NCBI GenBank assembly: GCA_038245905.1
Contig: JBBRRY010000028.1
Span: 1 to 53,707 of the forward strand
Reading direction: 5' to 3'
DNA: 53,707 nucleotides
Source of the DNA: Thermoanaerobaculia bacterium
GTDB taxonomy: Bacteria > Acidobacteriota > Thermoanaerobaculia > UBA5066
Shown: positions 1 to 53,707 of the stretch, piece by piece
Numbering within the stretch: position 1 is the first letter of the stretch
Layout of the letters: each line of letters opens with the position of its first letter
The notes under the pieces: generated by a model
What the model was told of the DNA's origin: nothing
Databases searched by the model: none
What the model saw: only the letters and a program-made list of their open reading frames with translations
Program-made: the position numbers and the translations under genes

Positions 1-104
1 TCACCGTCCACCCGGATCATGGGCGGCGAGTTCGTCGTGATGTGAAGGTCCGATCCTCCGCGCTCGACGAGCGTCTTGAGGAGCTGATGGAGCGTGACCC
101 CCAT
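1..104 (-). CDS. pilT: Type IV pilus retraction ATPase PilT, 5' end (truncated by window edge)
   Basis: Not in the ORF track. My minus-strand translation from ATG at 104 gives MGVTLHQLLKTLVERGGSDLHITTNSPPMIRVDG, the typical PilT N-terminus (SDLHI...P.IRVDG). GGGAGGG SD upstream. Confidence 0.88.
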   Translation of the reverse strand, partial: MGVTLHQLLKTLVERGGSDLHITTNSPPMIRVDG

Positions 105-142
105 TGCGCTGTCCCTCCCGAGTACGCACGAATGATACGCGA

Positions 143-1714
143 TTATGCAAGGAGGCCGTAAGCGGGAAGGGTCAGGAAGTCGGCGAAGCCCTGATCGAGG
201 ACGAGGGAGTCGAGGAGATTCGCTGCTTCCCCGAGCCGCCCCGATTCGCTTCCGCCGAGCCTCTCGAGCTCTTCCGCACGGATGGCGCGGTAGAGCTCCG
301 CCGTGGCGGGCCGCCCGTCGGCCAGCGCCGCGCCGCGGTGGAGCCACTGCCAGAGCTGGGCGCGCGAGATCTCGGCCGTCGCCGCGTCTTCCATGAGGTT
401 GAAGATCGCGGCCGCTCCGTTCCCGAGGAGCCACGAGTTCAGGTACTGGAGCGTGACGTTGATGTTCAGGCGAAAGCCGGCCTCGGTGACGGTGCCGTTC
501 GGCACGCGGAGGTCGACGAGCCTCGCGGGGTCGGGCACGACGTCCTCGCGGAGGCGCTCCTTCTGATACGGCTTCTCTCCGAGCGCGTTCTCGAAGACCT
601 CCCACGCCACCGGCACGAGGTCGGGGTGGGCCACCCACGTTCCGTCGAAGCCGTCGGCGACCTCGCGGTCCTTGTCGGCTCTCACTTTCGCGAGCGCCGC
701 CGCGTTGACCTCCGGATCCTTGCGCGTGGGGATGAAGGGCGCCATGCCGCCCATCGCGTGGGCGCCCCGCCGATGGCACGTTTTCACGAGGAGCTCCGAG
801 TAGGCGCGCATGAAGGGGACCGTCATGGTGATCTGGGCCCGGTCCGGCAGGACGAGATCGGCGCGCGCGTGGAATTTCTTGATGAGGCTGAAGAGATAGT
901 CCCAGCGCCCCGCGTTCAGGCCGCTCGCGTGCTCGCGCAGCTCGTACAGGATCTCTTCCATCTCGAACGCGGCGGGCAGCGTCTCGATGAGGACGGTCGC
1001 GCGAATCGTGCCGCGCGGAATCTTCAGAGCGGCCTGGGCCGCCCGGAAGACGTCGTTCCAGAGCCGCGCCTCGAGATGGCTTTCCAGCTTGGGCAGGTAG
1101 AAATAGGGTCCGGTTCCGCGCTCTTCGAGCGCCTCGGCGTTGTGGAAGAGATAGAGACCGAAGTCGAAGAGACTCGCCGAGACCGGAGCGCCGTCGACGC
1201 GAACGTGCTTTTCCGGCAGGTGCCAACCGCGCGGGCGCACGAGGAGCGTCGCGATCGAGGGATTCAGCCGGTAGGTCTTTCCCTCGGGGCTCGCGTACGC
1301 GATCGTCCGGCGGACCGCGTCCATCAGGTTGACCTGCCCCCGCACGACGTTCTCCCAGGTCGGGGAGAGCGAGTCCTCGAAATCGGCCATGAACACGCTC
1401 GCGCCGGAGTTGAGCGCGTTGATCATCATCTTCCGCTCGACGGGACCCGTGATCTCCACCCAGCGCTTCCGAAGATCCGCCGGTGCGGGCGCGACGGTCC
1501 AGTCGCCTGCGCGCACGGCGGCTGTATCGGAAAGGAAGCCGGGAAGCTCACCCGCGTCGAAGAGCTTCTGGCGCTCGACCCGGCGGGCGAGGAGTTCGAT
1601 CCGGCGGCCGTTGAATTCGCGGTGGAGGCCCGCGACGAAGAGGAGCGCCTCGTCCGAAAGGATGATCTCCGAGCCCGCGACCGGCACGCCCTGGATGCGC
1701 GTTCCTGTGTTCAT
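143..1714 (-). CDS. aceB: Malate synthase A
   Basis: [56 protein letters not shown] motifs; 523 aa. Confidence 0.96.
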
Positions 1715-1774
1715 TTCGACACCCCGAACAGGGGATCGTAATACGACGAGAGGAGAGATCGTCGCGGCAAGGAG

Positions 1775-2173
1775 TCAAGCCCGGGCGCGGAGGTCGAGGA
1801 GGCCGCTCTCGACGATGTGTTTCAGGTCCCGGTCGCGGAAGAGCATGTCGCAGCGGTTCTCGGCGGCGAGGACAGCGAGAAAACAGTCGATCGTCGAGCG
1901 GATCGTGATTCCCCGGCGCCGCAGCGTGCGATGGAGATCCGCGGCCTTCAGATAGGTGTCGATCCCCACAGGCTCGAGGAAGGTCATCTTCCGGAAGAAC
2001 GCCTCGAGCTCCTCCCGATCACGCTTGATGCCCTGAAAGACCTCGGCGGCTACGAGGCCGCACGTGCAGACGTCGTCCTCGCCCGCGAGGAGGCGGTCGA
2101 CGGCGCGGGCCTCGGGGGAGTCCGTCCCGTTCAGGAACTCTGCCCAGGCAGACGTGTCGACGAGGACTCTCAC
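1775..2173 (-). CDS. vapC: PIN-domain toxin (VapC family)
   Basis: VLVDTSAW N-terminus, IRSTIDCFLA, RDRDL; 132 aa, directly downstream of a small antitoxin-like ORF. Confidence 0.9.
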   Translation of the reverse strand: MRVLVDTSAWAEFLNGTDSPEARAVDRLLAGEDDVCTCGLVAAEVFQGIKRDREELEAFFRKMTFLEPVGIDTYLKAADLHRTLRRRGITIRSTIDCFLAVLAAENRCDMLFRDRDLKHIVESGLLDLRARA

Positions 2174-2182
2174 GTCACGGCG

Positions 2183-2389
2183 TCAGGAGGGGCGGGGATT
2201 GCGCCTGCGGAGCGCGTCGAGGTCGCCCGTCCAGCCGACCTTGCCGGCGAGCTTCCGGAGCCCGCGCAAGGCGCGCCGCCGCGCGTAGTCGCGCAGCGCG
2301 TCGTTGATGACGGCCGTCTTCGTCTTCCCGGGGTCGGCCTCGAGCGCCGCCTCGAGCGCCTCGTCGTCGATGTTCAGGGTCGTCCGCAC
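2183..2389 (-). CDS. vapB: VapB-family antitoxin (RHH-type)
   Basis: MRTTLNIDDEALEAA...TKTAVINDAL...W.GDLDALR; 68 aa, upstream of the PIN toxin. Confidence 0.88.
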   Translation of the reverse strand: MRTTLNIDDEALEAALEADPGKTKTAVINDALRDYARRRALRGLRKLAGKVGWTGDLDALRRRNPRPS

Positions 2390-2390
2390 G

Positions 2391-2430
2391 ATCTGCCTCT
2401 CGATGCAGATCCTAGCAGATTTAGATCTGT
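2391..2430 (-). promoter_or_regulatory. Putative vapBC promoter/operator
   Basis: Minus-strand extended -10 TGcTAGGAT (2417-2409), embedded in four CAGAT/ATCTG half-sites that form inverted repeats. Confidence 0.5.
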
Positions 2431-2441
2431 ATGTTCCTGCC

Positions 2442-4169
2442 TTACAGCACGGTCTCCCGCACGACTTCCTCGATCGACGTCAGGCCGTCCTTGATCTTCG
2501 CGAGGCCGGAGCGGCGCAAGGAGACCATGCCTTCCTCGAGGCCCTTCCTCTTGATCTCGATCGAGGAGGCGCCCGAGAGAATGAGCTCGCGGATCTCCTC
2601 CGAGATCTCGAGGACCTCGACGAGCGCCACGCGGCCCTTGTAGCCGGTGTTGTTGCACTTCTCGCAGCCCTTGCCCTTCATCACCTGGATGTTCTTGGCG
2701 TCCTCCGCGGTGAAGCCGAGGGAGACGAGGACCTGCGGGGCGACTTCCGTGGGCCCCTTGCAGCTCGCGCAGACGCGCCGGATGAGCCGCTGCGCCGCGA
2801 TGAGGACGACCGACGTGGCGACGAGGTAGGGCTCGATGCCCATGTTCATGAGGCGGTTGATCGTGGAGGGCGCGTCGTTCGTGTGGAGCGTCGAGAGGAC
2901 GAGGTGTCCGGTGAGGGACGCCTTGACCGCGATTTCCGCCGTCTCGAAGTCGCGGATCTCTCCGACGAGGATGATGTTCGGATCCTGCCGGAGGAACGAG
3001 CGCAGTGCGGCCGCGAAGTTCAGGCCGATCTGGTCCTTCATCTGGACCTGGTTGATCCCCGGCAGGTTGAACTCCACCGGATCTTCGGCCGTCATGATGT
3101 TCGTCTCGGGCGTGTTGATGCGCGAGAGAGCCGAGTAGAGCGTGTTCGTCTTCCCCGACCCCGTCGGACCGGTTACGAGGACCATGCCCCACGGGCGCAG
3201 GATGGCCTTCTCGAACTTGAGGAGGCTCTCCTTCTCGAACCCCAGCTTCGTCATGTCGAGCATGAGGTTGTCTTTGTCGAGAAGGCGGCAGACGATTTTC
3301 TCTCCGAACAGCGTGGGGAGCACCGACACGCGGTAGTCGAGCTCCTTCACCTTGCCCGAAAGCTTCATCCTGATCTTGATGCGGCCGTCCTGCGGCAGGC
3401 GTTTCTCGGCGATGTCCATCTTCGCGAGAATCTTGACGCGCGACGCGATGGCCTCCTTGAGCTTCGGAGGCGGGTTCATGACCTCGTAGAGGATGCCGTC
3501 GATGCGGTACCGCACGCGATATTCGCGTTCGTAAGGCTCGATGTGGATGTCCGACGCGCCGCGCTTGATCGCGTCCGTCAGGATGATGTTCACGAGCCGG
3601 ATGACGGGCGCTTCCTCGCCCTCGTCGACGAGTCTTTCGAGGTCGATCGTCTCCTGCTGGGACTCCTCTACGACCTCGAGAGAGGTGTCGGCCGTGTCGA
3701 CGACCGACATCTCCTCCATGACCTTCTTCAGCTCGAGGGCGTGCGTGGCCCCGTAGTGCTTGTCGATCGCGAGCGAGAGCGCGTTTTCGGACGCGACGAC
3801 GGGCTCGACGTTGTACCCGGTCATGAACTTGATGTCGTCCATGGCGAACACGTTCGTCGGGTCGGCCATGGCGATCGTGATCGTGGCGCCCGTCTTGTTG
3901 ACGGGAAGAATGTTGTACTTGCGCGCGACGTCGGCCGCGACGAGCTTGAGGACCGCCGGGTCGATCTCGAAGTGCGAGAGGTTGATCGACGGAACGCCGA
4001 ACTGAGCCGACAGTGTCTCGGTGATGTCGTCCTCGCTGACGTAGCCCAGCTTGACGAGCGACTCGCCGAGCTTCATTCCGGAGGATTGAACTTCCCGCAG
4101 CGCTTCCTGAAGCTGCTCGGGTGTGATTAGCTTCGACTTGACGAGGAGATCCCCGAGCTTTACCGCCAT
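2442..4169 (-). CDS. pilB: Type IV-A pilus assembly ATPase PilB
   Basis: MshEN-like N-terminus (KLGDLLV...KLGESLV), GASDIHIEP, Walker A GPTGSGKT, LRQDPNIILVGEIRD, two CxxC pairs. Confidence 0.94.
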   Translation of the reverse strand: MAVKLGDLLVKSKLITPEQLQEALREVQSSGMKLGESLVKLGYVSEDDITETLSAQFGVPSINLSHFEIDPAVLKLVAADVARKYNILPVNKTGATITIAMADPTNVFAMDDIKFMTGYNVEPVVASENALSLAIDKHYGATHALELKKVMEEMSVVDTADTSLEVVEESQQETIDLERLVDEGEEAPVIRLVNIILTDAIKRGASDIHIEPYEREYRVRYRIDGILYEVMNPPPKLKEAIASRVKILAKMDIAEKRLPQDGRIKIRMKLSGKVKELDYRVSVLPTLFGEKIVCRLLDKDNLMLDMTKLGFEKESLLKFEKAILRPWGMVLVTGPTGSGKTNTLYSALSRINTPETNIMTAEDPVEFNLPGINQVQMKDQIGLNFAAALRSFLRQDPNIILVGEIRDFETAEIAVKASLTGHLVLSTLHTNDAPSTINRLMNMGIEPYLVATSVVLIAAQRLIRRVCASCKGPTEVAPQVLVSLGFTAEDAKNIQVMKGKGCEKCNNTGYKGRVALVEVLEISEEIRELILSGASSIEIKRKGLEEGMVSLRRSGLAKIKDGLTSIEEVVRETVL

Positions 4170-4186
4170 TCGCTGATTCTAGCGGG

Positions 4187-5116
4187 TCAGGGTGTTGCGG
4201 GTGGATCGCTTTTCGTGACTGTGCTCTCCGGCGCGCCCGCCGGTGCGGCGGGGGCGGGAGGTTTCGTCCCGGCAGTGACCTTCCGGAGGCGTGCCGTCAC
4301 GGACCCGATGGGCATCACTGTCTTGGCCATCACGGGAAGCCGCCGCTCGTCGTCCGAGAACCAGAGGAAGAGCTTTCCGCGATTGCGGTCCTCGTCGGTC
4401 TCGTTCTCGCGCAGCTGGGGTTGCAGCTTGAACGCGTCGAATACCCCGGCTTCTGTCTCGACCCGTTCTTTCTCGAGCACGGCGGCCTTGAGCTTGTAAA
4501 CCTTTCCGCGCGAGAACATGTCGACGCGGACATCCTGGCCGACCACGAGGGGCTGCGCCCTCAGGAAGTAGAAGGAAGAGATGATGTCCTGCACGCGCTC
4601 GGGGAGCGGCGTCCGGTCCTCCCGCCAGCTTCCGATCCGCCTCGCGAGGTCGAACTCCTCGACCTCGTCGGATTCGTAGCGGCCCTCGCGTGCGTGCTTC
4701 TCGAAGCGCAGCGGCTGAAAGTCGCGCGCGTCGATCCAGGTCTCGTAAAGGTCGCGCACCGGGTAGAACTTCGAGACATAGTCGTTCGAGGTCGCGACGA
4801 GGGTCATGCGGTGGACCGGAACGCCGTCGCTCGTCGTCTCACGGGCGGTCCGAAGCGTCATCTCGCCGCCCTCGATCTTCAGCCAGGCGATCGTGTAGAC
4901 GAGCGTCTCGCCCGAGCCGAACGGCACGGGATACAGCCGGTCCTTGGAAAGAGCCTCGCGCGCGGCGACGAAAACGGGCGGCCGGTCGGCCGCGGAGGGG
5001 CGTGCGCCCGGCAGGAGAGCGAGGAGGCCCAGGGCCAGGGCGACTGCGCCGCGAACGGCGCTACGCGAGCAGCCGGCGGGCGGCGTCACGAACGTCCTCG
5101 AACGGCCATCGTCCAC
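4187..5116 (-). CDS. DUF3108-family exported protein
   Basis: Hydrophobic signal segment, PF.SGETLVY, FYPVRDLYETW, VETEAGVFDA, LWFSDDERRLPV. Start set at GTG 5116 because TACAAT lies 7 nt upstream. Confidence 0.75.
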   Translation of the reverse strand: MDDGRSRTFVTPPAGCSRSAVRGAVALALGLLALLPGARPSAADRPPVFVAAREALSKDRLYPVPFGSGETLVYTIAWLKIEGGEMTLRTARETTSDGVPVHRMTLVATSNDYVSKFYPVRDLYETWIDARDFQPLRFEKHAREGRYESDEVEEFDLARRIGSWREDRTPLPERVQDIISSFYFLRAQPLVVGQDVRVDMFSRGKVYKLKAAVLEKERVETEAGVFDAFKLQPQLRENETDEDRNRGKLFLWFSDDERRLPVMAKTVMPIGSVTARLRKVTAGTKPPAPAAPAGAPESTVTKSDPPATP

Positions 5117-6104
5117 TCGAACGATTGTAGGCCGCCGGAGATTCCCGGAGGACGGCCGTCCGTGGGCCGACCGGGCCGAAGCGCCCGGGCGGCGTGGGCC
5201 CGAAGAGAGCGAGTGTGGGCGCGCCGGCTGCCGCCGCGAGATGCGTCGGCCCCGTGTCGGCCCCGACGAAGAGCGCCGCCCGCGCCGCGAGGCGCGCGGT
5301 GGACGCCGGCGTCGTCGGAGGGGCGAGGAGAAGAGGCGGTATTGAGGGGGAAAGAGAGGATGAAGAAGGGGATTTCTTAGAAAGGGTAATGAGCGCCTCC
5401 GCCCGGCTCTCTTCTCCAGGGCCCCAGCGGAGCACGGGTTGGATCTCCTCATTCCTCAGCCATCCGGCGAACGCCACGACGTCGTCCGCGCGCCACTCTT
5501 TATTCACCTTCGAAGAAAAAGGCTGAAGCACGGCGAAGGGACGCGACCCGTATCGCGCCAGCCACGCATCAACCACGGGGTCCTCCCGCTCGACGAGGTG
5601 CCGGACGTCCGGCGTGCTTTCGAAGCCGCTCTCGCCCGTCACGTGCTCGGCGAGCGCGAGCATCTGGTCGACGAGGTGGGGGCGGGCGGCGCGGTCGACA
5701 TCCACACGCTCGTCGGTGAACAGGCAGTTGATGCGTTCCGTCGCGGTGCGCCACCCGAATCCCACTTTCCGTCCGGAAGGCGCCGCCGCGGTCACGAGCG
5801 CCGATTTGAAAAGCCCCTGAGCGTCCACGACGAGATCGAACCTCGCGTCGGCCCCTCTTACCTTTCTCAGAAAATCCGAAATCCCCTCTCCCGTCTTCTT
5901 CCCGAATCCGGCGCGCCGCCATCCGCGCGTGTCCACGGGCAGGACGTCGTCCACGTACGCCGCGCCCTCGAGAAGCGGCGCGAGCGGCGGCTCGATCGCC
6001 CAGGTGAGGTGCGTACCGGGAAGCGCGGCCTTCAGCGCCTTCGCCGCCGGCAGCGCGAAGACGACATCGCCGAAAGACGACAGGCGCACGAAGAGGACTC
6101 GCAT
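5061..6104 (-). CDS. waaC: LPS heptosyltransferase I-like, GT9 family
   Basis: VRLSSFGDVV, DAQGLFKSA, GADTGPTHLAAAAGAPTLALFGPT. Confidence 0.82.
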   Translation of the reverse strand: MRVLFVRLSSFGDVVFALPAAKALKAALPGTHLTWAIEPPLAPLLEGAAYVDDVLPVDTRGWRRAGFGKKTGEGISDFLRKVRGADARFDLVVDAQGLFKSALVTAAAPSGRKVGFGWRTATERINCLFTDERVDVDRAARPHLVDQMLALAEHVTGESGFESTPDVRHLVEREDPVVDAWLARYGSRPFAVLQPFSSKVNKEWRADDVVAFAGWLRNEEIQPVLRWGPGEESRAEALITLSKKSPSSSSLSPSIPPLLLAPPTTPASTARLAARAALFVGADTGPTHLAAAAGAPTLALFGPTPPGRFGPVGPRTAVLRESPAAYNRSSGRWPFEDVRDAARRLLA

Positions 6105-6146
6105 CGGACCCGCGCAACCTTACCAGCCGTTGGGCTATGCTTGGAC

Positions 6147-6728
6147 ATGCTCGACTCGTCGGTGCTGGTTCTGAACCGCGGTTTCGCGGCCCTGACGCTG
6201 ACGGACGTCAAGCGGTGTTTCACCCTTTTTTACAAGGGCCACGTCCGCGCGGTCCTGCCGGACTACACGACGTACGCCTGGGACCAGTGGCAGGACATTC
6301 CCGTTCAGCCGGACGACGACGTCGTGACGACTCCGAACCTCGTCCTGAAGGTGCCCCGTGTCATCCAGCTCCTTTCCTGCGAGCGGTCCCCCCGCAACGA
6401 GGTCAAGTTCTCGCGCCACAACATCTACATGCGGGACGGGAACCGCTGCCAGTATTGCGGCAAGCGATTCTCCACCTCGGACCTCTCCCTCGACCACGTG
6501 ACGCCTCTCTCGCGAGGGGGGCCGTCCAACTGGGACAACATCGTCTGCGCCTGCCTGCCCTGCAACGTGAAGAAGGGAAACCGCCTCCCGGACGAGGCGG
6601 GTATGAAGCTGCGGCGCGTCCCGGCCAAGCCGCGGGGAACTCCGCTCGGCCTGATGTCGCCGCATCGGATCCACCCGACGTGGAAGAATTTCCTCGACAT
6701 GGCGTATTGGAACGTCGAGCTGAAGTAG
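6147..6728 (+). CDS. HNH endonuclease (McrA-like, HNH_5 type)
   Basis: From ATG 6147: VLVLNR..., FSRHNIYMRDGNRCQYCG, LDHVTPLSRGG, WDNIVCACLPCNVKKG. Confidence 0.9.
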   Translation: MLDSSVLVLNRGFAALTLTDVKRCFTLFYKGHVRAVLPDYTTYAWDQWQDIPVQPDDDVVTTPNLVLKVPRVIQLLSCERSPRNEVKFSRHNIYMRDGNRCQYCGKRFSTSDLSLDHVTPLSRGGPSNWDNIVCACLPCNVKKGNRLPDEAGMKLRRVPAKPRGTPLGLMSPHRIHPTWKNFLDMAYWNVELK

Positions 6729-6760
6729 CGAGCCCGAATTCACGCTTCAGGTATTGCCAC

Positions 6761-6776
6761 TGCACGGAAACGTGCA
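6761..6776. promoter_or_regulatory. Palindrome TGCACG-GAAA-CGTGCA, candidate enhancer-binding-protein site
   Basis: Perfect 6-bp arms about 100 bp upstream of the sigma54-type motif; resembles the NtrC-type TGCAC...GTGCA site. Confidence 0.4.
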
Positions 6777-6877
6777 GGGCCCGCCCCGGGGCACTCCATG
6801 GCCGCCCGGTGCGGATTGGCCCTAAACTATTCTAAGAAAAACAGGTTACCGGCGCGGACAGACGTTTGTCGCGAGCG

Positions 6878-6892
6878 TGGCAGCGGGGTTGC
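6878..6892 (+). promoter_or_regulatory. Sigma54 (-24/-12) promoter
   Basis: TGGCAGCGGGGTTGC has exact GG-N10-GC spacing with TGGCA and TTGC boxes, 60 nt before ATG 6953. Confidence 0.65.
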
Positions 6893-6952
6893 GCTACTGG
6901 TTTCGTCGGTCGCCCCCGAGCCGGCCACAGAAACAGGGGACTGGAGAACAAA

Positions 6953-7246
6953 ATGAAGAAGACGCTTTCCGCCCTCGTCGCCGTCGCCGTTCTGTCGCTC
7001 GGGGTTGCTTTCGCCGAAGAGGCGAAGACCTCCACGAAGACCGAAGCCACGACCACGACCAACCCGATCACGGGCAACAAGACCGAGAAGGCCTCGACGA
7101 CGACCGAGACCAAGGCTCATACCGGCAAGAAGACCACGAAGAAGTCGCACAAGAAGGTCACGAAGAAGTCCGGCGCCGTCAAGAGCGACATGACGAAGAC
7201 CGAGGCGTCCACAGCCGCCGCCCCCGCCGCCCCCGCCACGAAGTAA
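6953..7246 (+). CDS. Small secreted Lys/Thr-rich low-complexity protein
   Basis: GGAG SD, signal peptide MKKTLSALVAVAVLSLGVAFA, then a K/T/A/H-rich tail; own terminator follows. Confidence 0.82.
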   Translation: MKKTLSALVAVAVLSLGVAFAEEAKTSTKTEATTTTNPITGNKTEKASTTTETKAHTGKKTTKKSHKKVTKKSGAVKSDMTKTEASTAAAPAAPATK

Positions 7247-7269
7247 CGTCCAAAAACAAGCTTCGAGCT

Positions 7270-8205
7270 TCAACGCCCGGGCCTCGTGCCCGGGCGTTTT
7301 TTTTCTGTGAACGCGTCGTGCCGCCAGCGGTTGTGAAACCAGAGCCATTGTTCGGGATGCCGGCGAATCACCGACTCCAGGATTCCATTGAGGCGGGCAG
7401 TGAGGCTCTCGACCCCCCGCTCCTCTCTCGAAAGAGTGCGGACGTCGAGCACGGGCTCGTAGGACAGGCGCCAGCGCGCGGCCGCGACGCGGCTTGCGTA
7501 AGTGGGAACGATGAGCGCCTCGGTACGGTCCGCGAGCTTCGCGAGAGCGGAGGATGTTGCGGCCGGGCGCCCGAAGAACGGCGCCGCGACGGCGTCCGGA
7601 GGTTCGGCATGCTGGTCGTTGAGAATTCCGATCGCACCACCGCCCCACAGGGCACGCAACATGCCTCGGGCGGCATCGCGCTTCTCGATCACCGTGTTGC
7701 CCGTGGATGTGCGCAGGCGGGTGATCGCCACGTCGAGGAGCGGATTGTCGAGCGGGCGAACGACGACACCGCACGAGATGCCGAGCCCGCCTGTGGCGAG
7801 CGCAGCCCATTCCCAGTTTCCGAGGTGCGCGGTCAGGAAGAAGACGCCCCGCCCGCTCGCGTAGGCGTCCTTCGCGATCTCCACGCCTTCCGTCTCGATG
7901 CGCTCCAGCGCGTCCGCCGGGTCATGAGCGAGCGCGTGGAGCAGTTCGGCCACGACCCCGCCGAAGTGCTCGAAGACGCGCACCGAAAGCGAGTCGACGT
8001 CGCTCGCGGACATCTCGGGAAAGGCGCGCGCGAGATTTTCTCGCGCGAGATTCCGCCGGCTCGCGTCGAGGCGGCGGTAAAGGCGCCCGAGCCTGCGCCC
8101 GGTCGATTCGGCAGCCTCGGGAGTTTTCCGCGCGAGAACGGCGCCGAACGCGCCGACGAACATGGCTTCGAGACGATTGCGAAGCGCGGTGCGATGTTTT
8201 GGCAC
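7270..8205 (-). CDS. Lipid A biosynthesis acyltransferase (LpxL/HtrB family)
   Basis: TAHLGNWE, RPLDNPLLD, ILNDQH, PFFGRPA, HPEQWLWFHNRW. Confidence 0.88.
   Translation of the reverse strand: MPKHRTALRNRLEAMFVGAFGAVLARKTPEAAESTGRRLGRLYRRLDASRRNLARENLARAFPEMSASDVDSLSVRVFEHFGGVVAELLHALAHDPADALERIETEGVEIAKDAYASGRGVFFLTAHLGNWEWAALATGGLGISCGVVVRPLDNPLLDVAITRLRTSTGNTVIEKRDAARGMLRALWGGGAIGILNDQHAEPPDAVAAPFFGRPAATSSALAKLADRTEALIVPTYASRVAAARWRLSYEPVLDVRTLSREERGVESLTARLNGILESVIRRHPEQWLWFHNRWRHDAFTEKKRPGTRPGR
7272..7304 (+). terminator. Rho-independent terminator
   Basis: AACGCCCGGGC-ctcgt-GCCCGGGCGTT stem followed by a T run, 26 nt after the stop at 7246. Confidence 0.85.
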
Positions 8206-8212
8206 GAAGTCC

Positions 8213-9235
8213 TCAGGACGGCGGGCGCGCGAGGCGCTGGAGAGCGTCCTCCACGAAGCCTTTTTCCGTCACGGCCATCTCCACCGCGACGCGAAAGAGA
8301 GGGAGGCGGATGCGCCCCTCGAGCTTGACGGCGTCCTTCTCGGTCGTGACGACCGCCGTCGCTCCCGACTCTTCGGCCGCCTTCTCGATCCGGCCGATCG
8401 CGTGCGGACCATAGGGGTGGTGATCGCGAAACGTGACGGCGCTGGCCGGCGCGATGCCGAGAGAGGCGAGCGTCGCGAAGAAGGCCTCGGGGCGGGCCAG
8501 GCCGGCGACGGCGACGAGCGTCTGCCCGGGCAGGTCTTCGGCCCGGACCTCGTCCCCCGAGTCGTCCTGAATGCCGAGCACGCGTGTACGCGCGTGGTAG
8601 ACGGGTGTCCCGGGAGCCCAACGGTTTGCGACGGCACGTGCGGCCGCGGGGTCGGCCTGCTCGCACTTCGTCACGACGACGAGGTCGGCCCGTGCGAGCG
8701 AGGAAAGGGGCTCGCGCAGGCGCCCCTCGGGCAGCAGCGCGCCGCCCGCGTCTGGAGCCGTCGCGTCGAGGAGCACGACGTCGAGGTCGCGGGCGAGGGC
8801 GACATGCGAGAAACCGTCGTCGAGGAGGTGAACGCCGACGTCGGGGACGAGCTCCTCGACGCGGCGGGCGGCAGCGACGCGGTCGGAATCGGCCACGATC
8901 GGGATTCGCGGAAGGGATCGGGCGAGGGCGGCGGCTTCGTCCCCGGAAGCGCGGACAGAGGCGAGCGTGCCGGCGCCGTCCGAAACGACCACCAACCCGT
9001 GGCTTGCCCGGCCGTAACCGCGCGTGAGAATGGCCGGCCGGGTTCCGCGCGCGAGGAGCTCGCGGGCGAGCCAGCCGACGAATGGAGTCTTGCCGGTCCC
9101 GCCCGCGGCGAGGTTCCCGACGGAGAGAACGGGTCGTGCCGCCCGGTGGACCCTCAGGAAGCCCTGGCGGTACGCCGAGAGCCGGACCGAGACGGCGCCT
9201 CCATAGAGCGCCGCGAGCGGCGCGAGGAACCTCAC
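8213..9235 (-). CDS. lpxK: Tetraacyldisaccharide 4'-kinase
   Basis: SVGNLAAGGTGKTP, LTRGYG, LLDDGFSH, LLPEGRLREP, TTEKDAVKL. Confidence 0.95.
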   Translation of the reverse strand: MRFLAPLAALYGGAVSVRLSAYRQGFLRVHRAARPVLSVGNLAAGGTGKTPFVGWLARELLARGTRPAILTRGYGRASHGLVVVSDGAGTLASVRASGDEAAALARSLPRIPIVADSDRVAAARRVEELVPDVGVHLLDDGFSHVALARDLDVVLLDATAPDAGGALLPEGRLREPLSSLARADLVVVTKCEQADPAAARAVANRWAPGTPVYHARTRVLGIQDDSGDEVRAEDLPGQTLVAVAGLARPEAFFATLASLGIAPASAVTFRDHHPYGPHAIGRIEKAAEESGATAVVTTEKDAVKLEGRIRLPLFRVAVEMAVTEKGFVEDALQRLARPPS

Positions 9236-10485
9236 GCTCGCGCCGCTCCGGCGGGGGCGAGCGCGAGGATGGCGTCTGCGGCAAGGCGCGCGGCTCCGGC
9301 ATGCTTCGCGAAGAGGTTGCGGGCCGCCTCGGACGCGAGAGCTCGTGTCGCGGGCTCGGCGAGGAGCGGCCGCAGCGCGTCCGCGGCGGCGCGTGCGTCG
9401 GCAGCCTCGAAGACGGCGCCTGCCGCGGTGGCGAGCGCCGGGCGGATGTTGAACGTGGACGGCCCGTGGACGACCGGCGTGCCCGCGCGAAGCGGCTCGA
9501 GGACGTTATGTCCCCCTTTCGGAACGAACGTGCCGCCGAGAAGTGCGGCGCCGCCGAGCGCATACGTGCCCGCGAGCTCGCCGACGGAGTCGAGAAGGAG
9601 GACATCGACGCGCGCGGCCGCCGGATTCCGGGTCTCGAGCCGCGTGCGCCGCGCGAGGACGAGACCGTCTCCCGTCACGGCGCCCGCCGCGGAGTCGAAT
9701 GATTCGGGTTGCCGGGGCGCGAGCACGAGGAAGACGCCCGGGGCGGCGGCCGCGAGCCGGCGCCGGACGTCGAGAACGAGAGGAACCTCGGTCGCGGCGA
9801 TCGAGCCGGCCACCAGAACGGGCCGTCCGTCCGCGAGGCGCCGCAGGGCCTCTGCGAAGGGCGGCTCCGGCGAGGGAGCGCGGTCGAACTTGAGGTCGCC
9901 GCCGACCGAGATGCGCGACGGCGGGACGCCGATCTCCGCAAAGCGGGCGGCGTCTTCGGGTGTACGCGCCAGAACGCGTGTGAGCGCATCCCAGGAGCCC
10001 GCGAGGAGACGTAAGGCCCGCCGATAGCGCCGCGCGGACGCCTCCGAAAGGCGTGCGTTCACGATGAGCACGGGAACAGCGCGCCGGTGCGCCTCGCCGA
10101 GGACCGAGGGCCAGAGCTCGGTCTCGACGAGGACGAGGAGGCGCGGGGCGGTTGCGTCGAAGAATCGCCGCACCGAGTAGGGGATGTCGAGCGGGAACGT
10201 CCGCCACCCGCCGGGGCGCCTTCGCGACAGAAGTCCGACTCCGGCGGGAGTCGTGGAGGTGAGGAGGAGCGGCAGATCCGGACGCCGGACGGCGAGCTCA
10301 TCGGCGAGCGTGAGGGCGACCTCGACCTCACCGAGCGAGACGCCCTGGATCCAGACCCCGTCCCGGGCGCGGGGTCCCTCGGCCTCCGGGAAAAGTCGCG
10401 AAACGACGAGCGGAAAGAGGGGCGCCTCGGAGGGCAGAGGCGCATTCAAATCGAGTCCTGACAAGAATTTATCGCCCCATCCCAC
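9232..10485 (-). CDS. waaA: Kdo transferase
   Basis: WIQGVSLGEV, VETELWP, VNARLS, GDLKFD, GGHNVLEP. Confidence 0.92.
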   Translation of the reverse strand: MGWGDKFLSGLDLNAPLPSEAPLFPLVVSRLFPEAEGPRARDGVWIQGVSLGEVEVALTLADELAVRRPDLPLLLTSTTPAGVGLLSRRRPGGWRTFPLDIPYSVRRFFDATAPRLLVLVETELWPSVLGEAHRRAVPVLIVNARLSEASARRYRRALRLLAGSWDALTRVLARTPEDAARFAEIGVPPSRISVGGDLKFDRAPSPEPPFAEALRRLADGRPVLVAGSIAATEVPLVLDVRRRLAAAAPGVFLVLAPRQPESFDSAAGAVTGDGLVLARRTRLETRNPAAARVDVLLLDSVGELAGTYALGGAALLGGTFVPKGGHNVLEPLRAGTPVVHGPSTFNIRPALATAAGAVFEAADARAAADALRPLLAEPATRALASEAARNLFAKHAGAARLAADAILALAPAGAARA

Positions 10486-10569
10486 TCGTGCTCCCGATTA
10501 TACTTCTCTGGGGGAGGCCTCTTCCTGGTAGACGAAGGCGACTCCGGAAACGTAGAAGATGCCGAAGCG

Positions 10570-11196
10570 ATGCATCTCGTCTCGTCTGCCTCCCGTCCCG
10601 TGCCCCAGAAGCCGTCGGCCGAGGCGCCTGAGGAACGCACGCTCGCGCGCCGCGCCGCAGGGGGAGATGCCGACGCCTTCGCCGAGCTGGTCGCGCGCCG
10701 GACGCCGGGAGTTCTCGCATTCTTGAGGCGGCTCCTCGGCGACGCCGAAGATGCCCGCGATGTCGCCCAGCTCACGTTCGTGAGGGTCTGGGAAAATCTC
10801 GACCGCTACGATCCTGCCTGGGCGTTCTCCACGTGGCTGTTTCGCATCGCGGGCAACCTCGCGATCGACGCCTTGCGCGCGCGCGGCACCCGGCAGCGCA
10901 CCGAGGCCGAAAGTTTTCGCCTCGTCAAAGGGGCCCGGACGAGCGCGGAGCCGGACGGACCGGCTCTTCTTGCCGAGGCCGAGGTGCGGCGCGTCTTCGA
11001 AAGCTGTGCGGGCGTGCTCTCGGAAAAGCAGCGCCTGGTCTTCGTCCTCCGGGAGTTCGAAGACAAGGAAAGCCGCGAGATCGCGCAGATCCTGGGATGC
11101 CGGGAATCCACGGTGCGCAACCACCTCTTCCAGGCGCGGCGCTTGCTGCGGGACGAGATCCGGAAGCGGTTCCCGGAGTTCGTGGCGGGGCGGTGA
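10570..11196 (+). CDS. ECF-family RNA polymerase sigma factor
   Basis: Region 2 (DARDVAQLTFVRVW...FSTWLFRIAGNLAIDALR) and region 4 (REIAQILGCRESTVRNHLFQARRLLR). Confidence 0.93.
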   Translation: MHLVSSASRPVPQKPSAEAPEERTLARRAAGGDADAFAELVARRTPGVLAFLRRLLGDAEDARDVAQLTFVRVWENLDRYDPAWAFSTWLFRIAGNLAIDALRARGTRQRTEAESFRLVKGARTSAEPDGPALLAEAEVRRVFESCAGVLSEKQRLVFVLREFEDKESREIAQILGCRESTVRNHLFQARRLLRDEIRKRFPEFVAGR

Positions 11197-11200
11197 GGTG

Positions 11201-11779
11201 ATGACGAACGCCCTCTGCCTGGAGCTCACGAGCACGCGCGTGGCCGTACGGCAGCGCCTTTCAGAAGAAATGTCTCCTTCTTCCGAGCGCGCGCTCAAGG
11301 CGCACCTCGTCTCCTGTGGGGTCTGCGCGGCAGAGGCGCGCGCCCTCGATCCTACGCTTCTCTTCGTGCCGCTCGGCGCGTACGCCGCGGCCGCCCCGAC
11401 TGACGAGGACGTTCGCCAGGTCACGGAAGAGGTCCTCGCGGACGTGCGGCGGCGGACGCGCGTTTCGACTCCCGCGCAGGTCCGCTCCGTCCTTTCGCGC
11501 CGCTTCCTGCAGGTGGCCGCGCTGGTGGCTCTCGCCGCGGGGCTCTTCGGCGTCCAGGGAATCCGGCTCGCGAGGGAGAAGGCCGAGCGTTCGGCCGGGA
11601 CGACGCCGACGGCCGCCGCCGAAGCCGAAATCGCGGCCTTGAGCGAGGCCGCGCGCCGCTCGGCCCGCCCCCTGATCCAGGACATGAAGAACCCTGCCGC
11701 GCGCGTTTACGAGTTCGCCGCCGTTTCCGCGAAGGAGCCGAGCGTCGTTTTCATCGCGGACCCGCACGCGGATCTCTAG
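11201..11779 (+). CDS. Putative zinc-binding (ZAS) transmembrane anti-sigma factor
   Basis: ATG 4 nt after the sigma stop; HLVSCGVC fits HxxxCxxC; one TM helix (FLQVAALVALAAGLFGV). Confidence 0.75.
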   Translation: MTNALCLELTSTRVAVRQRLSEEMSPSSERALKAHLVSCGVCAAEARALDPTLLFVPLGAYAAAAPTDEDVRQVTEEVLADVRRRTRVSTPAQVRSVLSRRFLQVAALVALAAGLFGVQGIRLAREKAERSAGTTPTAAAEAEIAALSEAARRSARPLIQDMKNPAARVYEFAAVSAKEPSVVFIADPHADL

Positions 11780-11794
11780 AGGATTTCAAACGTC

Positions 11795-12547
11795 ATGCGT
11801 TTCGGCTCCCATCGGCTGCGGGCCGCCTCACGGGTTTCCGTTCTCGCGCTCAGCCTCGGCCTCGCCGGCCCAGCCATTGTCTCGGCCGCGGGCCCGCCCC
11901 CGCAGACGGTCGTCAAGGTCTTCGCGCTGAAGTACCGCAAGGTGGAGGACGCGCTGGCGCTCCTGCGCCCGCTCCTCTCGGACTCGGGAGCCGTCTCCGC
12001 GGTCCTCGAGACGAACCTCAACTCCCTCACCGTTCGTGGCACGCCGGCGCGCGTCGAGCAGATCGCCCGGGAGGTCGCGGCCTTCGACGTGCCGCTGCGC
12101 GCAATCGACATCGACGTGACGCTCCTGAAGTCCTCTGGGGAGAAGAAGCGCGGCGGGGAGAAGACCGACGTCTCGGAAGAGATTCGCGGGATCGGCGAGA
12201 GGCTCAAGAAACTCTTCAACGTGACTGATTTCACCCGTCTCGACTCGGTCGTCGTCCAGGGGATCGAGGGTCAGCGTGTGGCCTATGTGATGGGCGGCGG
12301 CTATCGGCTCGAATTTCTCCTGGATCCGTCGCGTGACGGCACCCAGGTTCAGCTCCGCGACCTCTCGCTCGAACGCGTGCGCCGCGAGGCGGGCCGGGAG
12401 GTCCGCGGCGAGATCGTGCGCACGTCGATCAACGTGACCCTCGGGCAGCCCTACATTCTCGGGGTTGGCCGCGACGAGTCCGCCGGCGACAAGCTCTTCG
12501 TCGTCTTCTTAGCGAACTGGCGCCGGCCCGGGCCGGGAATCTTCTGA
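11795..12547 (+). CDS. Exported protein with a secretin N-domain (NolW-like) repeat
   Basis: Signal peptide, then VKVFALKYR...LRPLLS...NSLTVRGTP..VEQI...FDVP. Confidence 0.65.
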   Translation: MRFGSHRLRAASRVSVLALSLGLAGPAIVSAAGPPPQTVVKVFALKYRKVEDALALLRPLLSDSGAVSAVLETNLNSLTVRGTPARVEQIAREVAAFDVPLRAIDIDVTLLKSSGEKKRGGEKTDVSEEIRGIGERLKKLFNVTDFTRLDSVVVQGIEGQRVAYVMGGGYRLEFLLDPSRDGTQVQLRDLSLERVRREAGREVRGEIVRTSINVTLGQPYILGVGRDESAGDKLFVVFLANWRRPGPGIF

Positions 12548-12552
12548 AACTG

Positions 12553-13812
12553 ATGCCGACGTACGTCTGCAAACTCGGCATGGCCGACGGGGCGGTCACG
12601 ACGCGCGCGATCGAGGCGGCTGACGATGGCGCGTTGAAGGCCGAGATCGCGCGTCTCGGGGCCCGGCTCTTTTCCGCGAGGCTCGAGTCCGGCGCGGCGC
12701 CGGATGCGGCTGGGGGCGCGCGCTTCTCTTTGAACGACTCCCTCGCGGCGTTCGTCCCCCGCCGCCGCCATCCGGTGAAAGTCGGGGAGTTTCTCGTGTT
12801 CAACCAGGAGCTCGTCGCGCTCCTGAAGGCCGGCCTTCCCATCGTGAACGGCCTCGACATCCTCCTCGAGCGCCAGGAGAACGCGCGCTTCAAGGCGATC
12901 CTCAAGGATGTCCGTAGTCAGCTCGTTTCGGGAGTCGCCCTTTCGGACGCCTTCCTCGCGCACGGTGACGTTTTCCCCAGGCTCTATTCGACGTCTCTGA
13001 AAGCCGGCGAGCGCTCGGGCGAGATCGAAAAGGTTCTCCGCCGGTACCTCGCCTACCAGAAGATCCTCGGCGCGATCCGGCGCAAGGTAACCGGGGCTCT
13101 CGTCTATCCGGCGGTTCTCATCGGCCTGTCGATCGGACTCGTCGCCATCCTCATGACATACGTGATCCCGAAGTTCCGAGAGTTCTTTTCGGGCTTCGAA
13201 GCGGGCGAGCTGCCCTTCATCACGCGGATGGTCATCGGGACAGCCGACTTCCTTCGCGCCAACATCCTCGTCGTGCTCGTCGCGCTCGCCGCGGGCAGCA
13301 TTCTCCTCTCCCGCTGGAAGACGAGCGAAGCCGGGAGAGTCTCGTTCGACGGCCTCCTGCTGCGCCTTCCGCTCATCGGGGCGATCCTCCGGCAGTTCGC
13401 ACTCTCGCAGTTCACGCGTTCGCTCGCGACGCTCGTCGGGGCCGGCACGCCGCTCGTGCCCGCCCTCGACATCGCGGCGGGCGCCGTCGCGAACAGCCGG
13501 GTCTCCGCGGCCGTTGCCGCCGTCGTGCCTCGGGTCCGCGAAGGCAGTGAGCTGTGGCGCAGCCTGGAGTCCACCGGTGTGTTCACGTCTCTTGCCGTCG
13601 AGATGATCAAGGTCGGGGAAGCGACGGGAGCCCTCGAGGAGATGCTCACGAATACGTCGGATTTCTACGACGAGGCGATTGAAGCCCAGCTTCAGCGCAT
13701 CGTGACCCTCATCGAGCCGATCATCCTGGTCGTCATGGGAGCCGTCATCGCGACGCTCCTCCTGTCGATTTATCTACCCATGTTCACGATCCTGTCCAAC
13801 ATCAAGGCCTGA
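12553..13812 (+). CDS. Type II secretion/T4P inner-membrane platform protein (GspF/PilC family)
   Basis: LLKAGLPI, AGERSGE, ALVYPAVL, MIKVGEATGALEEML, EPIILVVMG...IYLPMF. Confidence 0.93.
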   Translation: MPTYVCKLGMADGAVTTRAIEAADDGALKAEIARLGARLFSARLESGAAPDAAGGARFSLNDSLAAFVPRRRHPVKVGEFLVFNQELVALLKAGLPIVNGLDILLERQENARFKAILKDVRSQLVSGVALSDAFLAHGDVFPRLYSTSLKAGERSGEIEKVLRRYLAYQKILGAIRRKVTGALVYPAVLIGLSIGLVAILMTYVIPKFREFFSGFEAGELPFITRMVIGTADFLRANILVVLVALAAGSILLSRWKTSEAGRVSFDGLLLRLPLIGAILRQFALSQFTRSLATLVGAGTPLVPALDIAAGAVANSRVSAAVAAVVPRVREGSELWRSLESTGVFTSLAVEMIKVGEATGALEEMLTNTSDFYDEAIEAQLQRIVTLIEPIILVVMGAVIATLLLSIYLPMFTILSNIKA

Positions 13813-13835
13813 CGGGCCGTAAAACGGAAGACGCG

Positions 13836-15473
13836 ATGAGCACGACGACCCGTTCGACATCTTCCGACGCCGCGATTCCGCGGTTCCTCGACGCCGCCTC
13901 CGAGGAGACGCGGGCCCGGCAGCTTGCCGAGCGCCTCGGACTGCCATACGTGGACCTCTGGACGTTTCGGATCGACGCCGAGATCTTCCGCTCGATCCCT
14001 CTCGAGTGGATGCTCCGGTTCGAGTTCGTGCCCGAAAAGGCCGAGAACGGCTCACTCGCCGTGATCATGGCCGACCCCGCCGACGTCGTGAAGCGCGACG
14101 AGCTCGAGGGCCTGCTCAAGAAGCGCCTGCTGATCCGGGTCGGCTCGCGAGCCGCGATGCAGGACATCCTCCAGAAATCCGAGTCCACGCAGCGCGTCCT
14201 CGAGGAAGCCACCGAGGAATTCCGGATGCAGGTCGTGCGGGAGGACGAGGAGGGCCAGGAGGTCCTCTCGATCGACCGCATCACGGCCGACGCGAGCCCC
14301 ATCATCAAGCTCGTCGACTCCGTGCTCTTCAACGCGATCCAGCGCCGGGCCTCGGACATCCACATCGAGACGCAGGAGCACGTCGTCGTCATCAAGTACC
14401 GCATCGACGGCGTGCTGTATCCCGCGATGGAGCCGATCGACAAGAAACACCATCAGACGATCATCAGCCGCATCAAGGTCATGTCGGAGCTCGACATCGC
14501 CGAGAAGCGCGTCCCGCAGGACGGCCGCTTCAAGGTGCGCGTGAAGGGCCGCACGATCGACTTCCGCGTGTCGATCATGCCGACCGTTCACGGCGAGGAT
14601 GCCGTCATCCGCATTCTCGACAAGGAGTCCGCGAACGCGGAGTTCAAGAACCTGCGCCTCGACGTCCTCGGGATGGACGCCGAGACGATGCGACGGCTCC
14701 GGAAGTTCATTCGTGAGCCCTACGGCATGGTGCTCGTGACGGGCCCGACGGGCTCTGGAAAGACGACGACGCTCTATGCCTGCCTGTCGGAGATCCAGAC
14801 GGTCGAGGACAAGATCATCACGATCGAGGACCCGGTCGAATACCAGCTCCGCGGGATCACGCAGATCCCCGTCAACGAGAAAAAGGGCCTGACGTTCGCG
14901 CGCGGGCTGCGATCGATCCTGCGGCACGACCCCGACAAAGTCATGGTCGGCGAGATCCGCGACGAGGAGACGGCGCAGATCGCCGTCCAGGCCGCGCTCA
15001 CGGGCCACCTCGTCTTCACGACGGTGCACGCGAACAACGTCGTGGACGTCCTCGGTCGCTTCCTCAACATGAAGGTCGAGCTCTACAACTTCGTCTCGGC
15101 CCTCAACTGCATCCTCGCGCAGCGCCTCGTCCGCAAGATCTGCCCGCACTGCAAGATTCCCTTCGTGCCCACGCCGCAGCTCATCGAGGAGTCGGCGCTC
15201 ACGTCCGAGCAGATGAAGGGCGCGACATTCTGGGAGGGGAGGGGCTGCATCGAGTGCAACGGAACGGGTTTTTACGGCCGGATGGCGATCACCGAGCTTC
15301 TCGACCTCTCGGACCGCATCCGCGGCCTCATCCTCGACAAGCGCCCCGCCGCCGAGATCAAGAAGGCCGCGCAGGCAGAGGGAATGAGCTTCCTCCGCGA
15401 GTCCGCCATCAAGAAGGCCTTCGCCGGCCAGACGACGCTCCGCGAGATCAACAAGGTGACTTTTGTCGATTAG
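13836..15473 (+). CDS. GspE/PulE-family secretion ATPase
   Basis: RASDIHIE, GPTGSGKTTTLY, LRHDPDKVMVGEIRD, CPHC and CIEC. Confidence 0.93.
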   Translation: MSTTTRSTSSDAAIPRFLDAASEETRARQLAERLGLPYVDLWTFRIDAEIFRSIPLEWMLRFEFVPEKAENGSLAVIMADPADVVKRDELEGLLKKRLLIRVGSRAAMQDILQKSESTQRVLEEATEEFRMQVVREDEEGQEVLSIDRITADASPIIKLVDSVLFNAIQRRASDIHIETQEHVVVIKYRIDGVLYPAMEPIDKKHHQTIISRIKVMSELDIAEKRVPQDGRFKVRVKGRTIDFRVSIMPTVHGEDAVIRILDKESANAEFKNLRLDVLGMDAETMRRLRKFIREPYGMVLVTGPTGSGKTTTLYACLSEIQTVEDKIITIEDPVEYQLRGITQIPVNEKKGLTFARGLRSILRHDPDKVMVGEIRDEETAQIAVQAALTGHLVFTTVHANNVVDVLGRFLNMKVELYNFVSALNCILAQRLVRKICPHCKIPFVPTPQLIEESALTSEQMKGATFWEGRGCIECNGTGFYGRMAITELLDLSDRIRGLILDKRPAAEIKKAAQAEGMSFLRESAIKKAFAGQTTLREINKVTFVD

Positions 15474-16449
15474 CGTGTCGACGAGCGGCAAGCGCAACCC
15501 GTTCTCGGCCGCGTTCTGGCGGTCCCCGCGTCCGCCGCATGCGTTCGTCCTGACGTCCGACCGGCTCGTTTACGTCGGTCCCGCCGACCCGGCCCGGCGC
15601 GCGGCGCTTTCCGGGGCGCCGGCGTTTCGGGTGCTGACCCGCCCGCTTCCGCCGGAAACCTTCTCGCCGGGACCGGACGGGTCGCCGCACGCGGGCCCCG
15701 CCCTCGCGGGCGCGCTCCAGCGGCTGCTCGCCGAAGCGGGCGCGAAGATCCCTGCCGCGTCGCTCGTCGTCCCGGACGGATGGGTCAAGCTCCTCGTCAT
15801 CGACACCGACGAGCCGGAGCGCAACGCGCGCGAGGTCGAAGAGGTCCTGCGCTGGAAATTCGGCCGCGCGTTCGGCGAGCCCGTTCCGGCACTGCGCCTC
15901 TCCTGGCAGCCCGCGGGGCCCGGAGCCGAGGGAACGCGGGTCGTGGCTCTTGCCGCATCGGAGCAAGCCGCGTCTTCGTGGGAGGCTCCCTTCGAGAGGG
16001 CGGGGATTCGCGTCGGTTCGCTCGAGACGGCGGCGTTTGCGGTCTCCGTGCTGGGCGCGCGCGCGGCGGGGGAGGGATTCCTTGTCTGGGCGGACGACGG
16101 CGTGGCCACGACGCTCGTCTTCTCGGGTGGGCAGCTCCGTTTCGCGCGCACACGGAACTTCACGGATCCCCTCGAGGCTGTGCAGGAGATCCGCCTCGCC
16201 GTCACCTTCGGGTTGCCCGTCCGGCCTTTCGAGGCGGCTCCCGCCGACGTCACGGCGGAATGCGCCGCGGGGCCTCCCGCCTCCCCGGTCGTCGAGGCGT
16301 TGCGCGCGTTTCGCGCCGGAGCCGGGGCTGCCGAGCCGGACCCTCTTACGCAGGTCCGGCTCGTGCCGGGCGCGACGGTGACGCCGACGGTGGCGGCCCC
16401 GGAGCCTTCGACGCTCGCAGCCCTCGGCACGCTCGCGGGGGGGGATTGA
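15463..16449 (+). CDS. PilM/GspL-like cytoplasmic assembly protein
   Basis: Position after the ATPase with overlapping start/stop; SLVVPDGWVKL, LRWK, LRFART reminiscent of PilM-like proteins. Start uncertain. Confidence 0.55.
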   Translation: MSISVSTSGKRNPFSAAFWRSPRPPHAFVLTSDRLVYVGPADPARRAALSGAPAFRVLTRPLPPETFSPGPDGSPHAGPALAGALQRLLAEAGAKIPAASLVVPDGWVKLLVIDTDEPERNAREVEEVLRWKFGRAFGEPVPALRLSWQPAGPGAEGTRVVALAASEQAASSWEAPFERAGIRVGSLETAAFAVSVLGARAAGEGFLVWADDGVATTLVFSGGQLRFARTRNFTDPLEAVQEIRLAVTFGLPVRPFEAAPADVTAECAAGPPASPVVEALRAFRAGAGAAEPDPLTQVRLVPGATVTPTVAAPEPSTLAALGTLAGGD

Positions 16450-17078
16450 TGCCGGGCCGCTTCAACCTCGCGCGCCGGCCTTTCGTCGACACACGTCCGG
16501 CGAACCTCACGGCGACGTTTCTCGCGGTGCTCGTGGCCGCGCTCTCGTTCGTGGCGGCACGGACGGTGATCCGGTATTTCGCCGACTCGAGCCGGACGCG
16601 CGCGTCGATCGCGAGCCTCAGGGCCGAGATCTCGAGCCTCGAGGGAGAACGGCGCCGGGCGGAGGCGTCGCTTGCGCGGATCGACGTCGACGCCCTCGCC
16701 TCCGACGTGGAGGACGCGAACGAGATCGCCCTCCGTCGCGCCTTTTCGTGGACCCGCTTCCTTTCCCGTCTCGAAAAGACCCTGCCGCCCGACATCCGCA
16801 TCGCGTCGATCGGGCTCCAGAAGATCGCCGCGGCCTCGCCCGCCATGGCCATCGCCCGGCGCGGTTCGGGTGAGTCGGTCATCGTGAGCCTCGTTCTCGT
16901 GTCGCGTGATCCGAACGGCATGCCGAAGACGATTCGCGCGTTCGACGCCTCGCCCTGGTTCGAGAGTCCGACGCCGTCGAGCGAAGACCGGGGGGAAAAG
17001 GGACTGCCCGAAGGCCGAAGGCTGGCCCTCTCGGTCACCTACCACGATGGCGAAGGCCGCAAGGAAAGCCGCCCATGA
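16449..17078 (+). CDS. PilN-like protein
   Basis: TGATG overlap; FNLARRPF N-terminus, one TM, coiled coil, WTRFLSRLEKTLPPDIRI (PilN signature). Confidence 0.75.
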   Translation: MPGRFNLARRPFVDTRPANLTATFLAVLVAALSFVAARTVIRYFADSSRTRASIASLRAEISSLEGERRRAEASLARIDVDALASDVEDANEIALRRAFSWTRFLSRLEKTLPPDIRIASIGLQKIAAASPAMAIARRGSGESVIVSLVLVSRDPNGMPKTIRAFDASPWFESPTPSSEDRGEKGLPEGRRLALSVTYHDGEGRKESRP

Positions 17079-17809
17079 GCGCGCCTTCGGTCACGGTCCT
17101 CCAGGGTGCGAGCGACCGCATTCGCGGCTGGCTCCCCCTCGTGCGCCGTGGGGGCGTCCGGCCTTCTCCCTGGCGGGCGCGCCTGCCTCTTTTTGCTGCC
17201 CTCCTGGCCCTGCTCGGCGTGGCGACCGCCGTGCTCATCGGGTACCACGCCTTCTACGACGAGAGGTTCAAGACCCTCGAAAAGACGCGCGCCGAGCTGC
17301 AGGGCAGGCGCGACGAAGTCTCGGAGGCGGCGGGCCGGATCGTCAGGACGGAACAGCGCCTCCGCGTCCTCGAGCGGGACCTCGAGGGATTCAACCGGGA
17401 CGTCCTCGGGGGCCGCAAGGAGCGGCTCGCGGCGGTGATCGAGGACGTGTACCTGCTCACGCAGAAGGCCGGAACCGTGCCGACACAAATTGCATACGCG
17501 TTCACGGACGCTGGAAGCGCCACGCGCCTCAGCCTCGGGTTCACCGTCCAGGGGCGCTACACGGACGTCAAGAAGCTCCTCTTTTCATTCGAAAATAATC
17601 CCCGCTTCCTCCTGCCCGAAAATATCGCCCTCGCGACCGACGAGACTCAGCCGGACGCCCTGCGCCTGAGCCTCACGGTTGCGCACTATTTCCGCCCCGA
17701 CGGCTCGCCCGCGCCGCGACGTACCGGGCGGGCGACGGTGCGGCCTTCGGCGCAGGCAGCGTCTCCGGCGGTGAAGCCCACGCCGGCTTCCGGAGGGCTT
17801 CCGGAATGA
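17075..17809 (+). CDS. PilO/GspM-like protein
   Basis: One TM, coiled coil, VQGRYTDVKKLLFSFENNPRFL. Confidence 0.7.
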   Translation: MSAPSVTVLQGASDRIRGWLPLVRRGGVRPSPWRARLPLFAALLALLGVATAVLIGYHAFYDERFKTLEKTRAELQGRRDEVSEAAGRIVRTEQRLRVLERDLEGFNRDVLGGRKERLAAVIEDVYLLTQKAGTVPTQIAYAFTDAGSATRLSLGFTVQGRYTDVKKLLFSFENNPRFLLPENIALATDETQPDALRLSLTVAHYFRPDGSPAPRRTGRATVRPSAQAASPAVKPTPASGGLPE

Positions 17810-18411
17810 GCGCGCCTCCGGGGGCCCCGAAGTCGAGCCTCAAACCGCTTCTGTTCGTTCTCGTCGTCGTCGCGGGCCTCGCGGGGCTGTCTTACCTTCC
17901 CCGGGGAAAGGGAGGGACCGAAGCCCCGGTGGCTTCCGCGGGCGCGCCCACCTCCGGCCTTTCGCGGGTCGCCCGGATCGGTGCCGATCCCGAGTCGGTG
18001 CCTGACCTCACGCGCCTGGCCGCGCGCGGCCGCGCGGACGAGAACGTGGGACGGAACGTGTTCCGTTTCTACGACTCGCCGACGCCTACGCCGCGCCCGA
18101 CGCCGATCCCGACGCCTACGCCCGCCCTGCCCGGGAGCCCGCAGTTCGTCGGGCCGATGCCGATTCAACCGACGCCGACGCCGACGCCCATCGTTCCTCC
18201 GGCCATCCCTTACAAAGTTCTCGGCGTCTTCGGATCGCGCGGCGACCTCATCGTGTCTCTCGAAGAGGGCGGCCGGATCATCAACGCCCGGGAGAAAGAC
18301 GTCGTCGACGGCCGCTTCAGGATCCACAAGATCAACCGCGAGTCGGTCGACTTCAGCTTCCCCGGTCTTCCGCCCGAGATCACAAGGCGCATCCCCATCC
18401 CGCTCCCGTGA
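17806..18411 (+). CDS. Pro/Thr-rich membrane-anchored assembly protein (PilP/GspC-like position)
   Basis: N-terminal TM, RNVFRF, PTPTP repeats, short beta-rich C-terminus; lies between the PilO-like gene and the secretin. Confidence 0.6.
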   Translation: MSAPPGAPKSSLKPLLFVLVVVAGLAGLSYLPRGKGGTEAPVASAGAPTSGLSRVARIGADPESVPDLTRLAARGRADENVGRNVFRFYDSPTPTPRPTPIPTPTPALPGSPQFVGPMPIQPTPTPTPIVPPAIPYKVLGVFGSRGDLIVSLEEGGRIINAREKDVVDGRFRIHKINRESVDFSFPGLPPEITRRIPIPLP

Positions 18412-18434
18412 CGCGGGAGATTGAAGGACTTCGC

Positions 18435-20867
18435 ATGACGACGACACGAAACGAAAGGGCCTTCCGCCGATTTCCGCGCCTCCCGGGCGTGGCGGTCGCT
18501 CTCGTCCTCGCGCTGCTCGCGCCCGGCTGCGCGACGTCGCGCGCTTTCCGCGACGGCGAGCGCGAGGAGGGACGCAAGCACTGGGACCTGGCCGTTCTTT
18601 ACTACGAGAGGGCCCTCGGCCTCGATCCGAAGGACTCGGCCGCACGCATTTCCCTCCAGCGGGCGCGCTTTCAGGCGGCCCAGGCCCACTACGAGCGCGG
18701 GCGCCTGCACCGGTCCGCAGGCCAGCTCGACCTCGCCGCAGCCGAGCTCGAGGTCTCGGTCGCCCTCGACTCCACGAACGACTCGGCGCTTCAGGAACTG
18801 AGGAGAGCCAGGGCCGATATCGAGATCCGCAACCGCGAGAACGCCGGTGGGACGCCCGTCGAGAAGGCGAAGGCGCGGACGCGCGGCGCACGCGGAGCGC
18901 CGCCGATGCTGAACCCGTCGTCGACGAAACCGATCGACGTGGCCTTCGCGCCCGACACGAACATCAAGAAGATCTACGCGGCGCTCGGTGCGGCCGCGGG
19001 GATCAACATCATCTACGACCCGCAGCTCAAGGACGACAAATTCACGCTCGACCTCCGGGGCATGACGTTCCAGAAGGCCCTCGAGACCGCGATGCGACAG
19101 GCGGGTCACTTCTACAAGGTCATCGACGAGAAGACGATTCTGATCGCGCAGGACACGCAGCAGAACCGCAAGGAGTACGAGGACCTCGTCATCCGCACCT
19201 TCTTTCTCTCGAATGGCGACGTGAAGGACGTCTCGGCAATGGTGCGGTCCATCCTGGACCTGCGCCGCCTCGGCACGATCCCGGCGCTGAACGCGATCAT
19301 CATCCGCGACACGGCCGACAAAGTCGCCGTCGCCGAGCGGCTCATCGAGGTGAACGACAAGGCGAAGTCCGAGGTCGTCGTGGACGTCGAGCTCCTCCAG
19401 GTGAACACGGACAAGCTCCTGGACCTGGGCACATCCCTCGGCGCGACCTCCGTCACCGCGACGGTGGTGCCCGGCACGGGGACCGCAGGGGCGACCGCCG
19501 CCGGATCGCTGCCCTGGAACGCGATCAAGGGGCTCGGGATCAGCGACTTCATGTTCACGATCCCGACCATCACGTTCAGCTTTCTCAAGCAGAATACGGA
19601 CGCTGAGCTCCTCGCGAAGCCGCAGCTGCGCATCGCCGAGGGCGAAAAGGCCCAGCTCGTCATCGGCGACCGGGTGCCGATTCCCGTCACGACCATCAAC
19701 ACCCAGCAGGCCATCGGCGGGACCGGCGGAATCGTTCCGATCACGTCGTTCCAGTATCAGGACGTCGGCATCAAGATCGACATGGAGCCGCGCGTTCACC
19801 ACAACAAAGAGGTGTCGCTCAAGCTCACGATCGAGGTGTCGCAGATCAGCGGCTACGTCCAGAACTCGACCGACGGGTCGAGGCAGCCAATCATCGGCAC
19901 CCGGACGATCACGTCCTCGATCCGGCTCAAAGACGGTGAGACGAATTTCCTCGCGGGCCTCATCCGCAAGGACACGTCGAGGACCAAAACCACGATCCCG
20001 TTTCTCGGCGACCTTCCGCTCATCGGCTCTCTCTTCACGCGGAACAGTACGGACGACAAGCGGACGGACCTCTACCTCACGCTCACGCCGCACATCATCC
20101 GGTCTCCCCAGATCACGGACGAGGACTTGACTCCGATCTGGGTTGGCACGGAGAACAACGTTTCCTTCTCGGGCCTCAACACCCGTCTCGAGTCGCCAAA
20201 CGCGACGGGATCACCCTTCGACGGCCAGCCGGTCGACGGAGCGCGTCCGCCGGTCCGCCCGGTGGCCGCGCCCGCGCTGCCGAGCCCGGGCATCGCGATC
20301 CCTCAGGGGGGCATGCCGAGCAACCCGTTCCAGCCCAGGCCCACGCCGGCCCCGGCGACGCCGAGGTCGAACGCGACGACGGGGGCGAGCGAATCGCAGG
20401 CGCAGGTTCGCGCCGCGGCCGCCGAAGTGGAAGTCGCCGCGGCCCCGGCCGGCCCTGTGCTCCGGCTCGAGGCGGCGGCCGCCGAGGTCGCGCCCGGTGC
20501 CGTTTCCGTCGTAAACCTCATAGGCGATTCCGGACTCGACACGCTCGGCTCCCTCGAGCTCACGATCGAGTGGGACCCCTCCGTGGCCGAGGTCACGGGC
20601 ATCGCGCCGGGACCATGGCAGAGCGCTTTCGGCGGCGACACGGTGCGGTTTGACGCCGACCGCGTGTCCGGCCGCGCCCAGCTCCATTTCAAGCGGTCCG
20701 GCGGCGCCGGGCTGCCCGACGGCGTGCTCGCGAAGCTGGCCGTGCGCGCCCTGACGCCGGGGACGACGCTCGTGCGCGCCACCGCGGGAACGGCGGCCAC
20801 GGCCGGCGGAGCGACCCCGACGCCGCGCGTCGAGGCGGCTTCCGTCACGGTGAAGGCCTCTCAATGA
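18435..20867 (+). CDS. Secretin (GspD/PilQ family) with N-terminal TPR region and C-terminal cohesin-like domain
   Basis: ATG 18435 has a GAAGGA SD. LAPGC possible lipobox, LLAKPQLRI, FQYQDVGIKI, IPFLGDLPLIGSLF, Pro-rich linker, beta-sandwich tail (LTIEWDPSVAEV). Confidence 0.88.
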   Translation: MTTTRNERAFRRFPRLPGVAVALVLALLAPGCATSRAFRDGEREEGRKHWDLAVLYYERALGLDPKDSAARISLQRARFQAAQAHYERGRLHRSAGQLDLAAAELEVSVALDSTNDSALQELRRARADIEIRNRENAGGTPVEKAKARTRGARGAPPMLNPSSTKPIDVAFAPDTNIKKIYAALGAAAGINIIYDPQLKDDKFTLDLRGMTFQKALETAMRQAGHFYKVIDEKTILIAQDTQQNRKEYEDLVIRTFFLSNGDVKDVSAMVRSILDLRRLGTIPALNAIIIRDTADKVAVAERLIEVNDKAKSEVVVDVELLQVNTDKLLDLGTSLGATSVTATVVPGTGTAGATAAGSLPWNAIKGLGISDFMFTIPTITFSFLKQNTDAELLAKPQLRIAEGEKAQLVIGDRVPIPVTTINTQQAIGGTGGIVPITSFQYQDVGIKIDMEPRVHHNKEVSLKLTIEVSQISGYVQNSTDGSRQPIIGTRTITSSIRLKDGETNFLAGLIRKDTSRTKTTIPFLGDLPLIGSLFTRNSTDDKRTDLYLTLTPHIIRSPQITDEDLTPIWVGTENNVSFSGLNTRLESPNATGSPFDGQPVDGARPPVRPVAAPALPSPGIAIPQGGMPSNPFQPRPTPAPATPRSNATTGASESQAQVRAAAAEVEVAAAPAGPVLRLEAAAAEVAPGAVSVVNLIGDSGLDTLGSLELTIEWDPSVAEVTGIAPGPWQSAFGGDTVRFDADRVSGRAQLHFKRSGGAGLPDGVLAKLAVRALTPGTTLVRATAGTAATAGGATPTPRVEAASVTVKASQ

Positions 20868-21331
20868 CCCTGGCGCCTCGCAGGAGCCGTGGCTTCTCGC
20901 TCGTCGAGCTCGTCATCGTCTGCGCCTGCATCCTCATTCTCACGGCGATGATCGTGCCGGTGACGCGTTTCGGGATCGTGCGTCAGAAGGAAATGGAGCT
21001 GCGCGAGGCGCTGCGCTCGATGCGAGGCGCGATCGACGACTTCAAGCGCCTTTCGGACCAGGGCCTCATCCCGGTGGACCTCGACACCGAGGGGTACCCG
21101 AAGACCCTCGAGAAGCTCGCCGAAGGCGTCGAGCTCGTGGGCCAGGTCAAGAAGAAGAAGAGATTCATCCGGAAGATTCCGATTGATCCGATGACCGGCA
21201 AGGCGGAATGGGGCCTCAGGAGCTATCAGGACGATCCCGATGCGCGCTCGTGGGGCCGCCAGAACGTGTACGACGTGTATTCGCTCTCGCCGCTCACGGG
21301 CCTCGACAAGACGAAGTACAAGGACTGGTGA
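20864..21331 (+). CDS. Type IV pilin-like / pseudopilin
   Basis: Class III signal G|FSLVEL; RKIPIDPMTG. Confidence 0.88.
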   Translation: MTLAPRRSRGFSLVELVIVCACILILTAMIVPVTRFGIVRQKEMELREALRSMRGAIDDFKRLSDQGLIPVDLDTEGYPKTLEKLAEGVELVGQVKKKKRFIRKIPIDPMTGKAEWGLRSYQDDPDARSWGRQNVYDVYSLSPLTGLDKTKYKDW

Positions 21332-21735
21332 TGCGAAGAGAAAACAGAAGTCGAGGCTTCACGCTCGTCGAGCTTCTCGTCGTGATGGCGATCATGGGCA
21401 TTCTCGTCGCCATCGCGGTTCCGCAGCTCCAGAAGGCCCCGATTCGCGCCAAGGAAGCCACGTTGCGCGAGGACCTCTTCACCTTCCGCTCGTGTCTCGA
21501 CCAGTACTACGCGGACAAGGGCCACTATCCCGACACGCTCCAGACGCTCGTGACGGACAAGTACATTCGCAAGATCCCGGTCGACCCGTTCACGAAGTCG
21601 GCCGACACGTGGCAGGTCGTCATGGAGGAGCCCGATTCCTCGGAGGCGGCTTCGCAGGAGCCCGCGGGGATCGTCGACGTGAAGAGCGGCGCGAAACAGC
21701 CGGCGCTCGACGGGTCTCCGTACAACACGTGGTGA
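21331..21735 (+). CDS. GspG-like pseudopilin
   Basis: ATG 21331; G|FTLVELLVVMAIMGIL; DQYYADKGHYP, RKIPVDPFT. Confidence 0.9.
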   Translation: MRRENRSRGFTLVELLVVMAIMGILVAIAVPQLQKAPIRAKEATLREDLFTFRSCLDQYYADKGHYPDTLQTLVTDKYIRKIPVDPFTKSADTWQVVMEEPDSSEAASQEPAGIVDVKSGAKQPALDGSPYNTW

Positions 21736-22322
21736 AGGTGAAGAGGCCGAGCCGCGGCTACACGCTCGTTGCGCTCATCGTCGGAATGACGGTCATGTCG
21801 ATTCTCATCGCGGCGGTGCTTCCGATGGCGTCGATGGAGGCGCAGCGCGACAAGGAGGCCGAGCTCATTTTCCGCGGTATCCAGTACGCAGAGGGAATCC
21901 GCACGTTCCGGAAGCGCTATGGACGTTATCCGAACACGCTGAAGGAGATGTTCGAAGTCCGCCCGCGGACGCTCCGCAAGCTCTGGAAGGACCCGATGAC
22001 GAACTCCAACAATTGGGGTCTCATCACGCTGGCGGGCGGGGCGCCGCTGCCTGGGGCGAGACCGGGAGGCATGCCGGGCGGAGGTCCGCTCGCACCAACC
22101 CCCCTCCCCACGCCGCGGCCAGGGACCGCGGGGACGCCGGGCAATCCGGGGGATGCGCCGCCCGGCCCCATCACGGGCGTCTACTCGACGTCGAAGAAGA
22201 AGGGCTATCGCCTCTTCTCGGGCCGGGAGAATTACAACGAGTGGCGCTTCACCGAGCAGACAATCCTGAACCAGGCACCCTCGGGGCCCCCGGCCGTGCC
22301 CGGCCCGGGGATTGGGCGCTGA
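21732..22322 (+). CDS. Minor pseudopilin-like protein (no Glu5)
   Basis: GTG 21732; G|YTLVALIVGM; LRKLWKDPMT; Pro/Gly-rich insert. Confidence 0.8.
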   Translation: MKVKRPSRGYTLVALIVGMTVMSILIAAVLPMASMEAQRDKEAELIFRGIQYAEGIRTFRKRYGRYPNTLKEMFEVRPRTLRKLWKDPMTNSNNWGLITLAGGAPLPGARPGGMPGGGPLAPTPLPTPRPGTAGTPGNPGDAPPGPITGVYSTSKKKGYRLFSGRENYNEWRFTEQTILNQAPSGPPAVPGPGIGR

Positions 22323-22323
22323 C

Positions 22324-23505
22324 TCAGGGCCCAGGCTTCGCGCGAGGCTCTGCGACCCGCGCCGCCGCCGCCCTGCGCACGGCAGGCTCGAGAATGCGTG
22401 CGGCAAGCGCTTGCCCGGCTGCGTTCCAGTGGATGCCGGCAGCCGGAAAGAACAGCACCTCGCCTGCGGCCGCCGCGGCTCGAAACGGCGGCAGGAGGTC
22501 GATGACGGGAACGTTTCGGCGTCCGCAGGCCTCCTTCACGCGGAAGAATCCGTCGGGGTCGAGCGCCTCCGGGCCGAGCCCGTAGATCTTCAGAACCTTC
22601 TCCTTCACGGCGTCGTCGGCGAGATACCGTGGAGGAATCGTGAAGACGAGCGGTGCCGCTCCGAGGGCGCGCGCCTCGCGGGCGACGGCACCCAGAAGCG
22701 CCCAGGTCAGCTCGAACTCGGCGCTCCGGGAAGGCGGCGCGGTGCGGAGGGAGAGGTCGAGCATGACGGGCCGTTCTTCCGGTTCGCTGCTGCTGCTCGC
22801 CCTCTCGAACGCGCGACGCGAAAGCGACCAGAGGTGAGAGCGCGCGCCGAGAACCGCGTCGAGGCGCGAAAACGCCGAGCTCCCGCGCGGGGCTCCGGGC
22901 GGCACGAGCGTAAGGGCATCGCTCTTGTCTCCCCCCGCGAGGACGAAGCGCGGTTTTCGCATCCCGTAGATCTCACCGCTCGCGTTCTCCATCACGTCGT
23001 TCCAGAAGAAACCGGCAACGACGACGTCGGGCGCGAGGCGAGGGCCCCATCGCCGCAGTGTCAGGAGCGCCTGGTCCGTCCCGTAGCCCGGCACTCCGAG
23101 GTTGACGACTTCGAAGGCCGGCCCGAGACGGGCCGCGAGCTGGTGCGTGAGGGTCTCGTCCTGCCGGACGCCGCTGCCGAAGACGAACGAATCGCCCAGG
23201 ACGGCGACGCGTGCGACGTCGGCGGCCTTTCCGGCGTGTTCGACATCGCGGAACCCGAGCGCGTTCGTCCGCACGTCCGCCTGCCAGGGTTCCTCGCTCC
23301 TGAGACCGGCGATGCCGGGCCGAAGGGTCCAGCCCAGCTCCGGGTCGATGTTGACGAGCGGCCCGCCTTCGCGGGGCGCGGCGTAGCGTTCGGCAAGGGG
23401 CTGGGGGAAGAACAGCCGAAGGCCCGCTTCGACGCCCAGGGCGGAGGCCGCGAGCGCGGCCAGCGTGAGAGCGGCATTTCGCCAGAATTCCTTCGAAGCG
23501 CTCAT
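22324..23505 (-). CDS. SGNH/GDSL hydrolase-family protein (AlgX/AlgJ-like)
   Basis: TNALGFRD, LGDSFVFG, NLGVPGYGTDQ, GIHWNAAG. Confidence 0.85.
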   Translation of the reverse strand: MSASKEFWRNAALTLAALAASALGVEAGLRLFFPQPLAERYAAPREGGPLVNIDPELGWTLRPGIAGLRSEEPWQADVRTNALGFRDVEHAGKAADVARVAVLGDSFVFGSGVRQDETLTHQLAARLGPAFEVVNLGVPGYGTDQALLTLRRWGPRLAPDVVVAGFFWNDVMENASGEIYGMRKPRFVLAGGDKSDALTLVPPGAPRGSSAFSRLDAVLGARSHLWSLSRRAFERASSSSEPEERPVMLDLSLRTAPPSRSAEFELTWALLGAVAREARALGAAPLVFTIPPRYLADDAVKEKVLKIYGLGPEALDPDGFFRVKEACGRRNVPVIDLLPPFRAAAAAGEVLFFPAAGIHWNAAGQALAARILEPAVRRAAAARVAEPRAKPGP

Positions 23506-23537
23506 CCTCTCCGTCCGTCCCGGCTCATTGTCGCTCC

Positions 23538-24884
23538 GTGCCGTTCCAAACCCTCGTCCACGAACTAGAATCGGCCGTGCTCGAAAGGCGGCTCCAGGAC
23601 GGGACGGCTGTGTGGCTGGACCCGATGCGTGACGTGAGGAGCCTCGCGCTTTCGGTCACGATGGCAGGAGGCTCGGCGGGGGAGGAGCCCGAGGAGCGCG
23701 GCGCGACACATTTTCTGGAGCATCTCCTTTTCAAGCGGACGCGCCGGCGCTCGGGCGCGGCCGTCGCGCGGATCACGGACCGGCTCGGAGGCGAGTGCGA
23801 TGCGTACACGACGAAGGAGTCCGTCTCGTTTCATGCCCGCGTCCCCTCCGAACGGGCGGCCGAGGCGGTCGACCTCCTCCTCGACCTCACGGCCGCGCCC
23901 GCGTTCACGGCTGCCGACGTCGAGGTCGAGCGTGGCGTGATTCTGGAGGAGATGGCGGAGGCCGAAGACCAGCCCGACGACTTGCTTCACGAGGCATTTC
24001 TCCGGCGGCTCTGGCCGTCGCACGCGCTCGGCGCGCCGATCCTCGGAACGAGAGAGACGGTCATGGGCCTCACGCGGGCGCGCCTCGCGGCGCGTTTCCG
24101 CGCGATCGCACGCCCCGCGGGGACGTTCATCGCGGCCGCGGGCGCGTTCGACCCGGACCGGCTCGTGGAGCTTCTGTCTGGCGCCCGTTCGCGGCGTCCC
24201 CAGGCGGCTTCTGCCGGTCCTCCGTCAGAGGCAAAGCCCCGTGCGGCCCGCTCGGCCTTTCACCTGGCGCGGCCGGAGCTTCAGCAGACCCACCTTCTCG
24301 TGGGCGGGCCGACGATTCCTTTCGGCCATCCCCTCGTTCCCGCGGCATGGATCGCGGCGGAGGTGCTCGGCGGCGGCGTCTCGTCGCGTCTCTGGCGCGA
24401 CGTGCGTGAGCGGCGCGGCCTCGCGTACTCGATCGGGACGGGTCTGACTCTGCACCGCACGGCGGGCGTCTCCCTCGTCTCCGCCGCGACGCAGCCGAAA
24501 AACCTCCAACGTCTGGTCGCGACGACGGCCCGGGCTCTCAGGCGGTTTCGCGAAGACGGGATCACGCGCGCGGAGCTTTCACGCGCGCGGAACCAGTTTC
24601 ACGCGGAGGCCGCGCTGTCGCACGAGTCCACGGCCGCGCGGCGCGAGAGCGCCGTTCGCGCCTGGCTCTATCGGGGGCGCCCCTACTCGACCGAGCAGTT
24701 CCTTCTCGACGTGGACCGCGTGACGCTCGGCGACGTGTCCGCCGCGATCGGCCTCCTTTACGGATCCTCGGCCGGCGCGGGCCCATTCAGTCTCGGCATC
24801 GCCGGTCCGCTGCCCGCGGGGACGCGGCCCGAGGCCTTCGTGCGCCATCTCGCGGACGACGTCTCCGAGGCGCTCGCGGCATGA
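23538..24884 (+). CDS. M16 (pitrilysin-family) zinc peptidase
   Basis: HFLEH inverted zinc motif, [32 protein letters not shown]. Confidence 0.92.
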
Positions 24885-25357
24885 CGGCCATGACGGCCCC
24901 GCCCTCCGGCCCTCCCGTCGTGCGGTACCGGATGACCGAAGCGTTCCGGGATCTCGCGCCGCCGACGTACGCTTCCGCCGGTTCCGCCGGCGCCGACCTC
25001 TGCGCGGCGCTAGAGGCTCCCCTCGTGGTGGCCCCCGGTGCGCGACTCGTAATCCCGACGGGCCTCGTCCTCGAGATTCCCGAGGGCTTCGAGGGGCAGG
25101 TCCGCGCCCGTTCGGGTCTCGCGCTGAAGAAAGGGCTCGCGCTCGCGAATGGGGTCGGAACCATCGACGCGGACTACCGCGGAGAGGTCGGGGTCCTCGT
25201 CGTAAATCTCGGGAGCGAGCCCGTGACGCTCTCTCGCGGGGACCGGATCGCGCAGCTCGTGATCGCGCCCGTCGCGCGCGCCGTGTTCGAGGAGGCCTCG
25301 GGCCTCGGCGAGACGGCGCGCGGCGGCGGCGGTTTCGGAAGCACGGGGGCGCGGTGA
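24881..25357 (+). CDS. dut: dUTP diphosphatase
   Basis: [38 protein letters not shown]. Confidence 0.96.
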
Positions 25358-26139
25358 GCGGCCTCGAGGTCAGCTTTCTCGGATCCGGCTCCTCGGGAAA
25401 CTGCGCCGTGGTACGCGTCCGAGGGACGACCGTTCTCGTGGACGCGGGCCTTTCGATGAAGGAGACCGAGCGGCGGCTTGCCCTCCGCGGGTCGTCGCTC
25501 GACGCGATCTCCGCGATCTTCATCACCCACGAGCACGCGGACCACGTGCACGCGGCCCTCGACCTGAACCGAAAGCGCGGAATTCCCGTTTACGCCTCCC
25601 GCGGGACCGCCATCGCCGGGGGATTTCCCGGCCCGCTCTTCGCCGACGTGCGACCCGTCGCCGGCGGGAAAGAGCTTGTCGTGGGCGATCTCCACGTGCG
25701 CGTCACGACCACGCCGCACGACGGGGCTGAATCGGTGTGCTACGTCTTCGCGGACGCCGGTGGGCGCCGCGTGGGCATCGTGACGGACCTCGGGCACCTC
25801 TCGCATGCGGTCCTCGAGGCGCTCGCGGACTGCGAAGTGCTGGGGCTCGAGGCGAACCACGACGAGGACCTTCTGAGGTCTGGTCCCTATCCGCCTTACC
25901 TCAAGAAACGCATTCTTTCGGCTGTGGGCCATCTGTCGAACGAGTGCGCCGCCGACGGGCTTAGACGCCTTGTGGGTCCCCGCACGGCGGCCGTGGTCGC
26001 GCTCCACGTCTCGCGGCACAACAACACGGGGGCGCTCGCGGAGCGCGTGTTTCGCGAGGCCCTCGACGCGACGGGCACCCGGGCGACGCTCGCCGTCGCC
26101 CGGCACGACGCGCCGACGGAGTGGATCGGCGCGTACTAG
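25354..26139 (+). CDS. MBL-fold metallo-hydrolase (YycJ/WalJ-like)
   Basis: GSGSSGN, THEHADH, TDLG, EANHD, GHLSN. Confidence 0.88.
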
Positions 26140-26161
26140 AAGAGAAGAGGAGGAGTCGACG

Positions 26162-26431
26162 ATGACGGTTCTCGTGAAGGTCATGCTCAAACCGGGGGTC
26201 CTCGATCCCCAGGGGAAGGCCATCGCCGACGCGCTCCACCGCCTCGGCTACGGCGCCGTCTCCGACGTGCGCGCGGGAAAACTCTTCCGGATCGAGGTCG
26301 ACACGGACGATCCGAAGGCGGCGCGGGAGGTCGGGTCTCAGATGGCGGAGAAGCTGCTCGCGAATCCCGTCATCGAAGACTACGAGCTCGTTCTCGAGGA
26401 ATTCGGCACGGTCGCCGGAGCGCTCCGGTGA
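26162..26431 (+). CDS. purS: Phosphoribosylformylglycinamidine synthase subunit PurS
   Basis: ATG 26162 with GAGGAG SD; LKPGVLDPQG, LLANPVIEDY. Confidence 0.95.
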   Translation: MTVLVKVMLKPGVLDPQGKAIADALHRLGYGAVSDVRAGKLFRIEVDTDDPKAAREVGSQMAEKLLANPVIEDYELVLEEFGTVAGALR

Positions 26432-27168
26432 GCGCCGCGACGCCCGCAGACGGTGCGGGCACACCGCGGGTCGCCGTGGTCGTCTTTCCGGGCAGCAACT
26501 GCGACGAGGACGCGGCACTCGCCTCCCGGAACGTGCTCGGGGCGGACGTGAAGATGGTGCGGCACGACGAGAGCGCGCTCGGCGATCCCGACCTCGTGAT
26601 CCTTCCGGGCGGTTTCTCGTACGGCGACTACCTCCGGAGCGGGGCGATGGCGCGCTTCTCGCCGGTGATGGAATCCGTCGCGGCGTTCGCGGGGCAGGGT
26701 GGGGCCGTGCTCGGCATCTGCAACGGTTTCCAGATCCTGTGCGAGGCAGGGCTTCTTCCGGGCGCGATGCTGCGGAACGAGGGACTCCGCTTCGTATGCC
26801 GGGACGTTTTCCTGCGCGTCGAATCGAAGCGCACTCCGTTCACGCTCGCGATCAACAAGGGCGACGTCCTCCGAATGCCCGTCGCGCACGGAGATGGGAA
26901 CTGGACGGCCGAAAAAAGGGTTTACGAGGAGATGCTCGCGCGGGATCAGGTCGTCTTTCGTTACGTACGCGCGGACGGTTCGCGCGGCGAAGGAGGAAAT
27001 CCGAACGGCTCCCTCGACGACGTGGCGGGCATCTGCAACGTGAAGGGCAACGTCGTGGGACTCATGCCGCACCCGGAGCGCGCCTCCGAGGACCTTCTGG
27101 GCGGGACGGACGGCGCGCGCCTCTTCAAGTCCTTCGCGACGACGCGCATGGCGATGTACGGGGCGTAG
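26428..27168 (+). CDS. purQ: FGAM synthase glutaminase subunit PurQ
   Basis: FPGSNCD, PGGFSYGDYLRSGA, GICNGFQ, GLMPHPER. Confidence 0.96.
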   Translation: MSAATPADGAGTPRVAVVVFPGSNCDEDAALASRNVLGADVKMVRHDESALGDPDLVILPGGFSYGDYLRSGAMARFSPVMESVAAFAGQGGAVLGICNGFQILCEAGLLPGAMLRNEGLRFVCRDVFLRVESKRTPFTLAINKGDVLRMPVAHGDGNWTAEKRVYEEMLARDQVVFRYVRADGSRGEGGNPNGSLDDVAGICNVKGNVVGLMPHPERASEDLLGGTDGARLFKSFATTRMAMYGA

Positions 27169-27211
27169 GAATCGAACTGGGCAAATGGTACCTTTTGGGT
27201 AGAATTGCACC

Positions 27212-27484
27212 ATGGCGCTGAACATCAAGGATCCCGTCGCCGAAACGCTCGCCGCCGAAGTGGCGGAAATGGCGGGTGAAAGCAAGACCGAGGCGGTGCG
27301 CGTGGCTCTTCGTGAGCGGCGAGACAGGCTTGCTCTCTCGGGGGCGGCAGCTGCGAAACGCGAGCGCATTCGTCGCTTCCTCGAGGAAGTGGTGTGGCCG
27401 ACGATTCCGAAGAAGTTTCTCGGGAAAGGGATCACCAAGAAGGAGCGCGAGGCCATCCTCGGGTACGGCCCCCACGGCGTGTGA
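27212..27484 (+). CDS. vapB: VapB antitoxin (Rv0623/VapB30-like)
   Basis: MALNIKDP...GESKTEAVRVALRER...EAILGY. Confidence 0.88.
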   Translation: MALNIKDPVAETLAAEVAEMAGESKTEAVRVALRERRDRLALSGAAAAKRERIRRFLEEVVWPTIPKKFLGKGITKKEREAILGYGPHGV

Positions 27485-27867
27485 TTCTCGACCCGTCCGC
27501 GATCATCGCCATTTTGCTCAGAGAAGCCGAGGCCGACGAACTGGAGGCGAAGGTTGCCGCTGCCGCGGCGCTTGGTGTCGGGGCGCCAACGTTTGTCGAG
27601 ATGCTGATGGTTCTCACGACGCGATTCGGACCCGCCGCCGCCGCGCACCTGGAGGGGTTCCTGCAGCGCGGCGGTGCCGTCGTCGTCCCCTTCTCGGAGG
27701 AACACGCGCGTGAGGCAGCCGAGGCGTTCGCCCGTTTCGGTAAGGGGCGGCACTGCGCCGCGCTGAACTTCGGAGACTGCATGAGCTACGCGGTCGCGAA
27801 GCTCGCCGGACAGCCGCTCCTCTGCACCGGGCACGACTTCGCGAAGACCGACATAAAGCTCGCCTGA
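27481..27867 (+). CDS. vapC: VapC PIN toxin (VapC30-like)
   Basis: GTG 27481 overlaps the antitoxin stop; ILDPSAIIAIL, LNFGDCMSYAVAK, DFAKTDI. Confidence 0.92.
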   Translation: MILDPSAIIAILLREAEADELEAKVAAAAALGVGAPTFVEMLMVLTTRFGPAAAAHLEGFLQRGGAVVVPFSEEHAREAAEAFARFGKGRHCAALNFGDCMSYAVAKLAGQPLLCTGHDFAKTDIKLA

Positions 27868-27892
27868 GGATGAGTCACGGCTGCTGCTTGTT

Positions 27893-28228
27893 TCAGAGGT
27901 CGACCGCTGTTTTCACACCGGGGTCGATATCGGTCGTTCGTCCGCCTCGTGTCGTGCCACCCGCGCCGCCGGCGACCCTGTCGAGCTGGTCGTCCGAGAG
28001 TTGAGCCGCGCCGAGTGCCGGCTGCGCGGCGGGGAGTACCAGGAGAATCCTCGCCGTCGTTTCCTCGAGCACGTCGATCTGGACTCCCTCGGGCAACGAG
28101 ATCGCCAGTTCGCGCTGGAGGGTTCCACGAGGATCCGTGCGGAGCATCTCGCGAAGAACCGGATCCGTTGACGCTCTCTGCATGAGAATCTCGTACGGTT
28201 TGCCGGCACGCCAGGGTTGGTTGCCCAT
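27893..28228 (-). CDS. NHLP-leader (nitrile hydratase-like leader) RiPP precursor
   Basis: GGAGG SD; RA..DP..R..L..DPR..L......LP....I.VLEET....LLVLP leader ending LSDDQLDRVAGG; 23-aa core. Confidence 0.85.
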   Translation of the reverse strand: MGNQPWRAGKPYEILMQRASTDPVLREMLRTDPRGTLQRELAISLPEGVQIDVLEETTARILLVLPAAQPALGAAQLSDDQLDRVAGGAGGTTRGGRTTDIDPGVKTAVDL

Positions 28229-28321
28229 TTCCTGCCTCCATTCGGTGACTCGCGGCCGCTTGGGATCGTCGCGCCCCGCGTATTGAAGGCGAGTTTATCT
28301 GCGGCAGTGGGGTAACGTCCC

Positions 28322-29683
28322 GTGAAAAACATGACGCCGTCCGGGCTCCCTCGCCGCCTCATCGGCCTCCTCGATGCCACGGCGCTCGTCGTCGGCTCGA
28401 TGATCGGTTCGGGCATCTTCATCGTGTCGGCCGAGTCCGCGCGGCTCGTCGGAACGCCGGCGCGGCTCGTCGCCGTGTGGCTCGTCGCCGGGCTGCTCAC
28501 GCTCCTCGCCGCGAACGCGTGCGCGGAGCTCGCGACGATGTTCCCGCTCGCGGGCGGACCATACGTCTTCTTCAGCGAGGCCTACGGGCCGCTTCCGGGA
28601 TTTCTCTACGGGTGGACGACGGTGCTCGTCATCCAGACCGGCACGATCGCGGCCGTTGCCGTCGCGTTCTCGAAGTTCCTCGGCCTCCTCGTGCCGTCCG
28701 TCACGGGCGGCTGGACGAAGGCGGTGGCCGCGCTCGTCGTCCTCGTCCTCACGGGGACGAACGCGCTCGGGCTCCGGGTGGGCACGCGCGTTCAGAACAT
28801 CCTGACTGGCCTCAAGCTCGCCGCGCTTCTGGCTCTCACCGCCGGCGGCATCGTCTTCGAGCGGGCCCAGGCGGTGGCGGTGTCGATGGCGGTGGCGGGA
28901 GACGCGGCCGCGGCCCCGGAGTCCCAGGCGTTCACCGCCCTCGTGCTGGCCTTCGCGCTCGCGCTCGTCGGGCCCGCCTTCTCACAGTCGGCCTGGACGA
29001 ACGTGACGTTTCCGGGCGCCGAGGTCGCCGCGCCCGGCCGCACCTTTCCGCGCGCGCTCCTCCTCGGCTGCTCTCTCGTGGCCGGTCTCTACGTGCTCGC
29101 AAACGTCGGGTACCTCCGGACGCTCGGGCTCTCTGGCATCGCCCACGCACCGCAGGATCGCGTCGGGACGGCGGCGGCGGCGATACTCGTGCCGGGTGGC
29201 GGCGCGTGGATGGCGGCGGCGATTCTCGTCTCTACGTTCGGGTGCGCGAACGGCCTCGTCCTGTCGGGCGCGCGCGTCGTCTACGCTCTCGCCGCGGACG
29301 GCCACCTTCCCGCGGCCGCCGCCCGCCTGAATCGGGCGGGCGTGCCGGGTGTGGCGCTCGGCCTGCAGGCCGCTTGGGCACTTGTCCTCGTGCTCTCGGG
29401 CACGTATACCGATCTCCTGCGTTACGTCGTCTCCGTCGAGTTCGTCGTGCTGGTCCTTCTCGTGCTCGCCGTGCCCGCCCTCAGGCGCCGACTGCCCGCG
29501 CGCGAGCGGCCGTACCGCGCGTGGGGACATCCCTTCACCTCGGGCCTGTTCGTCCTCCTCGCGAGCACGGTCGTCGTCCTCCTCGCGATCGCGAGCCCGC
29601 GCACGACGCTGCCTGGCTTCGGCCTTGTTCTGGCCGGCATCCCGGTCTTCCTCATGCGGCGGGGAAGGGGACACGCGGGATGA
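28322..29683 (+). CDS. APC-family amino acid permease
   Basis: GSMIGSGIF, AELATMFPLAGGPYVF, many TM helices, ERPYRAWG. Confidence 0.9.
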   Translation: MKNMTPSGLPRRLIGLLDATALVVGSMIGSGIFIVSAESARLVGTPARLVAVWLVAGLLTLLAANACAELATMFPLAGGPYVFFSEAYGPLPGFLYGWTTVLVIQTGTIAAVAVAFSKFLGLLVPSVTGGWTKAVAALVVLVLTGTNALGLRVGTRVQNILTGLKLAALLALTAGGIVFERAQAVAVSMAVAGDAAAAPESQAFTALVLAFALALVGPAFSQSAWTNVTFPGAEVAAPGRTFPRALLLGCSLVAGLYVLANVGYLRTLGLSGIAHAPQDRVGTAAAAILVPGGGAWMAAAILVSTFGCANGLVLSGARVVYALAADGHLPAAAARLNRAGVPGVALGLQAAWALVLVLSGTYTDLLRYVVSVEFVVLVLLVLAVPALRRRLPARERPYRAWGHPFTSGLFVLLASTVVVLLAIASPRTTLPGFGLVLAGIPVFLMRRGRGHAG

Positions 29684-30291
29684 AGGAGGCCGGCGAATTC
29701 GCGTGGCTCCTCACGTTCGAGGGCGAGGAGGCTGCCGCGAACGAGGCCGCGCGCGGCGCCGCCGCGGCGATCCTCGCGTCGCGCCTGCCCGGGGTGGTCG
29801 ATGTCGTGACGGCGGCGCGATCCGTGCTCGTCGCCGGCACGCCGGAGCTGGATCCCGGCGCGCTCGGTGCGTTCGAGAGGGACCGAACAAAGGCCGCGGC
29901 GGTGGCCGCGGCGCCCCGCACGCACGAGATCCGGATGGGGCCGGACGGTGCGGATCTCGACGAGATCGCCTCGCGCTCCGGACTCTCGCCGGCGGCGTTT
30001 CTCGAGACCTTCGCGCGGATCCGGTTCACGGTCGGGTTCCTGGGCTTCTCGCCGGGGTTCGCCTATCTCTACGGGCTTCCCCGGGCATTTCATCTTCCGC
30101 GGCGCGGCACGCCCCGGGTCTCCGTGCCCGCGGGCAGCATCGCCCTCGCGGGACCGTACGTCGGGATCTATCCGGCGTCGACGCCCGGCGGCTGGAATCT
30201 CCTCGGCACGACGCAACGCCGTCTCTTCGACCTTCGCGCCGATCCTCCTTTTCTCTTCGCGCCGGGCGACCGCGTGAGATTCCGGCTGTGA
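29680..30291 (+). CDS. pxpB: 5-oxoprolinase subunit B (KipI-like)
   Basis: ATG 29680; FLGFSPGFAYL, PRVSVPAGSIALAG, IYPASTPGGWNLLG. Confidence 0.88.
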   Translation: MKEAGEFAWLLTFEGEEAAANEAARGAAAAILASRLPGVVDVVTAARSVLVAGTPELDPGALGAFERDRTKAAAVAAAPRTHEIRMGPDGADLDEIASRSGLSPAAFLETFARIRFTVGFLGFSPGFAYLYGLPRAFHLPRRGTPRVSVPAGSIALAGPYVGIYPASTPGGWNLLGTTQRRLFDLRADPPFLFAPGDRVRFRL

Positions 30292-31214
30292 CGCCGCCAC
30301 GAGGCCTCCTCGCGCTCGAGCCCGGGCTCGTGACGACGGTCCAGGACCTCGGGCGTCACGGCTGGGCAGCGTGCGGTGTGCCCGTGGCCGGCGCGCTCGA
30401 CGTGGAGGCCCTCTGCCTCGCGAACCGGCTCGTCGGAAATGCCGAGGGCCTGGCCGCGCTCGAAATTACGCTCGTCGGTCCGGTGCTGCGCGCGTCGGGC
30501 GCGCTCGACGTCGCGGTCGTGGGAGGTTCGTTCGGGCCGAGCCCGGGGAGAGTGCTTCATCTCGAGGACGGCGAGGTGCTGTCGCTCGCGGCCGCTCGCG
30601 GCGCGGCGCGCGCCATCGTCGCCGTCTCGGGCGGGATCGACGTCCCCGTCGTCCTGGGGAGCCGCTCCACTTGTCTCTCAGCCCACTTCGGCGGATTCCA
30701 GGGCAGGCGGCTCTGGCGCGGAGACTTTCTCGCCGTGGGGGCGCCGTCGTCGCCCGCGCTCCTCGATGCTTCGGTCGACCTTCTGGAGCCGGGACCGGGT
30801 GACGTCGTCCTGCGGGCGTTCGCGGGTCCGGACGAAGCGGAATTCGACACGGCCGGGCGCGCGGCGTTCTGGGGATCGCTCTGGAAGATCCTGCCCGAGT
30901 CGAACCGTATGGGTCTGAGGCTCGGAGGGCCGTCCCTCGGCCTCCAGGAAACGGCCTCGCGCGCGTCGGAGGGGACGACGCCAGGTACGGTCCAGATTAC
31001 GGCGGACGGCCATCCGATCGTCCTTCTGGCCGAGAGGCCCACGACGGGCGGCTACCCGAAGCTCGCCATTGTCGCCGCCGTCGATCTCGGCCTCCTCGCC
31101 CGGACGCCGCCAGGGCGAAGCGTGCGCTTTGAGAGAATCTCCGTAGCCGAAGCTCGAAAGCTCTTCGTCGTGCGTGATGTCCGTCTCCGTTCCTTTCCGG
31201 GAGGCCGAAAATGA
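30288..31214 (+). CDS. pxpC: 5-oxoprolinase subunit C (KipA-like)
   Basis: GTG 30288; TTVQDLGR, ANRLVGN, LGSRST, SNRMGLRL, TTGGYPK. Confidence 0.9.
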   Translation: MTPPRGLLALEPGLVTTVQDLGRHGWAACGVPVAGALDVEALCLANRLVGNAEGLAALEITLVGPVLRASGALDVAVVGGSFGPSPGRVLHLEDGEVLSLAAARGAARAIVAVSGGIDVPVVLGSRSTCLSAHFGGFQGRRLWRGDFLAVGAPSSPALLDASVDLLEPGPGDVVLRAFAGPDEAEFDTAGRAAFWGSLWKILPESNRMGLRLGGPSLGLQETASRASEGTTPGTVQITADGHPIVLLAERPTTGGYPKLAIVAAVDLGLLARTPPGRSVRFERISVAEARKLFVVRDVRLRSFPGGRK

Positions 31215-32005
31215 CCCAGCCCGTTCGTGAATACCGCACCAGGGGACGCTTCGCCGTCGACCTGAATTTCGACGGGGGCGAGGGCGCGGACGACGCGGCC
31301 CTGATGCGCTCGGTCTCGACCGTGAATATCGCCTGCGGGGGGCACGCGGGGGACGAGCGCTCCATGCGCCAGGTCGTGCGCCTCGCCCTCTCGAGAGGCG
31401 TCGCGATCTGCGCGCACCCTTCGTACGAGGACCGCGAGAACTTCGGGCGCGTGCCCGTCGCTCTCGCGCCCGCGGCGATCGAGGATCTCGTGAGGAGGCA
31501 GGTCGAGACGCTCCGGAATATCGTCCGCGGGGAAGCGGGCCAGCTCACGGGCGTCAAGCCCCACGGGGCTCTCTACCATGCCGCGGCGGCCGATGGTGCG
31601 GTCGCGGCGGCGGTGGCGCGGGCCATTCGGGACGTGTCGCCGGATCTTGTCGTCGTCTCGGCCCCAGGCTCGAAGCTGCTCGATGCCGCGCGCGCGCTCG
31701 GACTCGCTGTGGCGGTGGAAGGGTTCGTCGACCGCGGTTACGAAGCCGACGGCTCGCTCGTCGCGCGTGGAAGGCCGGGAGCGCTCATCGAGGATCCGTT
31801 GGACGCCGCGCGCTCGGCGCTCGCGATCGTTTTCGAGCGCAGCCTCGTCGCGCGAAATGGACAGACGATTCCTGTCGCGGCCGATACGCTCTGTGTCCAC
31901 GGCGATACCCCGAACGCGGCCGAGATCGCGACGGCCGTCCGGAAGGCGCTCGTGGACGCGGAGGTCATCGTACGCAGTCTCAGGGGTTGGCGTCCGGCGG
32001 CGTGA
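31211..32005 (+). CDS. pxpA: 5-oxoprolinase subunit A (LamB/YcsF)
   Basis: NIACGGHAGD, AHPSY.D..NFGR, VKPHGALY, TLCVHGDTP. Confidence 0.92.
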   Translation: MTQPVREYRTRGRFAVDLNFDGGEGADDAALMRSVSTVNIACGGHAGDERSMRQVVRLALSRGVAICAHPSYEDRENFGRVPVALAPAAIEDLVRRQVETLRNIVRGEAGQLTGVKPHGALYHAAAADGAVAAAVARAIRDVSPDLVVVSAPGSKLLDAARALGLAVAVEGFVDRGYEADGSLVARGRPGALIEDPLDAARSALAIVFERSLVARNGQTIPVAADTLCVHGDTPNAAEIATAVRKALVDAEVIVRSLRGWRPAA

Positions 32006-32037
32006 CGGGGGCCGGAACCCGCTAAACTACGTGCTCC

Positions 32038-34254
32038 ATGGCGAATACGGCCGCCCCCTTGACCCCCGCCATCGTGGCCGAGCATGGGCTCTCGCCGGAC
32101 GAGTTCCAGAAGATTCGGGAAATCCTGGGCCGCGAACCGAACCTCGTGGAGCTCGGCATCTACTCGGCGCTCTGGAGTGAGCACTGCTCGTACAAGTCGT
32201 CGAAGCCCTTCCTGAGGGAGCTCCCGACGACGGGCCCGCGCGTGCTGCAGGGCCCGGGCGAGAACGCCGGAGCCGTGGACATCGGCGACGGCCTCGCCGT
32301 CGTCTTCAAGATGGAGTCCCACAACCATCCGTCGTTCATCGAGCCGTATCAGGGTGCGGCCACGGGCGTGGGAGGAATTCTGCGCGACGTCTTCACGATG
32401 GGCGCCCGCCCGCTCGCGATCCTCGACGGGCTCTTTTTCGGAGACCTCGGGGCCCCGCGCATGCGCGACCTCGTCGACGGCGTCGTGCGCGGAATCGGCG
32501 GCTACGGCAACTGCATCGGCGTGCCGACGGTCGGCGGGATGACCTTTTTTCACCCCGCCTACGACAAGAACATCCTCGTCAACGCGATGGCGGTCGGCCT
32601 CGTCCGCCAGGACCGGATCTTCCGCGCGAAGGCCGCGGGGCCCGGGAATCCCGTCCTCTACGCGGGCTCGAAAACGGGCCGCGACGGGATCCATGGCGCG
32701 TCGATGGCCTCGGACGTGTTCGACGACGCGAAGGCCCAGCGCCGGCCCACCGTACAGGTGGGCGACCCCTTCGTCGAGAAGCTCGTGCTCGAGGCGGTCC
32801 TCGAGGTGCTCCAGGGTGACGCCGTCGTCGCGATCCAGGACATGGGCGCCGCGGGGCTGACGTCCTCCACGTTCGAGATGTGCTCGCGCGGCGGCGTCGG
32901 GATGGAGATCGACCTCTCGAAGGTTCCGATGCGCGAGACGGGAATGACGCCGTACGAGCTGATGCTCTCCGAATCGCAGGAGCGGATGGTGCTCGTCGTC
33001 CACAAGGGGAGGGAAGCCGAGGTCGCCGCCATCTTCCGAAAATGGGGCGTCGACGTCGAGACGATCGGCGTCGTGCGCAAGGAGCCTCGCATGCGCCTTC
33101 TCTGGGAGGGCGCCGTGGTCGCCGATCTCGAGATCGCCCCGCTCGTCGAATCGGCTCCTCTCTATCGCCGTGCGTTCACGCTTCCGAAGGTCCTGCCGCC
33201 CGCGACGTCTGTCTCTCTCGACGGAGCGCCGGAGGACGCCGCGGCTCTTCTCGCGCTCCTTGCGTCTCCGAACCTCTCTAGCAAGCGCTGGATCACGACG
33301 CAGTACGACTGGAGCGTGCGGACGAACACGGTCGCGGGCCCCGGCGGCGACGCGGCGATCATCCGGGTGCCGGGCACCGCGAAGGGCCTCGCCATGACGT
33401 GCGACGTCAACCCGCGCTACGTCGCCCAGGATCCGCAGACGGGGGCCGCGCACGCGGTCGCCGAGGCCGCGCTGAATCTCGCGTGCGTCGGCGCGAAGCC
33501 CCTCGCCGTCACGGACTGCCTCAACTTCGGAAACCCCGAGCGTCCCGAGATCCTCGGCCAGTTTGCGGCCGCGATTCGCGGTCTGTCGGAAGCGTGCCGG
33601 GCCTTCGAGACGCCGGTCGTCTCCGGCAACGTGTCGCTCTACAACGAAACGGACGGCGTCTCGATTCTTCCGACGCCCACGGTCGGGATGGTCGGTCTCC
33701 TCGACGACGTCACGCGCACGGTGGGCCTCCATTTCGCACAGGAGGGCGACCTCGTCGCGCTTCTCGGGACGACCCGCGACGAGATGGGAGCCAGCGAATA
33801 CCTCACGACGATCCTCGGCCGGGACGAGGGCCCGTGCCCGTCGCTCGACTTCGCGACGTCCCGGGCGCTCGTGAACATGCTCCTCGAGACCGTGAGGGAC
33901 GGCATGCTCACCTCGGCCCACGACGTGTCCGAGGGTGGCCTCGCCGTGGCTCTCGCGGAGGCGGCGATGGGCCCGCGCGGCCTCGGAGCCGTCCTCGACG
34001 TCAAGACGCCTCTCTCCTCCACACGTCTTCTCTTTTCCCAGACCGCCGGGCGCGCCGTCGTTTCGCTGCCTGCGGGTCGCGAGCGCAACCTCGTGGAGGC
34101 CGGGCGCCGTTACGGCGTCGCCACGGCGCTTCTCGGCCGTGTCGTGCCCGGCCGGCTCGCCTTGTCCGTCAACGGCGTTCGCGCGTTCGACCTTGAAACG
34201 TCCGCGCTGAAGGCCCTGTACGAATCCGCATTCGAGAGACTCCTGGAGGCCTGA
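32038..34254 (+). CDS. purL: FGAM synthase subunit PurL
   Basis: [52 protein letters not shown]. Confidence 0.97.
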
Positions 34255-34257
34255 ACC

Positions 34258-34845
34258 ATGAAGACGCTCCCCGTCCTCGCCGCGCTCGTCGTCCTGTCCG
34301 CCGCGTCTCTTGGGGCGCGCGCTGGCGATCTGAAGATCGGCGGTCCGGCGCCCGACTTCACGCTGCCGGCCGCCTCGGATGGGAAAGCCGTCGCGCTCAA
34401 GGATCTCCTCGCGGGGAACAAGGCGGTCGCCATCGTCTTCGTCGCGACGAAGTGCCCCGTCTCGAACGCGTACAACACGCGGATGGCCGCGCTCGGGAAG
34501 GAGTATGCCGCGAAGGGGATCCCGCTCGTCGGGATCAACAGCAACAAGACGGAGCCGGCGGCCGATGTGAAAGTGCACGCCGAGAAGCACGGCTTCACGT
34601 TTCCCGTTCTCAAGGACGACGCGAACAAGATCGCCGACGCGTACGGCGCATCCCACACGCCGGAGGTCTTCGTCGTCGACCCGAAGGGAAACCTGATCTA
34701 CCACGGCCGCATCGACGAGAACCAGGACGATGCCGGGAACGTGAAGTCCCCGGATCTCCACAATGCGCTCGACGCGGTGCTCGCCGGCAAGCCGGTCCCC
34801 ACGCCCCAGACGAAGGCCTTCGGCTGCTCGATCAAGCGCGTGTGA
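34258..34845 (+). CDS. Exported AhpC/TSA-type thioredoxin-fold protein
   Basis: Signal peptide, APDFTL, TKCPVS, TPEVFV, YHGRID, C-terminal FGCSIK. Confidence 0.85.
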   Translation: MKTLPVLAALVVLSAASLGARAGDLKIGGPAPDFTLPAASDGKAVALKDLLAGNKAVAIVFVATKCPVSNAYNTRMAALGKEYAAKGIPLVGINSNKTEPAADVKVHAEKHGFTFPVLKDDANKIADAYGASHTPEVFVVDPKGNLIYHGRIDENQDDAGNVKSPDLHNALDAVLAGKPVPTPQTKAFGCSIKRV

Positions 34846-35345
34846 GGCTCGCCATCAGATTCCTGCTGGCGGCGGCGGCCTTCACGATCGTCGCGCGGCC
34901 CGTGGCGGGCGAGTCCGTGAAGCTCGTGAAGCCGGAGCAGTATCGTTCCCGCGTCGTCGCGGCGAAGAAGGGCCGGGTCGTGCTCGTGAATTTCTGGGCC
35001 ACGTGGTGCGAGCCGTGCCGCGAGGAGATGCCTGCTCTCGTCGCCGCCGCGAAGGGGTTCCCCGCCAAGGACGTCGCCGTGACCCTCGTGTCGACCGACT
35101 CGCTGAAGAAAACGCCGGACGTGCAGAAGTTTCTCGCGTCCGAAAAGATCCCCTTCGTCTGCTGGCAAGCGAAGAGCACCGATCCGCAGCGCTTCATCGA
35201 AGCCGTCGACAAGACTTGGAACGGCGCCGTGCCGTATACGCTCGTATACGACCGAAAGGGCGTGCTCGCCGCCCGGCTCCTCGGCCCGCAGACCGAGCGG
35301 TCGTTTTCCGAGGCGATCCAGAAGGCGCTGGCCGCGGGTCCTTGA
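34842..35345 (+). CDS. TlpA-family disulfide reductase
   Basis: GTG 34842; VNFWATWCEPCREEMP, GAVPYT. Confidence 0.88.
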   Translation: MRLAIRFLLAAAAFTIVARPVAGESVKLVKPEQYRSRVVAAKKGRVVLVNFWATWCEPCREEMPALVAAAKGFPAKDVAVTLVSTDSLKKTPDVQKFLASEKIPFVCWQAKSTDPQRFIEAVDKTWNGAVPYTLVYDRKGVLAARLLGPQTERSFSEAIQKALAAGP

Positions 35346-35968
35346 GAGCGCGACGAAGGTCCGCGCGCCGCCCGCGTTTCGACGCGCTTTTCCTCGACCG
35401 TGACGGAACGCTCGTCGTCGAGCGTGGTTTCCTCGGCGATCCGAAGGACATCCGTCTCGCGGCGGGCGCCGCCGAGCGCCTCCGCGTCTTCGCGCGCGAA
35501 GGCACTGCCCTTTTCATCGTGACGAACCAGTCGGGCCTCGCTCGGGGGTTCCTGACCCGGAGCCAAGTGGATGCCGTGAACGCCGAAGTCGTGCGGCGCT
35601 ACGCCGTCCGGGGCGTTCCCTTCGCCGGCGTCCTCGTGTGCCCGCACCACCCCGAAGGAGCGGTCGCGTCCCTCAGGCGCCGGTGCCTCTGCCGGAAGCC
35701 GGGCACTCTTCTCCACGAGCGCGCGCTCCGCGCCCGCGGGCTCTCGGCCCGCCGCTCGGCGGTCGTGGGAGACAAGTGGGACGACGTGGGCTCGGGCATC
35801 GCGCTCGGCGCGGTGACGGCGCACGTCCTCACGGGGCATGGCCGGCGGGAACGCCCGCTCGTGATCGCCCGCGCGCCCGGTGCGATACTCGCGACGACGC
35901 TCGCCGATGCGCTCGATCAGCTTCTGTCCCGCGCCCCCACCCGGCGTCCTCCGCGGAGGTCCGTATGA
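35342..35968 (+). CDS. gmhB: D,D-heptose 1,7-bisphosphate phosphatase (HAD IIIA)
   Basis: FLDRDGTL, VTNQSG, CPHHP...CLCRKPG, VGDK. TTG start approximate. Confidence 0.88.
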   Translation: MRARRRSARRPRFDALFLDRDGTLVVERGFLGDPKDIRLAAGAAERLRVFAREGTALFIVTNQSGLARGFLTRSQVDAVNAEVVRRYAVRGVPFAGVLVCPHHPEGAVASLRRRCLCRKPGTLLHERALRARGLSARRSAVVGDKWDDVGSGIALGAVTAHVLTGHGRRERPLVIARAPGAILATTLADALDQLLSRAPTRRPPRRSV

Positions 35969-37419
35969 CGCCGCGTGAAATCGCCGCGCTCGCGGCGGCG
36001 GCGCCGAGTGTCACGGTTGCCGTCGCCGGCGACCTGATGCTGGACGAGACGTGGACGGGCTCCGTCGAGCGGGTCGCTCCGGAGGCCCCTGTGCCCCTGC
36101 TTTCGCTCGTGGCGATGAGCCGGCGCGCCGGCGGGGCGGGCAACGTCGTCGAGAACCTCACCGCTCTCGGCGCGCGCGTCGTCGCGCTCGGCGCGGTGGG
36201 CCCGGGCGAGGAGGGCGCGTGGCTCGCGCGGCGGCTCACGACGCTGCCGGGCGCGTCGGGCACCGTCGTCGTCGACCCTCTTCGCGCGACGCCCGTGAAG
36301 CGGCGCATGGTGTCGGAAGGTCGCCAGATGCTGCGCGTCGACGAGGAGCTCGCCTCGTCCCTGTCTCCGTCCGTCGAGCGGGAGCTCCTCGCTGCCGCGC
36401 GGCGAGCGGTGGACGCCGCCGACGTGCTGCTCCTCTCGGACTACGCGAAGGGCACGCTCACTCCGGCTCTCGTGGGGGCTCTTCTGGACGCGGCGCGCGC
36501 GAAGGGAATCCCGGCGCTCGTCGACCCGAAGGGACGCGACTACTCGCGGTACCGCGGCGCGACGGTCGTCACGCCGAATCGCAAGGAGCTCGAAACCGTG
36601 ACGGGCGAATCCGCGCGCGACCTCCCGGCCGTCGCCCGCCTCGGCACGCGCCTCCGGGACGAGCTCGGCCTCGAGGCGCTTCTCGTGAAGCTTTCCGAGG
36701 AGGGCATGCTGCTTCTCGAGCGGGGGAAGGAGCCGCGCCGGATCACGGCTCACGCACGCGAAGTCTTCGACGTGACGGGCGCGGGCGACACCGTGCTCGC
36801 CGCGCTCGGCGTGGCCATGGGATGTGGTCTCGGGCTCTTCGAAGCGGCCGGAGTCGCGAACCGGGCCGCGGGCTGCGCGGTGGCGCGCGTCGGAACCGCG
36901 CCGGTCCACTGGGCCGATCTTCTCGAGAGCGCGTCGGGCGCTCCGCACGAGAAGCTTCTCGATCGCGCGCATCTTCCGGCCCTCTCGTCGATGCTGCGGC
37001 GGGCGCACAAGAAAGTCGTCTTCACGAACGGCTGCTTCGACCTCCTGCATCCGGGACACGTGAGGCTCCTGACGGAGGCGCGGCGGGGCGGCGACATTCT
37101 CGTCGTCGGCCTCAACAGCGACGCGTCCGTGAAGAGGCTCAAGGGCGAGGGCCGGCCCATTCTTTCCGAGGCGGACCGGGCGCAAGTCCTCGGCGGACTC
37201 GACTCCGTAGACTTCGTCGTCGTGTTCGACGAGGACACGCCGGAGGCGATCATCCGGGAGCTTAGGCCCCAGACGCTCGTCAAGGGGGGCGACTACACGG
37301 AGGCCTCCGTCGTCGGCGCGCCTTTCGTGCGCTCTTACGGCGGGAACGTAGTCCTGATTCCTCTCGTGGAAGGCCGGTCGACCTCATCGATGGTCGCGCG
37401 CCTGAAAGGCGGGAGCTGA
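35965..37419 (+). CDS. hldE: Bifunctional heptose 7-phosphate kinase / heptose 1-phosphate adenylyltransferase
   Basis: ATG 35965; PfkB domain (SDYAKG, DVTGAGDTV) plus cytidylyltransferase domain (FTNGCFDLLHPGH, KGGDY). Confidence 0.93.
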   Translation: MTPREIAALAAAAPSVTVAVAGDLMLDETWTGSVERVAPEAPVPLLSLVAMSRRAGGAGNVVENLTALGARVVALGAVGPGEEGAWLARRLTTLPGASGTVVVDPLRATPVKRRMVSEGRQMLRVDEELASSLSPSVERELLAAARRAVDAADVLLLSDYAKGTLTPALVGALLDAARAKGIPALVDPKGRDYSRYRGATVVTPNRKELETVTGESARDLPAVARLGTRLRDELGLEALLVKLSEEGMLLLERGKEPRRITAHAREVFDVTGAGDTVLAALGVAMGCGLGLFEAAGVANRAAGCAVARVGTAPVHWADLLESASGAPHEKLLDRAHLPALSSMLRRAHKKVVFTNGCFDLLHPGHVRLLTEARRGGDILVVGLNSDASVKRLKGEGRPILSEADRAQVLGGLDSVDFVVVFDEDTPEAIIRELRPQTLVKGGDYTEASVVGAPFVRSYGGNVVLIPLVEGRSTSSMVARLKGGS

Positions 37420-37982
37420 TGCGCGGGTATTTCGATGACCTCGCGACTCTCGTCTCCGGGGCGTCCCTCTCCATCGGGCCTGCCGTCGACAAGGCCGCGC
37501 GGCTCGTGGCGGAAGCCGCGCTCTCCTCGCGCACGACGTTCGCGTTCGGGAACGGCGGCAGCGCGACGCAGGCCCAGCACTTCGTGGCCGAGCTCGTCGT
37601 GCGCTACAAGGACGACCGTCCCGCCCTGCCGGCGGTCGCGCTCACGGCCGACGTCGCGATCCTGACGGCCTGCGCGAACGACTACGACTATTCGGTGATT
37701 TTCGCGCGGCAGATCGAGGCGCTCGGGAAGGCCGGTGACGTCGCCGTGGGTTTCACGACCTCGGGAAAGAGCCCGAACGTTCTGAAGGCGCTCGAGGCGG
37801 CAAAGGCGCGCGGCCTCACGACGATCATGCTCACGGGCGAGAAGGGACGCGCGGAAGCCTCGCGCTGGGATGTCGGCATCGTCGTACCTTCGACCGAGAC
37901 GGCCCACGTGCAGGAGCTGCACCTCGCTGCCCTGCATCTGATCTGCCGGTTCGTAGACCAGGAACGGGGCCGCAGGGGCTGA
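37419..37982 (+). CDS. gmhA: Phosphoheptose isomerase (SIS domain)
   Basis: GNGGSATQAQHFVAEL, ANDYDY, TTSGKSPNV, VQELH. Confidence 0.92.
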   Translation: MRGYFDDLATLVSGASLSIGPAVDKAARLVAEAALSSRTTFAFGNGGSATQAQHFVAELVVRYKDDRPALPAVALTADVAILTACANDYDYSVIFARQIEALGKAGDVAVGFTTSGKSPNVLKALEAAKARGLTTIMLTGEKGRAEASRWDVGIVVPSTETAHVQELHLAALHLICRFVDQERGRRG

Positions 37983-37988
37983 CCAGGA

Positions 37989-38636
37989 GTGGAGGGCCGC
38001 ACGGGTGCGCTCCTGAAGGCCGCGGCGATCGCCCTCGTCGCGTGGCTCGCGATCGACCGGTTCCTTCCGGCGGTCCCGCTTTCGTTCCTCTCTTCGGAGG
38101 CGGCCGCTCGTCCGAACGCGCTCAAGGAGCCCGTGCAGGAGGAGCCGGTGCGCGAGCCTTTCGCGGAGACGCGCGGCCGCCGGACGTATCGGATCTCTCC
38201 CCGGGCCGCGTATGACGTCGCCGCGCGCGTGGGCGCGACCGAGCGCTACTGGTGGGGCGCCCCGGGCAGCCTTCTTCCCTGGGACTTCGTCCTCACATGG
38301 GGTGCCGTGACGAAGGACCCGGGGTGGTCGCGCATTTCGTTCTCGCAGTCCGGGCGCTTCTACCAGTGGTCGACCCACGATTCGTCCCTCGACCTCGGAT
38401 ACGTCTCGAGCCACACCGCGAACACGCATTTACTCCCGGGCTCGTCCCGCGTCGCGTCGGCCCTCGCGCGTGTTCGGCGGGGCGACGTCGTGCGCCTCGA
38501 GGGCGACCTCGTCGACATCGAAGGCCCGGGCGGGTTCGCCTGGAGGACGAGCCTGACGCGGACGGACACGGGCGCGGGCGCGTGCGAGACGCTCTACGTC
38601 CACGCGATCACGATCGGGACGAGGAGGTACCGCTAG
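37989..38636 (+). CDS. Hypothetical exported/membrane-anchored protein
   Basis: AGGA SD, N-terminal hydrophobic helix, SLTRTDTGAGACE; follows gmhA in the same direction. Confidence 0.7.
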   Translation: MEGRTGALLKAAAIALVAWLAIDRFLPAVPLSFLSSEAAARPNALKEPVQEEPVREPFAETRGRRTYRISPRAAYDVAARVGATERYWWGAPGSLLPWDFVLTWGAVTKDPGWSRISFSQSGRFYQWSTHDSSLDLGYVSSHTANTHLLPGSSRVASALARVRRGDVVRLEGDLVDIEGPGGFAWRTSLTRTDTGAGACETLYVHAITIGTRRYR

Positions 38637-39673
38637 GCCAACAACACCGACTCGACCGCACGAAGGACGTCCGCGGGCCTGACGCCCTCCATGCACGCGT
38701 GGTCGATCGGGCACACGGCGAAGCGGCAGGGCGCGCAGAGCGTGCGGGAGCGCGCGAGCGCGAGACGAACGGGCTTGCCGTCCGCACGCGGCCCGTCCCA
38801 CGGCCGCGTGGCCTCGGGATCCGTCGGACCGAAGACGACCACGGACGGCGTGCCCGCGGCGCTTGCGAGATGCGCGAGGCCGGAGTCGTTGCCGAGGAAG
38901 AGAGCCGCTTCGGCGAGAACGCCGAGCGCCTCGGGGAGCGACGTGGCGCCCGAGAGGTCGAAGACGCGCGCCCTCTTCGCGAGGTCCGCGGCCTCGCGGT
39001 TGACGCTCTTTTCCGCGGCGCTTCCGAGAAGCACGACCGGGAGTCCGCGCCGCGCCGCGAGATCGTCGAAGACGGCGGCGAAGCGTCCGAGCTCCCACCG
39101 TTTGGCCGCGTGAGCGAAGGACGCGACGTGCGCGGCGACGAACGCCCCGCCTTTCCAGCCGGCTTCTGTGAGGCGCCGGCGCGCGCCCTCCCGAAGGGAG
39201 GCCCCGACGGGCCACGAGACGTCGGGTGCCGAGGCGTGCGCGGCGCCCGCCGCCTCCGCGAGGCGCAGGTGTTTCCAGACCTGGTGTTCGCCGGGCGCGA
39301 GGGAAAGACCCACGGCGCTCGTCAGGAGCAGGCCGCGCCATTCGCCCCGGTATCCGATGCGTTCGGGTACGCCCGCGCGGGCGAGCGTCCACGCGGACTC
39401 GAAGCTCGTCGGGAGGATGACCGCGCGATCGAAGCGGGCGGCCCGGATCACGCCCGCCAGGCGCCCCCGAGCGTTCGAGTCGGCATCGCTTCCGTTCGCG
39501 TCGTCGGCGACGACCTCGTCGACCTCGGGAAGAAGGCGATACAGCTCCGCGACCCACGGGCGCGCGAGGATCGCGAGGGTGCCGTTCGGGTCGGAGGCGC
39601 GGAGAGCCCGGACGGCCGGCAGGGACATGACGACGTCGCCGACCCAGTTCGTGGCGCGGACGAGCGTCCTCAC
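38633..39673 (-). CDS. waaF: LPS heptosyltransferase II, GT9 family
   Basis: GTG 39673; VRATNWVGDVVMSLP, AKRW, NDSGLAHLA, FGPTDP, CAPC...CP.DH.CM. Confidence 0.9.
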   Translation of the reverse strand: MRTLVRATNWVGDVVMSLPAVRALRASDPNGTLAILARPWVAELYRLLPEVDEVVADDANGSDADSNARGRLAGVIRAARFDRAVILPTSFESAWTLARAGVPERIGYRGEWRGLLLTSAVGLSLAPGEHQVWKHLRLAEAAGAAHASAPDVSWPVGASLREGARRRLTEAGWKGGAFVAAHVASFAHAAKRWELGRFAAVFDDLAARRGLPVVLLGSAAEKSVNREAADLAKRARVFDLSGATSLPEALGVLAEAALFLGNDSGLAHLASAAGTPSVVVFGPTDPEATRPWDGPRADGKPVRLALARSRTLCAPCRFAVCPIDHACMEGVRPADVLRAVESVLLA

Positions 39674-40734
39674 GCATTCTCCAGGAGAACGTACAGGAGC
39701 TCCGCCTCGACGCGCTCGACGGTGTGCGCGATGGTGCGGCCCGCGGCGACCGAACGGCCTGCCTCCCGAAGGCGCGTGCGGCGCTCCGGGTCGAGGAGAA
39801 GGGCGCGGACCGTGGATTCCCAGACGAGAAGGTCCAGCGACGGCACGAGGACGCCTGCCGCGCCGCCCGCGACGATCTCCGGCACCCCGCCGACGTCGTG
39901 CGCGATGACCGGGCACCCTGCGGCCATCGCCTCGACGAGAGAGAGAGGCGCTCCCTCGCTGTCGGTCGGCAGCAGCAGGAGATGGCTCGCCGCGAGGCGC
40001 GCGGCCACGTCCCCGACCTGACCCGCGAAATCGCAGCGCTCCGCGACGCCGAGCGCCTCTGCGCGGGCCACGATGGCGGGTTGGTCCGGCCCGGTCCCGA
40101 GGAAGAGCAGTACGGCGTCGAGGCCGCCGCGCACGAGAAGCGCGAGGACTTCGACGGCGACGCGCTGACCCTTGCGGCCGTCGAAGGCGCCGACGTGGAT
40201 GAGCCGGAACGGCGGAGCGGGCGGGAGGGGCGCCTCGACGAAGGCGCCCGAAGGAAGGCCGTCTGGCACGACGACGATCCGGGCGGCGGCGACGCCCGCC
40301 GCGACCAGAGTCGCCTCGACGGCCGTCGAGACGGCGAGGAAACGGTCCGCAGCGCGATATTTCGCGCGCGAGAGGGGATGGCGCGAGGGACGAAAGTCGA
40401 CGCGCCGGTGAACGACGAGCGGACGCCCGGCGGACGCTCGGCTCCAGATCGCCGCCCCGTGTCCGCGCGAATCTCCCGCGTAGACGGCGTCCGGCCGGAA
40501 CAGTCGCGCGGCCCGCGCCACCGCCATGAGCAGCAGCGGCGACGCCTCGGAGCCAGCTGGCGCCTCGACGACGTCGATCGCTCCGCGCCCCCGGAGGACC
40601 CCCGCGAGCGGCGCCCCGCGCCGGCCGACGAACCGGATTACGTGCCCGCGGTCCGCGAGCGCCTCCAGAAGCAGGGCCGTCTGCCCCTGGCCGCCGCGCA
40701 AGCCGGGACCGAGGTCGAGGGCGAGCAACCTCAC
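39670..40734 (-). CDS. GT4-family glycosyltransferase
   Basis: RGGQGQ, HRRVDF, EGAPLSLVEAMAAGCPVIAHDVGGVPE. Confidence 0.9.
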   Translation of the reverse strand: MRLLALDLGPGLRGGQGQTALLLEALADRGHVIRFVGRRGAPLAGVLRGRGAIDVVEAPAGSEASPLLLMAVARAARLFRPDAVYAGDSRGHGAAIWSRASAGRPLVVHRRVDFRPSRHPLSRAKYRAADRFLAVSTAVEATLVAAGVAAARIVVVPDGLPSGAFVEAPLPPAPPFRLIHVGAFDGRKGQRVAVEVLALLVRGGLDAVLLFLGTGPDQPAIVARAEALGVAERCDFAGQVGDVAARLAASHLLLLPTDSEGAPLSLVEAMAAGCPVIAHDVGGVPEIVAGGAAGVLVPSLDLLVWESTVRALLLDPERRTRLREAGRSVAAGRTIAHTVERVEAELLYVLLENA

Positions 40735-40784
40735 GCGGGAGAGGATAGCGCCCGCCGCGATGGGCGCCTGCTAATGTCGCGGCC

Positions 40785-41582
40785 GTGCGCGCGCCCGTTT
40801 CGGTCGTCATCATCGCCAGGAACGAAGAGGACCGGCTCGGGGCCGCGCTGGACTCCGTCGCGTTCGCGGACGAGGTCGTCGTCGCGGACACGGGTTCGAC
40901 GGACGGGACGCAGGATTTGGCGCGCCTGGGCGGAGCCCGCGTCGTCCCGAGCGGGTGGGAAGGCTTCGTCGCCTCGCGCAACCGGGCCCTCGCCGAGGCC
41001 CGGCACGACTGGGTGCTCGTCCTCGACGCGGACGAGCGCGTGCCGGAAGCGCTGCGTGCCGAAATTCTCGCGGTCCTCGGGAGGGACGACCCGTCCGTCG
41101 CCGGCTACCGGATGCCGCGCCTCTCTCACTTCCTCTCCCGGCCGTTGCGCCATGGCACCTGGTATCCCGATTTCAAATTGCGCCTCGGTCGAAGGTCACG
41201 CGGCCTCAGGGCGGAAGGAGGGCGCGTCCACGAAGTGATGGTCGTCGACGGCCCCGTCGAGAAGCTCGTCGCGCCCCTCGTGCATCACCCGTATCGCGAC
41301 CTCTCCGACGCTCTCCGAAAGGCGTCGACATACGCGCGGCTCGGAGCCGAGGATCGATACGACCGTGGCGCGCGCGGGAACGCCTGGGTGCTCTTCTTCC
41401 GCCCGGTTTTCGAGTTTTTCCGTTTCCTCGTGCTGCGGGCGGCGTTTCTGGACGGACTGGTCGGTTTCTATGTTGCGTTTCTTCACGCATTCTCGTATTT
41501 TCTGCGCGCTGCTTTTTTGCTGGAAATTCAACGGCGCACCCCTGTTGAACAGAGAGGGCGCCAGAAGGAGATCACGACATGA
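40785..41582 (+). CDS. GT2-family glycosyltransferase (WaaE/KdtX-like)
   Basis: IIARNEE, DTGSTDGT, WVLVLDADE, WYPD, VHE. Confidence 0.88.
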   Translation: MRAPVSVVIIARNEEDRLGAALDSVAFADEVVVADTGSTDGTQDLARLGGARVVPSGWEGFVASRNRALAEARHDWVLVLDADERVPEALRAEILAVLGRDDPSVAGYRMPRLSHFLSRPLRHGTWYPDFKLRLGRRSRGLRAEGGRVHEVMVVDGPVEKLVAPLVHHPYRDLSDALRKASTYARLGAEDRYDRGARGNAWVLFFRPVFEFFRFLVLRAAFLDGLVGFYVAFLHAFSYFLRAAFLLEIQRRTPVEQRGRQKEITT

Positions 41583-41983
41583 AGCTCACGATTGGTCGTT
41601 CGTTCGGAGGCGCGTTGGCCCTTGCCGCGGCCTCGGTCCTGGTCCTTGGCGGTTGCGCGAAGCCAGAGGAGAAGGGCACGATGGAGAAGGCCGGCGCCGC
41701 CGCCGACAAGGCCGTCGAGAAGGTCAAGGACGCCTCGGCTGACGCCGCGAAGTCCGTGAGCGACGCCGCCGCCGCCGCCGCCACTTCGGTTGGTCAGGCC
41801 GCCGAAAAGGCCAAGGATTCCATGGCCGCCGCCGGGAGCACGGCCGCCGCCGCCGTCGAGAAGGCCGCTGACAAGGCCGTCGCCTCCGCCGACAAGGCGG
41901 CAACACAGGCCGCCGACAAGGCGAAGGACGCCGCGGCGGGCGCCGCGAAGGCCACGAGCACGGCCGTCGCCCCCAAGAAGTAA
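41579..41983 (+). CDS. Ala/Lys-rich repetitive lipoprotein
   Basis: AAGGAG SD, lipobox LGGC, repeated AADKA/AEKAKD units. Confidence 0.8.
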   Translation: MKLTIGRSFGGALALAAASVLVLGGCAKPEEKGTMEKAGAAADKAVEKVKDASADAAKSVSDAAAAAATSVGQAAEKAKDSMAAAGSTAAAAVEKAADKAVASADKAATQAADKAKDAAAGAAKATSTAVAPKK

Positions 41984-42001
41984 GAAAGTCCCTCGATTTT
42001 C

Positions 42002-42739
42002 ATGGCGGCTTCCGGTATCCCGGGGGCCGCCTTTCGTTTGAAGAGCCTGGAAGACTCCGGTTCTCTCGCTCGGCTCGGTAACGAGATTGTTTCCTGCCGC
42101 GCGTGTCCGCGCCTTGTCGCGTGGCGCGAGGAATCCGCCGCCCACCCGCCGCGACGCTTTCAGGGGCAGCGCTATTGGGGCCGCCCGGTGCCGGGCTTCG
42201 GCGATGCCGAGGCGCGCCTCCTCGTCGTTGGGCTCGCGCCCGCGGCGAACGGAGGCAACCGGACGGGTCGCGTCTTCACCGGCGACGCTTCGGGAGATTT
42301 TCTCTTCGCCGCGCTTCACCGCGCGGGTATCGCGAATCAGCCGAGCTCCGTGTCGCAGGGTGATGGCCTGAGGCTGCGGGGTGCCTGGATCGCCGCCGCG
42401 GTGCGTTGCGCTCCGCCGGACAACAAGCCGACGCCCGCGGAATTCTCGCGCTGCCGCCCGTTCCTCGTCCGCGAGATCGCGGCGCTGCCGAACCTGGAGG
42501 TCGTCCTCGCGCTCGGGGCGCACGCGTGGCAGGAGTCGATCGAGGCGCTGACGGCCAACGGCGCTCCGAGGCCCAAACCGATCCCGGCGTTCGCTCATGC
42601 CGCGGAGGCGGCGATCGGGGAGAAGCGCCTGATCGCCTCGTACCACGTCAGCCAGCAGAACACGTTCACGGGGCGCCTTACGCCGGCGATGTTCGACGCG
42701 GTTCTCCGGCGCGTGGGGATCGAAGAGGACCAAAGATAA
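42002..42739 (+). CDS. Uracil-DNA glycosylase (family 5, UdgB-like)
   Basis: CRACPRL, GLAPAANGGNRTGRVFTGD, RCAPPDNKP, YHVSQQNTFTGRL. Confidence 0.92.
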   Translation: MAASGIPGAAFRLKSLEDSGSLARLGNEIVSCRACPRLVAWREESAAHPPRRFQGQRYWGRPVPGFGDAEARLLVVGLAPAANGGNRTGRVFTGDASGDFLFAALHRAGIANQPSSVSQGDGLRLRGAWIAAAVRCAPPDNKPTPAEFSRCRPFLVREIAALPNLEVVLALGAHAWQESIEALTANGAPRPKPIPAFAHAAEAAIGEKRLIASYHVSQQNTFTGRLTPAMFDAVLRRVGIEEDQR

Positions 42740-42790
42740 AGATCTGCTTAGAACGCAATAGGGCGCCGGCGCGCCCCACCCACCCTTTAA

Positions 42791-42815
42791 GAAACACACG
42801 TTCTTCCTCTGCGTA
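42791..42815 (+). promoter_or_regulatory. ECF-type promoter GAAAC-N16-CGTA
   Basis: Matches the SigW-type consensus (TGAAAC-N16-CGTA); ATG of the DUF2911 gene is 9 nt downstream with no SD. Confidence 0.55.
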
Positions 42816-42824
42816 TCAGGCTCC

Positions 42825-43973
42825 ATGAACAAGCACGCGCGCCCCCTTGCGATCGCCGTTTTTGCCGCATTCGCCTTCGTTTCTTCCGCCCCTGCCACCG
42901 CTCAGCCCCATTACCTCCCCGCGAGCGGGGATAACCAGCGGGCTTTCGTCAGGCAGCAGGTGGGGCCCGTGGAAGTCTCGATCTCCTACGGGAGCCCGCG
43001 CGTCGTCCTGAAGGGCAACGACCGCCGGGGCAAGATCTGGGGCACGCTCGTGCCTTATGGCCTGACCGCCCTCGACTTCAACGACTGCAAGTCTTGCCCC
43101 TGGCGTGCCGGGGCGAACGAGGGGACGGTTTTCACGGTTTCGGACGAGGTGAAAATTCAGGGCAAGTCCCTTCCCGCGGGCTCCTACGCGCTCTTCGCGA
43201 TCACGGGCACTGAGGAGTGGACCTTCATCTTCTCGAAGAACACGACATCCTGGGGGGCCTACTGGTACGACCCGAAAGAGGACATGCTGCGCGTGACCGC
43301 GAAGCCCATTAAGAGCGACTATCACGAGTGGCTCGCGTACGAGTTCACGGAGCGTGAGCCGGCGAAGGCGACGGTCGCCCTGAAGTGGGAGGACCTTCAG
43401 GTTCCGTTCGCGATCACGGTCGACGATGTCCCGGCGCGCTGGGTCTCGAAGATGAAGGATGCGCTGCGCGGGTACACGGGCTTCACGTGGGAGAACTGGC
43501 AGCAGGCGGCGGACTACTGTTTGAAGAACAAGATCGCTTTCCCCGAGGCGCTCGACTGGGCGCAGCGTGCCACCGGCCCGAACTTCGGCGGCGCGGGTCA
43601 GATTCTCGCGCAGACGACACTCGCGCGCGCGCAGTCCGCGAACGGGATGGAGGCCGAGGCCGCCAAGACGTGGGAGAAGGCAATCAACCTGCCGGGCGCG
43701 ACGCAGTTCCAGATCCACCAGGTCGGCCGCGGGCTTCTCGCCGAGGGCAAGGCCCAGCAGGCCCTCTCGATCTTCCAGACGAACGCGAAGCGTTACCCGA
43801 ACCAGTGGCCCGTGCACGTCGGGCTCATGCGCGGCTACGCGGCGGTCGGCGATGCGAAAAAAGCACTCGAGGAAGCGCGCCTCGCGCTCCCGCAGGCGCC
43901 GGACGAGGTCAACAAGAAAAGCATCGCGGACGCGATCGCGAGACTCGAGAAGGGCGACACGAAGATCAACTGA
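42825..43973 (+). CDS. DUF2911-domain exported protein with TPR-like C-terminus
   Basis: Signal peptide, QQVG...ISYGSP, IWG.LVPYG, WRAGANE, LPAGSYALF. Confidence 0.82.
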   Translation: MNKHARPLAIAVFAAFAFVSSAPATAQPHYLPASGDNQRAFVRQQVGPVEVSISYGSPRVVLKGNDRRGKIWGTLVPYGLTALDFNDCKSCPWRAGANEGTVFTVSDEVKIQGKSLPAGSYALFAITGTEEWTFIFSKNTTSWGAYWYDPKEDMLRVTAKPIKSDYHEWLAYEFTEREPAKATVALKWEDLQVPFAITVDDVPARWVSKMKDALRGYTGFTWENWQQAADYCLKNKIAFPEALDWAQRATGPNFGGAGQILAQTTLARAQSANGMEAEAAKTWEKAINLPGATQFQIHQVGRGLLAEGKAQQALSIFQTNAKRYPNQWPVHVGLMRGYAAVGDAKKALEEARLALPQAPDEVNKKSIADAIARLEKGDTKIN

Positions 43974-45432
43974 TCGATCGCAAGTAGTCGAACTTCCTCT
44001 CGTAGTCGATTCCCATGTTCCAGGGGAAGGATGCGTACGGCATGAGAGTCACGGAAAAGGGAACCGGCGGAACGTAGCGCGCGATCTCCTCATGGAGCGC
44101 GGCGGACTGCAAATCGTTCGGCTCGTCTCCGGCGCGGAGCTGAAAGGTGAGCCGCAGCTCCTCTCCGTCGATGGCCATGTGGAAGTTGGCGGTGAGCCTC
44201 GAGGCGATGTCGGCCTGGGCATAGAGGCCTTCCTTCACCATCTCAGGGGTGACGACGTGGCGTCCGATCAGGAGGGCTTTCTGCCGCCCATACACGGCTA
44301 CGAAGGGAAGCTCCGGCCCTGGATCCAACCGATGGCCGTGCTCGTTCAGCACGCGCGCGACGTCGGAGAACCGGAAGAGGCGGGCCAGATCCCCGGTCCG
44401 GTAGCGGAGAAGAGGCAGCTTCAGAGCGGGGCTGAGCATCGAGACGACGAGCTCGCCCGGCGCCTCGGTCGCCTCACCCGGCGCGGGAAGCGTCTCGAGA
44501 AACGTGCGGTGCGGATAGGAGACGAAGAACATCGGACAGACGCGCGCCTCCGGACCGAAGAGCGCGGCGCGCAGCTTGGGATCCACGTGAGCCCAGCGGC
44601 GGATCTGGATCGTCTGCGGCGTTTCGTGGAAGAGGTTGAGGTCCAGCTCGGCGATGCCCATGGAGGAACCGATGAGCGGCTGGGTGGCCGAACCTATTTG
44701 GACGTGCGTGAGCTGTGCCATGTAGGAGCGCCAGTTCTCCGCGATGCCCTCCTCGCCGGCGATCCAGTGGGTGCGCCGGCGAGCCCAGTCGATGCCGTCC
44801 CGCGCCCCGTCCTCGGCGAGCTTCTTCAGAAAAGCCCCTTCACCCAAGACGACCACCTGCTCGAAGGGGGGCACGAACTTGCGGATCACGGCGAGAGCCA
44901 TGTCCGCGCGAACGGACGTCTCCGCGATCGGCAGGCGCGTCGAGATCTTGACGCCCATCGGAAGCGCGTTGACGACGAGGGTGCGGTATCGCGACGTATC
45001 GCAGTAGGCTTCGAGGCCCAGGTCGATGCTGCGCGCCGACTGCCTGAGATTCTCCTCCGTGTTGACTCCGTAGGAAAAGACTCCGGAGTGGCCTGAGCTC
45101 GTCAGGAACGACGTCAAGCCCGAGAGGTCGCCGTCCAGGCACCAGTCGGCCAGGTCGTCATCCAAAAAGACAGTGGCCTTGTCGAGAAGGGGAATTCGCG
45201 TCCGGAAGTCGCCGAGCGTGATGATGCCGGCGGCCTCGACGCCCCGCTGCGCGAGGAGGCGCCGATAGGCGGGCACGCGCCGGGCCGAGCGCCGGAACGC
45301 CTCGAGAGTGAGACGCTCGTTCAGCCGGAGCCAGTCGGCTTCGTGCTTGTCGCGCAGGATCCGAAGGGCCCATCCTTGCTGGAGGGCCTCGAGGTGACCC
45401 CGCACGCGGTTCACTACGGCGCTGAGGAGCAT
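43966..45432 (-). CDS. Phenylacetate-CoA ligase-like (PaaK-family) adenylate-forming enzyme
   Basis: VPAYRRLL, IPLLDK, P-loop TSSGHSG, AGE, GELVVSML...PLLRYRTGD. Confidence 0.78.
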   Translation of the reverse strand: MLLSAVVNRVRGHLEALQQGWALRILRDKHEADWLRLNERLTLEAFRRSARRVPAYRRLLAQRGVEAAGIITLGDFRTRIPLLDKATVFLDDDLADWCLDGDLSGLTSFLTSSGHSGVFSYGVNTEENLRQSARSIDLGLEAYCDTSRYRTLVVNALPMGVKISTRLPIAETSVRADMALAVIRKFVPPFEQVVVLGEGAFLKKLAEDGARDGIDWARRRTHWIAGEEGIAENWRSYMAQLTHVQIGSATQPLIGSSMGIAELDLNLFHETPQTIQIRRWAHVDPKLRAALFGPEARVCPMFFVSYPHRTFLETLPAPGEATEAPGELVVSMLSPALKLPLLRYRTGDLARLFRFSDVARVLNEHGHRLDPGPELPFVAVYGRQKALLIGRHVVTPEMVKEGLYAQADIASRLTANFHMAIDGEELRLTFQLRAGDEPNDLQSAALHEEIARYVPPVPFSVTLMPYASFPWNMGIDYERKFDYLRSIS

Positions 45433-45458
45433 CGGTCCTTTCGTCGGGCGGGGTGCCT

Positions 45459-46103
45459 TCAGCGCCGCGCGTTCAATGAGGGTTTGGCGTGGCGTTGCGC
45501 CCGCGACCGGGTGATGAGTTTCCTGAGCTCGGAGACGTGGCTCTGGGCCATCGACCGAAGGCAGTCGTCGAGATTCATCACGTACGGCAGGACCGGGCCG
45601 CCGTATTCCATCGGCTCGCCGATCGGCACGAAGGGATAGCCGAACCTCTTCAAGAGACGGCAGAGCGCGGGTTCCATGGCGGCCAGAGCGTAATCGCGTC
45701 CCTGCTGCAGGCCCTCCACGAGAGCGACTCGAAACAAGGCGGCCGAGAGAGAGGTCGTCCGCTCCCTGTGGTCCTTCGAGACGATGAGCCGCGAGATCTC
45801 GCTCATCTTGTGGCGCGGTAAGTCGTAAAACGCGGGAAACAGCGAGGAGGTGTGCTGTTCGAGCGGAAACCCGTGAGGCCCGTCGCCGACGAGCCTCAAC
45901 GTCGCGATCGGACGGTTCTCCTCGTCGGCGGCGACGAAGTGGACGGAGTAGTCATCGAATTCGTCCCGCTCGAGCTCATCTGGAAATCCGGCAGCGTCCA
46001 GAAAATGCTTCTCGACGCAGTACACATCGTAACGAAGGTGCCAAACGCGCCCCATCGTCGAGTCTTCGAGATCGACACGTTTGAGAGTGACGTCTTGCTC
46101 CAT
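45459..46103 (-). CDS. GNAT acyltransferase of the LuxI/FeeM/exosortase-associated fold
   Basis: LRYDVYCVE, ERDEFD, HF, TLRL, EISRL, AAMEPAL.RLL..FG..F..IGEP.EY.G. Confidence 0.78.
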   Translation of the reverse strand: MEQDVTLKRVDLEDSTMGRVWHLRYDVYCVEKHFLDAAGFPDELERDEFDDYSVHFVAADEENRPIATLRLVGDGPHGFPLEQHTSSLFPAFYDLPRHKMSEISRLIVSKDHRERTTSLSAALFRVALVEGLQQGRDYALAAMEPALCRLLKRFGYPFVPIGEPMEYGGPVLPYVMNLDDCLRSMAQSHVSELRKLITRSRAQRHAKPSLNARR

Positions 46104-46241
46104 CGCCTGGCCCTTCGTCCTGCTTCCGGGGAGGCGAGATTATATCCGAGCGACGTTCAATAGATGTGTAAAGCCAAAGGCGACTTCGCTGCGGCGCGCG
46201 TTAGCACCGCGGCGCGCGGCTTGAGCGAAGTGATAGAAATC

Positions 46242-47492
46242 CTAGAACAGCTTGACCGCCTGCGAACCGCTGGAGGCAAAGCCGGGGAACACAGCCTTCA
46301 GGTCCTTGAGGCCGAGGTGCGACGTCAGAACTTCACCGAGCACTTCGCGGTGGTCGGTCGTCACGGCGAGGTCGCGTCCCTCGAAGAGGTCCGCCTCGCG
46401 GAGGCCCTTCCAGCGCGTGACGACTCTCCGGCCCCGGACGCCGCCCCCGAGGACGAGCATGACGGAGCCGTGGCCGTGGTCGGTCCCGCGGGTTCCATTC
46501 TCCTTCACCGTCCGGCCGAATTCAGTCATCGTGACGACGCACACGTCGGCCATCCGCTCGCAGAGATCGCCCGCGAACGCGCCGAGCGCGTCGCCCAGCT
46601 CGCCGAGCCGCGCCGCGAGAGGCCCGGTCGAGGAGCCCTGCCCGGCGTGCGTGTCCCATCCTGTGCAGTCCGTCGCGGCGATTTCGAGGCCGATATCCGC
46701 CTTGATGAGCTGCGCGATCTGCTTGAGGCGCTGGCCGATCGGCGCAGACGGATACGCCGCGCCGTGTTCTTCCGTGAAGCGGCCGGGATTCGCTTCCTGC
46801 AGGACGCGCAGCGCGTCGAACGCCTCGCGCCCGGTCGTACGGAGGCCGCCGTCGGCGGCCGCGGCGTAATCCCGCGAAAAGCACGCTGCAAGAGCCTCGC
46901 CGCTCCTTCCGGCACGGACGCCGAAATCGGAGACCGCGCCCATCGAGAGAGCCGCGGCCCGCCCCGCGAGAGAGCGCGGGAGGTTCGGCTGAAGCGCGAC
47001 GGCACGGAAGGCCGATGCAGCGGGCTCGGGGCGGGCCTGGAGCAACCGATTCTGCCAGCCGTCGGGCGTGGACTTCACGCCCGGCGTCCCCGCGTCGAGA
47101 GAGTCCTGCGCGTCGAAGTGCGAACGAGTCGGATCCGGCGAGCCCACCGCGTGCACGATCGCGAGAGAACCCTCGTTCCAGAGAGGCCGCAGCGCCACGA
47201 GCGCGGGGTGGAGCGCAAAGTGGCCGTCGAGGTCGAACGCCGCGCCCTTGCCGGAGCCAGGAGGAGGAATCGCGATCGAGGGGCGCGCGGCGGAATAGGC
47301 CGCTTCGGCGACGGGTGAAACCATCGCGAGTCCGTCGACGGCGCCCCTCTGGAAGATCGTGACGAGGATCTTGCGGCGACCCGACGCCGTGTCGGCGAGC
47401 GCACGCCTCAGAAAGCCGGGTGCGAAGCCGAACCCGGCCAGAGCAAGCCCCGAGGATTTCAGGAAGAAACGGCGGTCGTGTTGCGCGTTCAT
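46242..47492 (-). CDS. DUF1501-domain protein, Tat-exported
   Basis: ATG 47492; RRFFLK twin-Arg, FQRGAVDGL, TRSHFDAQD, GWDTH, TEFGRT.KENG..GTDHGHG. Confidence 0.88.
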   Translation of the reverse strand: MNAQHDRRFFLKSSGLALAGFGFAPGFLRRALADTASGRRKILVTIFQRGAVDGLAMVSPVAEAAYSAARPSIAIPPPGSGKGAAFDLDGHFALHPALVALRPLWNEGSLAIVHAVGSPDPTRSHFDAQDSLDAGTPGVKSTPDGWQNRLLQARPEPAASAFRAVALQPNLPRSLAGRAAALSMGAVSDFGVRAGRSGEALAACFSRDYAAAADGGLRTTGREAFDALRVLQEANPGRFTEEHGAAYPSAPIGQRLKQIAQLIKADIGLEIAATDCTGWDTHAGQGSSTGPLAARLGELGDALGAFAGDLCERMADVCVVTMTEFGRTVKENGTRGTDHGHGSVMLVLGGGVRGRRVVTRWKGLREADLFEGRDLAVTTDHREVLGEVLTSHLGLKDLKAVFPGFASSGSQAVKLF

Positions 47493-47506
47493 GAGGGTTT
47501 CCGCCG

Positions 47507-49102
47507 TCACTTCTTCTGGAAGTCCGGTCCGCCCAGAAGGAGCGTCGCGACGCGAACGGGGTCGCTCGCGTCCTTCGCCATCCGCGAAGGGTCCGCGGCG
47601 ACGCCCGGGATCTTCCCGCCCGCGAGCGCGGCGCCGAACGTGAGCCGGTTCATGAGCGTGCCGGCACCCACCCAGGATTCGGCGGTGTCTCCCCAGCCCG
47701 TCGGCGGCTGGCACTTGTAGAGCGGTTGGCCCATGAGCGCGATCTGGCGCACTAGAGGGGCGGCCGCGGCCGCGTCGACGCGGCCGCCCAGTGCGCGAAT
47801 GGACGACGCGGCGAGCTCGAGAGGCGTCTTCGTCTTCACGTGGAATGCCGCGTCCGACCAGAACTCCCCCGCCGAGAAGATCGCGGCGTAGACGGCGCGC
47901 AGATCGCCGTCTGTGTGCGTGAAGACCTCGGCGACGCGCGAGACGAGCGCCGGAGGCGGGTCGTCCGCCACGAACCGCCTGCAGAGCTTCGCCGCGACGA
48001 AGCGGGCCGTCGAGGGGTGCCGTGCGAGCAGGTCGAGGACGAGCTCGGCATCGCGCCGCCCGCCGCCGGCCGGGATCACGACCCCGAGCACCGTCTTCTC
48101 GCCGGGGTCGTGCGCCCGCGGCCGGAAAACGAACGTGCCCGGCTCGGAAGCCGGCGGCGTCCCGGCCTTCTTCGCGCCGAGTCCCATCCCTCCGCCGCTC
48201 GCCATCGCCCCGGCACCCTTCTCGGCCGCCCTCGCGGCGCGCGGGGGAACGATCGACCAGCCCGTGAAGCAGCGCGCGACCTCGCGGACGTCTGCCTGAG
48301 TGTAGCCGCCGTCCACGCCGAGCGTGTGGAGCTCGAGGAGCTCGCGCGCATAGTTCTCGTTGATTCCGGCGCGGCGGCGCTTCCCCGCCGCGCCACCGGG
48401 GCCTTCCCAGGAGGACGTCCAGTTGTCGAGGTAGAAGAGCATCGCCGGATGCGAGGCCGTTGCGCGGAGCAGGTCGTGGAACCTGCCGAACACGAACGGA
48501 CGAATTGCGTCGCGCTCGTACGCGCCCACCATCCAGCGGTCTTCGCCCTTGTCGGCCGCGACGTTGAAGTGGTTGAACCAGAAGTCGACAAGGACCTCCT
48601 GGAGCTGGCGGCGGCTCTCCACGGCCCGGACGAGCTTGGCGGCGGCGAGCTCCTGCTCGATGACGGCGGGGCGCCTGCCGGCGGGGATCAGCTCTTTCAG
48701 CTTCTCGCGCGCGTCGGGCCCGTCTTTCTCGATGCCGTTCGCCTTCGCGACGTCCTGCGGGCGCGGAAACGCGCGCAGGAGCTCCGGCACGGACATGCCG
48801 AGCGTCGGAAGCGAGCGAAGCCTTGCCTCCGCGGCAGTGTCCTCGACGCGAAGCGGGTCCATCTGCCTGCGGATCCACGCGCCGACGCCGAGGCGGGCGA
48901 CGTCGCTGCTCTCGCCCGGGCGTGGACCGTAGCCGAGCCGGTCCAGCGCGTGCCGGGCTTGTTTCTCCTCGCTCCAGCCATTCGCGGGGAGCGCGATGGC
49001 GGGTACGGCGGAGGCGGTCCCGGCGGGCTTCGAGCCCGAGCAGCCCGCGAGGGCGAGGAACGCGGCGGAGACGAAGACACGCGAGGCGAGCGGCGTTCCC
49101 AT
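47507..49102 (-). CDS. DUF1800-domain lipoprotein
   Basis: Lipobox LAGC, DFWFNHFNV, PAMLFYLDN, NENYARELLELHTLG, HPSTARFVA.KL. Confidence 0.9.
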   Translation of the reverse strand: MGTPLASRVFVSAAFLALAGCSGSKPAGTASAVPAIALPANGWSEEKQARHALDRLGYGPRPGESSDVARLGVGAWIRRQMDPLRVEDTAAEARLRSLPTLGMSVPELLRAFPRPQDVAKANGIEKDGPDAREKLKELIPAGRRPAVIEQELAAAKLVRAVESRRQLQEVLVDFWFNHFNVAADKGEDRWMVGAYERDAIRPFVFGRFHDLLRATASHPAMLFYLDNWTSSWEGPGGAAGKRRRAGINENYARELLELHTLGVDGGYTQADVREVARCFTGWSIVPPRAARAAEKGAGAMASGGGMGLGAKKAGTPPASEPGTFVFRPRAHDPGEKTVLGVVIPAGGGRRDAELVLDLLARHPSTARFVAAKLCRRFVADDPPPALVSRVAEVFTHTDGDLRAVYAAIFSAGEFWSDAAFHVKTKTPLELAASSIRALGGRVDAAAAAPLVRQIALMGQPLYKCQPPTGWGDTAESWVGAGTLMNRLTFGAALAGGKIPGVAADPSRMAKDASDPVRVATLLLGGPDFQKK

Positions 49103-49108
49103 GCCCGA

Positions 49109-49139
49109 TTGGACGCCCTTCCGGTCCCCTCCGTTTACA
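49109..49139 (-). promoter_or_regulatory. ECF-type promoter TGTAAAC-N17-CGTC
   Basis: Minus strand TGTAAAC-17 nt-CGTCCAA; ATG of the DUF1800 gene is 9 nt after CGTC. Confidence 0.5.
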
Positions 49140-49154
49140 GACTAGACTCGGGAC

Positions 49155-50663
49155 GTGGCGGGAGACTTCGGCGGAAACGGCGACGACAAGTTCCGCGACG
49201 AATGCGGTGTCTTCGGCATTTTCGGGCACCCGGACGCCGCGAACCTGACCTACCTCGGCCTCTACGCCATGCAGCACCGGGGCCAGGAATCCGCCGGCAT
49301 CGTGACGTGGAACGGCTCGAGGGTATCGGTGGAGAAGGGCATGGGATACGTGGCGGACCTCTTCGACGAAGGGCGCCTCTCCCGGCTCCCCGGCCCGTCG
49401 GCGATCGGTCACGTTCGGTACTCGACCACGGGCGAGTCGCGACTCGAAAATGCGCAGCCCATCGTCTACAACACGAACAAGGGGCCGCTCGCGATCGCCC
49501 ACAACGGCAACCTCGTGAACGCGGACGAGATCCGAGCCGAGCTGGAAGAAGAGGGCTCGATCTTCACGACGAGCTCCGACACGGAGGTCTTCCTGCACTT
49601 GATGGCGCGGTCACGCGTGGACGACGTCGTGGGCGCGCTCCGCGAGGCGCTCGCGCGCGTCCGCGGCGCCTATTCGATCGTCCTGCTTGCGAAGAATCGC
49701 GTGATTGCCGCGCGCGATCCGCAGGGCGTCCGGCCGCTGACACTGGGCCGCCTGAGGATCGACGGCGCGCCCGACGCGCGCGTCGTCGCCTCCGAAACTT
49801 GCGCGTTCGATCTCATCGACGCCGAGCCTTTGCGCGACGTCGAGCCCGGCGAGATCGTGGTCTTCGACGCCGGCGGGACGGCCTCCGCGTCGTTCGCGAT
49901 GGGGCAGCGCACGGCCTTCTGCATTTTCGAGCACGTTTACTTCGCGCGGCCGGACTCCACGGTGTTCGGCAAGTCTGTGGCCGAGTCACGACGCTCCTTC
50001 GGGCGCCGACTCGCGCTCGAGCATCCGGTCGCTGCGGACGTGGTCGTGCCCGTGCCCGACTCGGGCGTCTTTGCGGCGCTCGGCTACGCGGAGGAGAGCG
50101 GGATCCCATACGGCATGGGGCTCGTTCGCAATCACTACGTCGGACGCACGTTCATCGAACCGAAGCAGTCTATCCGCCATTTCGGCGTGAAGGTGAAGCT
50201 GAACCCGGTGCGATCCGTCGTGGCCGGAAAGCGCGTGATCCTCGTGGACGATTCGATCGTGCGCGGTACGACGTCCAAGAAAATCGTCAAGATGCTCAAG
50301 GACGCGGGAGCGAGCGAGATTCACATGCGTATCTCCTCTCCACCTACACGGCATCCGTGCCATTACGGGATCGACACGCCCCGGAGAAAAGAGCTCATCG
50401 CGTCGACTCACGACCTCGAAGAGACGCGGAAATTTATCGAAGCTGACTCGCTCGGCCACCTGTCGCTCGAGGGCATGTTGGCGGCCTTCGGGCGCTCCGA
50501 GAACGATTCCTGCGCGGCCTGCTTCTCGGGTCGGTATCCGATTCCGCTGACCGTGCCCGATCCGCAGGCCACGCTGTTTCCGACCGACGAACCGCACGTG
50601 GACGTCTCGGGGGAGAGGCCGGCCGAGACCTTCCCGCGACTCGTCCGAACGGCCAAGACCTGA
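49155..50663 (+). CDS. purF: Amidophosphoribosyltransferase
   Basis: Propeptide then [31 protein letters not shown]. Confidence 0.97.
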
Positions 50664-50668
50664 CGGTC

Positions 50669-51004
50669 GTGGGCGGAGCGGCACCGCCTGCGGGCGATGC
50701 GCCCGAGTTCGTGCCGGAGTCGGGCGGAAGGAGCGTGCGCCTTCGTCTCCGCGTCTCGGCGGGTGCATCGCGCCGCAAGGTGCTCGGCGTGCACGGGGGC
50801 GCGCTCAAGCTCTCCGTGAAAGCTCCGCGCGAGAAGGGGAAGGCGAACCGGGATGTCCTCGCCCTCGTCGCCGAGACGTTCGGCCTCGCGGCGTCGGACG
50901 TCGGCCTCGTCTCCGGAGACACGTCCCCTGACAAGGTCGTGCGGTTGTCGCTCACGCTCAAGGAGGCGGCGCGGCGGTGGGCGACGGGAATGGGTCTCCT
51001 CTGA
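50669..51004 (+). CDS. DUF167 / UPF0235 (YggU-like) protein
   Basis: LRVSAGASR, LKLSVKAP.EKGKAN, LVSGDTS.DK. Confidence 0.85.
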   Translation: MGGAAPPAGDAPEFVPESGGRSVRLRLRVSAGASRRKVLGVHGGALKLSVKAPREKGKANRDVLALVAETFGLAASDVGLVSGDTSPDKVVRLSLTLKEAARRWATGMGLL

Positions 51005-51023
51005 CGCTGCTACGATCCGCGGC

Positions 51024-52064
51024 GTGACCAATCCCCCGCTCCGCTACGCGGACGCCGGCGTTGACATCGACGCGAAAATGGGGGCGATCGCCCGCGCGAA
51101 GGACGCGATCCGCTCCACGTTCACGAAGGGCGTCGTGGGCGACGTCGGCGGCTTCGGCGGCCTCTTCCGTCCGGATTTCACCGGGATGGCCGATCCGCTC
51201 CTCGTGGCCTCGGCCGACGGCGTCGGCACGAAGCTGAGAGTCGCGATCGCGGCCGGCGTCCACGGCACGGTCGGGCAGGACCTCGTGAACCACTGCGTGA
51301 ACGACATCCTCGTCCAGGGCGCGAGTCCGCTTTTCTTTCTCGACTACATCGCCACGGGAAAGATGCAGCCCGAGATCGTCGGCGAGGTCCTCGAGGGCGT
51401 CGCGAAAGCGTGCCGCGAGAATGGCTGCGCGCTCCTCGGGGGCGAGACCGCCGAAATGCCGGGCATGTACGCGGCGGGCGACTATGATCTCGCGGGCACG
51501 ATCGTTGGAGTCGTGGATCGGCCGAAGATGCTGGACGGGAGCAGAGTCGCCGAGGGAGACCTGCTGATCGGGCTTCCCTCTTCGGGCCTCCATACGAACG
51601 GATACTCACTGGCGCGAAAGATTTTCTTTGAAGGTTTAGGAATGGCGCCCTCGGCCGAGGTGCCGGGTCTCGGCGGCAAGACGGTTGCCGAGGCTCTGCT
51701 TGCGGTGCACAGGAGCTATCTGTCGCCCGTCTTACCACTCGTAGAAAATTCTCTTCTCTCGGCCATGTCCCACATCACGGGCGGAGGATTTCCGGACAAC
51801 CTCCCGCGCGTCCTCCCCGCCGGCCTCGACGCCGTCGTCCACCCGGAAGCGTGGAGCTGGCCCCCGCTTTTTCGCTTCCTCCGGGAAAAGGGGCCCGTCT
51901 CTCCCGCCGAGATGCTCCGCGTCTTCAACTGCGGCATCGGGATGGTCCTGATCGTCCCGCCGGCGCGCGGCCTCGAGGTGAAGAACCGCCTGGACGCGAG
52001 CGGGGAAGACTGGAAGCAGATCGGGCGCGTTCAGAAGGGCGCGCGAACCGTGCGCTTCGCCTGA
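51024..52064 (+). CDS. purM: AIR synthase
   Basis: GTG 51024; YADAGVDI, DGVGTKL, GGETAEMPG, SSGLHTNGYSL, HITGGG. Confidence 0.96.
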   Translation: MTNPPLRYADAGVDIDAKMGAIARAKDAIRSTFTKGVVGDVGGFGGLFRPDFTGMADPLLVASADGVGTKLRVAIAAGVHGTVGQDLVNHCVNDILVQGASPLFFLDYIATGKMQPEIVGEVLEGVAKACRENGCALLGGETAEMPGMYAAGDYDLAGTIVGVVDRPKMLDGSRVAEGDLLIGLPSSGLHTNGYSLARKIFFEGLGMAPSAEVPGLGGKTVAEALLAVHRSYLSPVLPLVENSLLSAMSHITGGGFPDNLPRVLPAGLDAVVHPEAWSWPPLFRFLREKGPVSPAEMLRVFNCGIGMVLIVPPARGLEVKNRLDASGEDWKQIGRVQKGARTVRFA

Positions 52065-52730
52065 GTGGTGAGCGCCCCCGTTCCCTTTCCCCGGCCCCTC
52101 TGTCCGCTCCCGGCGCGGCTCGCCGTCCTGCTGTCGGGGCGCGGGTCGAACTTCGAGGCTCTCGCGGAGGCGTGCGATCGCGGGGAGATCCCGGCGCGCA
52201 TCGTCCTCGTGGTCTCGGACGTCGTGTCGGCTGCCGGCCTCGCGAAGGCGCGGCAAAGAGGGATTTCTTCGAGAGTGATCGGAGCGGGTCCGGGCGCCTC
52301 GCGGAGCCGGTGGGAGGCTGAGCTGATTGCGGCACTCGAAGAGGCTCAAGCCGATCTCATCTGCCTGGCCGGGTTCATGCGAGTTCTCTCCGCATCGTTC
52401 GTGGCTCGGTTTCCGCTCAGGATACTGAACGTCCACCCGTCGCTCCTGCCCGCCTTCCCGGGCCTCGATGCGCAGTCCCAAGCGGTGGCCTACGGCGTCC
52501 GCGTGGCGGGAGTGACGGTTCATTTCGTCGATGAGGGGACCGACACGGGGCCTATCGTGGCCCAGACCGCGGTGCCTGTCCTGCCGACAGACGACGAGGA
52601 TTCCCTCGCCGTACGCATGCTTCCGGCTGAGCACGCGCTGTACGTGGCCTCCGTTCGTCGAATTCTGGAGGGCGGCTGGTGGATTTCAGGCCGTTCCGTG
52701 ACGCTTCCAGTGCCCCAAGCGCCCTCTTGA
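52065..52730 (+). CDS. purN: Phosphoribosylglycinamide formyltransferase
   Basis: SGRGSN, LAGFMRVL, NVHPSLLPAFPG, GVTVHFVD..TDTGPI. Confidence 0.95.
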   Translation: MVSAPVPFPRPLCPLPARLAVLLSGRGSNFEALAEACDRGEIPARIVLVVSDVVSAAGLAKARQRGISSRVIGAGPGASRSRWEAELIAALEEAQADLICLAGFMRVLSASFVARFPLRILNVHPSLLPAFPGLDAQSQAVAYGVRVAGVTVHFVDEGTDTGPIVAQTAVPVLPTDDEDSLAVRMLPAEHALYVASVRRILEGGWWISGRSVTLPVPQAPS

Positions 52731-52731
52731 G

Positions 52732-52751
52732 AATCCCTCTTTCGAGGGATT
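52732..52751 (+). terminator. Hairpin right after purN (possible terminator)
   Basis: AATCCCTC-tttc-GAGGGATT perfect 8-bp stem; no U-tract. Confidence 0.4.
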
Positions 52752-53036
52752 GCCCTACGAACGTCATATCCCTACCTTTGATCAGCATCTGAAAGAAGGT
52801 GGCTAGGACTGCGGCGGTCGGGAGACCCCGCCCTCCGAAGGCATCTCTTTTCAGCAGTTTGAGGCGAATTGTCGAGAGTGCGATCAAGTTCTTTTGAGCC
52901 AGGTACTTCGCACACGGGGCTCGGTTCGTACGGGGAAGCGGGGTCGCCCTCACCTCGCCTTCCGCCCGGTTCGAGCCGGGACCGACCGACTCCTTGAGCC
53001 CCTGTGCATTTTTGCCCTGTTCTCTGTGCAATCCCC

Positions 53037-53066
53037 TTGACGTGAGGCACCCGCGGGCCCTATGTT
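53037..53066 (+). promoter_or_regulatory. rrn P1-like promoter
   Basis: TTGACG-N18-TATGTT followed by a C-rich discriminator. Confidence 0.55.
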
Positions 53067-53174
53067 CCCACCCCCCGCGCTGGTGGCGTGGGCGTGCTCT
53101 TTGGGGTTTTGTGGCGGTTCCTGCCATCAAGTCGGTAAGAACAGGAAAAAGTGAACTTCAGATTCACTTTCCTC

Positions 53175-53203
53175 TTGACGCCAAATAGCGCTTCTGCCAG
53201 TAT
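53175..53203 (+). promoter_or_regulatory. rrn P2-like promoter
   Basis: TTGACG-N17-CAGTAT, GC-rich discriminator CCGCGTCCC, A/T-rich upstream region. Confidence 0.6.
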
Positions 53204-53230
53204 CCGCGTCCCTGCCGCTGGACGGCGCCG

Positions 53231-53243
53231 GTTCCTTGAAAAC
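53231..53243 (+). promoter_or_regulatory. rRNA antitermination boxA
   Basis: GTTCCTTGAAAAC in the rrn leader resembles the boxA variant GTTCTTTGAAAAC. Confidence 0.65.
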
Positions 53244-53501
53244 TGAACAGAGACATCAGTACGCGTCTGCGAAAGCAGATGCGGATTGAACAGTTTACGT
53301 GAATCCTTTGAGGAGCTTTCCGACGATCGCAAGGTCGGCGGACGGCTTGAAGCCAAAAAGGGTCCTGGGCGCGAGCTCGGGTTCCTGGAGCGCTTCTAAA
53401 ACAGCTCCGAAATCGCAACGCGGCGGGCGCAAGCCCGACGCGGTGCCGACGTCCTTCGGGAAGTCGTAAAACGAGAGCCTGAACTTCAAAACTTCAGAAA
53501 A

Positions 53502-53707
<206 letters not shown>

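Follow-up and report, generated by a model that had tools for sequence, protein, structure and literature searches.

The cores of RiPP with NHLP leaders are normally hypervariable. Polytheonamide-type proteusins are defined by an NHLP precursor that occurs with a radical-SAM epimerase or with other proteusin maturases. The prochlorosin type combines one ProcM-like LanM with many dispersed precursors. Class II bacteriocins, microcins and signaling peptides are the unmodified double-glycine cargo of PCAT.

According to the accessible part of Haft et al. 2010 (PMC2887384), NHLP families co-occur with a three-gene transport set, which is the same one found in the genome described here, and cysteine is present in only 'over 60%' of the LanM-adjacent NHLPs. 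The available sections of PMC8784127 and PMC13060382 describe GNATs of NHLP/Nif11-LanM clusters that acylate the side chains of Lys or Orn, and place some of these clusters in Acidobacteria; the second source also mentions the ProcM clade. In the accessible text of PMC13647313, the GNAT KspN prefers N-terminal positions and gives less than 50% conversion elsewhere.

The window is the whole stretch of DNA that was analyzed (53,707 nucleotides, contig C28), part of a genome of 113 contigs and 3.80 Mb with a completeness of 96.4%. A small gene is placed in it between a vapBC cassette and an amino-acid permease gene:

27893..28228, minus strand: precursor gene, 111 codons plus stop, with an ATG start and the stop TGA at 27893-27895 (ORF list and sequence)
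28235..28239, minus strand: Shine-Dalgarno GGAGG, 6 nt before the ATG (sequence)
27965..28228, minus strand: NHLP-type leader, residues 1-88, ending LSDDQLDRVAGG with a Gly-Gly cleavage motif
27896..27964, minus strand: predicted core of 23 residues, AGGTTRGGRTTDIDPGVKTAVDL
27896..27931, minus strand: conserved C-terminal dodecapeptide DIDPGVKTAVDL, common to P0002, P0004, P0165, P0168/L053 and L052
27212..27867, plus strand: vapB-like gene (27212-27484) and PIN/vapC gene (27481-27867), with Pfam PSK_trans_fac at 68.6 bits and PIN at 63 bits
28322..29683, plus strand: amino-acid permease, with Pfam AA_permease_2 at 139 bits

The first-pass annotation had described the gene product as 111 residues preceded by a strong Shine-Dalgarno sequence, on the strand opposite to its neighbors, and had set the end of the leader, the extent of the core and the residue counts of the latter. 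All of this is confirmed in the sequence. The core contains five Thr, three Asp, two Arg, one Lys and five Gly, and lacks Cys, Ser and aromatic residues; unmodified, it has a monoisotopic mass of 2257.17, a GRAVY of -0.44 and a net charge of about 0. The GC1/2/3 values of the gene (0.72/0.51/0.72) are identical in the antisense in-phase frame, so composition fails to single out the frame and the gene call rests on the TIGR03793 match and the homologues. On these grounds the ORF at 27893-28228 (minus strand) is confirmed as a real gene. A frameshifted, Cys-containing core was rejected, as neither of the two remaining frames after VAGG has a GC pattern like that of a coding sequence.

The precursor belongs to the NHLP leader family, as the first-pass annotation had proposed. 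TIGR03793 aligns residues 15-88 with the profile positions 9-77 of 77 and scores 56.3 bits (curated cut-off 50.9, E 2.1e-15; 56.4 bits in the genome search), and the residues V85-A86-G87-G88 at the Gly-Gly site are invariant in all eight aligned NHLP precursors. The three family features tested were all found, among them the missing active-site Cys cluster of nitrile hydratase (the whole 111-aa precursor is Cys-free) and the presence of the TIGR03794/03796/03797 transport set in the same genome (contigs C87 and C64). The nitrile hydratase alpha models score far under their cut-offs on the precursor (TIGR01323, 20.1 bits). Such a residual score agrees with the NHLP domain being a folded remnant of nitrile hydratase alpha and, together with the short and hydrophilic core, would suit an NHLP-fold protein that is not secreted and stays in the cytoplasm, for example as a decoy or regulator of the LanM or the transporter. 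This is highly improbable, since the canonical Gly-Gly motif is retained and P0165, P0168 and L052 combine the same core with short leaders that are not NHLP.

The lack of Cys in the precursor means that no thioether, thiazole or lanthionine ring is possible, in agreement with the earlier exclusion of the first two. The core had also been regarded as unusual because of this lack, a view that has to be abandoned: a Cys-free NHLP core is common. An exhaustive phmmer search with the precursor yielded 1739 hits at E <= 0.001; the leader end was parseable in 115 of the 150 top NHLP relatives, and 48 of these 115 cores are also without Cys.

The first-pass annotation reported no maturase or transporter gene in the window, reasoned that processing must act in trans and called the gene an orphan. 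The maturase and transporter matches do all lie off contig C28: the C39 peptidase is on C64, the LanM on C74, and none of the 24 radical-SAM matches of the genome falls on C28. Processing in trans is thus upheld. The term orphan is valid within the window and fails at the level of the genome, where a LanM-GNAT and a complete set of NHLP export genes are present. The paralogous leaders and the peptidase-containing ABC transporter that the annotation had suggested searching for exist as three more NHLP precursors and one C39 transporter (ABC1), and its alternative of a genome devoid of any RiPP maturase or transporter is contradicted by the LanM and the export set.

Four genes of the genome score above the TIGR03793 cut-off, two on C79, one on C4 and one on C28. 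The two on C79, a 2.9-kb contig, are arranged in tandem and their cores are Gly-rich, begin with Lys and contain one Cys. On C4 the core is a QQLGG repeat free of Cys, with the gene of a class I methyltransferase next downstream. A six-frame motif scan of the genome, which missed the C4 gene, gave eight hits and five plausible peptides (C28, both of C79, C44 and C46), those on C44 (Ser/Cys core, at the contig end) and C46 (Cys-free) being short Gly-Gly-leader peptides. Two further hits lie inside larger frames and hence are no peptides, and the eighth has more than 90 residues after the motif.

The export set comprises the following components. Peptidase_C39 has exactly one match in the genome, on C64, as part of the TIGR03796 transporter ABC1 (1079.9 bits, cut-off 853.3). 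This gene adjoins ABC2, a TIGR03797 transporter (893.8 bits, cut-off 709.4) with an N-terminal FHA domain. The HlyD protein (TIGR03794) is divided over two contig ends, with 203 bits on C64 and 118 bits on C87, and C87 also carries a TolC-like gene for an outer-membrane protein. The LanM is on C74, a 3.7-kb contig open at both ends, and has DUF4135 and LANC_like domains (TIGR03897, 580.9 bits, cut-off 304).

In G045, a related Acidobacteriota MAG with a contig of 2.98 Mb, the equivalent cluster is intact on about 20 kb and on one strand. Its order is sigma-54 activator, two NHLP genes, a 1361-residue LanM-GNAT, OEP, HlyD, ABC1 and FHA-ABC2; the NHLP cores start with Lys and contain one Cys, and their C-terminal stretch aligns with the C79 cores. 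BLASTN of this cluster on the genome under study retrieves C113, C64, C87, C96, C74, C79, C109, C89 and C11 in collinear arrangement at 66-79% identity. Consequently, the genome has the same cluster, broken by the assembly. The LanMs of both genomes have the WCHG and CCG motifs in the cyclase domain, CCG being presumably a mark of the substrate-tolerant ProcM clade. Both also continue at the C terminus for about 320-360 residues in which GNAT matches are found, and this extension is similar to free-standing GNATs, which are about 300 residues long (Atlas score 0.98). In the genome under study the LanM is fused to a tandem GNAT. With this extension and with cores that start with Lys, the main cluster resembles the nostolysamide/selidamide type, here with the GNAT fused to the synthetase, and it is probably a more interesting object than the satellite peptide itself. 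Within the genus, ABC1 exceeds the cut-off in five of 29 genomes and LanM in six of 29; NHLP matches occur in four of the 41 genomes searched (this one included), and all four have ABC1 and LanM. The gene of the window is probably a functional accessory gene, a satellite precursor for the single NHLP/LanM/PCAT system of the genome.

The feature that sets the precursor apart is the end of the core. The phmmer search found only two full-length homologues, P0002 (110 aa, 52% identity) and P0004 (111 aa, 48%), both singletons on contigs of 1536 and 888 bp. Both have the WxAG motif at the N terminus as well as the tail I-[D/N]-x-G-V-K-x-A-[V/I]-D-L. A profile search added P0165, a 65-aa peptide on a contig of at most 3007 bp, with a short non-NHLP leader ending LSDAELDAVAGG and the core TGGTTRTPRTNDIDAGVKRAVDL. 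The back-translated pattern of the tail plus stop was then scanned over one genome per species (596 Gb, about one chance hit estimated) and was found in three places: a chance match, G045 and the Methylomirabilis MAG G046. The chance match, L051, has Phe instead of Leu and, just upstream, stop codons. The G045 peptide has 65 aa and the core AGGTTRAPRTNDIDTGVKTAIDL, equal to P0168; in G046 a small ORF ends ...LIKGG-AVKDIDQGVKRAVDL. The tail family therefore counts six peptides with the motif DI[D/N]xGVKxA[V/I]DL followed by the stop, one member having G at the first position. The Lys of GVK is invariant in all six, and P0002, P0004, P0165, L053 and L052 are Cys-free like the precursor. Other searches add nothing to the family: a word-index protein search with the whole precursor matched only the precursor itself, a protein search with P0165 matched P0168 alone, and a related-locus search with the three-member alignment returned two genome and three metagenome loci, generic NHLP and all tail-less.

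The G045 orthologue is placed at the same locus, divergent from the permease and downstream of purQ, with no vapBC and with a ferredoxin-MBL gene behind it. The flanks of the two loci are 68-72% identical. Between the peptide genes, homology covers just the final 129 nt (76.7%), which begin with the QLSD codons and extend to the stop; upstream of these the two leaders are unrelated, that of G045 being short. Between the two genomes the core has a dN/dS of 0.16 at a dS of 0.82 and the last 12 codons a dN/dS of 0.07 (Nei-Gojobori, crude values from the few sites of 23 codons). The core is under purifying selection. The tail occurs behind NHLP, short Gly-Gly and unrelated leaders, and the presence of the same core behind short non-NHLP leaders indicates that the conserved unit is the part after Gly-Gly, above all the tail. 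Within the core, it is the Thr/Arg-rich half that varies. The mirror-symmetric TTRGGRTT, which the first-pass annotation had pointed out, is real in the sequence; its relatives read TTRAPRTN and TTRTPRTN, so the symmetry is unconserved and probably due to chance.

G046 has C39 transporters and no LanM, and its core is without Ser and Thr; the tail motif is therefore independent of LanM. The Thr/Ser-rich N-terminal core halves include those of both LanM carriers, the present genome and G045. On the basis of just these three genomes, there is a hint that LanM is linked to the Thr-rich half and not to the tail. The three genomic contexts have no neighboring gene in common. A Peptidase_C13-like neighbor in G046 was considered as a shared maturase and discarded, having no match in the other two genomes. 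Strings of eight letters from the tail were not found in the literature searched, which leaves most subscription journals and supplements outside, and as far as the searches go the core family is apparently unpublished. The gene is notable mainly for this conserved 12-residue tail and is otherwise a rare, fairly ordinary NHLP precursor.

For the chemistry of the core, the first-pass annotation had suggested omega-ester crosslinks between Thr and Asp, arginase chemistry and acylation. YcaO (PF02624) and SPASM have no match in the genome, which is 96% complete. RimK-type ATP-grasp enzymes, searched with PF08443 as the one ATP-grasp model used, are absent at E <= 0.001 from this genome and from G045, with a control that rang in 13 of 14 genomes. 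The arginase PF12640 has no match in this genome, G045 or G046, a weak result because the control rang nowhere. The omega-ester and arginase proposals are thus left without an enzyme here. None of the radical-SAM matches is on C28, C79, C74, C87, C64, C44, C46 or C4, and none of the 24 is beside any GG-leader peptide gene. An undescribed RiPP matured in trans by an unrecognized enzyme, for instance through Thr-Asp omega-esters or Arg-to-Orn conversion, is quite unlikely on this account and because the Thr/Arg-rich half is variable and the G046 version of the core lacks Ser and Thr altogether. In its favor, the core is conserved under purifying selection, its Thr, Asp, Arg and Lys residues could in principle be crosslinked or converted, and a remote enzyme is conceivable even with no shared neighbor in the three contexts.

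Acylation is possible in principle, since the LanM carries a GNAT. What speaks against this part of the earlier proposal is the position of the sole Lys, which is residue 18 of the core (Lys106) and not N-terminal, core position 1 being Ala. In its full form the idea would lead to a selidamide-like lipopeptide: the LanM would dehydrate Thr and the fused GNAT would acylate Lys106, giving a linear, dehydrobutyrine-containing product. The GNAT extension in both genomes, its likeness to stand-alone GNATs, the invariance of the GVK Lys in six of six family members and the Lys/Orn acylation described in the accessible text of PMC8784127 and PMC13060382 are all consistent with it. It is nonetheless unlikely. 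The characterized enzymes act at core position 1, with the loss of conversion elsewhere that the available part of PMC13647313 gives for KspN; the cluster's own precursors have Lys1 where the satellite core has Ala1; and G046 carries the motif without a LanM.

The surroundings of the gene are those of an accessory element. The wider gene order is purS, purQ, vapBC, peptide gene, permease, pxpB/C/A and purL. A scan with purQ returned matches of no more than 61% identity, most of them in Acidobacteria MAGs. The vapBC cassette, with an Rv0623-like antitoxin, is convergent with the peptide gene; the permease is divergent from it across a 93-nt spacer. Both are context and outside the peptide system, and the cassette is kept at the same place in several congeners without the peptide gene. 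The interval 27869-28329 has no DNA match in the other 28 genomes of the genus among the matches listed, and the flanks match congeners at 73-90%. Six congeners were compared, and all of them have an RsgA-like, a ferredoxin-MBL or a methyltransferase gene instead between vapC and the permease. The region of about 26.6-28.4 kb has a GC content of 0.63-0.66, save one interval at 0.69, within surroundings of about 0.69-0.75. No immunity or receptor gene is evident beside the peptide gene. Neither a sigma-70-like promoter nor an intrinsic terminator was matched in 27600-28600, where shuffled controls also gave about 0, and there is no Rfam match at E <= 0.1 in 27000-29000. None of the 13 runs is listed as holding RNA. 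Contigs from four other runs cover the flanks of the peptide gene; on the gene itself they cover only the bin 27948-28001 (leader-core junction), plus traces in X6, and one X6 contig joins 27867 to 28355, with undefined content between.

Several of these observations would fit a relic that is silent or in decay, namely a precursor copy left behind at a variable location after the loss of expression or processing: the different occupants of the vapC-permease spot, the absence from the listed matches in the congeners, the lack of a promoter-like site and a GC3 below that of the neighbors (0.72 vs 0.89 in the permease). The lower GC3 is equally compatible with recent acquisition or with weak selection on codon usage. 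A relic is clearly improbable in view of the intact frame and strong Shine-Dalgarno sequence, the low dN/dS of the core at a dS of 0.82 and the two full-length homologues (48-52% identity) that retain both the WxAG motif and the tail.

The preferred reading is that of a working satellite precursor, for which the following steps can be proposed. The 88-residue leader, chiefly its C-terminal LSDxxLxxVAGG, would present the peptide to a machinery whose genes are on other contigs. Some of the five Thr may be converted to dehydrobutyrine by the ProcM-like LanM before the peptide is exported; in the core, which has no Cys, this enzyme cannot form rings. Alternatively, and equally possibly, the 23-mer leaves unmodified, and the peptide may not be modified at all. 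Subsequently, the C39 domain of the TIGR03796 ABC transporter would cleave after Gly88, and the TIGR03797 FHA-ABC partner, the HlyD adaptor and the outer-membrane channel would export the hydrophilic 23-residue peptide. The activity, as a signal or in target binding, would most likely reside in the tail DIDPGVKTAVDL and not in the Thr/Gly/Arg-rich N-terminal half.

When the C39 domain and residues 60-111 are modeled as a complex, the ipSAE is 0.43, with 0.00 for the best of three controls. In the calibration, 51 of 78 solved complexes and two of 108 mismatched pairs attained the mark, and just five of the 78 solved complexes did so at a score of 0.60 or under. At least 75% of the contacts are common to the three runs, and the pLDDT of the partner is at least 46. 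The model thus weakly suggests that the C39 domain binds the leader-core region; PCAT-substrate complexes are already solved, so that the pass may reflect likeness only.

Some observations weigh against the preferred reading. The satellite leader is just 34-35% identical to those of the main cluster's own precursors, and its recognition by the LanM is therefore putative. The low GC3, the missing promoter match, the absence from the listed matches in congeners and the occurrence of the tail in the LanM-less G046 also count against it. The core is hydrophilic with a net charge of about 0, unlike typical pore-forming double-glycine bacteriocins.

A bolder and doubtful extension is that the DI[D/N]xGVKxA[V/I]DL peptides form an undescribed secreted family, in which the dodecapeptide would be the active module, recombined behind NHLP, short Gly-Gly and unrelated leaders in Acidobacteriota and Methylomirabilota. 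Carriers of the LanM-GNAT would add a dehydrated Thr/Ser-rich segment, perhaps acylated at Lys, and the result would be a ring-free dehydrobutyrine product of a lanthipeptide synthetase. The transfer of a conserved core from one leader type and one phylum to another is indicative of a sequence-specific activity, as a signal or in target binding, and the satellite precursor would be a natural Cys-free substrate on which to follow a ProcM-like LanM-GNAT acting on Thr-rich cores. For genome mining, the locus illustrates that an orphan precursor in a MAG window is explicable by a cluster shattered over small contigs, and that the leader model and a genome-wide search for the export set resolve the apparent orphan.

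Compared with the described systems, the precursor cannot be assigned to several classes: not to the strict lanthipeptide precursors, its core being without Cys, though there is a LanM in the genome; not to the polytheonamide-type proteusins, since none of the radical-SAM enzymes found is associated with it; not to the graspetides, for want of an ATP-grasp match (PF08443); and not to the TOMM, for want of a YcaO match. With the NHLP/NHLM export systems, as described in the accessible part of PMC2887384, the precursor shares the leader model, the Gly-Gly site, the paralogues, the short variable core and the transport set, and differs in that the satellite gene is on another contig than its cluster. 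A further difference is that the satellite core is not hypervariable, being part of a conserved family in which other leaders occur as well.

Like the selidamides and nostolysamides, in the available text of PMC8784127, PMC13060382 and PMC13647313, the main cluster has NHLP cores with Lys first, a ProcM-like LanM, a GNAT and a PCAT; here, in contrast, the GNAT is fused to the LanM, no PF12640 was found in the genomes searched, and the satellite core begins with Ala, its single Lys being residue 18.

The prochlorosin type is matched by the single LanM with its WCHG and CCG motifs, the six dispersed GG-leader peptides and the C39 exporter, whereas the satellite core, being Cys-free, would form no lanthionine and undergo dehydration at most. 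The unmodified PCAT cargo is matched by the Gly-Gly leader, the C39 ABC exporter with HlyD and an outer-membrane channel, and the absence of an adjacent maturase; on the other hand, the precursor here has a long leader of the NHLP type and a hydrophilic core with a charge of about 0, and neither an immunity nor a receptor gene is apparent next to its gene. By analogy, the precursor would work most like a dispersed substrate of the prochlorosin or selidamide kind, or like an unmodified cargo of the PCAT.

In the window, the peptide gene, which encodes the NHLP-leader precursor, is placed together with vapBC, a permease gene and pxpBCA between purS-purQ and purL.

Window 27212-27867: vapB (Rv0623-like)/vapC (PIN) cassette, directly after purQ
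Window 27868-28321: variable spot, the vapC-permease interval, compared with loci L040-L045

The vapBC cassette is common to several congeners and is absent from G045, a related Acidobacteriota MAG. The vapC-permease interval in other species of the genus (L040-L045) contains an RsgA-like GTPase, a ferredoxin-MBL or a methyltransferase gene, and in this comparison it is only in the window's genome that it holds the peptide gene.

Further precursor peptides are encoded on other contigs of the same genome.

C4:68802-69164 (L007:9803-10165), minus strand: fourth NHLP precursor
L007:9037-9864: class I SAM methyltransferase gene, immediately downstream of the fourth precursor
C46:18911-19285, minus strand: short Gly-Gly-leader peptide
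C44:20654-20911, plus strand: short Gly-Gly-leader peptide, 130 nt from the contig end

The core of the fourth NHLP precursor has QQLGG-like repeats and lacks Cys. The frame of the methyltransferase overlaps that of the precursor, and its best named NCBIfam matches are weak, one of them being a daptide-type RiPP methyltransferase (25.7 bits against a cut-off of 175). The C46 peptide has a Lys/Asp/Ala-rich core of 27 residues without Cys. The 26-residue core of the C44 peptide contains Ser and Cys, and this peptide could be a true lanthipeptide substrate.

A small ORF of a Methylomirabilis MAG ends in the tail motif (DI[D/N]xGVKxA[V/I]DL), the conserved core C-terminus of a six-peptide family.

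L052:7232-7402, minus strand: small ORF ending in the tail motif
L052:5788-7242, minus strand: adjoining gene of a 483-residue protein

The frame of the larger protein comes after that of the small ORF, overlapping or abutting it. This protein matches Peptidase_C13 (legumain-like) weakly, at 37.4 bits, and a search of the window's own genome and of G045 returned no homologue.

The two primary NHLP precursor genes lie directly downstream of a gene that keeps the same position in G045, with 66% identity (BLASTN).

C79:177-1667 (L009): protein of 496 residues, HAD-hydrolase domain at its N-terminus

The C-terminal 300 residues of this protein match no family.

The synthetase and export genes are present in both Acidobacteriota genomes.

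C74 (L022:1-3702), minus strand: class II lanthipeptide synthetase (LanM)-GNAT fusion
L058:15910-19998, minus strand: LanM-GNAT fusion, G045 copy
C64 (L019:626-3982), minus strand: the NHLP exporter's ABC2 partner (TIGR03797)
L058:4970-8332: TIGR03797 ABC2, G045 copy

Both ABC2 proteins are extended at the N-terminus by some 420 residues, which include an FHA domain (57-59 bits). Phosphothreonine is the ligand of FHA domains, and Ser/Thr phosphorylation is an intermediate step of LanM; the two may be linked.

In both fusions, the LanM C-terminus is extended by approximately 320-360 GNAT residues, which look like a tandem GNAT. NHLP precursors with Lys-first cores adjoin the LanM-GNAT gene. The parts consulted of the selidamide/nostolysamide literature (PMC8784127, PMC13060382, PMC13647313) contain no mention of such a fusion. 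The C74/G045 cluster looks like the lipolanthipeptide type of the nostolysamide/selidamide clusters, but with the acyltransferase fused to LanM.
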